In this document: positions 1 to 64,000 of the stretch, piece after piece
Position numbering within the stretch: position 1 is the first letter of the stretch
Layout of the letters: each line of letters begins with the position of its first letter
Assembly (NCBI RefSeq): GCF_011745625.1
Contig: NW_027191476.1
Coordinates: forward strand, 1 to 64,000
Source: Cladosporium halotolerans
Lineage: Eukaryota
Length of the DNA: 64,000 nucleotides
Direction: 5' to 3'
Position numbers and translations under genes: made by a program
The notes under the pieces: model-generated
Database searches by the model: none
Told to the model about the DNA's origin: nothing
The model's input: the letters and a program-made list of their open reading frames with translations, nothing else

Positions 1-79
1 CGCTTGATTGCTTGATTGGCTGCGCAACTTTTGATTGATTGACTGCTTGATCAAGCGCTTGATCAAGCATCAAGCAGTG
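1..79. mobile_element. Probable terminus (TIR/subterminal repeats) of a DNA transposon extending left of the window
   Basis: Seven copies of GCTTGAT/ATCAAGC in 79 bp, including a perfect 26-bp palindrome at 44-69. The array ends in CAGTG at 79 (CACTG on the minus strand). No transposase in the window. Confidence 0.45.
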
Positions 80-814
80 CTTGGTTGTGCAGAAGTCTGT
101 GCGTATAGCAGATATCATTCGGTATTGCATTCGATATTTTTTGCGCTCAAGTCTTAAGTGCCGCTCATCTAGGTGTGTGCAGACGCTCTGCGCTTTCTTA
201 TTGGATTTGATAGATCAAAGCGGTCAAGGACATGCGGTAACCGCCGTACGGTACACAGAGGGAGAAAAGAACTTCGAAAAGCGAGGTTACAGTAGAAGAA
301 AGGTGAGGAGCACTGACAGAAGCGGCGGAGATGTGTGGACATTTTAGCATAGTACGTTCACAAAAGCTATGCGGAATAGCCCGATCGATCGCTCTGATAG
401 TGTTCTGGGAGCAGAGAAAGCGAAACTAGGGTCGAATTGTCTGGAGAGTCGAATCCTTCCGGTACTACCTAGGATATGTGGATGGATTCGCCTCTTATTC
501 TGTAGTTTGACCTTATGTGTATGTAGCTCACTACCGTTTGCATCTGCTAGCTTACATAGCGTTCTGAAGTGGTGTTCCAAAACTGACCCTTGTCTTTTTC
601 TATGAGGGGGTCAATGTAATGCTTGTTGCCACCCCAGCCCGCACGAAGCATGACAATATCGATGGGGTATAGCTGAATTTGTGTTACAAGGGGCAAAGCT
701 GACTGTGCCCCTTTATAGTGGTGGAAAATGCGCTCCAAGCGAGACCCAGGCCCAGCCTGGCCCGAATACAAGAAAGCAAAAATCTGAGATACCAAACTGG
801 CTTACGACGATATC

Positions 815-1010
815 TAGATCCAGCCGGATCCGAGGATGGCATTCAGGCCGCTAAACCAGGCATCTGCCATTTTCTTGTACCCGGAATCATTGGCGTATAG
901 GAAGTCGGCCAAGTCGTTGTTTCAAGTCAAGAACACTGCTCATATCGACAACTTCAAGCTTTTCCCCTAATTGGTAACGGCTGACAACGATATCTGTCCA
1001 AGGAGTTAGA
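815..1010 (-). pseudogene. Fragment of SGNH/GDSL hydrolase (CE3-like), degenerate
   Basis: Minus strand reads IVVSRYQLGEKLEVVDMSSVLD, then after a frameshift NDLADFLYANDSGYKKMADAWFSGL. This matches the SGNH block V pattern D.LHPND.GY.KMA.AW with the catalytic His lost. Confidence 0.6.
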
Positions 1011-1578
1011 ACGCTAATACCCAACGCCGCTATAGGCTCACACTCATCGTTATTTGAGGCTTGGCTCTTGGGAGAAAAACATCCATGCTTCCCGGCCTTG
1101 CCGCCGGCAGACAGCGAGTGCTAGATAGCAGCGGGCACGTCTAGGTATCCCTTATGCCTCTTCCTAGGTCCAGCTACTGCCCGGCCTTCGTCATGATCCC
1201 CATTAGCGAAGGCAAGGCGCAGACGACTGAGATCGTGTCGTATATCCATGCCTCGACTGTCGAGGCGGATGCGGACGTCATATCGCTTTGTTTCTACATA
1301 GCATTCATCTTGGGGTGAGTCACCTGGTACGATATTCAATAGCTCAGATTCGAGCACTAGGTCGTGGAAGATTGGGATCGCCAGGTAGAAAGCAACGGTA
1401 GATTGGTAGCGTTCTGCGGACTGTGGTCCCGAGCAGGTTCGCGTTCTGCGTATGGTCTATCAAAACAAATTTGCTGTCTGTGCACATTTGGAGTTTGTAT
1501 ACAAAATGCGCTGCGATCCCGGTACGAATAGAGCCCAGCATTGTGAACTCCCATCCTGTGAGCGTCATGTCATCCAAT

Positions 1579-2200
1579 ATGTATATCAAATTGGCGGGTG
1601 CGGGACTTCGTGTTGCAGCACACGCTGTCTCTGCTTCAAACAACGCCATCGGCTCTGCGGGCACGTACGCCATCCATACGCCTAGCTTCAGCCTCGAACT
1701 CGATGTCGCGAACCAAGTAGCTGATCGTCTCGTCGCCAATCCCGGACCGAATGCGGGCGGCTCCTCCTTCAACTTTTTGCTACCGAAATCGGGCAGAACA
1801 GACGACGGTTACTATGTTAGAGACCCGACCACAATCAATCAAGGCATCCTGCAATCTTGCTGAGGGGTCTGCTAGGCTTTGGGGGATATTCAAATCCTAT
1901 GCGCCCGGTATATACTAACCTGTGGACTGATTTATCTTCACATTTTGCTTGTCAGCCAGTAAATGTCACTCCAGTATACGGAGATATTTTAACCAGCGCT
2001 AATCTGACTTCATCGCTTGGGGAAAATCTTCTCATCACTGTGAACCGCACTTGGAGTAGAGACCGGGACTCGATCGTCATGATAGCCCGAGTGCTAACCG
2101 CTAATGCCACCCTACCGACTCCATCTTTCGAGTTATATGACTAGGTACTTAGTAATTAGTATACTTAGCGATACTAAGATTATTAATTAAACTAATTACT
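1579..2200 (+). pseudogene. 5' remnant of secreted DUF5695-like (putative glycoside hydrolase) gene
   Basis: Signal-like N-terminus MYIKLAGAGLRVAAHAVSAS, then SFSLEL..NQVA..L...FNFL...R..DGYY|intron|ALGDIQI, a frameshift, WTDLSS...ILTSANLTSSLG..ITVNRTW, and a stop at 2142 running into TpA-rich sequence. Family call from memory. Confidence 0.45.
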
Positions 2201-2340
2201 CTGACTATACTTATATATCGATAGTTACTTGAGAATTTCATAAATTCTATAATTTGCTTCTTCTTCTACCATCTGATCCTTTTTACACATAGCTTACTAT
2301 TGAGTAGCAAGAACTAGACTGACGTCATACCCGCAGTAGT
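2140..2340. other. AT/TpA-rich, RIP-like mutated tract
   Basis: Dense TA/TAG/CTA (e.g. ACTTAGTAATTAGTATACTTAG, TATTAATTAAACTAATTA) against ~50% GC flanks. Confidence 0.55.
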
Positions 2341-2448
2341 ACTTAGTACCTCGATGCTTACGGGGTATTACGTACACGCTAACTTGTGGAACGAGAATAG
2401 ATTCGCAATCACAAATTTTCTTCGGCGACATGTAGGCCCCCAGCACCG

Positions 2449-4308
2449 ATGTCGAGCCTACCGCAGCCATCAGCAACTTCCACTGGGCGGAAGAACAGGC
2501 TGTCAATAGCCTGTCAAACCTGCCGCTACAAGCACTTCCGATGCGACGGGCAGAAACCCGTCTGTTCACGGTGCTCAATCAACGGCAAACAATGCGTGTA
2601 CCCTCCTTCACGAAGAGGTAATCTGCGTAATAGAGCTTCACCAAACCCGGCGATACCGAGAGATCCGTTGAGCGACCTTGCGGGAACCAAGATACGTGAG
2701 AGCGTTCTGACCGACTATGATGCACCAGCCTTCCCGCCAGGTCAAACTCTCAATCTTGAATCAAGTACCTCGGAGCTCGAAGGCGGCTTAAGGCTCGATC
2801 TGTTAGATCTATACTATGAGTTTTTCCATGCAGCTCATCCTTGTGCTCTTCCGCGACGGTTCCTCATGCACCATCTGTTTGAAAACGAGCTTCAGCTTTT
2901 GGTGAAGGTGATTCACCACCTCGGGTCTTTGTTCGCTCCAATGGGCCGGCCAGAACGAATACAAGACCTGATTGAGTCTGCTCTGAGTGACTTCAGGTGT
3001 GGAACAAGAGTGCCGAACAGCTTCGATGTCCAGGCGGTGCTTCTCTACTCTATCGCTGTTTACTGGAGGAACGAGCCAAATGCCGGCACCGCCTTACTGG
3101 AAGAGACCATTCGCATGGCGACAGGGCTGGGAATGCACCGCAGAGAATTTTCAGAGCAAAACGGCCGAGGAATTGCAGTTCTAGAGGAAAGCTGGCGTCG
3201 AACGTGGTGGCAAATCTTCATTGCCGATGCCCATATCGCTGGTAGTGCACATACATTTTCCTTCCGCACGAGTGGTGTGGACATGACCGTGGACCTCCCG
3301 TGTGAAGAGCATGAGTATGAAGCTGGCGTATGATTGGCCTTGCATTTCATTATCCACGTAGCTATTGACCTATTCGACAGACGATTCCTGCACCCAAAAG
3401 CCTACAGGAGTATGATACGCGAGAGTTCTCGTCAAACGAAGAAATACAGTTCTCATCACATGCAGAGCTTGTAGGCTTGACGAGAGGCTTGTATCTGGCT
3501 CTATCTTGTGACGGCGAGTCCGTATCCGAGGAAGAATGGTCTACATGCGCCAACGTCGACATCAGCATGAGGGGATGGTATTCATTGCTGCCCCCTTCGA
3601 AGCAATGCATACTCCGCCCCGATGGCTCACATGATGAGATAATGTTCAAAGCACAATTCATAATGCACACGTAAGAAGCTCCTTCTGCAGCTCCGTACTC
3701 ATCTTACTGACCTGGGCAGGTGCACCGTGGAATTCCATCGGCGTCTCTCCTCGCTCAAAGCCAGCCCGATCGAGTCCATCTCCAGGTGTGCGCCCTTAGC
3801 TCCGACTGAATCATCTCAGTACTGCAGTCGCACCGGAATTAACGTGCATACCGTCAAATGTATACAAGCCATCCGAAATATCGACGAACTTCTGATCCTG
3901 CCAACTAAACTGACCACCCACTCACCCTTCTTGATCTGCATGATCGCCAACGTCACCATCGCAGACTTATCTGCGTGTCGGCTGGTCTTGCAAGGCAAGG
4001 AGCTGGCGCAACATCGCGAAAGAATCCGCTTGACCCTGGGTACTCTGAAATCCCTCAGCCAGTATTGGATGCTGGGAAAGCGAACGTACGAAGAAATCGG
4101 CATTATCGCACGCGACTCGCTTCTCTCGGTCAACAAAAGCCCTCCATCTGCGACAAGCGATACCCATTTACCTCAAGCTGGCACCATTCCAGTACAGACT
4201 TCTGCCGACACCTCGCAGATGGCAGCCACAAATTTTGACGCATATCTGAACGAGGAACTGCCATTGGAATACTTCGATGTTCTGCAAGAGCCACTTTGTA
4301 CGATTTGA
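2449..4308 (+). CDS. Zn(II)2Cys6 fungal transcription factor with fungal TF middle homology region
   Basis: ACQTCRYKHFRCDGQKPVCSRCSINGKQCVY; LGMHR...EESWRRTWW motif; introns approx 3328-3380 and 3671-3719. Confidence 0.92.
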
Positions 4309-4453
4309 GTAATACCCTGTTGCATGGAACTGGAACAGGGGACGAAAAGTCATGTCGGGAAAGTCGCAGCTCAATCATTCTCATCAAAACGATATTTTCC
4401 ACAAGCCTTCATCCGACCATGTCAACCTTTTCCGCTATCAACCATATTCCCGT

Positions 4454-4903
4454 TCAGCGATACTCCTCATCAATTTGAAGCAACGCAGCCATGCCGTTCT
4501 TTTCATAATCCTCAGAATCCAGAACCATGGTTGCCAGCAGCGTTGCGGGTTCTGTTGCACTGGCATTGTTGCTGATGCGGTGATGGCAGCCAGGGGCCTC
4601 GAACCAAGTCCCGCCCTCTTGAATGACTTTCATGGGGTCGTCATTCATCTTGTTGAGCAAAGAGCCCTTGAAAACGTAGGCGGAGACTGCGGCACCGCCG
4701 TGCCGGTGCGGAGGAGTCATGGCGTCTGGGGGGAAGTCGACGCGCAAACCGACAATTATCTTTCCCGGACAGTTGCTAAGTTTGTAAGAGTAGACGATGC
4801 TGATGTCCGGCATTGGGCGGCTAGGAACAGTTGGTGACTCGCTGTGCTGAGCTCAGGTCTTCAGATTTGCCACATACCTTGGGTCATACTTTGGTTCTTC
4901 CAT
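4454..4903 (-). CDS. Cupin-domain protein (cupin_2/RmlC-like)
   Basis: TPPHRHGGAAVSAYV...WFEAPGCHHRISNN metal-binding motifs; ATG at 4903, intron 4821-4877. Confidence 0.88.
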
Positions 4904-5482
4904 TGTTTCTAGTGCGATCAACGTTCGACCTGAGTCTGGGGAGGATTAGTGATTGGTAGATCGCGAGAATATTTCAGAAGAGTGCTTTCACTAAATGTAC
5001 GATGATTATTTTGGTAAAAGTCACGGTCAACATGACCACCATTGTTTAAGTTATAGCTCCGGGTAGCGCCCGCTGTACAGTACACAGCGCGGGTAGCTAA
5101 TAGCCTATTCGGACCGCGAAGCCTACAGGTTTCGGCCGAAGCAGCCTTCATCCGTCGGCGCCGAGACAAGCTATGATCCACGTAAATTCTGAGTCGGCTA
5201 TCAAGTAGCCTATGAAACCCTCGCTGGCCTCTCACACGTCGGAACGGAGTTGAAGGCGCACACGTCTACCATGACGAAGCCAGAGCTCTACCCTCTGCGA
5301 GGGTCTTTGCGGGTGACCACAATAGGCGAAGGGCGTCATGTTAAAATCTTGCCGTCATCATGTCATTCACGGAGACTCATATGTGATGTCGACAGGTCAG
5401 TACAAGATAGCAGCTACTCGCAGCCGCCTCATTGCCAACCGGAGTGTGCATCACCTACAGCGTGTCATTTGCAAGCTCAAAG

Positions 5483-6696
5483 ATGGCGCCAAAGAAGACA
5501 CAATCTGCGCTCATCGTGCAGGCCAAGGACAAGGCTCAATTGCGACACGATCTTGCCATACCCTCCCCAAACCCCAATCAAATCCTCATCCGCACTCGTG
5601 CTGTAGCCCTGAACCCATCGGATTGGATGGCACTGGAGCTCTTCTCACGAGCCGGAGCCGGAATGGGCTTCGATTTCGCCGGCACTGTCGTTGAACTAGG
5701 ATCTGGCACTCATCAACTTTGGGCGATTGGCGAACGCGTTGCGGGAATGGTACATGGATGTACGTGACACCCTTTTCAGAAAAGGCTGACGAAGAAGGCT
5801 AAGAGCCCTTTCAGATCATTCAGCCGACTACGTCCAAGGTGCATTCCGAGAATACATTCTCACGGACGCCGATCTCGTGATGCGTATACCCGCGCACATC
5901 TCCTTCGCCGAGGCATCCGCGATTGGCATGGGGATCAGTACGGCTGGCCAGGCTTTGTACCAGTCGCTGATGCTCTCACTACCAGAGGTTGAACCGAAGC
6001 CGGTCGACGAGACTATCTTGATATATGGCGGAAGCACTTCGACGGGAAGTCTTGCAATTCAGCTTGCCAAGCTGTATGTGGACTTCACGCTACGTGATGA
6101 GCGTTATTGCTGACACAGCCAGATCGGGCTACCGCGTCATCACGACCTGCTCTGCACGAAATAAGGAGTGGCTCCGCTCGTTGCAAGCAGACGAAGTCAT
6201 TGACTACACTGACGAGGACGCAGTCATGTCAGTCCTCGATTCCATCGGCGCAGCAGGGTTGACAAGCATACTTGACTGCATAGCCAACCCCGACACAGCA
6301 GCTTTCTGTTACCAATGCTTGACGCCATCAGAGCGACCGACACCCACATCAGAACCCACATTTACTTATGCATCACTGATGCCAGTCGGAAGCTTGCCGC
6401 CAAAGCCGGAGTCACTGCCTGCAGACTCTGTCATCATACACAGAATGAACATGGTATACACGAGCTTCGGACGACGGTTCAACCTCCTTGATAGAACATG
6501 GGAGCCTTCTCCTATGGATCGCGAGTTCATGGTTCGATTTTATCGAAGGGTAGAGAATCTTTTGTCCCATGGGAAACTTCGCTCAATGCCTTTCACGACA
6601 ATGCAGGGTGGTCTGGCGGGCATATCACGAGGCATCGCTGAAGTTCGGGATGGTAGAGTGCGTGGCAAGAAGCTTGTTTATGTGGTCACAGAATGA
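5483..6696 (+). CDS. Zn-independent MDR enoyl reductase (LovC/ToxD-like trans-enoyl reductase family)
   Basis: AVALNPSDW, GFDFAGTVV, GAFREY, LIYGGSTSTGSLAIQLAKL, C-terminal VRGKKLVY; introns approx 5760-5814 and 6074-6122. Confidence 0.9.
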
Positions 6697-6739
6697 CTTG
6701 AAGTAGAAGTGGGTGCAAATTCTCTGCCTAATGAAGCAT

Positions 6740-7492
6740 GAATCTACAACCCAAAGCGATGGGAATGCCTTCGCTCTCGCACCGCTGGGACACTGTTCTT
6801 GTACACGTTCGATCAGTCCGTGCTCCGCATGCCAGCAATCACAAAGGCCGGCTTGCTGTCAAGGATTGGCTGCTTAGCAGACAAGCCCTCCTTTCGCAGT
6901 GTCCCAAAGCTCGAAGGGTACTCGTTCTCCTCCGCAACTCCGATCGCCTTGAACTTGTCGGTAGCATCATCTGCTGTGAATAGATCCCATTCTTCTTCGT
7001 TCATGACAGTCTCATCCTCGAGGCCCATGCCCTTATATGGCTCGACACCAATAATGAGTTCAAGGAGAATCGGGTCGTTTACGTTAAGAACGAGCCGTGC
7101 TGTCTCGTGGTTGACGTCTACGAGTACAACAGCAGGAATCTAGCTGTTGCGTGCACCATGTACTCGCTGATGAGCATACCTGCCCTTGAATGGCTAATCA
7201 GTATGAAGGGATTCGTGATTGGTGCTTTTTGAAGTAGTATCTCATACTCCTTCCCAATGTTCTATGCTGTCGGCGGGCTCTGCGGACGATCAGAGTTGCG
7301 ATGACCTAAGCAATCGTAGATGTATGCTAGAAGGTTTTGCGGTAACCACGCAGTGCAGACGCCTAGGACACGCAGATTTGGCGACCCCCCAGACGAAGAA
7401 AACGACTGGTGTCGAGAAGTCCTTGGCAGTTCTTCATGAGTGTAGAGTGCGAGGTTGTGAGTGCCAATGTCGACCAACTCCGGTGCCACCAT
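6740..7492 (-). pseudogene. Alpha/beta hydrolase pseudogene
   Basis: MVAPELVDIGTHNLALYTH, PVVFFVWGVA (other frame), YIYDCLGHRNSD..SPPTA*NIGKEYEILLQKAPITNPFILISHSRAG (nucleophile-elbow position), IPAVVLVDVNHE. Frameshifts plus in-frame stops near 7262 and 6813. Confidence 0.65.
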
Positions 7493-7973
7493 GCTGTCAA
7501 GTGAACGGTGAGGATGTTTCCAAGTAGTGAAAGTGGCATTACATTTAACGAAACAGTCAAGGATTACGATGACCATGTCAGGGCATGACAAGTCCTACCA
7601 GCGTCCCTCTTCTGCGATATACGCAATACATAGCTTACCGCGCTATCGAACTTTCAGTGTTACAACGTGGTTGTATGCCAGCGTATGGCTAGGCTATACG
7701 TGGTCATCTAGTAGAACTGGCAGGTCAAAGCCTCTGCATCGTGGCGAGCGGGATGCTGTTGGATGGCTGCGATTCGAAAGTGTAGAACATGCGCGCGCAT
7801 CTCTTGCCGACTGACAAATTTCCTGTCCCGACGCAGAATTCTGACAACGCCCTCCCTCCTACGTTCGGCTTCGAGATCCGTGAACTTCAAGAAATCCACG
7901 CAGCACCAAGTCGACTCCTGCGGTCGCGCTCACTACCATTCATTCGGCGCCGCCGGCCAATTAAACCTCCGCC

Positions 7974-9017
7974 ATGCAGAAAGTTCTACAGCGCAGCCAG
8001 ACGGCGAAACGCCAGGCGGACCGACGCCTCAAGAAATTGATCGAGCATCACGAAAAGGGCGAGAGCTGGTCGCGAGCACAGGAAGCCCAGCGCATCCGGA
8101 AATTTAACCATTCACTGATCAAAGATGCCCGCGCCGTGCGGCAGGAGAACTGGGCAAGGGGAGCATTGGCGCCGAGGAGAGATGTTGGTGAGATGGCTGA
8201 GAGATACGGTGCGGTGCCGATTTTCAACATGGCGCTTCCCGAGAGACCTGAGACGCACAAACTTAAGTGGCACAGCATTGTGGAGGGCGACAGGGTAGTG
8301 GTTGTGAAGGGAAGAGACAAGGGGAAGATTGGAGCTGTGGAGGAGTTTTCCGAGGAGAGGCAGGCAGTCAAGATCAAGGACATCAATATGGGCGACGTGC
8401 ATGTCCCAGATTGGGCGCAGCAAGAAGGCGCAGAGCCGCAACCCGTCATGTCGCTCAGCTTGCACGTCCCGATCGAAGACGTGCGCCTGGTATACCCGCT
8501 ACCAGACGAGCAGACCGGCGTCGTGAGGGACGTTGTGATTGACCGCCTGGAGCGAGTGGACGAGCAGTGGGACGACGTCAAGCGTGAGTGGGACCAGGGC
8601 GAGCGTGCGATCGTTGGAACCAACACTATCATCCCTTGGCCTGAGAGCTTTGAACCAGACGAGCCCGATCACGAGGCCGATACGCTGCGGATCAGCGTCG
8701 AGGAGGCGACATTCCGCCCCCACCTGATGAGTCCACCGATGCCGACATCAGTCATCGACGAGCTGCGAAACAAATTCTCCAGGTTCCGTACAAGGCACGA
8801 CTGGGAATACGTCCAGAAGAAGGAGGCTGAGGACGCAAGGGACGAGAAGCGGAAGGGCCTTATCTCTACCGTGCGCACGCCTTTACAGGAGTTGGCGGAC
8901 ATGCGGGCGAAGCAAAAGGCCGCAGAGGAGAAGCGTTTGACTGATGAACAGATGGCGAAAATTGGAGAGGTTATCGCGAAGGAGAGGGCTAAAGCTGTCC
9001 AGGGACTGCGCCAATGA
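7974..9017 (+). CDS. MRPL40: Mitochondrial ribosomal protein uL24m (KOW motif)
   Basis: IVEGDRVVVVKGRDKGKIG KOW motif; PPMPTSVIDELRNKFSRFRTRHD conserved in fungal uL24m; single exon. Confidence 0.9.
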   Translation: MQKVLQRSQTAKRQADRRLKKLIEHHEKGESWSRAQEAQRIRKFNHSLIKDARAVRQENWARGALAPRRDVGEMAERYGAVPIFNMALPERPETHKLKWHSIVEGDRVVVVKGRDKGKIGAVEEFSEERQAVKIKDINMGDVHVPDWAQQEGAEPQPVMSLSLHVPIEDVRLVYPLPDEQTGVVRDVVIDRLERVDEQWDDVKREWDQGERAIVGTNTIIPWPESFEPDEPDHEADTLRISVEEATFRPHLMSPPMPTSVIDELRNKFSRFRTRHDWEYVQKKEAEDARDEKRKGLISTVRTPLQELADMRAKQKAAEEKRLTDEQMAKIGEVIAKERAKAVQGLRQ

Positions 9018-9585
9018 AGGCGGGCAACACTTGTGCTCAATGTCTTGTGCAGGAATCTGAACGCCCTGCATTGTACCATACACAGATGTAAAACTATCCA
9101 CCAGCGTCTCGAATCTCAGGCGTTTGCCGCTGCTGCTTTGCGAGGCGAAAAGTGCCCCCGTCTCCAGTTTCACACGGAATACTAGCGCTGCCTTTGGGCA
9201 ATTTGCAAAACAAGTTGTAAGCGTTCCAGCAGTCATATAATGCAGTTGCACTTGTTGCTTGCGTCCTGGTCTACCCTTCATTCTACTTTCCTCGTGCATA
9301 ATGTCTGTTCGTGAAGGGTTATGATCCAGTTGCCATCACAACTCTTGTCCGCCCGGTCTGATTTGGCGGATCCCTGACATGACCACAGGTTCTAGCGTAT
9401 TGCTGGCTAGGCCAAGTCAAACCAGCAGCAGACCGGAACGCAATCTCGAATGTCTCTGTTCTCGCGTGTCCCGTACGGAACTAGACGTTGTGGAATTGTT
9501 ACCTTAGACAATCATGCTGGCCAGCAGCCCTCGGTTGGGTAGGTTTAGCTCATAGTAGGCTTGTTCTTCTCATTGGATGATTCTC

Positions 9586-10240
9586 TCAAAGAGAGATGAT
9601 ACCCGGATACCACGCATTCCCGATCCGCTCGACTTCTTTGGTGAACCTGGGACTGTTGATTTGAAGTGACGCGGCTCCCTTTGCTCGGCGCGGGTCGTGA
9701 TCATCAGGGGTGTAGAAAGGGTTGCGTAGTAGGTGTATGTAAGCTGTTTGCAGTGCTTGAAAAGCCTGTGAGAAAGTACGTGTCAGCGATATATACACGA
9801 CCCCCAGTGACGAGAGCAACACGGACAGGTGTTAGATCTCTATCCTTCAACCCCAAAACGGCCGCTTTCCCTGGTCCGGTAGTACTCGCAGGCCGCCCTT
9901 CCATGTCGACTACTATCACAAGCTTGACACCGGTGTTGGTAACCCAGCCATACATGGCGGTTCTCTCGTCGAGTGCGTGCAGGAGTCCGAAATCGTGCCC
10001 GACCGTTTTTGCAGGCATACGGGCCTCGAAGATATCCAAGCATGAATTGAGCATGAAGGAGTATTCAAGCTTATTTCGCTCTGATTCATATCCTGGCCCG
10101 GACGCAGCAAACAACGAGATGTGAAGGGGATTATTCTGCCACGGATGTGAGTATCAGACCGCGGAAGGGACATTTGGGACTGTAAGTACACTTCGCCCAA
10201 TCACGCCTATGCAGGCGATTGATGGTGTTCGGCTGTCCAT
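9586..10240 (-). CDS. TCA17: TRAPP complex sedlin-like subunit (TRAPPC2L/Tca17)
   Basis: PSIACIGVIG|NNPLHISLF, LNSCLDIFEAR, YGWVTNTGVKLVIVVD, AYIHLLRNPFY; two introns. Confidence 0.85.
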
Positions 10241-10592
10241 CTCTGGTGATCCAGCAATGGAACTCTGAATTGGCCCTGTCGCTTAAGCAAGGGTTACAAT
10301 TTTTACAGGGCGGTTCTCGAAAGTTTGGTGGCCAACATCGAATGTAGGTACCGAAGGCCACAGGCCATCTGCAACCCTGAGAGCGGCTGGCTCCAGGCTC
10401 GCCGACGGCCGACGCGGGCAGAACGTGAGCCGTGGTGGGCTCAACCAATGAGCGCACGCTGATTCTCGACGCTGATGCTTTGGATTCTCGCCACGGCCGA
10501 CTTCGATCATAGACACAGACACGCCGCCCTGTCGTCGCCTCAACACTCTCCACTCCACCATCCACCACACCTCCAACCTCACAATCGCGGCC

Positions 10593-11418
10593 ATGTTCTC
10601 CACGACAAGGCAGGCGACCGCCATGGCTCTCCGCGGTATGTTGCGCCCACGCGCCCAACCAACAGCGACCAGGAGACTGACATCCACACAGCGAGACCGA
10701 CCGCCGCCCTCCAGCCTTTCCGCATCGCCAACGCTGCCTTCATTTCCTCCTCCAGCACAAAGCCCGCCGCGCCCGTCACCCAGAGGCCCGGTCTGGTGTC
10801 CGGCGCGCCCGGCACTCCGCCTCCCATGAAGGCCGTCACCGGAAAGCCTCACCAAGAGGTGCCATTGCCTAGCCAGGAGGGAAAGCAGGGTGTCATGCAA
10901 TATGCGCTGTATGTTTGGGGACACTGGGAAACTTGGAGGAGTATTCTTTAGCTGACAATGTGTTCAGCACCACGCTTGACCAAGTCGCAAACTGGGCGCG
11001 CCAGGGCTCTCTCTGGCCCATGACCTTCGGTCTCGCCTGCTGCGCTATTGAAATGATGCACCTTTCCACCCCCCGCTACGATCAGGATCGCATGGGTATC
11101 ATTTTCCGTGCCTCCCCTCGCCAGTCCGATGTCATGATCGTCGCCGGCACTCTCACCAACAAGATGGCTCCCGCTTTGCGCCAGGTCTACGATCAGATGC
11201 CCGACCCCAGATGGGTCATCTCTATGGGAAGCTGCGCAAACGGTGGCGGCTACTACCACTACAGCTACAGTGTTACTCGAGGATGCGATCGCATCGTGCC
11301 TGTCGACATCTACGTTCCTGGCTGCCCGCCCACCGCTGAGGCGCTCATGTTTGGCATTTTCCAGCTGCAGAAGAAGATGAGGCACACCAAGATCACCCGT
11401 ATGTGGTACAGGAAGTAA
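10593..11418 (+). CDS. NDUFS7: NADH:ubiquinone oxidoreductase PSST (20 kDa) subunit
   Basis: [41 protein letters not shown]; presequence-like N-terminus; introns approx 10637-10691 and 10909-10967. Confidence 0.97.
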
Positions 11419-12172
11419 AATAGGGAGTCTGGGGAGAGAAATAGATACGAGAGGATGGGACGAAGGAAAACCCATGTCCTTGCATTTAGGCGTTTTCGGC
11501 AGGACTTTCGCGACTGCAAAGTGTACTCTGTTCTTTTGTTGTACATACTGAATTCGACGATGATACCAAAAACTACGACTTCGCTTTCACTTGACGTTGC
11601 AATTGATTCGGTAGTGCTGGGTTTGGATCATAAACCATGATGCGAAGGCGCAATGGCATTCATCAGTCCGGCAAATATTTGAATCAAACACGCTCGACAC
11701 GTAAAGCCCAGACAATACTATGGAATGACCTGGAGTCGCGCACTGTGTCCGGCACTGTTCTGGGCATGCTTCAATGGCTTCATTCCTTCCATTAATATCC
11801 TTGCTGTTGTGAGCGCATTGGTCGGCCGTCCCACCATTTTCGCCACGGCTCGGAAGTCCACCAGCAGAAGCTCGTGCGTTTCTGCCTTCGCAAGTTCTAA
11901 ACTTCCCCTCATCAATTCCACTATCACGCTTTTTCAAGCAATCTGACGATGTAACCTTGACTTGCCGATCTTAGGTCGTGCAGCCTTTTGCTTGCGGCAA
12001 CATGATTTCACCGCGCCTGCATCTGCGTGCGGGGCGATGGGTAATCATCTCCTCAATGGTAAAGGTAGTATTTGAAGTGGTCTCTTCCTCCGAAAACATC
12101 TGGGATGGAGACCTGCTTCTTTTTTCATAAAAATAGGACACGACAGTAAAGCCCGAGCTGGGTTATTTGGCC

Positions 12173-14836
12173 ATGACGCGCTTTGCTGCTGCCTTTTCGG
12201 CATCTTCAATTTTACTTTCTCTTAGTATACAGCCATCACATGCGCAAAACGCAACGAACATTCTCAGCTTCGTCGACCCCCTCATCGGCACGATCAATGG
12301 TGGACATGTGTTCGCCGGCGCCAGCTTGCCGTTCTCTATGGCCAAAGCCGTCGCGGATACCAACGGCGGAGAACTCCAAGGAGGCTTTGCGAGCGACGGG
12401 AGCAACATTACAGGCTTCAGCCACATGCACGACTCGGGAACCGGAGGTGTAAGTCTCTCACCGTTTTATTATTCGACAACATACCTTCGCTCGGTGCGGC
12501 TTGTGGTTTCCAAAGTGATGATCAACTTTAGACTCCTTGACTTAGATCTTCGGATCAATGAGGTGTTGATAGATGTTTGACTGACACCATTCCGTACCGA
12601 CTGCTTGCTCGTATTGTTGACAACCTACTGGGAACATTACTGACGCGCAGAACAAACAGTCTCCCTCCCTTGGAAATTTTCCCATCTTCGCTCAGGCAGG
12701 CTGTCCGGACGATGAGCTCAACAACTGTCTCTTCACAAAGACCGACCGCGCTACTCCTCGGATAAATGGCACGGTCGAGGCGAGCCCCGGCTACTTCGCC
12801 ATCGAGCTCGCATCGAGGGTTCGTGCGGAGATGACGGTTGCTAATCACACAGCATTATACCGCTTCACCTTTCCCGAGACCCCCGTCGAAGCCAACGCAC
12901 CCTTGAGCCCTCTGATTCTCGCCGATCTCTCGGACCTACCAGAATCCCGCATCAATGGATCCATCGCCGTCGACGAGCACACCGGCCGCATAACCGGCAG
13001 CGGCACATTCAGCCCAAGCTTTGGCATCGGCTCCTACACCCTGCACTTCTGCGCTGATTTCTCTGGCGCAGCCGTCCGCGACACAGGTGTCTTCATGAAC
13101 AACCGCGCCGGAAGTCAGCCCAAGAACCTCAGCGTGACTTCAGATGGCATCAACAACTCGCCGGAAATCTTGCCCGCCGGCGCCTGGACGCGCTTCAACG
13201 CATCGACTGAGATCCTCGCCCGTGTCGGCGTTAGTTTCATCTCCGTGGACCAAGCATGTTCCAACGCCGAGCGCGAGATACCGTCTTTCGACTTTCCCGC
13301 CACGCATTCCGCTGCTCGCGACGCCTGGACTTCCGCCCTGGACGTCGTGTCCATCAAACCCGGCGGGGCGAACTCCAGCCTACAAACGGTGTTCTGGTCC
13401 GGCCTCTACCGCGCCATGCTCTCGCCGCAAGACTACACGGGCGAGAACCCGCTGTGGTCAAGCGATGAGCCGTATTATGACTCATACTACTGTATTTGGG
13501 ACTCGTTCCGCAGCATCCACTCACTGATCACATTGGTAGACCCTGCAAGCCAGGCGCGTATGATCCGGAGTCTGATCGAGATCTACCGACAGGAAGGCTG
13601 GCTGCCAGACTGTAGGATGAGCTTGTGCAAGGGGTTCACGCAGGGCGGGTCGAATGCCGATGTAGTGTTGACGGAGTCGTACTTGAAGGGCATCAATGAC
13701 GGCATCGACTGGGAGACGGGATTCGAGGCTTTGCTGAAAGATGCAGAAGTAGAGCCGCCGAACTGGGCGGTTGAGGGGAGAGGCGGGTTGAAGAGTTGGA
13801 AGGAGTTGGGGTTCATCCCTACGGATGATTTTGATCCGTACGGTGTCGGGCCTTTTACAAGAAGCATCAGTCGTACGGTCGAGTATGCATATGACGACTT
13901 TTGCGTGGCGGAGATGGCGAGAGGGCTTGGCAGAACGGCCGAGTATGAGAAATATGTTGAGCGGTCGGAGTATTGGCGGTGAGTGGGCTTCAGGCGATTG
14001 ACCTGCCGATGGAGACGTTTATGCTGACTATATCTCGCAACAGCAACATGTATCAAGCGGACTCGACGAGCGCCATCAATGGGACAGACACGGGCTTCGT
14101 CGGCTTCCTGCAACCCAAGTTTCTCAATGGCACCTGGGGCTACCAAGACCCGATTTTTTGCTCTCCCCTGCTAAACTTCACTTCTTGCTACCTCAACCCT
14201 GACGGTCACGAAACCTACGAAGGCAGCTCATGGCTGTACACCTTCTACGTGCCGCATGATATGGCCAACCTGATCACGACCCTCGGCGGACCTGCAACCT
14301 TCACGAGACGGCTAGACTACTTCCACGAGTCTGGGTTGCTTTACATCGGCGACGAGCAGGGGTTTCTGGATGTCTTCCTGTACCACTACGCCGGAAGGCC
14401 AGCAAAGAGCGCCGAGCGCGCGCACTTCTACATCCCTTCGCAATTCAACGACACCGTGAACGGCATCCCAGGCAATGACGACAGCGGCGCGATGGGCTCG
14501 TTCGCGGCGCTGACGATGATGGGGATATTCCCTAACGCGGGCCAAGACGTGTATTTTATCACGCCGCCGTTCTTCGAGGAGGTCAGTTTGAGGAACAAGG
14601 ACACGGGCAAGACGGCGGTGATCAGGAATGTCGGGTTCGACGCGAGCTATGAGAGCATCTACGTGCAGAGCGCGACGCTGGATGGGAAGGCGTATACGAA
14701 GAATTGGATTGGGCACAGCTTCTTCAGGGACGGCGGAGTGCTGGAGCTGACGTTGGGACGGAACGAGAGCTCATGGGGAACGAGGGAGGAGGATCTCCCG
14801 CCCAGCCTGTCGACGAGAGGGCGAATGGGGTACTAG
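12173..14836 (+). CDS. Secreted GH92 alpha-1,2-mannosidase
   Basis: Signal peptide; VDPLIGT, GFSHMHDSGTGG|SPSLGNFP, WDSFRS, TQGGSNAD, SRTVEYAYDDF, PGNDDSGAM; introns 12449-12659 and 13979-14043. Confidence 0.95.
12505..12590 (+). ncRNA. Intronic box C/D snoRNA, predicted guide for the 25S rRNA region around yeast Cm663 (snR58/SNORD104-like)
   Basis: Box C GTGATGA 12515-12521; box D CTGA 12581-12584; internal GATC-TTCG-GATC hairpin. TTAGACTCCTTG (12528-12539) and ATAGATGTT (12569-12577) are antisense to the 25S segment CAAGGAGUCUAACAUCUAU (rRNA sequence recalled). Confidence 0.75.
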
Positions 14837-15682
14837 ACCACGTGGGTTTTGTGTTGCTGGGATGCGGCGGCATGTCGCAGGCTGGAGGTCGGTATGGCAC
14901 GTGAAACGCGGGTGAGGCGTTGTTCGCAGAAGCCGAGATGGCAGGCAGGCTGCAGGCAGGGTGGAACGTCTGATGAAACGGCGCGCTTGAAGAGGCGCCT
15001 TGTTCGCTGAGGTGCGCAAGTGATGTGCGCGTGCTTGCCGCATTGGTGCCTGCACGCCACGCCTTCCTCCTTTGCAGTACTGGGTTGCCATGCGTGCCTG
15101 AGGTTCCCTGCGTCTATACATGCTTCACTGTTGTGCCTGAGGCGGTGCGCCCTATACACGTCCATACCAGTACCTACCGCCAATTTCCATCTACCTAACA
15201 CCCCCTGAGCTGTTCGTCTCACCTCGCCTATTCCTATTATTCACGGCTTCTGCCCCTGGATGAACGATCAGCCGCCACGATGGCGATGTCAGCAATGCTG
15301 CACCACGAGGACGCCCAGCTGCGCAACGAACACGCCGTGAGCGGGCTCGAGGTACGTCTTCACACAACCCATGTTCTTTCTGCCGCTGCTTCACCTCCTC
15401 CTCGCCCTGGCCGTTTGACGGCCTGCCTCGCTGCCTCGCCGGCGCGCGCCATACCAACCCTCCCGCCCGCCAGCCAATCCCAGCCGTGCGCGCCGTAGCG
15501 TGTTCCGAACTTGCCCGCGGCCTGAGCGCTGCCCGTCAGAGCTCCCCCGGCTGCCCAGCGGCGCAAAACACGCCGCCCGCCCGCGCTCGACTTCCACCTC
15601 GTCCTCCTGTATATCGTCTTTTATTGACACCACCTCCTAGACCCATCCACCCCACCGCAGCCTCTTCAGCCGCATCACCACA

Positions 15683-17060
15683 ATGTCTTCCCCGCTCTCC
15701 TCCGACATCCCCAAGCCCTTCGGCAGCACCGAGAAGCTCGCCAAGGACGTCAACAAGGCCGTCGCCCTCCCCGTCCCGGCCTTCGGTGACCTCAGCAAGG
15801 CCGCCAACGACGTACGTATCGCCAATGTCTTCCGTCAGGTAATAGGGCCATGCGCTGACGATTCGCAAAGCTCATCAACAAGGACTTCTACCACACCGCC
15901 CAGGGTTAGCATGCGCAAACAGGTGGATCAAAAAACAGCAATGGCATACTGATGCGCGGATACAGCCACCCTTGATGTCAAGCTCAAGGCTCCCAACGGC
16001 ACCAACGTGACCGTCAAGGGCAAGCAGGGCTTCGACGGTGTCACCAGCGGCTCCGTGAGTTCCCACTGACAAACCCTCGTCTAAACCGAGCGCATGGCGG
16101 CTGACCAGCTATTCAACAGGTCGAGGGCAAGCACACTCTCAAGCCTCAAAGTACGCAAGACACCAATCCCCCTCCCCTTCCTTTACGGGATCGCAAGGGC
16201 TTCGTCAGCGCCATCATGTTCTCTACAGCGCTGCCGACGCCCTTGCGAATACCCACCTACATGTCTATCATGCACACACCCTCCAACAAAACCAACCATT
16301 CCACTCGACTCGTCCTAATGTGTCGACCTCGCACAGACGTCACCGTTACCCAGGCCTGGACCACCGCTTCCCTCCTCGACACCAAGGTCGAGCTCGCCAA
16401 CGTCGCCAGCACTGGCGTCAAGGTTGACCTCCAGAACCTCTGGAACCCCAGCAAGCCCAACAGCGCCGCCCAGAAGCTCAACCTCGCCTTCAAGAACCCT
16501 AACATCCACTCCCGCGCTTTCATCAACTACGGTCTTGCCAACGGCAACCTTGACGCCGTCCTTGACGTGACCGCCGGCCACGAGGGTTTCCTCGTCGGTG
16601 GTGAGGCTGGCTACGATGTCCAGAAGGCCGCCATCACCCGCTACTCCCTCGGTCTCGGCTACCAGGCCCCTACCTTCACCGCTTCCCTCGTCGGTAGCCA
16701 GAACCTGTCCGTCGCCGCCGCCTCCTACTACCAGAAGGTCAACTCCTCCGTCGAGGTCGGCGTCAAGGCCGCCTACGACGTCCAGAACGGCAAGCCCTCT
16801 GGCCTCGAGCTCGCCTCCAAGTACAAGCTTGACCCGCTCACCTTCGCCAAGGTAAGCTTGACCATCTCGTTTCGCAGAGCCATGCTCCATGCTAATCACT
16901 CGCAAAACAGGTCAAGGTCAACGACCGCGGTATCGCCGCCCTTGCCTACAGCACTAAGCTTAACGCCGGCACCACCCTCGGTCTCGGCCTTTCCCTCGAC
17001 ACTGCCAAGCTCAACGAGGCCGGCCACAAGATCGGCACTTCTCTCACTTTCGAGGGTTAA
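15683..17060 (+). CDS. POR1: Mitochondrial outer membrane porin (VDAC)
   Basis: VPAFGDLSKAAND|LINKDFYH, GFLVGGEAGYDVQKAAITRYS, KVNDRGIAALAY, GHKIGTSLTFEG; five introns; strong codon bias. Confidence 0.97.
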
Positions 17061-17304
17061 GTGTATGATACCCGAAAGAGCAGTTTGATGGAGGTGGTGA
17101 AGGATGGTGTGAGAGTGTACATTATGCTAGATGAGATAGCTTGCATGTGAATTGCATAGATTTTTCTCTACAGTATTCGCGATTGTGCAGGTCGATTATT
17201 GTCCTAGAATGATGCGGTAACATGAGCATGGCTTTGGATTCTCTTGTCGTCGAGAATTTGCTACGCCTGATATTTTACATAATCCTGCATTCACACATCT
17301 TACA

Positions 17305-17387
17305 GGTTCTATAGTGTAGCGGTTAGCACTTCGGATTCTGATTTCTTCGGCCTTCCGGCAACCCCGGTTCGATTCCGGGTAGGACCT
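17305..17387 (+). tRNA. tRNA-Gln (CUG) with short intron
   Basis: Acceptor GGTTCTA/TAGGACC; D arm TAGTGTAGCGGTTAGCAC; anticodon CTG at 17338-17340 followed by a ~11-nt intron; T arm CCCGGTTCGATTCCGGG; downstream T runs. Confidence 0.93.
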
Positions 17388-18002
17388 TTCCTTTTGCTCT
17401 TTCCCTGTTCCCTTTTTGTGCAAGGCCAAATATGATGTGGTCGCAGGTCATTAGTGCAATAAAAGTGTCTAGCCGTTTTACAAATTTGGCAAGATGGATG
17501 ACCCGCGCGTAGCGTCTTGCAAGCCATGAGCGAAAGCCTCCATGTGGCACCCATAGCGAGTCGACATTTGTATATCTGGGAAAAAGGTCTAGGATTGCTT
17601 CGTTGAAATACAAAATGATGACTATGACGTATATCTTTCACACAACGCTATCGATCATGGAGTTACCGACCGACATATTTCTCACACTTTCTTCAGAAGT
17701 ATCTCTGTCTGTTTTCAAAACAAAGCTCTGAGCTTTAGGCGCAATGCTCGAGGATACAGCGAGGTCGGGAGATGCTTTGGAGACAACCTCCTCCATTCAT
17801 TGACCATGCTGCTCGACTAGTCCAATACTTCGAAAGAGCGCCTAATGCAACTACATCTCTCGCAATCACCCCTGAGAAGGCTCGTAGCCTCGCTGGTAGG
17901 TTCAAAGTGAAATATGGCATTGCTTACTTGATTATTGAAAAAGAAGAAACGATGTATCTTATATCATAACAGTCTCATCTCAATTACTCATCAGTCCATC
18001 AA

Positions 18003-19676
18003 TTAAAACCACTGGCCAGGTCCCAAATCAACTTCTCTCCCCGCCTTCAGATCCCCCATAATCTCATCAATGCTCCACGGCTCAAACTTATAACCCTTCG
18101 GGTAGTTGGGCGGGATACGCTCGTCGTCTTCGAGCCTCAGGCCCTTTCTCATGGCATCAACACACAGCTGGTAGTTCTCATGCGCATACTTCTCGGCGTC
18201 GTGCTCCCAGATCCATTTGGGCAGGCGAGGCGAGGATTTCCGCGGATCAATCTTGACTTGCGCCCAGTCGGTCTTCTGCAGCAGTTCTGCATTGGCGAAC
18301 CCGATCTTCTGCGCGCAAGCTGTGCGGGTGAATCTGCAGCCCTTGTCAGAGAAGCCATTCGCAATTGGAGTTGAAGTGTTGGAGAAAAGTCTTACCTCAT
18401 CATCTTGTGCACCTGCACCGCTTCAGGAATCTCGTGCTTGCCCGCAACCTCCAAGCAGGACGCGAGCGAGACGGCGTCTTCGAACGCCTGTGTCGCGCCG
18501 TTCCCGGACGATGGTAGGAAGCTGTGCGCACTGTCGCCGATTTGTACGACACGAGACGAAGGCGACGCCCAATTCATTTGCGGGTCACGCCACCAGAGAT
18601 CGAAATTGACGATGCTGTTGGGTGGGCTGCATTTGACTAGGCGTTGGAAGATGGGAGACCAGGGTGGGATGCTGTCGGGGGTGTCGTTCATGGCGTTGAT
18701 AACTTCGGAAGCATCGATGGTGTTGTTCCACGATTCGGCTTCAGAGCCGGTGACCTGAAAGAATGGTCAGTCGGACTGGGTTGGTGACAAAGTGTTGGAC
18801 GATACTTACATCGTGATTGATGATCCAGACGACGACGTCGTCGCGTGTAAGTGTCAAGGCGTACGAGCCAGGACTGTTTCGAGCGTTAGCGTTGTCTTGA
18901 ATGAAAGCAGAGTTAGCACTGACGCAAACCAGGTCCTGACGATCGGATCCACTCCATCCTTGAGCTCAAAGAACTTTTTCACTTCCGGATCAGCATCGAG
19001 ACATTCGACAGGCATGACTGCCCGCCACATGGCGCGGCCCGAGGACCTTGCTCGAACTTCTCCGCCGACTAGCTTGTTCGCTTTGGATCCAATGCCATCA
19101 GCAGCGACGACAAGGTCGGCCTGCATGCTCGTGCCGTCATCGAGCTCGATACCGCCCTTCTCAGACCCTTCATCAAAGTAGTTGACGACTCGCAAGCCAT
19201 ACTCGATCTCAATGCCGAGCTTCTCAACCTGCTCTAGCAACATCTTGTAGACAAGTGGGCGCATTTGGAAGGCTCCTGGCGCATTGCCAGGGTCAAGACC
19301 GGCAGCGTGCAAGCGGTCGGCAACCTTCTGCGGCGGCAGCATCAGATCGCCATTGTGCTTGTAAGTCTCGATCCAGGCATCGTGGAGGGAAATCTCATCG
19401 TAACGTTTCGCCATCTCAGGCCAGTGCCGGAGGAATCGAGTGGCACTGAGGCCCATGAAGTACATGTCTCCTTCAGGGGACGTCAGTGACTTGACCAACA
19501 TTTGATAATGACAGTGGCTTACCAGAGATATCGGGGCCAGCGTTTCGTTCGATTATTCGGACGTTGTGGCCTTTACGAGTGAACTCCAAGGCTGCTGTGA
19601 GGCCGCCAAAGCCGGTTCCCACGATAAGGACATCGATGCCGGAGCTTGGGTAGGTTCCCACTGGAGCAAAATCCAT
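18003..19676 (-). CDS. FAD-dependent monooxygenase (salicylate hydroxylase/MAK1-like)
   Basis: VLIVGTGFGGL, DLVVAADGIGS, VQIGDSAHSFLPSSGNGATQAFEDA; four introns; possible upstream start at 19769. Confidence 0.92.
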
Positions 19677-21629
19677 TGCTTCATCTTTAGAGATGGCGGA
19701 GAGATTGCGCCCGCATGATGCGTGTTGGCTTGAATGAGAGTCGACTCGGACAAGGCATTCGAGACACATAATGTTGAAGTCCCGTTTTGATCTGACAAAA
19801 AGAGTACAGCAGCGAGTGATACGAAAGTGGGAGATAATTCGTTCAAGGAGAACGCGACATGAGGCAAGATATACCTACGTCCCAGGCCTCAACACAACGG
19901 CTTCATAGACTTCTACGACTTCCATGTCCGAGCTGCGACATGACATGAGCATGCCGGGGTCCAGAGGGTGACGCGCCTCCCTTGCACTCAAGGATACCAA
20001 GGATAGCTAAGCAGTGGCATGTTACGCTTTTGCGCACGCAGCAAAGAGGCTGTGTCTTCGCCAAGGGAATACGGCAGAGGGTGTTCGCAGCGAGTCCTGT
20101 AGCATGCAAGCGTGAAACACAGTGTTGAGTCTGGCCAAGGCGGCTGGAGTGACATACGCGCCACGGCTCGCGGTATAGTGATGTTGGTCTTGGCTGACTA
20201 CTGAGACTGGAGCCAGTTTGTTGATCATCGAATGCTTGGAAGGGTATACCTTGAAGACGATCAAGTGGCGTCTGGCCGCGTGAAGAGCTGGGAGGCTGGC
20301 CATGAAATTACCTACATCACCTCAAGCCGGAATCGAAATAGAAAGCCTAGGTTCTCGACACCGTATAGGCCAATGTCCAGAGCAACCCACATTGGGACAC
20401 GTGCATCGGTGGTGAGTTTTTGAGCCATTTTCCTGCGAGGTCCTAAGCTGCCAATGCTTGAGTTGTGTCGATACCGAAGTCGAGATCCACGGCGGGCAAG
20501 ATTCCGTCTCAATGTCTTGGGAACTCTTATAAGCTTGATAAAATCTTGAATCTGCTAGCGCGGGCACCAGGGAACCATTGTAAGCTACAAATGGTTGGGG
20601 TGATTTTGGTCGACAACGAGCGCAAAAGCACACCCAGCACTCGCTTCTACTCCTTCAAAATGGAAACCTTCCTGAAACGCCTCGACAGACACTGTAGCTG
20701 CAAGTATCTCAGCATACCCTGCAGGTGAAGGAGAGCATGCGCGGCAGGTGTGTTCTTGGAAGTGCGTGGCATCGAAAGTCTCCACTGGTGAACATAGATT
20801 GCCTCAGTCCATGATCAGGCCAAGATGCTGGGCATCGTTGTTACTTCAAGGAGGTCTACGCGTCTGATGACGGGGAGAATCGTGAGCCGTCAACATCCTA
20901 CTGATGAATGTCGTCGGACAGGCTTTCGGAGTCCGGAGAAGGTGGAGGAGCTCCGTGGTGGCGGCGGTTTGGAACGCCGACTCACCGACTTCGCTATAAA
21001 GAAACATTTGGCACCCAAAAGTGTATCTGCGTTTGATGATAGATGATGATGAGACTTTGATATGCCTAGAGACATGGGTGTTAGTCAAAGATGATTGCGC
21101 TGTGATATTGGCTGTCGAGCTTTCAAAATTTGGCAAAGATCACGTGATATTATGAACGGTGGATTGGACGTTGGTGTCTTTCAGGGAATATATCTTACAG
21201 CTGTATGCTTTCGGTTCAACGTCATACGTCTTGATCGTGAGAATGTATTTTTTATTCATTCCGTGCATTCCATGCACCCTCTTTTCAACGTTCTGCATTA
21301 TATCTCCGCCAGCTCTTGGAACCATCGCCGTTGTGGGACCAACCGCATCTACCGAAAAGCCGTGAGGGACGATCCGCATTGCGCATTCGGTAAATTCCAG
21401 CGCCGATTTGTATCGTATATGTTCATCTCGTATGAAGCTGGTAAATGGGGCTTTGAGGTGCACCGTGGAAGATTTCACCCTTTTCTGTGCTTGCTTCGGG
21501 TCTGGTGCCTTCAGAGAGGCATTGTCGAAAAACCAGAGCCACTCGAGAGGTCATCTGAGTGATAGCACTGTGTGGCCCTCTTTCTTGACCGAAAGGAACG
21601 CCGAGAAAAAAGAGCCGTTCATCGCGCAT

Positions 21630-22519
21630 CTATCCATCCTCGCCATCCTTCTTCTTCGAATGACTCTTGGGGCTTCCACCTAGAAGTAGCCCGCTGACAC
21701 TCACAATGACCGCCAGAGCACCGCTGATCATTATGAAATTGAACAGCGGACTCGCCCCACCCCCGGAATAATCCAAATCATCCAGCGTCCTCTCCACCTT
21801 CCTCCTCGCCCTATGCCTGGTCTTCTCAATCTTCTCATGCCTCACAAAATGCCCTTGCTGATCAAAATGCGGTACATCGTGGTCGTCTCCTCTCGCAAAC
21901 CCTCCTGGGCCTGTCCCAGCCGCAGAAGGATGGTCTCGCGTTTCCCCGGGCCCATGCGAAGCATATTGCCCTCTCTTCTCGCTGTGCGCACCCCAGCCGC
22001 CAGAGCGGTAGAATGAGGGCGGCGGGCCCTTGAACTGCGTGCGACGCTTACTCAATCCGGAGGCGGGTCGGCCGCCCGCAGGCGTGCTGTGCGAGGAGTA
22101 CGAACCGCGGTGGCCAGCATGGCCGGAGCTTTCGGGCGCGCTGGCGGGGAGGAAGTCACGGTCGTAGCGCTGGCGTTTCTCGGGCGATCCGAGGACGGAG
22201 TAAGCTTCGCTGATGGCGACGAATTTCTTGGACTTGGAGGGGTCATTGGGATGAAGGTCGGGGTGGTGGGATTTGGACAAGCGATAGAAGGATCTGAGAT
22301 GGGATGTCAGTTGGATTCCAGCATGAGGTTGAGGAGGACGTCATACTTCTTCACCTCAGTGGGTGTCGCGTGTGTCGGCAGTTCCAGTGTCTGGTAATGG
22401 TCTGGCATGTGACTAGCTTGAAGGAAAGCGGATTGGCGAAAGGTGCGCTGGAGGATGGGCTGATTGGGACATAGTGGTGGTGGCTGCAGTCGCCGGAGCA
22501 GGCTGGACCGCACGAGCAT
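21630..22519 (-). CDS. J-domain (DnaJ) protein, probably mitochondrial, with C-terminal TM segment
   Basis: DHYQTLEL..HATPTEVKK|..LSKSHHPD...FVAISEAYSVLG; Arg-rich presequence; one intron. Confidence 0.88.
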
Positions 22520-24976
22520 GCCTTGAATGCGGCATCTGAGTGTCAGAGCAGTGTTCTCGACCTACGGGATGAATTACTGGCCTAGACTTTGGACTTTGCG
22601 CAGGCACGCGTAGTGAGTGGTGATGTCAGCCCTCCGTCTGTGCTCGCTGCTTGCTATCAGCGAGATCGGCCTTTCAGAGCGCCGGTTTACGGAGGAGGCA
22701 CGCTGAAACAATACCATCACCCATCATTCGAAGCGTCTCTCTCATCAATAACACGGCAATTGAGCATGCGCAGCAAAAGCGCAGAATTATTTAAATGTGC
22801 CAAAGTAACTTCCAGGTACCAAACCTGCACATAATCTGCTTTACTTGTTCCTGATCTAGGTCTAGGAGCTTCTCAGGCGCTCTCCTCGTCATCCATTCAA
22901 TGCTCTCTTGAATAGCTCCACTTTGCTGCCCACAGTGCGTGTGCATGGCCGAAGAGGACTTCATGTCCCAGACCCAACCGCGCGATTGTCTTTGGTTCTA
23001 CGCAACCGGATTTCCAACTTGTGATACCCTTGATGCATCGTCGTGTGACATTGTTCAGTTCTCCGACGGCTGGAGCAATTACCGCGTCTAATCATGTGCC
23101 TCAGGTCATCTCGAACGCCCTCAGACGAGGTTGAGTATTCGTGCCAGCACATGTGTACTAGCACACGATTGGCGAAGCTTGTTGAGCCGTGTACTACCAT
23201 TGATCTTGCGAAGACATTCTCGTGGGATTGTCAAGTTGTCAGGGATAGACCATCACGACTTCCGCCAGCATCTCCCCAAGAAACCTAACAACGTTGCAAA
23301 CTAAGCATACGCTTGCCACATTGAGAGGACACACGGACACTGTTACGAGTTCGTCCAGGTAGGCCAGTGCTTTTGCCTAGGTATGCTGCTTTGAGTCAAG
23401 CCGCTGCTCTTCCGTGGGATCGACTACGGCTGACTCGCAGATTATCAGCTCCTCGCATTCTCCGGGCCTTGGCCGAGCATCACGCAGAAACGCAGGCAGT
23501 CCAGCCTACCCGGCAATGTCGCCACATGTTTGGGTACAATGATGATGACTTCAAAGGAGTCTCTCAGCCCGCTTCCACTGGTTTTTAGTGTGATCTGCAG
23601 GATACGGTTCGATGGCCTTTCGGTGCAGGTGTGATCCGGAGAGCACCCGGGGGTACACGCGCTTGGTAAATCCAAATCTTCTGGTGCGGACTCTCAGGCC
23701 AAGATATTGGGACGATACACCCGAACCATTGATCCTACTCACCACGTACAAGTCACCGGCCGCACCAACAAGCCACGTGGTACGATGTTGCTTGGACGCC
23801 CGCATGATCCGGCAATTCCTCACGCGGTGCAAGGAGGATTGTCACAGCTTCCAACCTAGGGCATTGTTTCATGTTTGAATTCACGCAGGAGCTGAGTTTC
23901 GCTGTCGAAAAGTTAGTTCCTTAGCCAGTGGCGCTACTGCAAACAACTTGCGCAAACAATGCACCCAATAGAGCCTGGCGACGTCCGCGGAAGACTGCCA
24001 GGGCTCGCATGTGTACCTCCGTCCGCATGTGATACAAGGCGATGCAGTCCCGAACGCTTCATTGCCAGTCGCTCCATGGGTGAATAATGAAAACAATCAG
24101 CCATGCGCTGGACCTGAGCTGAGAGCTGCTGCAGAAACGGAGTGCTGCACGCCCGCCGAGCTGGGAGGGCAGAATTTCGGCATACGCTCCACAAACGTCT
24201 GGCGTGGCCTCGTGCAGCCAATCCGCTCCACCACTTGCCCGAAGCCAGGTGCGCATCGAAGAAGCTAGTCCCAGCCTCACCCACAGCACTCTCCTTCACT
24301 ACACACTACTGCATGGATTGGCTTCGACCCGCTGCTCTAGCACAAAGCAGTGCTGGTCCAGATTGGGATCACTGCATAACCCAACACTCCGTTCGATCAC
24401 AAAGACGCCAACATGAGCGATGTCCAGGAGCAGCGCCGCGCGCCATGTGCCGTGGTCAACCTTGGTCATTACCCTTCTAAAGCATGCCCAGCCCCTAAAT
24501 GACTCTCGAGCACACCGTGGGCTTCTCACCTCCACACGATCTCCTCTTAGGGCCTCCGGGTGCCGGGATGATGGGCTGCAGGCTTCAGCGCACGACTCAG
24601 CTCTTGCCGTGCCGCCGACCTTCCCCAAGTCTTCTCCCATTATTTGCCGGGTGACCGCACGAATTGGATTCGCTCTGACGGCGACGAACGAGTAGAGAGC
24701 CAATAGTCGAAGCTTCGTATTGCTGCCTGGCCCGCCGCGCACATGGCTCGGCGATGAGATCTGCACTCTTCACCACGCCAAAATGTCTCGACGAAGCTAG
24801 TGCACAGATTGTGGCTCCTAGACGCTACGGCAGATCCCCCATGGTGAATCTTCCGATGCCGTCTGCATGTCGGCACTAGCCCTGTCTCGCTTCTCATTAA
24901 TACTTAGGCCCTGCTGCCCTGCAGCCAGCGCCTACTGTATTGATCCTGCAGGTGCTCTACACGTGGGCAACGCAAG

Positions 24977-26281
24977 ATGTCGTCGGGCGGTGGCAGCAAT
25001 ATCGCACATCTGACACCGGAAGCGATCGCAAAATGGCCTGCACCAAATTACGACAACCCGGACAGGAAGACTTGGATGGCCCCGTACTCGATCATCTGGT
25101 TTGCAGCTGGCACTATCATGCTGGGCATGAGGTTCTGGTTGCGCTTACGAGGTCATGCTGGAAGATTGGGCTTGGATGATGTATGGCTTCATGGCACCTT
25201 CCAAACGCCAGAGACCAAGCTGACTCCCAACAGGCTATCCTATTCCCTGGCTGGCTGGCCGGATTAATGTTCACCATCGTCTCGATCGTTTACACTGAAC
25301 ACGGCGGCGATCGTCACGTGTGGGATGCGAAACCCGACGAGCGAACAAACCTGGTACTCTGCATGTGGCTGGGCGAATGGTCGTTTCTCATCTGTGGAGG
25401 CCTCACGAAAGTGTCAATCCTCTTGTTCTACCGCCGATTGGTCTCTGGCACATACTCGCTGCGCTACAAATGGGTCATCTGGTCCGCTATTGCCTTCACA
25501 GTGGGGTACACCATCGCCTTCTGCATCTGTCTGCTCGTGAACTGCACGCCGACTGAAGCATACTGGATGGCCTTTGACATCGTGTACGCTCTGACTCAGG
25601 ACTACAAGTGCCTTGACACGAGCGTCATCAATACAATGGCTGGAGTCTGTGCTGCTGTCAGCGATTTGTACGCCGTGGTGCTTCCCTGTGTTCTGACATG
25701 GCGCCTCACGATTCCACCTCGACAAAAGATCGCTCTGAACGTCATCTTTTGCCTCGGTCTGGTAGTCGTCGCTGCCAGTGGCGTCCGGACATACTGGTTG
25801 ATAAGTGCGTCTCTTGGTGTATTTCCAAACATTGAAACCTGACGGCTGCTGACACACTCTCACAGAAACGGGCTCCTCAAAAGACATCACACGTTCTGCC
25901 TTCAACCTTTTCGTCTGGGCTCAGTTCGAGCTCCAAGCAGGCATCATGTGCGCATCTGCCCCGTCCCTCCGCATCTTCTTCCGCCGCTACCTCGGCGGCA
26001 GCTACGGCTCGCGGATCACAGAGACCGCCACGGGTCATCTGGACAAAAGCCTGGCGACAAGCAAGTCCATTACCGTCGTGCGTGACACGACCGTCACGTT
26101 TAAGAACGGTGATGGCTCGGCGGATGAAAAAGTCTCCGGGGAGCAGCAATTGTGGTCGCCGACGCGGAGCGAGGAGCGGCTGACGCGGTACTCGCATGAG
26201 GAGGACGAGGCGTACGCCATGAGCGACTTGGGGAACAAGTCAGAGTCGAGCACAAGGGGGAAGTGGCCCGGACAGGTGTAG
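24977..26281 (+). CDS. PTH11-like (rhodopsin-fungi family) integral membrane protein without CFEM
   Basis: WPAPNYDNP, RLGLDD, LTKVSILLFYRRL, SDLYAVVLP, ELQAGIMCASAPSLR; introns approx 25181-25233 and 25805-25865. Confidence 0.9.
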
Positions 26282-27195
26282 AGATTAGCGCCTTGCGATT
26301 TGTTTGGCGTCTTGGTTTGGGATACCACAGTACACTTTTGCGGATCGGGCGGCGGAAATGCTAGCTGGGACCGCTCGCTGGATGCGCTTCTTTTAATGAT
26401 TTAATATATGAACACAATGATACCCTAATTCACATTCCCTCTTTGCGGTGTGAGGCCGCCGAGGCTGCCTCGGAGCTGCTCACGGTTGGCGTTGGGAAAA
26501 ACGGTGCACCCGATGACTTTTACCATTGAGTCGACCGACCGCACAAAACATCAAGGATTGTCACCTCAATTGCATGAATCCCACCTTCTCGATTCGCGAC
26601 CTCGTCCACTGGACCTCGACGTTTGAAGAGCCGCTCCGTCAGTTCCAGTGATGTGCCAGGGGCTGATGCAAAACTTGAGCCAACAAGAGCGTCAGCGTCG
26701 CGCGCGCGCATCTCGCACTTTCGAGGAACCACGTGCTCTCTCCGGACATAACGATTATGCCCGTTGTGATGAATGTGCGGGGATGGTTCGGACTTCCTCG
26801 CCAGATGATCGTCGCATGCAGATCCGGCGAGCACAGCTCCACAGCAGCTAGCGCACCTTCACGGAGGGGCTAGAAATACAGTACACTGTCAGCGGCAGTC
26901 TTCCGCGCACCGCCGACTCATGCAAATGTGATGGCCCGACGAAGCGACGATGTTGATTGCCGTTTTGGAAACGCTGTGATATTGGATGACAAAGGGCAGC
27001 GAGATCAATCTCAACTCCCGCTACGCAACACGTGCGCTGGGCGCGGCTCAGCGGAATGATCGACCGGACGACAGGAGCAAGCGATCCTGCAGGATCAAAT
27101 GGCTTCTATGCATGAGAGGACTCTATTTCGAAGAAAAAGTATATTCTATTGTCTATATGTCATATCTCGTCTCATCGCATACGAACAAGCGCGCT

Positions 27196-28434
27196 CTAGT
27201 TCTTGAGCACGAACCTGTACCTCGGCACGCCCTTCTCGAAGTCCACAATCGCCTCGTTGGCTTTCTCCATCGGCCTCTCGTTGATCCAGGGGTGAATGTT
27301 CTTGTCAGCTGCGAGCTGCAGCATCTCCCTGATCTCAGCGGGAGAGCCGATCAAGCTGCCGCCAATCTTGACCTTCTTCATGATGAGAGCGAAAGCCATG
27401 AACTGAGGAATGGGGTCCTCGGGAGCGCCGACCTGGATGAACTGGCCGCCGATGTCGAGGAGGCCGAGGTAGGACATGAGCGGGAGGCCGGGGCCGGAGA
27501 CGGTGGAGACGATCAGGTCGAGGCTGTTGGCGTACTTCTGCTCGTAGCCCTCTTCGGCGGTGGCGATGAAGTCGTCCTAAGGAGAAGGTCAGCTGATGGC
27601 CTCGGAGGTAAGGCGTCTCGATGGGTTTACTTACAGCTCCGAGCTTGAGGGCGTCCTCGCGCTTAGCGTTGGTGCGGGAGATGGCGACGACCTTGTCGGC
27701 GCCGAGAGCCTTGGCCCAAAGGAGACCGAAGTGGCCGAGCTGCAAAAAATGTCAGATTCCGCATTGTCCCAGCAGCACAGGAGCTAAACTTACACCACCA
27801 ATACCAACGATACCGACACGCTTGCCAGGACCGCAGCCGTTCTGCTTAAGAGGAGAGTAAAGGGTCACACCACCGCAAAGCATGGGGGCGGCCTCGGCGG
27901 AGGGAACAGCGTCGGGGATGGCGAAGACGAAGTTGTTGTCACCGCGCCAGTACTTGGCATAGCCACCGTAGGCCTTCTCACCGGTCGGCCACTTGCTGTT
28001 GTATGTGTGGGTAGGCTGAACCATGCAGTAGTTCTCAGAGCCAGAGGCGCAAGACGGGCAGTCGCCCTTCAGGCAAGCACCGGACTGAGCACCGACACCG
28101 ACGCGGTCGCCGACCTTGACACCGTTCTTGACGTCCTTGCCGACGCGGACGGCCTTACCGACGATCTCGTGGCCAACGACGCAGGGGTAGTTGGTCGGGC
28201 CCCAGCCGGAGGAGAGGGTGTGGATGTCGCTGCCGCAGATACCGGAGTGGGTGATCTCGATCTGGAAGGGTGTAAGCGACTGCGGTGCTCGATTCCACAG
28301 GATTACGGGTTGCTCCATACATCAATGTCGGTCTCCTGGAAAGCCTTGGGCTCGTAGGACTGCCAGACCATGTTGCCCTTGGCGGCGTTGGCGTCCAGGC
28401 CAACCCAGCCCTCGAACTTGTAATCGGTAGACAT
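27196..28434 (-). CDS. NADPH-dependent Zn alcohol dehydrogenase (ADH6/cinnamyl-alcohol dehydrogenase family)
   Basis: GICGSDIH, GHEIVG, AAPMLCGGVTLYSPL, GIVGIGG|LGHFG, RYRFVL; three introns. Confidence 0.94.
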
Positions 28435-30215
28435 TCTGAGGATGTTTTCGAGACTAGAACGCTGTGCTGCGTTTGGAGGCAGGAGGAATGAATGAGCAAA
28501 AGCGCAATGGCAGCGGCGGTGGGACTTTTTGTTTCATTCACGTCACTCCCACTACCGCCATAACATCCGCCACTACGCTCCACGTCGGCGATAGTAGGGT
28601 CTATCGCCGTGGTGCCCCTCCACGCGGGATCCGTGCATCGCGGCCGCGTGCGGTGTGTGGCGGCAGAGCGCGTGTGAGGGCGGTGGTGGGCAGCACCGAG
28701 GAAGAGCCATGCCCACGGGTTGGCGTCATCGCGGCTTCAGGCGTTGCTAAGGGACTGCTGGCGAAGTGCAGACGCAGGCAGACGAATGGCCTGGCCGCAC
28801 TGCTCGGTCCTGGTCTGGCAGAGCTGCCTCCTGTTTCATTCGGCTTTAGCCCGTTACAACCGACAGCACCACGAGGCATCTGAAGCTGATGTCGCACAGC
28901 ATGGCGCACACGTGTGCCGGCATGTGCAAAGTTCGGTTCTCGGCTGCTCCCGACGCGCGCGCCACGCTGTCCATCTTCAACTTTTTTCGCCCTACCGCAC
29001 TGTCCGCGCAGATTTGTAATCCTTGCCCTGCCCTTCCACCTGGCAGCGACCCTGCCACCCTGCATATGTACCAGATCCTGGAGATAGCGGTGTGTTTGCC
29101 CGCGAACGTCATCGTCGTCTTTCTGGAATTGGCCGGGTCCTCCATTGTCAGCCTGAGGCCAGTGTTCCTCGGTCCCTGCAACTCGCCGCGCTGCGCCGTG
29201 GCTTGCTGGCAATCGCGGCCGTCTCACCGCATTGCGGTCTACAGCAAAGCGACCTCAGCAATGGATGCATGCTTTGCTTGTCGTGCCAGCTTGAGCAAGG
29301 TCGTTGCAATAGCGTCTCTGGCGTGGCCTGCATCCTGGCGCTGCCGGTGTTGACGCGATCATGACACAGATCTTGCTTTCCGTCGACAAATCGATGCTGC
29401 TTAATTACCCGGAGAGCCAGGAGACATGCCGTGGTTGCTGTTGATGAGATGATCGCGACATGGCTGCATCGTCATTTCTCAGCTGTATCGCAACGCCTTG
29501 TCCATGATTCGCGGTCTTCGATTTCCAGGTGGTTTGGGCTCACGTCGTTCTGTGTCCATCACTTCGAGTAATCGTGCGCCGCATGCTTATTGGCGAATTA
29601 TCTAGGCTTGACTTGTAAGCCTTGCGTCGAAAACGGGCTCATGAGAGTCGACGGCAACGCTATGTGGTGAGAAAACAGATACGTAAAAGAAGCAAAGGAC
29701 CACGCGTTAAATGTAATCGTCAGCTGCCTCGCTCGTGTAAAGTTTATATGGATGCGAGTGGCAAGTACATTGATGGTTGGCGGATCCGAAAGCAGTCCGT
29801 CACTCGGCACTCCCCGCACCTGACGCCGAGGTGTTTCGCTATTCACACCAAATCTCTTGGAGTTGGAAGAGAGCATTTTGACTACTTCTGTTTGTGAACC
29901 TTCATCAGCGCTCTCCTGATTCTCAAACTCGTAATATGGTCGCAGATTTCTCGTGCTGAAGAGCGTTCTTTATACCTTCGCTTCCTCCAGATGGGTCCTT
30001 GTATGCCTAATTTAAATGTCACGCAGTGGCAATGGCATGTCCCGCAAGCGGACAGGGATCCTCTTTCATTATCCATATATACTCAGATCCGCAGAAGCTT
30101 ATCTACTATCGATCTGCCCAGATCATCACGACGCTTCTGGGAAGTATGTGTCTCACGTAGGACATGCATGGGCACCTCATTGCCACCCATTACAATCGCG
30201 TTTTCGGCATTCCCA

Positions 30216-30560
30216 TCAATTTGGCTTCGGCTGTGGCCAAACGTCGCCAGTGGACGTTGAGTCAACATTTTCCAAGATGCTGGCGTCTAGATCGGATCTG
30301 CGGCGCATCCAAAGCTTCCATCTCAGGCAAAAGACGTAGCTTCGCATCAGTGGTACTGTGAGAGGGAAAAGTATGGAGCAGTACCACCAAGTATGATCTT
30401 TGCACACCTCATTCGGATGCCAGACACGACATGTCGGATAGCAGAGTAATGCAACAATGGCTCCCAGGAACAGGTAGCTGTATGACTTTCAGCTTCAAGG
30501 GCCTAGAATATCATTTTCGACATCCACTATACGTACGCGTAGTAATGTTGGGAGACCGGA
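30216..30560 (-). pseudogene. Possible relic of CorA-like transmembrane-domain gene
   Basis: One frame reads YLFLGAIVALLCYP...TWWYCSILFPLTVPLM..VFCLRWKLW, resembling the two-TM C-terminus of fungal CorA-like proteins; stops and frameshifts upstream. Confidence 0.25.
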
Positions 30561-31171
30561 ATGATAATGTTATTTAGGAGGAGATCGCGGGGATACGCTT
30601 TCACTAGCTTAAAATGTGAGATCTTCGATATCTCATTGAACGAATCGGGCGGAGGGCTCCTGTCCAGTGTTCGGCCAGCCAGTTGGTCCTGCAGCTGTCC
30701 GGCCATGACATGACGGTGATGGTTAGGTTGAAAAATTTGGTGTCTGCCTTTTGCAGCGATGATACCTGCAGCAAGAGGTGGGCAAGAAGCATTTGTGAGG
30801 ATACTGGCAGTGCTAGGCTAATTGTAACACCCCGACGTTTGATAGAAGTAGTCAATTCGCTGAGTGCGTTATCGGTTCGCGGTGCAGCCGAGACTATTGA
30901 TGACGAAGTGGGGTGTTCGGAGAAGAGTTCCACACAGTTTCCTAGTTCTGTTGAAAATATGTGTAGCACTAATTTCCCGAAGTGTGCTGGATCGGACAGA
31001 GTTCGCTTTTAATCACTGAGCACGTAGGATTGGTCGCACCGAGCAGTATGGGGGTAGCTTGCGCTATACATCATACGAAGCTAGGCAATTGCGACTGAGA
31101 TGCTTTCTTCAGCCTACATTCATGCTCCACCCTCAGCACGCCAAAAGCTTGGTCTTCGAGACTTGCAAAAT

Positions 31172-33038
31172 TCAGTCATGCCCATTCTTCCTCATTTCAG
31201 TAAGCTCGCTCTCATACACATCCAGCTCGTATCCTGCAAACTTCCTTGCCGGAACCTTTCGATCGAAGAGTACGTCGAGCTCCTCGTATGTACGACCACG
31301 AGCTGCGGAAGTGTCAGCGGGGAAGTCTTCAATGGAACAAGTGGCACATACCTTCCGGCAACCTGAAAAATGCCCAGGTAGCGGCAAGTAGCGCCGTTCC
31401 AGCCCAAAAGAAACCAGCCTTGCCCTTCAAGTTCAGCTCGGTCGGGTTGATGAGGTACGGATGAATGATGTTAGCAATGATTTGAGTTATGTTGTAGATG
31501 TTGCGGCTCAGGCAGACCGACTTCGCGCGCAAGCGAATCGAGCTAGTTTCACTGATGATAGTGTAGCATATGGGACCAACAGTTGTTGAGTAGGTGAATA
31601 GCCAGACCAAACACAGAGCCACTTGCGCCCATCGTGCGCCGGCCGAAGTAGAAGTGGCGGCGATGATACCGATCAGAAGAAGGTACAAGCAGCACAGGCA
31701 CATGCCGGTGAGGTAGAGTGAGCGGCGCCCGAAGTTCCCAAGGAGGAACCAGGAGATCACGGTACCGACGAAAGCAATGCCTGTTCCGCCTACGGCGACG
31801 CCGTAAGAATCGTCGGTGGAGATGCCAGCTTGTTGGAAGAAATAGGTCGGACCTGCATGTAACCCAATCAGCTTGCTATTCTTGACCCGTCAAGGCCACT
31901 CTGATTGACGGACCGTACGCGAACGTGCTACCAGAAAGCACCTGACCAGCGAAAGTCAAGCACACAATTTCGGTCCTCCGACGATCAACGCCCTTGAAGA
32001 GGTCGAAGTACGTTGAGCCGCTTGAGATGCTCTCCTCAATGTCCAAGGTGTGCTGCATCTGAGCAATGGTCTTCATGTGTTCCTCTGCAGTCTTGTTGTC
32101 CAACTTGCTCAAAGCCTTCTCAGCTGCTGCCGTGCGACCGTTGCGGACAAGCCACCTAGATCAAGTCAATTACGATGGTTAATAAGACGACGTTTCCCTT
32201 CGTTGGACCAACCATGGCGACTCAGGCGCGAACCAAATGATAGCCATCAACGGAACCGGCCATGCCCACTGTACAGCGTATGCAATGCGGTAAGCCCAGC
32301 TGTTGTCGATCTTCAGGCATCCATATAACACTCCAGCGGCAACCAGTTGACCAATACACCAACACAGGTTGACGTAGCATGTCAAATAGCCACGAAGCGC
32401 AAGCGGGCAGACTTCGGAGGCGTATCTGAAAGATATCCATCAGCAAACGCCAGGACCAGGAAATGTCTCGCTGTACCTACGCAGGTGCCGATGTAGCGAA
32501 GATCCCCCAAGTAAGACCGCACAGGATCTGCCCAACAAGTAGCACCTCTGCCGAAGTAGCGAAGAAGAGTACGAAGATGAACCAGTTGAGAAAGAACAAG
32601 CCTGCAAGCACGACCTTTCTGTAGCCGAACTTCTGCGACAGGTAGCCGTTGGCGAAGCCTCCAATGATTATACCGACACTTGCGCCGTTGCTCAATCCAG
32701 CCTGCCATGGGCCCGAAACTTGCCATCCATTCTCTGGAGTCTCGCTCCCGAATGTCCGGGCGAAGGACGGATAGGCGAAAAATTGGTAAATCAGGCCTGC
32801 TTCATTAGCAAATTGCTGGTCCAATCACAACACTGCTCATACCGACGTCGTACCCTTCCATGATGATTGTCATGGAAAGGAGGGCAGACCAAAGAGCGGC
32901 TTTCTTATTCTCCTTCAACGCCTGCCAGATTGTCTGTGTACGCTCGATCGCGGCAGCCTCAGCTGCCCCCTCGATATTGTAACCATGTTTGCCAGCTTCC
33001 TCGATATGAGTCGCCCTGAACTTGTCATCAGTCTCCAT
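31172..33038 (-). CDS. MFS sugar porter (maltose/alpha-glucoside permease family)
   Basis: IIMEGYD, WQAGLSN, FAPESPW, VDRRRTEI, GPICYTIISETSSIRLRAKS, GRTYEELDVLF; about five introns. Confidence 0.93.
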
Positions 33039-33080
33039 TGCGGATCCTGTCTACGCAAGGCGGTGACAGTATAGAAGTTT

Positions 33081-33114
33081 GTGGGGAATGCGGAGTTTCA
33101 TCTGGGGTATGGGG
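33081..33114. promoter_or_regulatory. Cluster of CreA/Cre1-type SYGGRG sites upstream of sugar transporter
   Basis: GTGGGG (33081), GCGGAG (33090) and CTGGGG (33102) within 30 bp, 40-70 bp before the transporter ATG. Confidence 0.4.
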
Positions 33115-33990
33115 CAATAGCGCCTAGTATCTCTTATGTACCCACGTGCATTGTAGCACTCGCTATGCCACTTTCACGTTTGAGATCGCATAGCCTTCGG
33201 TAGCTGTTCAGCCGAGTTTCGTGAAATTGCACTCGTTTGACTCGCTCTTACACCTCCAAAGAGGCTCGAAAGCTCTTTGGGAAAACAGCTATGCTTTCAC
33301 CCCTCAAATGTGTTATCTTGGCCAGCGATTCAGCCTGAACAAAGCAGGGCTTAGGTACGTCGCTGGAACCCTCGGTGAGATTGGATAGAGAAGATCTCGG
33401 TGCTACGCCACGGTGGAAGGCATGTCGCATGCCCAAATCTGGTATTCCACGCGTTGGAAGCCTAAAACTTGGCGTGAGGAGGTTGTAACAAAAACCCCAC
33501 GAATGTCAGCTCGCAGCCAGAGGACTCCAAAATGCGGGGATCTTTGGCGTCCTCCTTTCAGCAGTGGCTGCAAGGATCTAACACTGACTATCAGTTTGGC
33601 AGGATTTAGCGCAAGTCAAAGGCTCGTATCCAGCTTCTGGTCACTCACGTGTGCAAAAAGTAGGTTCTATGGTTCCATGTGGAATTCAGGCTGATGTCAA
33701 ACGTTCCTCGTGTGCAACGTCAGGATAGCATTTTCCGTCAGTTCGAAGTGTTGCAAAGCTATTCAAAGCTGCCGAAGCGTTGGTATGAGATGTAACTGCG
33801 GTCAAAGGTTCGGTACAGTGCTGCCCGGGCAGCTTCGCGGCTCATTGACGCGAAGCATGATGTCCAACGCATAGCTCCGCTTTGCCATGTGCTTGATCTA
33901 CAATGAGCCGAGCTTCATCATTTAAGCAGGTCTGTCTTCTCTTCCTTGAGCCATATAGCACCGCTATCGCTTTGCCCAACCCTCGTAACT

Positions 33991-36007
33991 ATGCTTGTCC
34001 AAGATGGCAACAAGCTCGTCTTCACGTTCGACGACCACAAGCTCTGGGTTGAGCCATGGGGTCCGAACGCTCTGAGAGTGCGAGCCACGAAGGTCTCCGA
34101 GATGCCGAAGGAGAACTGGGCCCTTCTTGAGGAACCGAAATCCTCCCAGTCGAGTATCAAGATCTTCGAGAAATCCGAAGGCGAAATCACGAACGGCAAG
34201 ATCAGAGCGACGGTGTCGCGGCGAGGAAAGCTCATAATCTACAATGACAAAGGAGAGCGACTGCTTGAGGAGTATGCTCGTCACCGACTCGACCTTACAG
34301 ATCCCAAGTGCAGTGCCCTCGACATTGAGGCTCGCGAGCTGAAACCTATCCTTGGAGGCGACTACCACCTGACCATGCGCTTTGAGTCCATCAGCCCGGA
34401 TGAGAAAATTTATGGCATGGGCCAGTATCAGCAGCCTTATCTCAACCTCAAAGGAGCCGACATCGAGCTCGCGCACCGCAACTCACAAGCCAGTGTACCT
34501 TTCGCGCTCTCCTCTCTCGGATACGGATTCCTTTGGAATAACCCCGGCGTTGGGCGTGCGGTGCTCGGCAAGAATGTCATGAGTTTTGAGGCTCATTCCA
34601 CTAAAACTCTAGACTACTGGGTTGCGGCTGGCGACTCTCCCGCAGAGATCGAAGAGGGTTACGCGGATGTGACGGGCAAAGTTCCCATGATGCCAGAGTA
34701 CGGCCTGGGCTTTTGGCAGTGCAAGCTAAGGTACTGGAACCAAGAACAATTGCTGAGTGTTGCAAGGGAGTACCGAAAGAGGGAGCTACCGATCGATCTT
34801 ATTGTGATTGACTTTTTCCACTGGAAGAACCAGGGCGAATGGAGCTTTGATCCCAAGTTTTGGCCAGATCCAGGTAGGCTGTCAATGTCCTTGGGTACAC
34901 CTGAGGGATGTACTGACCTTCCCAGCTGCAATGGTCAAAGAACTGAAAGAGCTCAAGATCGAGCTCATGGTCTCCATCTGGCCGACCGTAGAGAACAAGT
35001 CCGAGAACTACCCCGAGATGCTGGAGAGAGGCCTCCTAATCCGCAACGACCGCGGTGTACGCGTAGCGATGCAGTGTGACGGCGACGTCACGCACTTTGA
35101 TGCCACCAACCCCGAGTCTCGTGCCTTCGTGTGGTCGAAAGCAAAGAAGCACTACTACGATCTCGGCATCAAGGTATTCTGGCTTGACGAGGCCGAGCCC
35201 GAGTATTCCACATACGACTTCGACCTCTTCCGCTACCACGCCGGCTCGAATTTGCAAATCGGGAACACGTACCCGAAAGAATACGCTCGCGCCTTTTACG
35301 AGGGCCAAGAAGCCGCTGGACAAAAGAACATCGTCAACCTGCTCCGCTGCGCGTGGGCTGGAAGCCAGCGCTACGGTGCACTGGTGTGGAGCGGCGATAT
35401 CGCGTCGTCTTGGGGAAGTTTCAAGAACCAGCTAGCCGCTGGGTTGAACATGGGCATCGCCGGTATCCCGTGGTGGACGACAGACATCGGAGGCTTTCAC
35501 GGGGGTAATCCGGATGACCCTGCTTTCCGTGAGCTACTCATCCGCTGGTTCCAGTGGGGTACGTTTTGTCCTGTAATGCGCCTGCACGGTGATCGTGAGC
35601 CAAAGCCAGAGGGCGAGCCGACGAGTTCAGGCGCAGACAACGAAGTCTGGTCGTATGGCGAGGAGGCCTATCCCATTTTGGTGAAGTATTTAAAGATTCG
35701 TGAGGAGCTGCGAGAGTACACTCGTGAACTCATGGGGGAGGCTCATGAGAAGGGTTCGCCGGTGATGCGGACTATGTTTTACGAGTTTCCCGAGGACAAG
35801 GAAGCTTGGAGTGTGGAGACGCAGTACATGTACGGCCACAAATACCTTGTTGCGCCAGTACTATCATCTGGTCTGAAAGATATCGAGGTCTACCTGCCTA
35901 AGGGTGCCAAATGGCAGCGTTGGGGTGAGAAGGACCTTCAAGAGGGAGGCCAGAGGATTACTGTCGCCACCCCGATCGATTCGATGCCAGTGTTTGTCAA
36001 GGGTTAG
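33991..36007 (+). CDS. Intracellular GH31 glycosidase (alpha-xylosidase/alpha-glucosidase)
   Basis: GFWQCKLRY, IVIDFFHW, FWLDEAEPE nucleophile, VWSGDI, WWTTDIGGF, VMRLHG; intron approx 34874-34925; no signal peptide. Confidence 0.94.
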
Positions 36008-37221
36008 CGATAGATACAAGAAGTATAGGGGAGAATTTGGATGTCGCGAATAGAGCTTCGGAACCCTCAAGAATGTGTTGCGTCTGTTCCAGCAACTTAG
36101 CTTCGTGGGAAGGCGGCCGGTCAATACACGCTCTGTCGAGGCTTTTGTAGATCAGCGTATCGCATGCCTCGAAGCACTCGCCAGTGTTGAAAGATCTATG
36201 ATTCACCCGTCGAACTCCTCCGCCATCTGTTCGGCCAATGCGTACAGCCCGTGTGCTTGTGATTCTTCCGCGCGTAGAATCGAATACGTACAAGAATCCG
36301 GTGGGCGTATTCTGACGTCAATAGGTATCCCAGCTGCTTTTTCTACGTGGATGACACTCTGGCACTATATCAGTCCTACCGTAAAACATCCGCAGTGTCT
36401 TTCATGTATTTCGCCTGCAAATGACACGGCTGGCAAGCGTTTGACAAGTGGCCGCTGATCATCGTCTCATTTGGCGCTGAGCAAATTCCACATTGAGGGC
36501 TGCGGCCCAATGGAGGCGAGAGGAGCGGGCGTTTTGGGCGATACGAGAAGGAGATCAGTCCAAGACACGCGGATTCACGACGTTTCCTCGCTCACGCCGC
36601 CCTCGCCCGAACTTGGTGTGTTGCGCGTCCCGGCGGAGCTGGCTGTCATTAGACTATTCAAGCGTTCGGCGGATGACGGCGCCCACCGACCCGAACGCCT
36701 CCAATGAACATCGTCTCTCCCGGAACAAGCACCGTTTGGTCATTGCTTGACATGGCGATCTCCCGCAGAGCCGGCGCGCTCCTCCAGGATTGCCATCGCC
36801 GCCTGCACACGCAATGCTCGCCGCCCACAGACCGCAACCAAGTGGTTTTCCATCAAGGCATGCGCGATGCAACCCATCGATGTCGAACTCTAGAACATGA
36901 GATAAGGTATGTTCCATCGCACAGCTGACGCTCTTTAGCATGCAATCTTCCCCACCGTCATGACTTCTCCGGCCAAACCGCACAGGTTTCCAACGCCTCG
37001 AGGGAATTCGCAGAGTGCCGTTGGCGAATACGAACCCTCCGCTGGTAGGTATATGATGATCTGCTAATTGCCCCCACAAGTCACCGTTGAAGTCATGCAT
37101 GTGTTGTGAAGACCATTAGTGATGCCAATCTGGCAGAGAGAATAACTACTCTGCCTGCTGCACGCGACAGCAGAATCATTCCCACCCAGGTCGGTTTTTC
37201 ACCATCGCTTCATCGCCTATA

Positions 37222-38499
37222 ATGCCATTCTCTTTCCTCTCTGGACTCGCCCTCTTTGGCGCCTGTGCCTGGGCCCAGCAATATGCTGGTGACACCATCT
37301 CTGGATCCCTCCCCACGGAGGCCGGTGCAGAAGTCGCATTCTTCCGTATCTCTGATCCTTCTGGCGCAAATGACCGCCTCACGCTTGTCAACTACCAGTC
37401 GCTCGGCAGTGATGGCCAGCGTCTGAAGCCATCCAACATCCAAAGAGCGGTCATCATGATGGCCGGTCAGCGAAGGGACGCCAACACCTACATTGGCTAC
37501 GTAAGTTCTCTCTCCACCTCTCAACCGAATGTGTGATCTCTGACAGTGTCTTTGCAGGCAATCAATGCTCTGGCGACTGCCGATCCTGCATACGGTCCCA
37601 CCAAGGACAATGTGGCTATTACCGCGCCTCTGTTTGCCAACGAGCAGGACAAGGGAACCGCATACCCATTCGACGATGCTTCTAACTCTCCGGGCTCAAA
37701 CGCTCTGGCCTGGTACGATACTGAATGGGCCTATGGCCGCAACAACATGTACCCGTACGGAAGCAACAACATCTCGACTTTCCACGTTCTTGACGAGATC
37801 GTCGCCTACTACAAGGACCAGAACCAGTTCCCCAACATGCACGAGATCGTGGTTGCTGGCCACTCGATGGGATCGCAGCTGATCCAGCGCTACGCCGCGC
37901 TCACTAGCGTTGGTAGTGACGACCGTGTGCAGGTCACTTTCTGGCCGGGTAAGCAATTTCCAATGTGTGCTGGTAAGAAGACCATAGCTGACCATCTGCG
38001 AACAGGTGATCCCAACTCCCTCGTCTGGCTGAGCACCGACCGCCCGCAAGGACCGTATGTGGACTGTGATACCTACGACAACTATCCAGAAGGCTTCAGC
38101 AACTACGAAGCCGACAACCAGCAATACGGTGTGTCGCTTGTGATGCGCGGCCGTGACGCCATCCGCCAGAACTACGAGTCTAAGCAGATCTCCTACCTGC
38201 GCTCCCTTCAGGATACTGGCGACTACACCGTCACCGGCTGCGGCGCGTACAGCACTGGCCCGAACCGCGACGTGCGCTTCCTCAACTTCATGAACACGTT
38301 CCCTCCTTCTTGCGACAACCCGTCAGGTGGCAACTGCGACACCGTCGACTACGTGGACGAGTCGCACGACGCGGCTGCTGCGTGCAAGTCGTCGCCTGGC
38401 ATGTCGCGTCTTTTCTACGACAACTTTGACGGCAAGGGAGGACGCGCTCACGACTTCGGCGCGAGGAGGACGCAAGGCGACAGCCCCTACCCTGCGTAG
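37222..38499 (+). CDS. Secreted alpha/beta-hydrolase-fold (esterase-like) protein
   Basis: Signal peptide (cleavage AWA-QQ), VVAGHSMGSQLIQRYA nucleophile elbow, C-terminal SHD; introns approx 37501-37557 and 37949-38005. Confidence 0.82.
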
Positions 38500-39258
38500 A
38501 GCAGTTGTCACCATGAGAATCACCCTTTGGAGGCGACTTACACCGAAGCGCGATACGACAGAAGCGCTTAGTCGTCAGCCGTCAACGACATTTCTCTTCT
38601 CTCTTACATTTCGTATAAATATCTAGTAGTCTAATTCTTTTCAAAATACACTCTTCGAAAACAAGCCGGCTTCATCTTCCTTTCAGCAGCCGTCCGCTAT
38701 CACTTACGCGTGAGGGTACTCTTGATCCCGATGTTGAAGGTCGCATGGTAAGCTTTACCAAATTAGAAGTCATTATCGACATCATACAAATACATCGTAG
38801 ACTCACGGGATGTAGAACCATGCAATTCACGCAGCCAATAACCATACGCTCAAAGAGAACGTTAGGTCGACTTTAACGGCAATCCATTAGATCTAGCCTC
38901 ACTGTAGGCAGAGCATGCAACTTTCCTAACCGTGTCCCAGGAGCTTCGCGACAACGCGCCATCATCACAGTCTCACATATCGATTCGGCAGGCACGCAGA
39001 ATACACGGACAGCTCGTTCGAACTCCCAAAACTCTCACACTCATCTGCGCCGAGCGCCTTTTCTTGAAATGTATGGTGGCGGTCTTTCATGGTCGCGATC
39101 GGTCGCAAGAAATAGAGGCACACGCTACAACAGTGCCTCAGCTTCAGCCTCGCCCTGCCCGCTCAACCTCATGTTGCCAGCGATATTCCCCCAAGTACTG
39201 CTCCCAAGTAGCTTGCTCCGATGGAAGACGTCAGAGACCGCGATCCCAAACTGCAGCC

Positions 39259-40642
39259 ATGGCTCTTCCAGGTGGAGGCCACAGTTACGAGCACAGCGTC
39301 ATCAGCGGCCTTGCGCGAGTGCATTTCGGCGACGTGCACAATTGTCAGTTGAGATTGCCACGCGATGCGCTTAAACCTCAGTACTGACACAAGACCTGAA
39401 GATGCAGGGCCAACGTCAAACACAGGGACGGGGAAACCCTGCCTCCAAGCTCTATTCCTCACAGACCCCGCCATCGACCGCCAAAGCCTCATCGACAGGA
39501 AAGGCAAAAGGGTGCCGGGAACATGCGGATGGGTCAGAAAAGACGAGGCCTTGAAGTGCTGGCTTGAGAGCGACCCCAACCTTCTGTGGATCTGCGGCGG
39601 GACGGGCAAAGGAAAGGCCATGCTGTCCATCTACCTAACCCAGAAGCTGGCAGCCAAGTTCGGGGATGATGTTATCTACCACTTCCGCAGCAGTGAAGAC
39701 GAGAAACGGAACCGCTCCACTGCAGTGCTCCGGACGCTGATATGGCAGATGGTAACGAAGCAGCCAGCTCTCGCTCGGCTGGTCATTCCGTACTTCAACC
39801 TGGCCGAGGAAGTGGGCGCTGTACTGGCCTCGCCTGGATCCCTTTGGCAGATTCTACTCAAGCTGATTCAGGATGCTTCGTTCCGGATAACTTACTGCAT
39901 CATCGATGCACAAGACGGATGTGAGGACGGATCGACGCGCTGGCTCGCCAGTCAATTCGCTGAACTTCACGAAGAAACGGCCAAAGGCCGCATGCACGTG
40001 TTGATCGTCAGCCGCGGGTTGCCGGAGTTCAGCGGCGTCAAGCAGATTCACCTGAGTTCAAAGACCGCCAGCCACGTTGGCAGCGACGTGGAAACGTTCA
40101 TGTCGGCGAAGATGCGCACGCTGTCACGGAGGCTTCAACTCTCCGAGAAGTTCAGCACTCACATCCAAGCCGAGCTCCTGCGTCGAGCCGAAGGCACTTT
40201 CCTCTGTATTGGCCACGCCATGGCTGAGCTGTACACGCTAAAGACCAGCGTTGAGATAGAAGACGCCGTGAGCGAGCTACCAACAGCTCTCCCCGCTGTA
40301 TACAGCCGTATGCTCCTCAAGATCTCCCCTGCCCGACGCGAGATATGCGTCACGATATTACACTGGGTGGCAATAGCCTCAGAAACAATGACTATGGAAC
40401 AGCTATGCGCACTGACGGCGTGGGTGGAAGCGATCCTGGAGGACAAGAGGGATCCGTGGGAAGAAGCGATAGCCCTCGCCAGGGCGTCGGTCGACTCTGA
40501 ACAGACCTCTCAGGGTCCCAAAGATTGCCCACCACTGACTCCGCTCGAATGCCTGACTATGTCCCTCGGGAGATCACCGAGGAAACCGAGAAGATTGTCG
40601 ACACCGGATGACTGTTGCTCGCCCTCACGAGTCGATCGGTGA
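39259..40642 (+). pseudogene. Degenerate/truncated NACHT NLR with N-terminal amyloid signalling motif
   Basis: CLQALFLTDP..DR, GTCGW, LLWICGGTGKGKAML (Walker A T to A), YCIIDAQDGC (Walker B degenerate), AEGTFLC; no C-terminal repeats; intron from 39344 to 39401 or 39407. Confidence 0.75.
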
Positions 40643-41465
40643 CAGGAAACATTCGGTCACGAAGCCACGTTTGCTCCAGCACTGGCGGTCAGCTAGCAGG
40701 ATACGAAGATCAGCTTCTGGATAGGAGACGAATGTGCAACAGATGCCACAATTTGCCACTTTACTGGTCTAGACGTTGGACGACTGGGACGACGACGACC
40801 ATAGCGTTGCTGCTCGACCCGCAGGCAAGCAACCTCCGGAGGGACGCCGGGCGGCGACGCGAAGAGGGTCTGTGCGAGCGAGCGAGTGTCGGGCGTCACA
40901 GTTTCATGGGGAAGCGCTCGTTTCCCCAGACGGTCGCACCTGGGCAGCCTCCAATGGATGGCTCGCAGAAGTGAGAGTCGCGTATAAGGACTCCGTGTGT
41001 GCGATATACGTACATAAAGCACAGGTACAGCTGGAATGCCCTCGCGTGAGGTACGAATGATTGGCTTTCACAACCAATCAATCACGCAGCAACGCTGACG
41101 AAGGTTTCCGTGGCTGGGTTGTTGAGCGTGAGTGGTGGATACGTCGCAAGCACAGCGCCATGTGGAGCCCGTTGATGTCGTGATCGACTTTGTAGGCCGT
41201 GAGGCAGGGCAAGAGACAGGCGATGCCAAGCGAGGCAGGCTAGCACAGCGACAGCGGAGTAAGCGGATGTGCAGTGCAGAGATTTGCTAGCGGCCTCGCA
41301 GGCAGGAGCGTGAATGGGCGGCGGTCGAGCAGATAGCGCGCATTGCATTGGGGCCAGAGTGATGGGAGAGTTTTGGCTACGTGGAGGGTTCATCAAGAGC
41401 TCAGCAAGACCTCAGCGAGCGGCGCCCCGCGCGTGGTACGATATCGGAGCCAGCGACAGAACGCG

Positions 41466-41511
41466 ATGAGTAAAAGCGCGGGCCGGCGCGGCGCGAGGCT
41501 CCTCAGCCAAT
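41466..41511 (+). promoter_or_regulatory. bZIP-like TGAGTAA site and CCAAT box in GC-rich MET6 promoter
   Basis: ATGAGTAA 41466-41473 and CCAAT 41507-41511, followed by a CT-rich leader typical of strong fungal promoters. Confidence 0.3.
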
Positions 41512-41806
41512 CGCACCCCGCGGCTGCCCGCGCCGACTGCGCTTGCGCTTGGACCCTGGGCGGGCTGGGCGCGCACAGCGGCCCAGCGCGACAATCAGCG
41601 CCGGCCGGGCAGCCCACGCAGCCCACGCAGCCCCTCCATTCCTCACCCCACCTGCTCCTCCACGCAACTTTTCTCGCCCGCGTCACTGCACATAAACACC
41701 CTTCCCCTCCTCACCCGTTTTCTTCCCTCCTCCCTCTTCCTCCTCCTCATTCTCCCCTTTCCCTTTCACCACCATTCTCCCCTTTACCATCAGACACACG
41801 TTCAAG

Positions 41807-44116
41807 ATGGTGCAATCCGCAGTTCTCGGTTTCCCGCGCATGGGCCGCCTGCGTGACCTGAAGAAGGCCAACGAGGCCTACTGGGGCGGCAAGCTGTCTC
41901 GCGAGGACCTCCTCGCCGAGGGCAAGAGGCTCAGGCTCGAGCACTGGAAGATCCAGAAGGACGCCGGCGTGGACATCATCCCCAGCAACGACTTCGCCTA
42001 CTACGACCATGTCCTCGACCACATCCAGATGTTCAACGCCATCCCCGAGCGTTACAGCAAGGACAGCCTCCACGAGCTCGACCAGTACTTCGCCATGGGC
42101 CGTGGCCACCAGAAGGACGGCATTGACGTGCCCTCCCTCGAGATGGTCAAGTGGTTCGACTCCAACTACCACTACGTCAAGCCCACTCTCCAGGACAACC
42201 AGACCTTCAAGCTCGCTGCCGACCCCAAGCCCGTCCGCGAGTTCAAGGAGGCCAAGGAGGCTGGCATCACCACCCGCCCCGTCCTCGTCGGTCCCGTCTC
42301 TTTCCTCGCCCTCGGCAAGGCCGACCGTGGCCAGTCCGTTGACCCCATCTCCCTCCTCGACAAGCTCCTCCCCGTCTACGAGCAGCTCCTGAAGCAGCTC
42401 AAGGAGGCTGGTGCCGAGACCGTCCAGATCGACGAGCCCGTCCTCGTCTTCGACCTTCCCGCCAAGATCAAGCAGGCCTTCAAGCCCGCCTACGAGAAGC
42501 TCACTGCCCTCCAGGGCTCCGCTGGTCCCCAGCTCGCCGTCTCCACTTACTTCGGTGACATCGTCCACAACCTTGACGTCGTCGACAGCGCTCTCAAGAA
42601 CGCCTACGCTCTTCACGTCGACCTGGTCCGCAACCCTGAGCAGCTCAACGAGGTTATCGCCCACCTCGGTGACAAGCAGATCCTCTCTGCTGGTGTCGTT
42701 GACGGCCGTAACATCTGGAAGACCAACTTCAAGAAGGCCATCGAGGTCGTTGAGACCGCCGTCCAGAAGCTCGGCAAGGAGCGTGTCCTCGTCGCCACCT
42801 CCAGCTCTCTCCTTCACACTCCTCACACCCTTGCCAGCGAGAAGAAGCTCGACGAGGAGGTCAGGGACTGGTTCTCCTTCGCCAGCGAGAAGGTTCACGA
42901 GGTTGCCCTCATCGCCAAGGCCGTCTCCAACGGCCCCGACTCCGTCCGTGAGCAGCTCGAGGCCAACGCCAAGAGCATGCAGTCCCGCGCCACCTCCAAG
43001 CGCACCAACAACCCTGAGGTCAAGAAGAGGCAGGAGGCCGTCACTGCCGCCATGCACAACCGCCAGTCGGCTTTCGACACCCGTTACGCCCAGCAGAAGA
43101 CCCACCTGTCTCTGCCCAAGTTCCCTACCACCACCATTGGTTCCTTCCCTCAGACCCAGGACATCCGCATCCAGCGCAACAAGTTCACCAAGGGCGAGAT
43201 CACTCCTAAGGAGTACGAGGAGTTCATTGAGAAGGAGATCCGCGATGTCATCGCCATTCAGGACGAGCTCGACCTCGACGTCTACGTCCACGGTGAGCCC
43301 GAGCGTAACGACATGGTCCAGTACTTCGGTGAGCGCCTCGACGGTTACGTCTTCACCACCCACGCCTGGGTGCAGTCTTACGGCTCCCGTTGCGTGCGTC
43401 CCCCGATCATCGTCGGTGACGTCTCCCGCCCTGAGCCCATGACCGTCAAGGAGTCCAAGTACGCCGCCTCCGTCAGCAAGAAGCCCATGAAGGGTATGCT
43501 TACTGGCCCGATCACCTGTCTCCGCTGGTCTTTCCCGCGTGACGATGTTCACCAGTCCGTCCAGGCTCAGCAGCTCGCCCTCGCCCTCCGCGACGAGGTC
43601 GTCGACCTTGAGGCTGCTGGCATCTACGTCATCCAGGTTGACGAGCCTGCCCTCCGTGAGGGTCTTCCTCTCCGCTCCGGCTCCGAGCGCGAGAAGTACC
43701 TCTCCTGGGCCGTCGACAGCTTCAAGCTGTCCACCGCCGGTGTCCAGGACTCTACTCAGATCCACTCTCACTTCTGTTACTCTGAGTTCCAGGACTTCTT
43801 CCACGCCATTGCCGCTCTCGACGCCGACGTTCTGTCCATCGAGAACAGCAAGTCTGACGCCAAGCTCCTCAAGGTCTTCATTGACGAGGCCTACCCCCGT
43901 CACATCGGCCCTGGTGTCTACGACATCCACTCCCCGCGTGTCCCCTCCGAGCAGGAGATCAAGGACCGCGTCGAGGAGATGCTCCAGTACCTCAAGCCCG
44001 AGCAGCTCTGGATCAACCCTGACTGCGGTCTCAAGACCCGCCAGTGGAAGGAGACCAAGGCCGCACTTACCAACCTGGTCAACGCCGCCAAGTTCTTCCG
44101 CGAGAAGTACGCTTAA
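41807..44116 (+). CDS. MET6: Cobalamin-independent methionine synthase
   Basis: LGFPRMG, KWFDSNYHY, PTTTIGSFPQT, HGEPERNDMVQYF, HSHFCYSEF, WINPDCGLKTR; intronless, extreme codon bias. Confidence 0.99.
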   Translation: MVQSAVLGFPRMGRLRDLKKANEAYWGGKLSREDLLAEGKRLRLEHWKIQKDAGVDIIPSNDFAYYDHVLDHIQMFNAIPERYSKDSLHELDQYFAMGRGHQKDGIDVPSLEMVKWFDSNYHYVKPTLQDNQTFKLAADPKPVREFKEAKEAGITTRPVLVGPVSFLALGKADRGQSVDPISLLDKLLPVYEQLLKQLKEAGAETVQIDEPVLVFDLPAKIKQAFKPAYEKLTALQGSAGPQLAVSTYFGDIVHNLDVVDSALKNAYALHVDLVRNPEQLNEVIAHLGDKQILSAGVVDGRNIWKTNFKKAIEVVETAVQKLGKERVLVATSSSLLHTPHTLASEKKLDEEVRDWFSFASEKVHEVALIAKAVSNGPDSVREQLEANAKSMQSRATSKRTNNPEVKKRQEAVTAAMHNRQSAFDTRYAQQKTHLSLPKFPTTTIGSFPQTQDIRIQRNKFTKGEITPKEYEEFIEKEIRDVIAIQDELDLDVYVHGEPERNDMVQYFGERLDGYVFTTHAWVQSYGSRCVRPPIIVGDVSRPEPMTVKESKYAASVSKKPMKGMLTGPITCLRWSFPRDDVHQSVQAQQLALALRDEVVDLEAAGIYVIQVDEPALREGLPLRSGSEREKYLSWAVDSFKLSTAGVQDSTQIHSHFCYSEFQDFFHAIAALDADVLSIENSKSDAKLLKVFIDEAYPRHIGPGVYDIHSPRVPSEQEIKDRVEEMLQYLKPEQLWINPDCGLKTRQWKETKAALTNLVNAAKFFREKYA

Positions 44117-44892
44117 GCGACTTCTTTCTCTGTACAACTACAACCACCCGCCTAACGCGGGCGTCGGACATTTCCACACATGTCTGACCAAGGCAAGCAC
44201 TTAACTGCTTTGCCCGGATTTTAACGAGTTTGATGCTTCAACACTGTGATACCCAATAACTGTTCAACATTAGCGAGGAGTTCAACAAAACGGAAAAGAT
44301 ACGAAATGGGGATGATGACATTATGGCTTTTTTACGATGACTCTCAACGATCATCCTAAAACCCGAAAAGCGAGCATTCAATCAAGTGGTGTTCTGGGTT
44401 TGGCTGATTCTGTTTTTATGATGGGAGGGGAGAAGGGCAATGGCAACATGAGCTATCGCGAGCATCGTTCGTAATTTCATGTACTTGCTGGCTTTTCTCA
44501 TTTTGTGTTCCGCTTTCGCATTTCTTCTCTACTCGTATCGCTCTTACCGTTTGTATTGCTGTTGGCCTGCAACTTCTAGTTGGACGCACGTGACTTTCAC
44601 TCCGTGCAGCAGGTCCTCCCGAAGTGGTCTTTCCCTCGATGAATAACAGCCGCGTCTCCGTTCAAGGTCATCACTGCCAGTCCTAACTACAACGGATCGT
44701 ACACAACAGCGTCTCACAGCAGCACCTCTCACCCTGCACAACTCATCAATCACCAACATCACCCACCACCACTTGCACTTGGAAACCTCACCAACACTTG
44801 GATTACCAACAACCCACCTTGGATCACAAACATCCCATCCCACCCCATTACTACTTCCAACGCCCACATCCCACCCACGCACCACCCAAACC

Positions 44893-47800
44893 ATGCTCCC
44901 ACCCCTCTGCTGCACGCGCCCAACCGACCCCACCCGCCCGCTCTCCCCCCTCGACCCTCCCCGCCCCATCAATCACATCTTCGCCCTCGCCGCCCTGCCC
45001 GACGACCACCCGCACGCGAACGCCCTGCGGCTGCCCGCCCGCCGCGCGCCGAAACTGAGCAAGAGCATCGTGCGCAGTCCGAGTTTCGCGGGCAAGATCC
45101 GCGGGCAGCTGAGGAGGCGGAGGACGGTGGCTGATTTCGGCGTGGAAGTGGCCGGCGGTTTCTTCGATGGCGATGCGAAGGTGTTGGGGAGCGGGGAGGT
45201 GTTGGCTGCTGTGGGGTTGGAAGCGTGAGTTGCTTTTTCTTTCTTTCTTTCTTTCTCCGATGGTTTCGTTGGCGATCGGGCGTTTGGTTTGGTGGCTGTT
45301 GATGTGTTGCTGAACTTGCTTGCTTAGGACGCCTTTGGACAGTGGATCCGTTTTGAGCCGACTAGGAGTCGCTCCGCTTGCTGGGTCGGCTAGAAGGGTG
45401 CGGTCGTCTTTTGCTTTGGGAGCTGGACGGGACAGGAGCGAGAGGGAGACTTCTGAGGTGTCGATGGTCGAGCTCCAGGATTTGGCTTTGCTGAACTTGG
45501 ATCTGGCGGCTAGTCAAGTCGATGGAGCTGTTGAACAGTCGGATGGCACAACTCCTCCTGATGCGGAGGCGGGAGTTGATGATCGACCGAGTGATGGTGG
45601 GAGTGTTGAGACTTTGAAGCAAGCAGAAGGAGGGTCAGTCCAGGTCACCCCTGGGTTCGAAGGAGCACGAACAGAGAACGAGAGCGTGCTAGTCGACGAT
45701 GCTTCTCCTCAGGACCCCGGTTCCGTACACGACGATGACAACAACAGATCAGAGTCACACATCAGCTTCCACCTCTCGAAGAAGCACATCCCTCAGCAGC
45801 TTCGCTCGATGTCACAGTTGTCAGGCGCTCCAACAGACGATACCGACCGGCTGACACCCGAAGCGTGGACTTTTCACCGTCGCGAGAGATCAAATTGCGG
45901 CTACGGCGCGTCTACAATGAATGCCGACTCCAGTCGTTCCCGTCACATGCATCAGACGTCCGATTCCGGGATCAACAGCACCCATGTGCCGACATCGTGG
46001 GGTCGCGTGGTCCGAGATCGCGATGCTGCCTCGTCAATATACAGTCGCCCGACTAGCCCAGAAATGCCTCTACCCTACGACATACCAGCTGATTTGGCTG
46101 CTGTGGCAGACTGGCCGCTCACGGGTGGCATGGGTGATTTCACAGGCACAAGCGTTGTAGATGGTGCTGAGACGGCGACAAGGTGTTCGGCAGATCAGAC
46201 GGAGACTCGCATCACCATCGTCGAGCCTGAGCAAGATCCTGTGCTAGACATTAGTGCTACAACTCACAACACAGATCCAGAGACAGAAGCTTGCTTTGTT
46301 ATATCCCACCTCGATCCGTCACGTAAGAGCAGCTCAATCTTCACGGACAAACGCAGCAAATTTTCGGAACGCTTCACGCCACCCAAGAAGCTGGTCAGGA
46401 AACGGCGTTCCTTCTTCAAGTTTCTGCGCGCGGGTAGCCGCCGACTGCAACATCGTAGTATCAGCACTCCAGTCTTGCTCAGTACTGCGTCACAGCCACT
46501 CGTCGACGGAACGGCCGACGAGAATGAGCTACTTACCGTGCAATACGAGCTTACAGGCTTGGAAGGAAACCCTGTCCGTTCTGTCAGCCTAAACAATCTC
46601 CCCTCAGCAGCTACAAGCGCAAACGAGACCCAAGACGTCACTCCTTCTCCTGATCTGAGACGCAAACCTTCTCTTGCGGATTATGAAAGGCATTTGTCAG
46701 TCGTCGGAGACAACCGACGGCGGCCTTCCGCGAGAGACCTCAAACGCCTGAGTCAAATCGAAGAGGATGATCTCCACGAGCCAGTAACGACGACCAAGAA
46801 GTCTTTCAGCCTCCATTCAAAGACACGAGAGACCGATCCTTTGATGGCTGCGGCTTTGGAACGGCAGTTGAGTGAGAAAGCACTCTTCCGGTCACCCAGC
46901 AAACGAAGTGTCCCAGTCAGTGAAGGGTCTTCAATGAGCTTCCTCATGACACCTTGGAACGAGCCATCTTCCGCTCAGCCTCAAAGCCCCGAACGCGATC
47001 CTCTTGATACATCTTTCAAAAGCTCAAGCGATACTCACCTGTCTCCTCCGCTCACTCCTCTAGGCAACTACACCCCAACGGCTAGCCCCAGCCAGCAGCA
47101 GCAGAAAGGCTCCAAGAAGCCAGTCGTCCTTCACACACCTTCTTCGATGTCCCGCGACTCCACTAGAAGCAGAATCGGCTCGTCACTGGAATCATGGACC
47201 CGCTACCCTTCACACACCCGCGGAGAACGATGCGCTTCCGCAGGCGCAGCGGACAACGTGCTTGCTCATGATTTCGCGATCGACGGCGCTCACAAGCGCT
47301 TAGGAAGCGCCAACGAAACCGATTCGTTCGATCCTGATAGAAGAACACTCAACAAGCAATCGACCAAGAGCTCCAAGACCCCTCTTCGGAAGAACCGTTC
47401 GGCCACGTTCACGTCTTTCATACGCTATTACAGCAACCTTTTCAGCAGTCCAGACTTCCACGGGAAGGGTCGGCGTACTTCGATCGCAATGGCAGGCAAT
47501 CTTGCACGTCCTGAGTTAGAGATCTTGCCACCGGTATTGCCAACATCGGCCACTTCCCCATCATCTACGCATTCTCATTTGGACGCGAAGATTCGTCAGA
47601 GTCCCCTCGCCCACATCAGCGAGCAAACGGAAGTCAATGGCGAAAGCGATAGACAAACATCTTCCGTGCACGACAATCACCTTCTGCCAATTGACGATTC
47701 AGCCGGCAGTTTGATTGCATTCCGCGGAGACAGCGTCTTCACGACCACTGCCCGAAACAACCAGCCGGAAACACAAGATGCGGACCCCACGAACGACTAC

Positions 47801-48316
47801 TTTCTAGAAAATGAAGTAGATCGCCACGAAACATCCACAGCAACCTCCACTTCCACTCCGTCAGGGAAACAAGCCCGCATCACCGACCTTGACGGCACCT
47901 CTGACCCCACGTCCACCGAAGCAACATCCCCCTCCTCTCCCACCTCAAAAGCCCAAACCTGGAGCACAGCCTACCAATCCTGCCTCATCATTCCACCAAG
48001 CCCACCCTCCCAGCACTCAGACAGCCTCGCCATGCCCCCGCCAGCTCTCAAGCCTCAGAAAAAGCGCTCGCCACAGCAACTCGAAAAGCACACCGCACGC
48101 CTGTACGCCGACGCTGCGATCAGGCGTTTCCCGTCCGTGACGGTCGTGGACGACCGCAAAGGGCACTGGCGCAGCGTGAGCTTCATCTCGGTCAAGTCGG
48201 GCAAGTCTGGGGCGAGCGATGGTGGGTTTGTGCGGGAGAGCTCGAATGATCTGCTGGCGCTTGTGGAGAAGAGGGAGGGAGAGGAGAGGGAGAAGTTGTT
48301 GAGGGCTGTGGGGTGA
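44893..48316 (+). CDS. Large Ser/Thr/Pro-rich hypothetical protein (~1100 aa)
   Basis: Exon 1 from ATG 44893 to the GTGAGT donor at 45225; intron with (TTTC)n to 45327; ~1000-codon open exon 2. Confidence 0.75.
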
Positions 48317-48609
48317 TTGCTCGTCTTGTATCTTTTTCCTTTCCTTGGTTTTGGCATGATTTTCTTTATTCTTTTCACATGCATTCTGCTTCGGCGTTGG
48401 GAGGGTTGGATGCATCATGGGCAGAGGGAAGCTGATGTATCTCTTGTCGCTCAATAGCTCGCGAGCACTGTGATAACAGAGCATCGAATGGATAATGTGG
48501 AATTGCTTTTGACATAGCTCAACTAACTTGACCTTTCTATGTGAGCGTGGGTAAAGACCTCGTGACATACTCCCGTCATGAATCTCCAGGTAAGTCATAT
48601 TCCCATACT

Positions 48610-49563
48610 CTAATAGCTGAACTTGAAGCCGCCGTTGGAAGAGATCACGCTGCCGGTAGTCCAAGCGCAGTCAGGCGTGCAGAGCATAGCGATGGTGCCA
48701 GCAATCTCCGACTCGTACGCCTGTCACACCATCAGCAACAATTCTCCTCGGGGAGGAAACATTAACAAAGGCACACGACTTACCGGACGCCCACCAGCAA
48801 GCTCTGCATTGTCGACCAGATCCTTCCTGTCCACCTGCGGCCTGATAGTCGTGAGAGGCGAGTTGATAGTCCAGTGGCTCATCTTCTGCTGGAACTCCTT
48901 CGTAGTGCCGGCGTACATGTCCGTCGCGACGGGACCAGGGTTCACAGCATTCACAGTGGCACGCTCGGCAAGCTCGCGCGCCCAAGACCTAGTCATGGAC
49001 TCCAACGCCGCCTTGGTGCCGCCGTAGACGCTCTGGCGCTCAAAACCGAGCGAGGCACTGACACTGCTGACATTGACAATGCGGCCGCTGCGGTCGTGAG
49101 GCAGGTAAGGCATGGCAGCCTTCATGAGGAAAAGCGGACCGCGGACGTTGACGTTGTAGAGGTTGGTAAAGTCCGCGGCGTTGCACTCTTCAATTGCCAG
49201 GTTGCTGGCGATGCCGGCGTTCTGGACAATGATGTCGATCTGCATCTTGTTGCTCTTGGGGTGAGAGAAGTGGTTCTTTGTAATGTCAATGATGTGGGCG
49301 GGACTGTTCTCGGAGCCCATGTCGGCCTGGACGGGAATGCATTTGACGCCGTAGGTGTCCTGAAGTCTTTGGGCCAGTTCCCTTGTTTTCTGTTTTGAGG
49401 AGTCGGAGGTGTAGTTGATGACCAGGTTGGCACCCTTGGCTGCAAGGTTCTCGCATGTAGCCGCCCCAATGCCTCTTGAGCCGCCGGTCACGATGGCCAG
49501 TTTACCTTCCAGGACGCGCGGAGCGCTGGTGGTGAGGTTGGTAGAAGCGGATCTCAAAGACAT
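48610..49563 (-). CDS. Short-chain dehydrogenase/reductase (3-oxoacyl-ACP reductase-like)
   Basis: IVTGGSRGIG, QNAG, VNVSS, YGGTK, VNAVNPGPVATDM; one intron near 48722-48783; ends NGGFKFSY. Confidence 0.93.
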
Positions 49564-49955
49564 GACGGCTGCTTATGTAATTTGTCGCAGAGATGGGAAA
49601 TGTAGACGGGAAAGGCAACAATGAAGCCACTTAGGTGTGTATCCGGAAGCACATGCATGTAAACACGTATGGTGGGCTGGCGGGGTGGGCTCAGTTTAGG
49701 CTTTCGTGGTGATGCAATCTTGCAGAACTTGTGGAGCGGCCACAGGTGAGTTATCGACGCTTCGGTGACGGTCTGGAAATTGACAACAAAATAATGAATC
49801 CCTAGAGCGACGGAATACAGGTAACCGCGATGGATTATATCGTTGCCCACACCCTCTGATACCATACAGCTGAAGGGGAAAACTAATGGCGGCAACTCGT
49901 GCAAGAGTATGGGAAGCTAGACGAAATCGACGTGTCCAGTACGCTGAAAGGAGTC

Positions 49956-52276
49956 TCAACGTCTTACACTTCTTCGGCTGGTATTTAAGAACAGAGGATG
50001 TGAACCAACGTAGCCTGGACTGCGGTGACTGTGAAAGTATCTCTCCCGTTCATATTGGCCCTCGCGGACACCTCGCATCCCAGCGAATTCAGGATTTCTG
50101 GCGCCCGAGGAAAACGGAGGCAAGGTAATGCGACCTCGTGGACTAGGAACAAACTGCTGAGATGCATAAGATCGATTGGCTGGTGTAAGATATTGTCGAC
50201 TGGCCTGATCTCGCTCTTTCTGTGTATGTCGTTGCAATCGCGGCCTTGTCTCTCGATCAGAGCGAGGCGTTTCTGGAGGCTGATTTTGATCCCAACTACC
50301 ATGCAATAATTGCGGCCTTTCAGAGTCCCGTGATCGATCATGGATGTTTGCATTGATGCTATTGTTTTGCTTCTGGGCGGTAGACCATTGTTGACCGTAC
50401 ACTTTGCTTGCCTGACTGACATTTGATCCCCTTGTTGGCGGGCGAGCCAGAGGCGTTGAACGAGGATTACTTTTGCCATTTCGGAAGAAAGGACTACTGA
50501 TTGAGGCGGTGGTGTTTCGCCACTCTTTGTAGGGTGAGGTGGCTGCTTTCGGCTTGAAGTTGAAATGTGAAGATCCCAAAGACCCACCACCATTTTGGTT
50601 GATAGGAAGCGGACGCAATGGCTGCCTTTGGTTCATCAAAGCACCGCTCGTCTCCGGCGGAAAATTTGCTTGGTAGAGGTCTCTCGACGGAGTATTTGCT
50701 TGTGGAGCAAAGTTGCCTGGAAGGAATCGCTCGGATGCTAACGCATCTTCTTCATTGTGCTTACCAAGATTCACATTCCCCCGAGGGTCGCCATGCGCAA
50801 GCGGGTAGGGCATATATGTATCGTTATCAGAAGACGGATGGTCAACTAGAATTGGTGCGCTTCGTTCAGGCTGTCGTGACCATTCGCAGAGTGATGCATC
50901 GTTCATCTGCCGCAATCTGCCAGGGTCAGACAGCTGCTGGGTCACATCGCGTAGTCTTGGCGCATGGAGTGTCCGCTCGTAGGACGCGCGATGCTGTAGA
51001 TCACTCTTTCGCAATCCGGTCATGTCCTCGTACTTGTACGAAACGTCTTGTTGCTGCCTCTGCAATGGTGGCGGTGGCATCATGTCACGGCTGCTCATAC
51101 GCTTCGGATGTGAGATCGCTGGCAGAAAAGCGGCACCGAGATCGGTATCTCGGTCATGTTGTTTGCGCTTTCTTGATGACGACGAAGGACTCTTCGTTAC
51201 GAATACTGCATGGAAGCAGGTTAGCTCGCATTATCAGTCGGCCACGGAGGACGGCCGCCAGAAAAAAGCACAGATTGACTTACATCGCGTCTGGCTATTG
51301 ACATAGTTGGTATTCGCATCAGCTCCTTGTTGATCCTGTTCGTTTGCTTCGCCAAATCCGTAAGCCTGGACAGGTACTTCGAAGCCCAGTTCTAGCAATT
51401 GTGAGCGCATGTGTCGAAGATCTCTGAAGAAGGTATTAGTCAAAAGTATTCAGCATTGGCTGAAGAGCAGTACAAACTCCGTCATTGGTTTGACCGCAGC
51501 CATCAATTTGTTGATGATCGGCATCCGTTCTCCCCATTTCTTCAGTGAGACATTCGCCTTCGCTAGCTCTGCTGAGTCAAAAGCCGCTTGAACCTTCACT
51601 TCTCGCAATTCGGCTTGTACGCTCTTCCGCAATGATCTCTCGCGGCCGATGGCCTCACTGGCTACCACGTGTTTCTCTTCGGCTTCTTTCCATCGCGCAT
51701 GGACTTTCTGTGAGTAGCGCGCCAAGGCCATGTATTGGAACTGCAAGGGAGTTAGATCGCATAATCGCATACAGCCCGTCATAAACCCTACCCGCATTGC
51801 ATCCATTCCAGGCGCGGTACCGTCAAGTCTGATTGGCGGGCATTGAAACCATGTCTGAGGTATCGTCGGGTCATGCTCGCCTTCTTCTAGTCCTTTGATG
51901 CCATACAGCTTTTTCTGTGTCTCGTCTCCGAGTCGCTGGCATTGAGGACACTTCGCTTGAGGCTGCTCGCCCTGTGGATGAAATGGTGCGGCTATCAGAA
52001 CGCGTCAATTCCCGATCTTCTCGCCCTTTCACACGTCTGTGACCTACCTCCTCCGCTCAAATGCTTGCCACACGTTACGTGTGCGCATTCCGCGATCCAT
52101 AGACGCGTCACAGTACCGTCGTCGTCGCCAGAGCCGCTGTGGAAGCCCTTGTTGCTCTCTGGCGTCGCGTAGACTTCTGAGACGCTCGCCTGGCAAATTC
52201 CACAGCTGAAAATGACTTCGGGCAGTGTCAGGGTATCCGCAGATGGCGCGTCGCTGACGGTATGTGCTGGAGCCAT
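49956..52276 (-). CDS. RING-finger + coiled-coil protein with disordered tail (Zip3/RNF212-like meiotic E3 candidate)
   Basis: FSCGIC...ECAHVTCGKH...CPQC RING, followed by a coiled coil (FQYMALARYS...) and a long S/P/R-rich tail; about four introns. Confidence 0.65.
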
Positions 52277-52566
52277 TTTGGTGACAAGATCGTGTTGCTG
52301 TCGGGATGTGAAGAGTACGGCTGAGCGCAGTATGCGCGCCGTGTGTCGGGTTTGAGGTGTCGTGGGAAGCTGCCTGAAATCGGAGTCGCGCCTTCCTCGT
52401 CCTGATCCGCGTTAGATCCTGCTATGAGCATTTATCGCGCCTCATGAGAATGCGCGAAATGTAGTGTCTGGACGGAGAAAGTCAATGAAGGACAAATGAA
52501 ATTGTATGGCATCAATTCGCGACTAATCTATGTACAACCCTAAAACTCCGGTCAACCGCTCCTCGT

Positions 52567-53271
52567 CTAGATGAAAGCCCTGCAAGGGTAGCTAAAAATT
52601 GGTCAGCGTTGAACTCCATACACGAATAGCCACATCATGACTTACTTGGGGCCGTATGCCTGCTCCTCGTCCTTCGCAAGGTTGTACTTCACGGCTTGCC
52701 TGTGTCCACCGTAGCGGGCGGGAAGAGGCGGCATGCCGTTGGGTCCAAGAACGCCCTTGGACATGCTCTTCTCCTTCTCGAAGAAAGCACTCAGCCCCTT
52801 CTCGCCCTCCTCCTTCAGCGCCACAAGCTGCTTCTTGCCCGCCTCGCCAATCTGCAGCTGATCCTCCTTAGGCTGAGCGGCCGAACCAACCGACAGCAGC
52901 GCAACAACATCGGGCTGCTTCACAACCGAAAGCTTAGGGTATGAGCGGCGCACATCGCGCTTCCAGTAGGGGTTCTCTGCAATATCGCCGGCGGGCACGG
53001 TGACGGGGTCGTCGTAGAGGGTAGGGTCGTTGCCGCCGGGTGTAGGAAGGCGGTACTGCGGGTTCAGAGGGATACCGGTGGAGCGGCCAGAGTCGACAGC
53101 AAAGAAGTCGTTGATCTTGGCCCAGATACCAGTTGGCTGGACGGTGTATTTCTGCGCGCCAGGTTAGTCGTGATTGTAGAAAGTCACGAAGGCACCCGGC
53201 CGTACCTTGTATTGGGCATTACGCCTGCCCATGGAAGCCAGGGTCTTTCCAATCTTTCCTGCTTCGGCCAT
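52567..53271 (-). CDS. Complex I 21.3 kDa accessory subunit (fungal NUO-21.3a/NUZM type)
   Basis: KYTVQPTGIW, RSTGIPLNPQYR, PAGDIAENPYWKRDVRRSYPKLS, terminal YPCRAF; two introns. Confidence 0.9.
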
Positions 53272-53595
53272 GGCGACGGTGAGGGCGGTAGAGAGTGGAG
53301 AGGTGGTGGTTTTCCGTATGCGCGACACCAATGGCGTTCTGTACCTGGTTGCGCTTGAGGTACGCCGCCGCCAAGTCTGAGTAAGCTCATGCCTGAGGCA
53401 TCAGCTTCAACTTCACATACCGTTCTCAGCCGCCATTGGCTCGACGAGACGAACATTGACATATATTAGGCATATCGTTTGACCCAAAGATATCAAGTGC
53501 CCTGAATTCATAAAGCTGTTGACATAAGAATCCATCTTCTTCCAAAGCTTCTACCGATCATTCATCTAGCTCCAACCAAACATCCAAGCATACTG

Positions 53596-54561
53596 ATGAC
53601 AGGAGCCATCATGCCTTTCAATCGCGCTTTGTATCAACACCTACCCACCCAACTCTCAGCCGCCTTAAAGGACTTCCAAGCCTCAAAATCCACCTTCCGC
53701 CTCCTCCAGACTATCCATCCCAACGACCCTACTCCACAACCTGCGACGCCACCCATAACTACTCCACCCCGGACCCTCTTGATTCTCGACTCATCCTTCA
53801 ACCCTCCAAGTATAGCACATTTGACCCTCGCTCGCACTGCACTGCATAAGACAAGCAAGCCAATCGCCACCCACCCAGGCCCCCACCGCCTGCTCCTGCT
53901 GTTCAGCACTATGAACGCCGACAAAGCGCCCTCAGCCGCGAGCTTCGAACAACGTCTAACGCTGATGACCATCTTCGCCGTCGACTTGCAACGCACCCTC
54001 GCCTCTAGCCCGGACCATGTATGTCCACCGATCGACATCGGCGTCACGACCGCTCCTTACTACACAGATAAATCCGCCGCGATTACTAGCTCGCCTGAAG
54101 GACAGCACTGGTACCCTGCACCTGCCGGCTCCGAACCCGCAAAGCACATCCACCTACTAGGCTTCGACACACTGACCCGAATTTTCACCCCCAAATACTA
54201 CGCATCTTTCTCGCCGCCTCTCTCCGCCCTGGCTCCCTACTTTGACGCAGGACACAGTCTGCGTGCGACCCTACGACCGGGCTCCAGCGACGAATACGGT
54301 GACGAGAGCTCTCAGCGGGGTTTTCTAGAAAACATCGCGTCAGGTGGGATGGAGAGCGATGGCGGAAAGCCAGAGTGGGCTGACCAAGTCGAGTTGGTGT
54401 CGCCGACGGAGCAGGCGGGAGTGAGTAGCACGGCGATTCGGAAGGCGGCGAAAGGTGGGGAATGGGGAGTTGTTGAAGATTTGTGCACTGAGGGAGTGAA
54501 GGAGTGGGTGAAAGGTGAGGGGCTGTATGATGAGGATGCGAGGGGGGCGAAAATGGGATGA
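53596..54561 (+). CDS. POF1: Cytidylyltransferase-like/NMN adenylyltransferase (POF1 family)
   Basis: LLILDSSFNPPSIAH, LLLFSTMNADK, LLGFDTLTRIF.PKYY, GVSSTAIR. Confidence 0.82.
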   Translation: MTGAIMPFNRALYQHLPTQLSAALKDFQASKSTFRLLQTIHPNDPTPQPATPPITTPPRTLLILDSSFNPPSIAHLTLARTALHKTSKPIATHPGPHRLLLLFSTMNADKAPSAASFEQRLTLMTIFAVDLQRTLASSPDHVCPPIDIGVTTAPYYTDKSAAITSSPEGQHWYPAPAGSEPAKHIHLLGFDTLTRIFTPKYYASFSPPLSALAPYFDAGHSLRATLRPGSSDEYGDESSQRGFLENIASGGMESDGGKPEWADQVELVSPTEQAGVSSTAIRKAAKGGEWGVVEDLCTEGVKEWVKGEGLYDEDARGAKMG

Positions 54562-54634
54562 TGAGGTCAAGACAGGTGAGGGGCTGTATGATGAGGATGC
54601 GAGGGGGGCGAAAATGGGATGATGAGGTCAAGAC
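54513..54634 (+). repeat. Perfect 61-bp tandem duplication spanning the stop codon
   Basis: AGGTGAGGGGCTG...GGTCAAGAC at 54513-54573 is repeated identically at 54574-54634. Confidence 0.95.
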
Positions 54635-55555
54635 GTGGTGTGAGGTCCTACGAAGGAGGTTCAAAAGGTGTGCTGACTAGCCACGTACGATCAGTGCATA
54701 CATAGGCCATAGAGATCGTGTACACCTAGCGTTCCTCCAGATAGCTCTGTCACTGAGGCTCATCTGCGGTCCTGTCATATCTCCGGCCTGCTGCAGTTTG
54801 TGTTCTGTTTTCTGCGTAACCTCTGCTGCGCTTGAATACAATCAAAATTTCTTCAGGACCTGGGAAGGGTTGTTGATGAACCAGGAGCAAACTTTCGTAT
54901 GGCACTTGAGATGTCAAGGCCAGACGTGGCTTCGGGCGAGTGCAATCGCGTGTCCCAACCTTTGGAGGCTTTGGAAGACTACGACGCGTCCTTATACAGT
55001 CAACAACAGAATTCATGGGTGAAAAGTCAGCCTTGATAGCCGATGAAAACAGGTATCTAATCCGTGATTCCTCTTTCTTTGGGAGAATAGCAATAATTAA
55101 GAGGTAATGACATTGTTACAATACCTTATAGACCTCAAATTTTTGGATGAGCGATGGGCATTCGTCTGGTTCGATATGATACCGCTCAGCACCACGGAGT
55201 CACATACCGCGAACTGCCGGTTTGCGGACAGGCGTGTTTCCTGGAAAAGTTGCCGCGGCTCCTTGGATACGGCCGAACAGAGCACACGAGAGGCTTTTCT
55301 GCACACGACAAAGGGGCAATGCCCCCGAGAGGTCATGAAAATCTTGAACATTTCAAATTCAATGGATCGCATGCTACGGCACGTATCATCGATAGTACAA
55401 AGGCCACGATACCAGTTTCCCTGACTGACAATGCCATACCTTGATCTCAACGCTCTCGGTGTTTGAATCAGGGTCGAGAATCGAGCCCGTGGGGAAGAAC
55501 GCCACTCTCCACGAAATCACGTGTCCTGACTCCGGCCCCAGACCAAAATTGGCAA

Positions 55556-55591
55556 GAGCCGAGGCTCGACAGATCGCCGAACTTCCCGAGG
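55556..55591. promoter_or_regulatory. FarA/CTF1alpha-type fatty-acid response elements
   Basis: CCGAGG at 55559-55564 (inside palindrome GAGCC-GA-GGCTC) and at 55586-55591, 150-185 bp upstream of acyl-CoA oxidase. Confidence 0.55.
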
Positions 55592-55742
55592 TGGTCTGCC
55601 GTCGTCATTCAATTACAAGGTGCCAGGCCTCCCAGAAACATGCCCGTCTCTGCCCGCGTTCACCTTTCATAGCACTTTCCTCCTCGTTAACCCTTCTCTC
55701 CTTACCCCCAATCACTACTCTTCCTCCATACATACCGCCAAC

Positions 55743-57839
55743 ATGGCTCCCGTCCCTCAATGGGTCCGTGACCTAAAGGTCCCCTCTGGCTCACAAGGCA
55801 CAGAACTCCTCACGCAGGAGCGCGCCAAATCAAATGTCGACGTCGACAGCGTTTCCAACTTCCTCTTCACCAAAGCCGGCCTGGAGAAGAAGCATGCCAT
55901 ACTTAAGATCCTCGAGGCCGAGAAGGTCTTCGACAAATCACAGAACTACTTCGCCGGCCGCGTCGACCGATTTGAGACGGCGCTCGCTCGTGCCAAAAAG
56001 CTGAGGCAATTGGAGGTGAAACACGGCTGGGAGATGCAGGAGAAGTCTATTGCCAACGAGCTCATCTCTGAGCCCGGTCCTTACGGTCTGCATGAGAGCA
56101 TGTTCTTGATCACGCTGAGAGATCAGGGCAATGCGGAGCAGCACGAGAAGTTCCTCAAGCCCGCACAGGCGTACAAGTACATAGGCTGCTACGCTCAGAC
56201 TGAATTGGGCCACGGCTCGAACGTAAGAGGATTGGAGACTACTGCTACATGGAACCCCGATGACAAGACCTTCACCATCCACTCGCCGCATCTCACAGCG
56301 TCAAAGTGGTGGATCGGATCTCTCGGCCGCACGGCCAACCACGCCGTCGTTATGGCCCAGCTCATCATGAACGGCAAGTCATTGGGTCCCCATCCCTTCG
56401 TGGTCCAGATTCGCGACCTTGAGACGCACCAGCCTCTGAAGGACATCCACATTGGTGACATCGGACCCAAGTTTGGCTACAACACCATGGACAACGGTTT
56501 CCTCCTCTTCAACCACGTCAAGGTTCCCCACATCAGCATGCTTGCACGTTTCTCCTCTATCGACCCCAAGACCAACAAGTATGTGCGTCCTGCCTCGCCA
56601 GCTCTCGTGTACGGCACCTTGACTTGGGTCCGCTCCAACATCGTCATGCAAGCCGGCGGCGTCCTCGCTCGTGGTGTCACCATCGCGACCCGCTACTGCT
56701 CTGTCCGCAAGCAGTTCCAGGACCGTGACGCACCCGAGTGGGAGCGCGGTGAGAACCAAGTCCTGAACTACACCATGGTCCAAATCCGTCTCCTCCCTCT
56801 GCTCGCTGCTACCTACGCTCTGCACTTCACCGGCAAGGGCATGATGTCGCTCTACAACGCCAACCAGAAGAAGATCGCCGCCGACGCCGGCAAGGCCGGC
56901 AGCCAACAAGGCCGTGGTGCAGGCCCCGAGGAGACCAACTCCAGCTCCGACCTCCTCGCCGACCTGCACGCCACCTCTTGCGGTCTCAAGTCCCTTGCCT
57001 CTTACACCGCCGTCGAAGGCCTCGAGATGTGCCGTCGTGCGTGCGGTGGCCACGGCTACTCCTCCTTCTCGGGCATCGGCCCGTGGTACTCCGACTACCT
57101 GCCGACTGCCACCTGGGAGGGTGACAACTACATGCTAACACAGCAAGTGGCACGCTACCTGCTCAAGACCGCACGCTCCGTGCTCAAGGGCAACGAGCCC
57201 ACCAACGACACCATGTCGATCCTGTCGAACTTCCTCTCCCGCCAGGACCAAGGCGCCGCCTTCGACGTGCTGGGCAACGACGCCGACCTCGTCAGCGCCT
57301 TCGCGTGGCGCTCCGCCTTCCTGACCTTCGAGGCCCTCCGCCACCGCGACGAGCAGAAGCGCGCGTGGAACAGCCTTCTGGTCGACTTCTATCGCCTCAG
57401 CCGCGCGCACAGCCAGTACATGGTGGTGAAGAACTTCTACGAAACCCTTCAGTCCCCCTCGTCCTCCTCCGACCTCAACCCCGAGACGCTCGCGGTCATG
57501 CACAAGCTCTTCCGCCTGTACGCGCTGCACACGCTCGAGCAAGAAGCGAGCGAGTTTTACACCTCGTCCGCCGTGACCGTCCGCCAGATCCAGCTGGCGC
57601 GCACGAGCAGCGTGATGAAGCTTCTCGAGGAGGTGCGCCCGCACGCCGTGCGCCTCGTCGACGCCTGGGACTTCCCCGACTGGCAGCTGGACAGCTCGCT
57701 TGGCCGCAAAGACGGAAAGGTGTACGAGGACATGTTCTACCGCGCGAGCGAGCTGAACCCGCTGAACGACATCGTCGTCGACCCCTATCCGGAGAGTCCG
57801 GTGCTGTTCAAGAGCCGGGAGCCGAAGAGCAAGTTGTAG
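55743..57839 (+). CDS. POX1: Peroxisomal acyl-CoA oxidase
   Basis: GCYAQTELGHGSNV, KWWIG, GDIGPKFG, CRRACGGHGY, TWEGDN; C-terminal PTS1 SKL. Confidence 0.97.
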   Translation: MAPVPQWVRDLKVPSGSQGTELLTQERAKSNVDVDSVSNFLFTKAGLEKKHAILKILEAEKVFDKSQNYFAGRVDRFETALARAKKLRQLEVKHGWEMQEKSIANELISEPGPYGLHESMFLITLRDQGNAEQHEKFLKPAQAYKYIGCYAQTELGHGSNVRGLETTATWNPDDKTFTIHSPHLTASKWWIGSLGRTANHAVVMAQLIMNGKSLGPHPFVVQIRDLETHQPLKDIHIGDIGPKFGYNTMDNGFLLFNHVKVPHISMLARFSSIDPKTNKYVRPASPALVYGTLTWVRSNIVMQAGGVLARGVTIATRYCSVRKQFQDRDAPEWERGENQVLNYTMVQIRLLPLLAATYALHFTGKGMMSLYNANQKKIAADAGKAGSQQGRGAGPEETNSSSDLLADLHATSCGLKSLASYTAVEGLEMCRRACGGHGYSSFSGIGPWYSDYLPTATWEGDNYMLTQQVARYLLKTARSVLKGNEPTNDTMSILSNFLSRQDQGAAFDVLGNDADLVSAFAWRSAFLTFEALRHRDEQKRAWNSLLVDFYRLSRAHSQYMVVKNFYETLQSPSSSSDLNPETLAVMHKLFRLYALHTLEQEASEFYTSSAVTVRQIQLARTSSVMKLLEEVRPHAVRLVDAWDFPDWQLDSSLGRKDGKVYEDMFYRASELNPLNDIVVDPYPESPVLFKSREPKSKL

Positions 57840-58172
57840 ATTGTAGATTGAGGGGCATAGAAAGAGGGGAGAAGAGGACTCGCGTCCTCTGGGGTTATAG
57901 ACGCGGTTTGGTCATCTAAGATTTGTTCGGCGTTCTGTCGGTGGTCTTGTACAGTCTAGTACTATGATGAGATGTGAAGTTTTCTTCAGAGCAAGTTTAG
58001 ATATTTTCTTGTATGTGTGCTATCATCAAAGACCAATGCATCAGATCTAACTCGATATCGTCACATGATGCGATAGCGAATGCATTCGCAGAGAAAAGAT
58101 CTCATGATTCCCCCTTCGTTTCCCGCGCATCGTAGTCATCATTAAACCGATGAAGCCATCTCCCAGCTCGCC

Positions 58173-59651
58173 TCAGACCACTTCTTTCGCCAACAGATCC
58201 ACATCCTCCGTACGATAATGGTCCGCGACGATCCTGTAAAGATAACTGGGGGCATGCGCGCCCAGATTCGTAATGTAGAGATCGACCAGATCGGCCTCGA
58301 CATGGTCGAAAATCGGGTTGACGACATCAACGGCGTCCATGAACTCGCCATCCTCGAACGGCACGACTTTTCCCGGGTCGCCGAACTCGATAAGCTCGTC
58401 TGTATCGAACGGATAGACGGGTGAGAGTTTGTAAATGCCGGACAAGACGACGACAGGGACGCGGTGCGCGCGGGCAGCGCGCGCGATGGTGGCTGCGCCG
58501 GCGGCGGCGATCAGGCTGCCGTTTGCGAGGACGGTGTGCGGGGCGAGGATGACTTTGTTGATACGGGACATGAGGGCGAAGACTGCGGAGTCCGGAATAA
58601 GAATCACCGTGATGCCCATGCTGGTCAGGGGCTTCCAGCGCTCATCGGCGTCGGAAGGGTTGGAGTCTGAGTCGTCGGCCTTGCGGTTGCCGTTGACAAT
58701 GGTGGCGTGGGTGGCGAGATGGTCGTTGGGGTAGGCCTCTGCGTGGACGACGGTAAACTTACGCTTGCGGGCAGCGGTGGCGAGGAACTTTTGCACAGTC
58801 TGCGAGGAAGTATGCGTGAGGATGATCTCGTTGCTGTGGATGTGGTCGAGGGCGGACTCGGCGATTTGCGAATCGACGACTTCCAGCTCGTCAAGGAGTT
58901 CTTTGATGCCGTCGATCACTTCGGCTTTGATGTCAAGCTTGCTGTCCGCCGCAGCGTCCTTTTGACGGGGTGCGGGCTTGCCAACGGGCGATTGGGTGCC
59001 TGGAGGCGGCGTCCCGGCGGGAGATGCGCCTTGAGGGGTGTGGAAGAGGCCGAAGAGGGAGGTGACTTGGGTGGGACCTTGGCCGGCGTAGGAGGGTGAT
59101 GTGGCACCGAGCTGGGGTCGCTGCTCGGCCGAATCTTGTGCTAGGGGAGTGATGTCGCCGCTTGACATCGGTCGTGCGTGCATGTCGTGTGGCAGAGCGC
59201 CGCCGTGGTGTAGCGGGCTAAAGCTGGAAATGGTGGAGGAGATGCCGGGCCGGTGAGGAGTCGCTTTTGACGCGGACTGGCTTGGAGAAGTGGGCGTGGA
59301 AGTGTCGCTCGTGGCGGACTGGTCTTGGTCCTCTTCTGCAACCTCGCGAATCACACCAAGAACGCGGCGGACAATGTTGCCCACGGCCATCTCACCAGGC
59401 TGGGCCGCTACCAATCGCCGACCAACATTGCGGATGCGTGTGATGAGGGCCTGGGCATCTCTGGTGCGCTCTCCGGCTACGACGCGAAGGAGAAGCTGTG
59501 TCGTGGCAAGCGCACAAGGTCTGGAGTTCCTGATCTGTCGGCGTTGCAGAAGAGAGATGAAGAGCTCGATTGACGTTTCAATGTCTTTGGATTTGAGCGT
59601 CTTGAGGAAAGTCGAGAGAGAGGGCGCCTGCCCAGGGACAACAGAGGGCAT
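58173..59651 (-). CDS. GCD7: Translation initiation factor eIF2B beta subunit
   Basis: AQPGEMAVGNIVRRVL, HIHSNEIILT, DSAVFALMSRINKVIL, YKLSPVYP, GAHAPSYLYR; likely start MPSVVPGQAP at 59651. Confidence 0.94.
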   Translation of the reverse strand: MPSVVPGQAPSLSTFLKTLKSKDIETSIELFISLLQRRQIRNSRPCALATTQLLLRVVAGERTRDAQALITRIRNVGRRLVAAQPGEMAVGNIVRRVLGVIREVAEEDQDQSATSDTSTPTSPSQSASKATPHRPGISSTISSFSPLHHGGALPHDMHARPMSSGDITPLAQDSAEQRPQLGATSPSYAGQGPTQVTSLFGLFHTPQGASPAGTPPPGTQSPVGKPAPRQKDAAADSKLDIKAEVIDGIKELLDELEVVDSQIAESALDHIHSNEIILTHTSSQTVQKFLATAARKRKFTVVHAEAYPNDHLATHATIVNGNRKADDSDSNPSDADERWKPLTSMGITVILIPDSAVFALMSRINKVILAPHTVLANGSLIAAAGAATIARAARAHRVPVVVLSGIYKLSPVYPFDTDELIEFGDPGKVVPFEDGEFMDAVDVVNPIFDHVEADLVDLYITNLGAHAPSYLYRIVADHYRTEDVDLLAKEVV

Positions 59652-60372
59652 TGTGGCAATGTGTCCGAGAAGGTGCGTGTGGAGTGCGATATGCCTTGGT
59701 GTTCCTTTGGTAGGGCTGTGAGATATGTCTTGCTTGCGCTCTGACTCAGGCCCGGATTGGAGGTCGAGGAATTTTGACGATATTCGCTGGCGTGATATCG
59801 TCGGTAATGTCCCGATTGGCGGTGTGCGATCAATGTTCAGATACTCTCGATGGTCCACGAATAGTTTTGCAAGGTGGTGCTGTGTAATGTTGCCCTTGGG
59901 TCGCAGCGAGGGGCAAATATCAAATGCAGTCTCTACGATTGTGTCGCATGCAGCGGAAGCGAAGCCGCGGGGCTGGCGTCGACAGCCTCAGACAGCCACC
60001 CCGACGGCGGCCGGAGTGCAGCGCTGCCGAGCTGCGCGAGCTCGCACGGCGAACTGCTTCCCCCACGTTGTCCGCGCCTCTCCCCGTCGTCACCATCGTC
60101 TGCACCACCACCGACCCTCTCCACGGCATCTGCCTCCCGTCCTCTCCGCCCTCTCGCCCTGGTGTGCTCCTCCCTCCTCTTCTTCGTGCGACTTCGTTTC
60201 TTCGGCGCTGCCTCAACCAAGCGCCTTGTCTTCAGGCAGCGCGCAAACCAGCGCCCGTCAGCCCTAGCCCTCCGCAACCTCCCGGCATACCCATACACCC
60301 AGCGAGCATATCCCAGCCCTTCAGCATACATAGTCGCTTTGGTCCTTTCCGCTTCATGGCATCTTCAGCGTG

Positions 60373-61954
60373 ATGAACAGCCTCAATATCTTGTCCGGGC
60401 TCACCACCACCCCGCCCTCCACTCCTCCCAGGTCGCGCACAGGCAGCTCGGCAAACGTCGAATCGCTCTCCTCGTCCCGCCGGGGCCATGATGATTCCAG
60501 CTTCGATTCGCTCTCGGAGAAGCTAGGCCACATCAAATCGCAAGATTTTGCGGATCGCCAGAACGCCGAGCACATCGATCTGGATGAGAAGACACCTCTA
60601 CTGGATCGTGAGGACGATGAGAAGCCCAAGCCCAGTGGAGGTTGGCGACTTCACAGGCGCATAGCGGATGCCGTAGTCTACAGTGTCAAGGTCGTCTACA
60701 ACACAATCACCGCGCCTGGTCGATATGTCATTGCCTGCTTCTACGACGAGCACGGACGCTTTTCTGCTCTTCTTCCGATCAGGAACTTCAAGAACCTCAT
60801 ATCTCGGAAGCGCCGGAAACATTCTGCTGCCTCCGTTGGACTTGATTCTGCACAGCTGCAAGAGGCTCGGGAAGAGAAGGCACAACGTCGAGAAGCAAAA
60901 GCGCAACGAAGGTCTTCACATCAGCGCTCACCTTCCGTTGATACCGTTTCCTCAGTTTCCACCTACGCAACATCAGACACCGAACCCGACATCGAAAGAC
61001 GCGAAGACAGTCCGGCGAGGAACACGCGCTCAAAGACTGCTGCGGCAGCAGCTGCGGATAGAGACGAAATCAAACCCCACAACAAGACCATCCGCATCAA
61101 ACTCCACAACGAGGAAGCCTTGCTGAAACGCAAGGCACAAAAGGCCCAACAGAGGAGCCGGGCGAGCAACGAGGACGTCGAAAAAGTGGCTTCTTCCCTC
61201 AAATCGCCGTCTTCTGGTACTACAACCAAAATGACGCGCTACCCGCGCACCCCTGCTCCTCCTCGGCCTCTGGTCCCTCGTCGCCAGCCATCTTACGCCA
61301 TGTCATACTCAACTGAAACCCCGAAAAAGACCCTCATCATCGATCTCGACGAGACTCTGATCCACTCCATGGCCAAAGGCGGCCGCATGTCAACCGGTCA
61401 CATGGTAGAAGTGCGACTCGGCGGGCCTGTGTCCTCCTCGGGCGTGAGTTTGGGCCCCGGTGTGCCCATCCTGTACTACGTTCACGAACGCCCAGGCTGC
61501 CACGAATTTCTGCGGAAAGTATGCAAGTGGTACAACTTGATCGTCTTCACGGCGTCCGTGCAGGAATACGCCGACCCCGTGATCGACTGGCTGGAGCGCG
61601 AGCGCAAATACTTCTCTGGCCGCTACTACCGGCAGCACTGTACGTTCAGGAACGGGGCGTACATCAAGGATCTGGCGCAGGTCGAGCCCGACCTCAGCCG
61701 CGTCATGATCCTTGACAACTCGCCCATGTCCTATATTTTCCACGAAGGTAAATTCTGTCCTGCTTCTCTTTCTGACCCAAAGTCCGAGTACTGACACTTC
61801 CCCCAAAGACAACGCAATCCCCATCGAAGGCTGGATCAGCGACCCAACCGACCACGAGCTCCAGCACCTCGTGCCCCTGTTCGAAGGCCTGCAGTACGTG
61901 ACGGACGTCCGAGCACTGCTCGCCCTGCGGCAAGGGCAAGCACAGCAAGCATAG
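60373..61954 (+). CDS. NEM1: NIF/FCP1-family phosphatase, Nem1/CTDNEP1 type
   Basis: KTLIIDLDETLIHS HAD motif, FTASVQEYADPVIDWL, YIKDL, ILDNSP; intron 61748-61808. Confidence 0.92.
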
Positions 61955-62428
61955 CGGATCTGTTCTTGTTTTCCGGCCTCCGAGTCGATCAAGCGGACGG
62001 ATGACATGCATTTTCCACGTTTACTCCCTCCAATTTTGGGTTTTGGATCATAGCGAAGGCGCAATGGCGTTCTTGAGCGCGCGTGGCTCTTTCAAATCAT
62101 ACTTTAATCAAAAGCTTGTACCATAGTACAACCATATTTTCTGGCACAGCAACGATCCCAGAAACTTATTACTTTTGCCTACCGAATGCTCACTTCGATA
62201 TTCCTCGTCTTTCACTCGTTCGCTTTCTCCAGTCACCGTGGACTCGAATCCACTCAGAATCGCAAGGGGTAGACAGGAAGTGAAGAAGTGTTGGGGAAAT
62301 AAGCACAATCAATCATACACCGGCGCCAGCCATGCAAATCCCAGATTCCCTATCCCCACTCCATATTACGTACAAAATCCCCTTCTCCAATCCCTTCCCT
62401 TTTTGTAGTCCCTTCACGACCCCCACAC

Positions 62429-63868
62429 CTATCGCCCAACCGAAGCCTCCTTAACCTCATTCTCCAACTGCTCGCTGGGCGCATCCCTCCCCGTCCCAGC
62501 GCCAGCGCCAGCACCAGCACCAGCACCACTCACAGGCCGTCCCCTCCTCCCCCTCGAACTCTCCTCGATCGGGCTCTTAGCCTCCGGGCTGTCGTCCTCG
62601 CCGCTATTCGTGGGGCTCGGGGCGCGGCTGTCGGACAGGTTGCGGCGGTTGCTGCCCTGCATCCAGCCCTTGACGCCGCCGATGAGGCCCATGGCGTAGC
62701 CGGCGGCGAAGTCGTAGTTCTTGCCGCCGTGCTTGCCGCTGCCGTTGGGCGTGGAAGCGCGCTGGGCGGCGCCGGCGGCGTCGAGGGGCGACAGGCGCTC
62801 GACGGCGAGCGGGGATTTGGCGCCGGAGCTCAGGCCGCCGCCGGGCGTGAGGCTGCGGAGCGACGGGGCGGGGGAGTTGTTGCGCGAGGGTTGCCAGAAT
62901 TGCTTGAGCTCGCGGGACAGTTCTTGGCCGGTGGTGGCCCAGTTCTGGCGGATGTTATCGCGGAGCTCGCCGACGTGGCGTTTGATGTCGAGTTCGTTCT
63001 TCTTGAGCCAGGAGACGTTGAGCTCCTGGCGCGAGGTGCCGCGCTTGAACTGGCGGGCGATGTACTGCTCGTAGTCGCGGACGACCTTTGTGATGATGCC
63101 GGTGGTGCTGACGCCCTCGGTGCGCTGCGTGACGAGGAACTTGCCCTGCTCCTTGATGGGCTTGTAGATGTCGTCGCCCTCGGAGGCGCCGTAGGGGATG
63201 TCGTCGTGCGCGACGTAGTCGATCGAGTGCTTCGCCAGGAAGTCGACGTTGATGACCCAGGGGCAGTCCTCGACGACCTCGTCGACCCACTTGCAGTGGC
63301 GGACGGACTCGGCGCGCTCTTTGGCCGAGAGGACCGTGAGGCCCTTGCGCTTGTGCGTCTCTTCGTCGCCCGTCACGCCGACGATCAGGTAGGTGCCGGG
63401 GAAGGCTTCCTTCGCCTGTTGGAGCTGACGCATATGTCTGTGTTACATCCCGAAGTCAGCCTTCGATTCCCAGTTTATCCCATCGCACACCTCAGCTCGA
63501 GGAAGATACAAAACTCACCCAAGATGAAACAGATCAAAAACCCCGTCGGCGTAAACCCTCACCGGCCTTCCGGTCGGAGGCTTATTCGTCTTGTATCCTC
63601 CCTGGGGATCAACCGCGCCAGCCTTAGGCGGCGGAGCCATGCGCATCTTGCCCGCCTCGCCGTGCTCGCCGGCCTCGTTGACGGTGGTGCCATTGGTCTT
63701 GCTGGAGCGCGTGCGCTTCGCGGGCTTGGAGTCGTCCTCGTCATTGTTGGCATTGTTCGCGTCTGTGGACTCGTCGGCGGAGGGAGCGGCGGCGGCGGCG
63801 GCGGCGGGATACTCAGCCGGCTGCTCGTCCTTAGAAAGCGTGCCGGCGCGCTTGCGTTTCGGAGCCAT
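62429..63868 (-). CDS. PCT1: Choline-phosphate cytidylyltransferase
   Basis: VRVYADGVFDLFHLG|HM (HxGH), HCKWVDEV, YVAHDD, QRTEGVSTT; intron 63438-63518. Confidence 0.96.
63786..63806 (+). repeat. (GCG)n microsatellite encoding poly-Ala in the PCT1 N-terminus
   Basis: Seven GCG units; AAAAAAA in the minus-strand protein. Confidence 0.8.
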
Positions 63869-64000
63869 TGTGTGATGTGAGAGTGTTGAGAAGGCGGTAT
63901 TAGCTTTCGGCGAGGCTCGTTGCGGCGTGGGTGGTTGCAGAAGCCGGAGGGAATATCTCAGGAGCTCAAAAGATCAACGCAGAAGCGATTAAAATTACCC

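Follow-up and report, generated by a model that had tools for sequence, protein, structure and literature searches.

A box C/D snoRNA some 80-88 nt long (roughly positions 12503-12590) is probably encoded in the first intron of a GH92 gene; its main function would be like that of yeast snR58, and we give this reading a probability of about 0.6. The candidate lies within the 64-kb window, which is the whole stretch of DNA that was analysed (64,000 nucleotides), and all features described here are on its + strand. The element probably belongs to a familiar type of box C/D snoRNA, one that guides methylation at a conserved site of the large subunit (LSU) rRNA, and it sits in an unusual host position.

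The host gene starts with an ATG at 12173. Its exon 1 (12173..12448), an open reading frame ending in ...HDSGTGG, matches the Pfam family Glyco_hydro_92N over profile positions 1-61 (E 3.2e-22); exon 2 (12660..13978) matches the same profile at 63-236 and the GH92 catalytic profile at 1-238, and exon 3 (14044..14836), which runs through the stop codon at the end of the open reading frame, matches the catalytic profile at 240-463. These profiles over exons 1-3 bear out the GH92 host named in an earlier reading made from the sequence only; the protein may be secreted, judging from its N-terminus by eye. Intron 1 (12449..12659) is 211 nt long and in phase 0, opening with GTAAGT at 12449 and finishing with CAG at 12659. 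The GH92 N-terminal profile breaks across it, with position 61 ending exon 1 and position 63 opening exon 2, and in RNA run X14 one contig passes directly from 12448 to 12660, leaving out exactly 211 nt with GT..AG ends. Intron 1 is real and is spliced out. Four RNA runs gave spliced contigs over parts of the exons with the intron uncovered, a pattern that is uninformative on the snoRNA. A branch-site-like TACTGAC is found at 12638..12644, with its branch A (12643) 16 nt ahead of the 3' splice site. The claim that intron 1 is long beside others of about 50-65 nt agrees with the only other intron measured, GH92 intron 2 (13979..14043), which is delimited by the reading frame and is 65 nt long. 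For annotation purposes, a snoRNA inside intron 1 would account for its being three times the length of its neighbour. No inverted repeats were detected in intron 1 from a 6-nt seed, and the 64-kb window contains no second copy of the intron. A scan of 12400-12700 for bacterial-type promoters and terminators returned none of either, which is uninformative for a eukaryote.

The intron contains a perfect box C (GUGAUGA at 12515..12521; consensus RUGAUGA, PMC2780460) and a perfect box D (CUGA at 12581..12584) in sense orientation, with 59 nt between them. Folding of 12486-12606 (MFE and centroid) gave -35.3 kcal/mol with a z of -1.95, and 7 of 200 shuffles folded equally well. In this fold the boxes are flanked by an intact bipartite closing stem of 14-16 bp. 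Its terminal part is formed by 5 bp between GUGGU (12503..12507) and ACCAU (12586..12590), while its external part of 9-11 bp pairs 12491..12499 with 12592..12600 and adds two pairs between 12489-90 and 12603-04. On its 5' side the terminal stem stops short of box C, leaving 7 nt unpaired. Between the two boxes are a degenerate box D' (CUUGA at 12536..12540, assigned by visual comparison with CTGA, CCGA and CCTA, the D' variants of yeast), an internal hairpin (GAUC-UUCG-GAUC at 12545..12556, evident in both sequence and fold) and a candidate box C' (AUGAGGU at 12558..12564), also picked by eye, which matches RUGAUGA at five of seven positions; for comparison, the C' position in yeast snR58 rows reads TTGAGGA and ATGGAAGA. 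About 55-60 nt separate the 5' splice site from the start of the candidate snoRNA, a distance within the 41-60 nt that is reported to be typical of intronic snoRNAs in N. crassa. The box C/D anatomy described from the sequence only, with a perfect C, a perfect D and flanking complementarity, is confirmed, and box C, the UUCG hairpin, box D, TACTGAC and the complementary TGGT (12504-07) and ACCA (12586-89) had all been placed correctly. The end of box D lies 59 nt from the branch A, in line with the claimed distance of about 55-60 nt. TGGT and ACCA do pair, but they are part of a stem far longer than had been recognized.

As had been proposed, two elements of the candidate are antisense to a single segment of fungal 25S rRNA, 19 nt in length. 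The D'-slot guide TTAGACTCC(TTG) (12528..12539, 12 nt) is the reverse complement of positions 652-663 of a fungal LSU rRNA (locus L008), equivalent to yeast 655-666. The D-slot element ATAGATGTTTGA (12569..12580) is antisense to yeast-equivalent positions 662-673 with 11 of 12 positions paired, and includes a perfect 9-mer (12569-12577) whose reverse complement is at 662-670 of the same rRNA. The joint 19-nt target occurs in nine of nine fungal LSU fragments, all of them rRNAs from fungi other than the host. The 25S segment spanning the U662, C663 and A666 equivalents is CAAGGAGUCUAACAUCUAU; yeast numbering was anchored on the snR58/L663 alignment in the supplement of van Nues 2011. Among sites in LSU 1-2175 and 5.8S rRNA, the best duplex of the D'-slot guide is the snR58-type site (-19.4 kcal/mol, against -15.9 kcal/mol for the next site). 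The duplex upstream of D' comprises just 8-9 bp, or 12 bp when the D' bases are counted. The D-slot element alone forms a weak, AU-rich duplex of -11.6 kcal/mol, which ranks fourth among the sites listed and in which position 3 is a U-U mismatch. The two rRNA duplexes overlap by 2 nt.

In the D'-slot guide, the partner of the C663 equivalent is G12531. With D' read from 12536 (CUUG/CUUGA), G12531 is at +5 and the +5 rule designates C663; if D' is UUGA at 12537-40, which keeps the GA, G12531 is at +6 and the designated nucleotide is U662. The register is ambiguous by one nucleotide because D' has one U more than its yeast counterpart. Counted from box D, +5 falls on T12576, whose partner is the A666 equivalent, in agreement with the sequence-only reading. 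Its further proposal of a shifted methylation site came from taking the box D guide as the main guide, whereas the 5' element is a D'-slot guide of the snR58 type, pointing to C663 or U662.

The link that had been drawn to yeast Cm663 and snR58 is well founded, since the snR58 rows in the van Nues supplement (PMC3116282) are labelled L663, and human SNORD104 is assigned to 28S C1327. Candidate and snR58 address the same rRNA segment from the same slot, upstream of D', and have the guide core TTAGACT in common. In 26 of 26 yeast snR58 rows, as in the candidate, a degenerate D' comes after this core and is succeeded by a hairpin and C', and boxes C and D are canonical. However, the yeast guide extends further in the 5' direction (AGACGTTAGACTT, about 12-13 bp), whereas the D' slot of the candidate is without this 5' half, and the rRNA stretch that the absent half would cover is covered instead by the box D-slot element. 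Homology of sequence is not detectable by Rfam; visual comparison shows nothing in common beyond the boxes and the 7-nt guide core, and yeast snR58 does not lie in a GH92 intron. The snR58 alignment of van Nues 2011 holds rows from Saccharomycotina alone, although the iterative blastn survey covered Pezizomycotina genomes (PMC3116282). CD_68 (snR58) is the name of a fungal snoRNA family in the snoStrip survey, in which Sordariomycetes are without it (Canzler et al. 2018, PMC5824354). A guide for the C663 site is absent from the N. crassa table (PMC2780460) and from the A. fumigatus table. A literature search for a methylation map of this fungal group returned a general review but no such map.

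The candidate snoRNA would be transcribed within the GH92 pre-mRNA, and the 5-bp terminal stem and the 9-11-bp external stem would bring boxes C and D together. Core proteins would then bind, and the snoRNA would be freed from the spliced intron through exonucleolytic trimming. Its main function is likely to be that of yeast snR58 and human SNORD104, with the D'-slot guide TTAGACTCC pairing with 25S rRNA and directing 2'-O-methylation of the equivalent of yeast C663. The box D-slot element ATAGATGTT is predicted to pair with the rRNA immediately 3' of the guide target, with the 2-nt overlap, and most likely provides extra base-pairing that stabilizes the short D' duplex of 8-9 bp; alternatively, or additionally, it may guide methylation of the A666 equivalent. 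Extra base-pairing beside a methylation site is documented (van Nues 2011, PMC3116282): it involves a second, conserved antisense element that in some cases extends 1-2 nt into the guide target, it is characteristic above all of snoRNAs whose guides are short, and it raises methylation up to five-fold. As in the cases described there, the second antisense element of the candidate adjoins the methylation target with a 2-nt overlap; it differs from them in filling the whole canonical guide slot of box D, position 5 being among its pairs, and it could for that reason itself be catalytic.

A true double guide would methylate the C663 equivalent from D' and a new, lineage-specific A666 site from box D, only 3 nt apart. 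The D-slot element is exactly in the guide position, with its 11 of 12 pairs and with position 5 on A666, and N. crassa offers precedents in which a single intronic snoRNA carries D and D' guides to one short stretch of rRNA: CD32 directs 18S Am161 by D and Um167 by D', 6 nt apart, and CD28 directs 26S Am1845 and Am1859, 14 nt apart (PMC2780460). The duplexes of CD32 and CD28 need not overlap, however, whereas those of the candidate share 2 nt, so both cannot form fully on one rRNA molecule. The mismatch at position 3, the weak AU-rich duplex and the silence of the N. crassa and A. fumigatus tables on this site also stand against a second catalytic guide, which we regard as unlikely. An ordinary long intron carrying the motifs by accident, with no RNA product, is less credible still. 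Box C..D pairs are not rare here (15 in the window, against a shuffle mean of 3.2), and both the lack of an Rfam match and the lack of conservation described below would suit such an accident. Yet a snoscan-like count found just one of the 15 pairs with an rRNA-complementary 9-mer in a guide slot, and in that pair both slots match, on one 19-nt segment, which makes chance unlikely. Pairs with both slots matched arose in one of 200 block shuffles, a count that demanded neither the same rRNA segment nor a 12-mer; the combined pattern, present once in the window, appeared in none of 100 shuffles. Perfect boxes, 12- and 9-nt complements to one 19-nt rRNA segment, closing stems, a D'-hairpin-C' layout like that of snR58, sense orientation and typical distances to both splice sites are jointly rare.

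Conservation in orthologous introns, whose absence had been named in advance as a ground for refutation, is not borne out. Fifteen homologous GH92 introns occupy this position, and none of the 15 has a box C..D pair or the guide elements; they include that of a syntenic orthologue (L010, 88% amino-acid identity) and those of two further relatives at 84-85%. An alignment of the window's intron to its counterparts in L010, L022 and L038 matched at the splice sites and exons only. The Rfam comparison that the same reading had proposed fared no better. For 12440-12670 no family was above threshold, and none for the C663 target appeared even at E<=10; the best sub-threshold matches are generic C/D families, such as snR54 (18.7 bits, where the gathering score is 50; E 2.2). 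At the gathering threshold, Rfam likewise returned no match on seven GH92 loci (L010, L011, L012, L022, L034, L035 and L038). The introns of L034 and L035 are 316-323 nt long and are without an Rfam match. Among 80 GH92 loci, the guide 8-9-mers matched in eight, with one isolated match each, and no box context surrounds these matches in the seven distinct contexts that they represent (L017 and L018 share one). The two-guide pattern had no matches in metagenome contigs, though relatives of the host fungus are present there, and none in viral contigs. The absence from all 15 homologous introns would also fit a young or decaying copy, that is, a recently inserted paralogue of a snoRNA gene located elsewhere in the genome, maybe processed, that is redundant or heading for loss; the degenerate D', the short D' guide and a host that is not a typical broadly expressed one point the same way. 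Against this, boxes C and D, the 14-16 bp closing stems and both rRNA-complementary elements are intact, and the intron shows neither a poly(A) tract nor direct or other repeats; we hold a young or decaying copy to be quite improbable.

The preferred reading, a working snR58-like snoRNA, accommodates the same comparisons if the snoRNA arrived in the GH92 intron recently or if the relatives lost it, either of which fits the known mobility of snoRNA genes. Besides the lack of conservation and of an Rfam match, the points that weigh against this reading are the degenerate D' with its alternative U662 register, the short D' duplex, the weak D-slot duplex with its mismatch and the gap between terminal stem and box C. 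Compared across these loci, the host location looks lineage-restricted and evolutionarily recent. The host is indeed unusual, as had been claimed, in being a GH92 gene rather than a housekeeping one; this is less surprising than was judged, because associations of snoRNAs with their hosts are known to drift, as in the 'constrained drift' view of snoRNA mobility (PMC3511168).

The known mode of box C/D snoRNA action is unchanged by the candidate. If real, it would provide, in a filamentous fungus, a guide to a methylation site that is conserved between yeast and humans, a guide missing from the N. crassa and A. fumigatus lists and for which the iterative blastn survey found no example outside Saccharomycotina. 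One small gene would then unite two known phenomena, the division of a long guide between a short catalytic part and extra base-pairing, and the placement of a snoRNA in the intron of such a host. It is a long shot that both the C663 equivalent and a new A666 site depend on this snoRNA as their sole guide and that it is made only when GH92 is transcribed, so that methylation tracks nutritional state; were this true, it would be a natural case of condition-dependent ribosome modification, arising from the recent relocation of a snoRNA into a carbohydrate-scavenging gene. A real snoRNA in the intron of a non-housekeeping, lineage-restricted host would in any case bear on the 'constrained drift' of snoRNA genes.

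The GH92 mannosidase gene comprises three exons on the forward strand (12173-12448, 12660-13978 and 14044-14836), as defined by reading frame and Pfam: profile position 61 of Glyco_hydro_92N ends exon 1 and position 63 opens exon 2. Its N-terminus (MTRFAAAFSASSILLSLSIQPSHAQ) looks by eye like a signal peptide. Intron 1 spans 211 nt, beginning with GTAAGT and ending with CAG, and intron 2 is 65 nt long. One contig of the RNA sequencing run X14 joins 12448 to 12660, skipping 211 nt with GT..AG ends, and differs from the window at four positions across the exon 1 piece 12152-12448; thus, the gene is transcribed and intron 1 removed in the same species or a close relative. A second GH92 transcript in X14 (records 7 and 9, at 12252-12448 and 12744-12867; approximately 81-82% identity over those pieces) is a paralogue or comes from another species in the run. 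Its upstream piece stops at 12448 and continues into exon-2-like sequence, indicating splicing at the same exon 1/2 boundary. Elsewhere in the window, the acyl-CoA oxidase encoded at 55743-57836 shares 90% identity with a protein of Cladosporium allicinum, which places the organism among the dothideomycetes, close to Cladosporiaceae.

Intron 1 contains, in sense orientation, the ordered parts of a box C/D snoRNA: box C (GUGAUGA, 12515-21), a 6-nt spacer (12522-27), a D'-slot element (TTAGACTCCTTG, 12528-39), a GAUC-UUCG-GAUC hairpin (12545-56), a C'-like box (AUGAGGU, 12558-64), a D-slot element (ATAGATGTTTGA, 12569-80) and box D (CUGA, 12581-84). When 12486-12606 is folded, 12503-07 pairs with 12586-90 in a terminal stem of 5 bp, and 12491-99 with 12592-12600 in an external stem of 9-11 bp, at -35.3 kcal/mol versus -28.0 +/- 3.7 in shuffles, 7 of 200 of which were as good. 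The distance from the 5' splice site to the start of the candidate is about 55-60 nt, within the range reported as usual for intronic snoRNAs of N. crassa, and about 70 nt separate its end from the 3' splice site; the branch A in TACTGAC follows 59 nt after the end of box D. The G+C content is 39.5% in 12504-12589, 48% in the rest of the intron and about 55% in surrounding windows.

An ordinary intron that happens to hold these motifs is improbable, given the shuffle counts, the stems, the sense intronic orientation and a middle part resembling that of snR58, the yeast snoRNA for 25S C663. None of 100 shuffles reproduced the combined pattern, which the window itself contains once. Both strands of the 64-kb window were scanned for RTGATGA..CTGA pairs with a spacing of 50-125 nt; there are 15, against a mean of 3.2 and a maximum of 11 in 200 block shuffles, an excess that may be codon-related. 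Only one of the 15, the intron 1 candidate, holds a 9-mer perfectly complementary to LSU or 5.8S rRNA in a guide slot, and this is true of both its slots. Across the 200 block shuffles a single pair matched in both slots, with neither the same rRNA segment nor a 12-mer being required.

The target was read in LSU fragments of other fungi, found at nine loci (L001-L009) on contigs of prokaryotic genome and MAG assemblies (for example, Motilimonas pumila, Arthrobacter globiformis and Erythrobacter MAGs). Rfam identified eukaryotic LSU in all three fragments tested (1848-2104 bits), so the nine contigs look like contamination of those assemblies. The reverse complement of 12528-39 equals positions 652-663 of the reference fragment L008, that of 12569-77 equals 662-670, and the joint 19-mer target is present in 9/9 fragments. 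In the supplementary alignment of van Nues et al. (PMC3116282), the yeast snR58 ('L663') guide reads (T/C)AGACGTTAGACTT and is followed by D', which places C663 at the first C of GAGUCUAAC, C660 of L008. With this anchoring, G12531 pairs with the C663 equivalent; hence the D'-slot element, judged by its sequence, corresponds to the snR58 guide. If D' is CUUG(A) from 12536, C663 falls at +5, as in yeast; if it is UUGA from 12537, C663 falls at +6 and U662 at +5.

The sequence-only reading counted +5 from box D to about A666, and rightly so: T12576 lies opposite the A666 equivalent in the LSU of other fungi, in yeast numbering anchored by snR58. A true double guide for C663 plus A666, for which CD32 and CD28 of N. 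crassa (among the snoRNAs covered in PMC2780460) are precedents, appears doubtful. When LSU 1-2175 plus 5.8S was scanned for duplexes, pairing of the D'-slot element was strongest at the snR58-type site (-19.4 versus -15.9 kcal/mol for the next), and the D-slot element reached just -11.6 kcal/mol at its target, rank 4. The D-slot pairing is more probably 'extra base-pairing' beside the D' duplex, a role it would fit because that duplex is short (8-9 bp); van Nues et al. describe such pairing notably in snoRNAs with the shortest guides, at times with a 1-2 nt overlap with the guide target, and report that it raises methylation up to five-fold (PMC3116282).

Rfam, proposed in the sequence-only reading as a check, did not recognize the candidate: at gathering thresholds the window's sole match was a tRNA. 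This tRNA-Gln (CTG) gene lies at 17304-17388 on the forward strand (ARAGORN; Rfam tRNA 51.2 bits), with an intron-like insertion of about 13 nt behind the anticodon. At E<=10, 12440-12670 matched four generic C/D families at 9.7-18.7 bits versus thresholds of 40-50, none of them for the C663 target. The snR58 alignment in the van Nues supplement has 26 Saccharomycotina rows and no Pezizomycotina row, despite Pezizomycotina genomes having been searched (PMC3116282). The N. crassa table lists U18 at 26S-A635 and no guide for the site 14 nt downstream (PMC2780460), the A. fumigatus snoRNA table has no guide near the C663 equivalent, and Canzler et al. describe Sordariomycetes as being without snR58 (CD_68) homologues (PMC5824354).

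The main result against a snoRNA is its lack of conservation. Exon 2, used as a protein query, gave 559 relatives; 80 were retained, and 33 of these, fungal-looking and with matches beginning near residue 1, were examined. The exon-1 end HD[ST]GTGG is present in 31 of the 33; at the site of intron 1, 15 of the 31 carry an intron of 48-323 nt, whereas 16 are uninterrupted. Conservation in orthologous introns, on which the sequence-only reading had made the snoRNA depend, was absent, none of the 15 carrying a box C..D pair; the lone RTGATGA lies at the end of a 54-nt intron (L026). Locus L010 (88% amino-acid and about 78% nucleotide identity) also matches window 15676-16540 and is thus a syntenic orthologue; its intron of about 103 nt aligns with the window solely at the splice sites, and the same holds for the introns of L022 (about 156 nt) and L038 (about 124 nt). 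The first introns of these three closest relatives (L010:424-527, L022:366-521, L038:898-1021) are longer than the other introns observed (48-65 nt) and hold no snoRNA-like motif; the long first intron may be older than the snoRNA. Five homologues with 71-72% identity (L033-L037) have a 316-323-nt intron at this site (for example, L035:2178-2500), starting with GTAAGA in L034 and GCAAGT in the others; none contains TGATGA, and L034 and L035 gave no Rfam match. The two-guide pattern had no match in viral_contigs or metagenome_contigs. Together with the 15 introns, this limits the element at this location to the window's lineage. SnoRNA-host associations are unstable, a behaviour termed 'constrained drift' (PMC3511168), and a genuine snoRNA can lie elsewhere in the relatives' genomes.

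As a snoRNA, the intron 1 element would be co-transcribed with GH92, assemble on a C/D kink-turn closed by the stems, be released through trimming of the spliced intron and direct Nop1-type methylation at +5 from D'. Judged from its sequence, it is probably a real box C/D snoRNA with a predicted function of the snR58/SNORD104 kind (SNORD104 being the human counterpart) and, probably, a split-guide arrangement, for which GH92 would be a young and atypical host.

Follow-up and report, generated by a model that had tools for sequence, protein, structure and literature searches.

We consider it likely that intron 4 of the only VDAC (mitochondrial porin) gene found in this genome is a deeply conserved protein-coding intron, which probably yields a minor, putative long VDAC with three new barrel strands. 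The gene lies in the 64,000-nucleotide stretch of DNA analysed here (the window), and its intron 4 appears to be a dual-use sequence. At the level of RNA contigs, most transcripts remove it and encode the ordinary channel; a minority seems to keep it, presumably aided by a 5' splice site that is often weak. Since the intron has been kept a multiple of three in length, free of stops and conserved as protein, translation of the retained mRNA would most likely yield a longer VDAC, in which 36-69 residues (the range across orthologues) are added between strands beta3 and beta4. The insert is predicted to form three beta-strands joined to beta4. In the simplest model these would stand in for beta1-3 in a barrel of 19 strands, with the native beta1-3 looped out, and the replaced segment of the wall, more hydrophobic on the pore side, could alter gating, selectivity or partners. 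The fuller reading, in which a single porin gene gives a putative second VDAC by intron retention, the three strands swap with or add to beta1-3, and the arrangement has been selected in at least five classes, is a serious possibility that we put forward more tentatively.

VDAC, the main mitochondrial channel, serves as the principal gate of the outer membrane, and its 19-strand barrel has been treated as fixed. If the fuller reading is correct, alternative splicing can remodel a membrane beta-barrel through a conserved, intron-encoded module of three strands, rebuilding the wall or the diameter of the barrel, so that the channel would differ in conductance, lipid handling or partners. A second isoform would become available to filamentous fungi that have a single porin gene, and this would offer a natural test of the part played by strand number and identity in gating and in assembly by the SAM complex. 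The reading would also explain the length (320-400 aa) of many public Aspergillus and Dothideomycete porin models, which would then not be simple annotation errors, and not the main product either. A usually spliced intron that evolves like protein-coding DNA would, in short, suggest that a longer form of the channel has been overlooked.

Gene structure and conservation of the intron 4 reading frame

Table 1. Coordinates of the VDAC gene and of the features of its fourth intron, in positions of the window.
Feature	Position	Strand	Basis or remark
VDAC (mitochondrial porin) gene	15683..17060	+	six coding exons; translation
VDAC coding exons	15683-15811, 15871-15904, 15966-16054, 16120-16150, 16337-16851, 16911-17060	+	
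Micro-exon, 31 nt, coding for barrel strand beta3	16120..16150	+	RNA joints at both ends
Intron 4, phase 1, 186 nt, stop-free; if kept, 62 aa between beta3 and beta4	16151..16336	+	RNA joints, frame statistics, alignment
Intron 4 5' splice site, GTACGC	16151..16156	+	donor often weak among orthologues
Intron 4 branch point CCTAAT (16314-16319) and 3' splice site CAG	16314..16336	+	
Variable Ser/Pro/Lys-rich linker opening the insert; missing in the shortest inserts	16150..16200	+	alignment
Conserved block A, predicted membrane beta-strand	16201..16230	+	alignment; strand 118-123 of the P0003 model, mapped via the alignment
Conserved block B, predicted membrane beta-strand	16255..16278	+	alignment; strand 132-139 of the P0003 model
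Conserved block C, predicted beta-strand adjoining beta4	16300..16323	+	alignment; strand 146-153 of the P0003 model
Internal AG	16227..16228	+	neither conserved nor observed as acceptor
RNA hairpin, 19 pairs, lineage-restricted, overlapping block A	16191..16248	+	

All five introns of the gene (Table 1) are skipped in RNA contigs X7 and X13. The spliced product is an ordinary VDAC, which matches the Pfam family Porin_3 above the cut-off and aligns to yeast porin; the nearest named proteins are those of Cladosporium fusiforme (84% over the query) and C. inversicolor (83%), and a search of the source genome itself returned one VDAC match only. The exon 5' to intron 4 is a micro-exon, which we take to encode beta3, a numbering backed by the alignment to yeast porin; a micro-exon of 28 or 31 nt is present in all 69 genomic loci that carry intron 4. 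The intron is bounded by GT and AG, and because RNA contigs from two of the four runs (X7 and X13) skip exactly its 186 bases, it is a true intron. An earlier note on this DNA had described it as 186 nt long, a multiple of three and free of in-frame stops, so that retention would add 62 aa; translation confirms this, the product growing from 315 to 377 aa.

Homologous loci were fetched with the downstream exon as the sole query and were thus not selected on the insert. Of the 80 fetched, 79 were analysed together with the window; L032, in which the match starts downstream of the intron, was left out. Intron 4 is present in 69 of the resulting 80 loci, 10 are intronless and one (L062) is cut short before the micro-exon. 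The 69 introns, 108-207 nt in length, comprise 45 distinct sequences, which form 31 clusters at 70% identity. In 27 of the 31 clusters (41 of the 45 distinct introns) the length of the intron is a multiple of three and its frame has no stop, where about 1.4 clusters would be expected, with the proviso that clusters share ancestry; without the window's own cluster the count is 26 of 30. Of the two remaining frames, one is open in 2 of the 31 clusters and the other in 8. Neighbouring introns of the same genes served as controls, and were open multiples of three in 1 of 29 clusters for intron 3 and in 0 of 21 for intron 5.

The substitution pattern is likewise that of coding sequence. The dN/dS ratio of the insert is 0.32 (pS 0.41, pN 0.17; 12 disjoint pairs), compared with 0.10 for the flanking exon, the branch point constraining part of block C. 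Nucleotide alignments of 10 pairs gave 85, 59 and 135 mismatches at the first, second and third codon positions, an excess at the third, and six of the eight gaps in such alignments are multiples of three. At the protein level the insert consists of three conserved blocks with variable loops between them and an optional linker ahead, and the inserts of Dothideomycetes have a common F...LP.PLR-type pattern. Block C overlaps the branch point and is therefore dual-coded. The frame is lost in four clusters (L037, L063, L075 and L079). In L037 an insert-like protein can be read on both sides of a frameshift, and the loss there looks either recent or like an assembly error. Strain variants of the window's intron 4 keep the frame open. 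Within 16255-16298, the region of block B, strain variants turn a Thr of the window into Leu or Ile, the residue class found in relatives.

Named long gene models were found in five classes of Pezizomycotina (Dothideo-, Leotio-, Geoglosso-, Lecanoro- and Eurotiomycetes); being gene predictions, they indicate range and not expression. The long form accounts for 61 of 75 NCBI models, which are also predictions and were retrieved with queries that favoured long forms, and none of the named matches listed is from Sordariomycetes, Pezizomycetes or Orbiliomycetes. The mention in the earlier note of long porin models in other filamentous ascomycetes is thus borne out, but the motif it gave for them, LVS.ILFS.ALP, was not matched. 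Its proposal that the frame and insert are deeply conserved agrees with the ortholog alignment (27 of 31 clusters in frame and stop-free, dN/dS about 0.3). As judged from these sequence comparisons, selection has kept intron 4 a multiple of three, stop-free and conserved as protein across Pezizomycotina.

The splice signals of intron 4 were compared with those of its neighbours. G is found at donor position +5 in 13 of 31 clusters for intron 4 as against 28 of 29 for intron 3, the latter count coming from a donor-picking procedure that favoured G at +5; in the Cladosporium-like group the intron 4 donor is near consensus. Mean GC content over the 31 clusters is 0.477 for intron 4, 0.567 for the next exon and 0.474 for the last 50 nt of intron 3.

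Several other observations were made on the gene and its surroundings. The N-terminus of the VDAC (15683-15770) has a segment of about 30 extra amino acids before the usual helix, which it loosely repeats, with two 'P.F..D..K..N'-like stretches; related Dothideomycete porins vary in their N-terminal extension. Upstream, at 15280-15352, there is an ATG-started frame ending at a possible donor near 15353, and the longer N-termini of two relatives (P0004 and P0077) open with a 'MAM...' segment resembling it, a hint of an alternative first exon at this site. Exons 2 and 3 (within 15812-16119) total 123 nt and are flanked by two phase-0 introns (1 and 3), so that beta1-2 would be lost in frame if both exons were skipped; no joint skipping the two exons together was seen in the RNA contigs of the four runs. 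Upstream of VDAC, on the same strand, is a gene for a family 92 glycosyl hydrolase (12621-14836). At 17304-17388, 240 bases past the VDAC stop codon, ARAGORN predicts a tRNA-Gln(CTG) gene, whose anticodon loop has additional bases that point to a short tRNA intron.

Predicted structure of the proposed long form

Yeast porin aligns only to positions 1-67 and 105-324 of the profile, with the insert falling between beta3 and beta4. Pfam has no family for the insert alone, and the ESM Atlas returned porin clusters only, with no structure. The minimal insert of 42 aa equals the span of beta1-3, and its hydrophobic residues alternate as in a membrane strand. At the places where beta3 carries E and K, strand C has L and F, which would make the side facing the pore more hydrophobic. 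An origin of the insert by duplication of beta1-3 gained no support from sequence homology: the lengths are equal, yet the profile probability was below 1% against beta1-3 and against all other windows of the barrel.

Two long forms were modelled with AlphaFold, both with modest confidence (pTM 0.53 and 0.47), and the program may favour the known 19-strand fold. In the model of the C. fusiforme long form (P0003), strands were predicted at 118-123, 132-139 and 146-153; pLDDT is 77-85 in the blocks and under 50 in native beta1-3, and counting from the insert on there are 19 strands. Its best structural match is VDAC (human VDAC1: Z 22.0, rmsd 3.2, 257 residues aligned). The Scytalidium long model (P0145), which has a minimal insert and deeper N-terminal coverage, showed a like pattern at pLDDT 63-69. 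Its residues 72-324 align to residues 26-283 of VDAC at an rmsd of about 10, so it is not a clean 19-strand barrel, and residues 24-324 align to larger bacterial barrels, such as 5fp2 (Z 15.6, rmsd 7.1, 270 aligned). The insert strands are thus predicted to sit in the barrel next to beta4, the models being split between replacement (19 strands) and expansion (22 strands).

Expansion, in which the three strands are added to the barrel to give a wider, all-antiparallel pore of 22 strands, seems to us somewhat unlikely. It is favoured by the shortest inserts, which join block A to beta3 by a tight turn only, and by the fit of the P0145 model to larger barrels. Strand number is moreover not fixed, since an 18-stranded VDAC variant of Neurospora crassa assembles in vivo, as far as the available text of PMC8485043 goes, which makes a changed number possible. 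However, native beta1-3 are of low confidence in both models, the P0003 model fits a 19-strand VDAC closely, and the insert matches beta1-3 in length, all of which argue for replacement. This variant concerns the barrel and does not compete with the proposed retention of intron 4 on the RNA side.

The intronic hairpin

The earlier note had drawn attention to a stem of about 21 positions with two mismatches around a 16-nt loop. Folding reproduces it as 19 pairs with two U-C mismatches at 16191-16248 (-34.3 kcal/mol). The whole intron folds with a z score of -6.39, none of 200 shuffles folding as well, and the hairpin is more stable than all 1000 of 1000 synonymous recodings. Among 6394 windows of 60 nt scanned, its window is in the top five for stability; 60-nt windows as strong or stronger, down to -39 kcal/mol, were seen at 62600-63060, 58450-58540 and 41470-41620. 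No Rfam family was found over intron 4 at the gathering score, the best match being at chance level (E 3.6; 14.7 bits, the cut-off being 150), and the intron was not assigned to any known family, such as an intronic snoRNA.

The hairpin is a secondary feature local to the Cladosporium-like group; what has been conserved is not this structure but the frame and the peptide. All six members of the group fold better than their synonymous recodings, at the same place, with z scores from -1.4 to -6.5. Outside the group, a hairpin below z -2 relative to synonymous recoding was found in only 1 of 26 open lineages, with a mean z of -0.25. No covariation was detected in the window's stem among six related sequences (211 and 79 of 500 shuffles reached the observed values), and the consensus stem of close relatives sits in another register. 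The proposal of a structured cis-element conserved in RNA was therefore not supported, and as a conserved element the hairpin was rejected beyond the Cladosporium-like group.

Within the Cladosporium-like group the hairpin may tune splicing and retention, or it may be a perfected quasi-palindrome. That it modulates how often intron 4 is retained, as an addition to the retention model, we regard as unlikely. Its shared position in all six members is consistent with such a role, and 14 of the 19 pairs of the window can also form in the majority sequence of the relatives, one of them through a two-sided change. Of the eight distinct variant sites found in two strains, only one falls within the stem arms, but that one breaks a pair. 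In addition, all six sequences come from close relatives, the window was picked for its hairpin, the covariation is not significant, and lineage-specific perfection of a quasi-palindrome would look alike.

Transcripts, the internal AG and comparison with known systems

Spliced intron 4 was seen in two of the three runs that show joints; run X2 shows none and is probably DNA. The spliced form is also found at 10 of 10 intronless loci and in 11 of 13 cDNA-like environmental ORFs, sets that overlap, despite searches biased toward the long form. At the level of RNA contigs, which are not single molecules and cannot give levels, these counts show in a rough way that the spliced VDAC mRNA dominates. 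Retention was seen in RNA contig X3, which has lost introns 1, 3 and 5 by splicing but keeps introns 2 and 4; this contig may be partly spliced pre-mRNA, and the kept intron 2 shifts the frame. The insert is also kept in the other two of the 13 cDNA-like ORFs (P0107 and P0169), from which neighbouring introns are gone. Both ORFs come from Logan contigs of 1.4 kb and extend over the sites where introns 2, 3 and 5 would lie, and P0169 reads through its last intron too. Among 177 environmental proteins, 61 carry the micro-exon without the upstream exons, as expected of intron-unaware calls on genomic DNA. On this ground we infer that P0107 and P0169 are cDNA-like.

Another reading is that the frame has been kept only because it makes leaky retention harmless in a gene with very high expression, the long product being a tolerated one that lacks its own function. 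The dominance of the spliced form and the loss of the frame in 4 of 31 clusters are what this would lead one to expect. Yet the neighbouring introns of the same genes do not preserve the frame (1 of 29 and 0 of 21 clusters), and harmless leakage by itself would predict neither a dN/dS of 0.3, nor three conserved blocks that resemble strands, nor a hydrophobic pattern of the strand type; we consider it improbable. We favour a retained intron that would yield a longer channel, and the effect on porin isoform output proposed in the earlier note is likely, given the conserved frame and insert.

The AG at 16228 is not a working feature. Its use would leave a 78-nt intron and a 351-aa product, and in this the arithmetic of the earlier note was correct. 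However, no CTRAY branch point is present 8-40 nt upstream, none of five close relatives has a counterpart, position 16228 reads A in two strains (AA for AG), and no RNA joint to 16229 was seen among the contigs of the four runs. The claim that the hairpin covers a usable internal 3' splice site was accordingly not upheld. A conserved internal acceptor in phase 0 or 1 was also sought and rejected, candidate positions being scattered across orthologues and none having a branch point. That a conserved hairpin hides this site and switches acceptors is thus very improbable: the hairpin is far beyond chance and all six Cladosporium-like members fold better than their recodings, but the AG has the shortcomings just given, and the structure lacks covariation, lies in another register in relatives and is absent from 25 of 26 other lineages. 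That the long form is a gene-prediction artefact, open in frame by chance, is scarcely credible and is already contradicted. The long NCBI records are indeed predictions, and gene-finding programs do extend a model through an intron that stays open, but the frame counts and dN/dS were taken from DNA loci with no annotation involved.

The literature searched, mostly outside subscription journals, contained no published description of the insert. It goes unmentioned in the available text of PMC1838418 and PMC9506537, and a short insert motif was not matched in three supplements of the former, where alignment rows may be broken by gaps. Fungal intronic RNA structures offer one point of comparison (PMC5640933, PMC8216456), since the VDAC intron likewise has a long hairpin in a filamentous fungus. 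The motifs treated in the main texts of those two papers, which do not mention porin or VDAC, are defined by conserved structure, whereas the VDAC hairpin lacks covariation; its assignment to this class was rejected, since it is also absent in most lineages and has no conserved usable splice site beneath it. With the 19-stranded VDACs of the Porin_3 family (PDB 6g6u, 3emn, 9jvq) the spliced product agrees as an ordinary VDAC, and the long model matches VDAC best; the insert, unlike the remainder, is covered by none of the 12 solved sequences matched.

Exitrons, as characterized in the available part of PMC4494720, are free of stops, multiples of three in length, rich in synonymous changes and often bounded by weak splice sites. 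VDAC intron 4 resembles them in each of these respects (dN/dS 0.32, donor often weak). Exitrons, however, have a high GC content, are as a rule kept in the major isoform and for the most part encode disordered regions (PMC4494720), while the GC content of VDAC intron 4 is intron-like (0.477), its insert is predicted to be structured, and the spliced form is both dominant and the ancestral fold (10 of 10 loci and 11 of 13 ORFs, rough counts from contigs that give no levels). Because it differs in GC content and in the major isoform, we do not file it as an exitron.

The best reading is that VDAC intron 4 would work like the retained intron of PTC7 in Saccharomycotina yeasts, to which it is comparable by the sequence criteria used there. 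According to the available text of PMC7491326, PTC7 has a conserved, stop-free intron that is a multiple of three, and its retention gives a second isoform with an added membrane element, a single transmembrane helix that changes localisation; both isoforms were shown experimentally. That work took intron coverage of at least 10% of junction reads as its criterion, beside which the present observations are of contigs only, with intron 4 kept in X3 and in 2 of the 13 cDNA-like ORFs. As in PTC7, the VDAC intron is at an orthologous position, a multiple of three and stop-free across species (27 of 31 clusters), and is a true intron that is spliced in mRNA (X7, X13 and the 10 intronless loci). It differs from PTC7 in that the insert, known from sequence and models, would supply three predicted beta-strands inside a beta-barrel, in five classes of Pezizomycotina.
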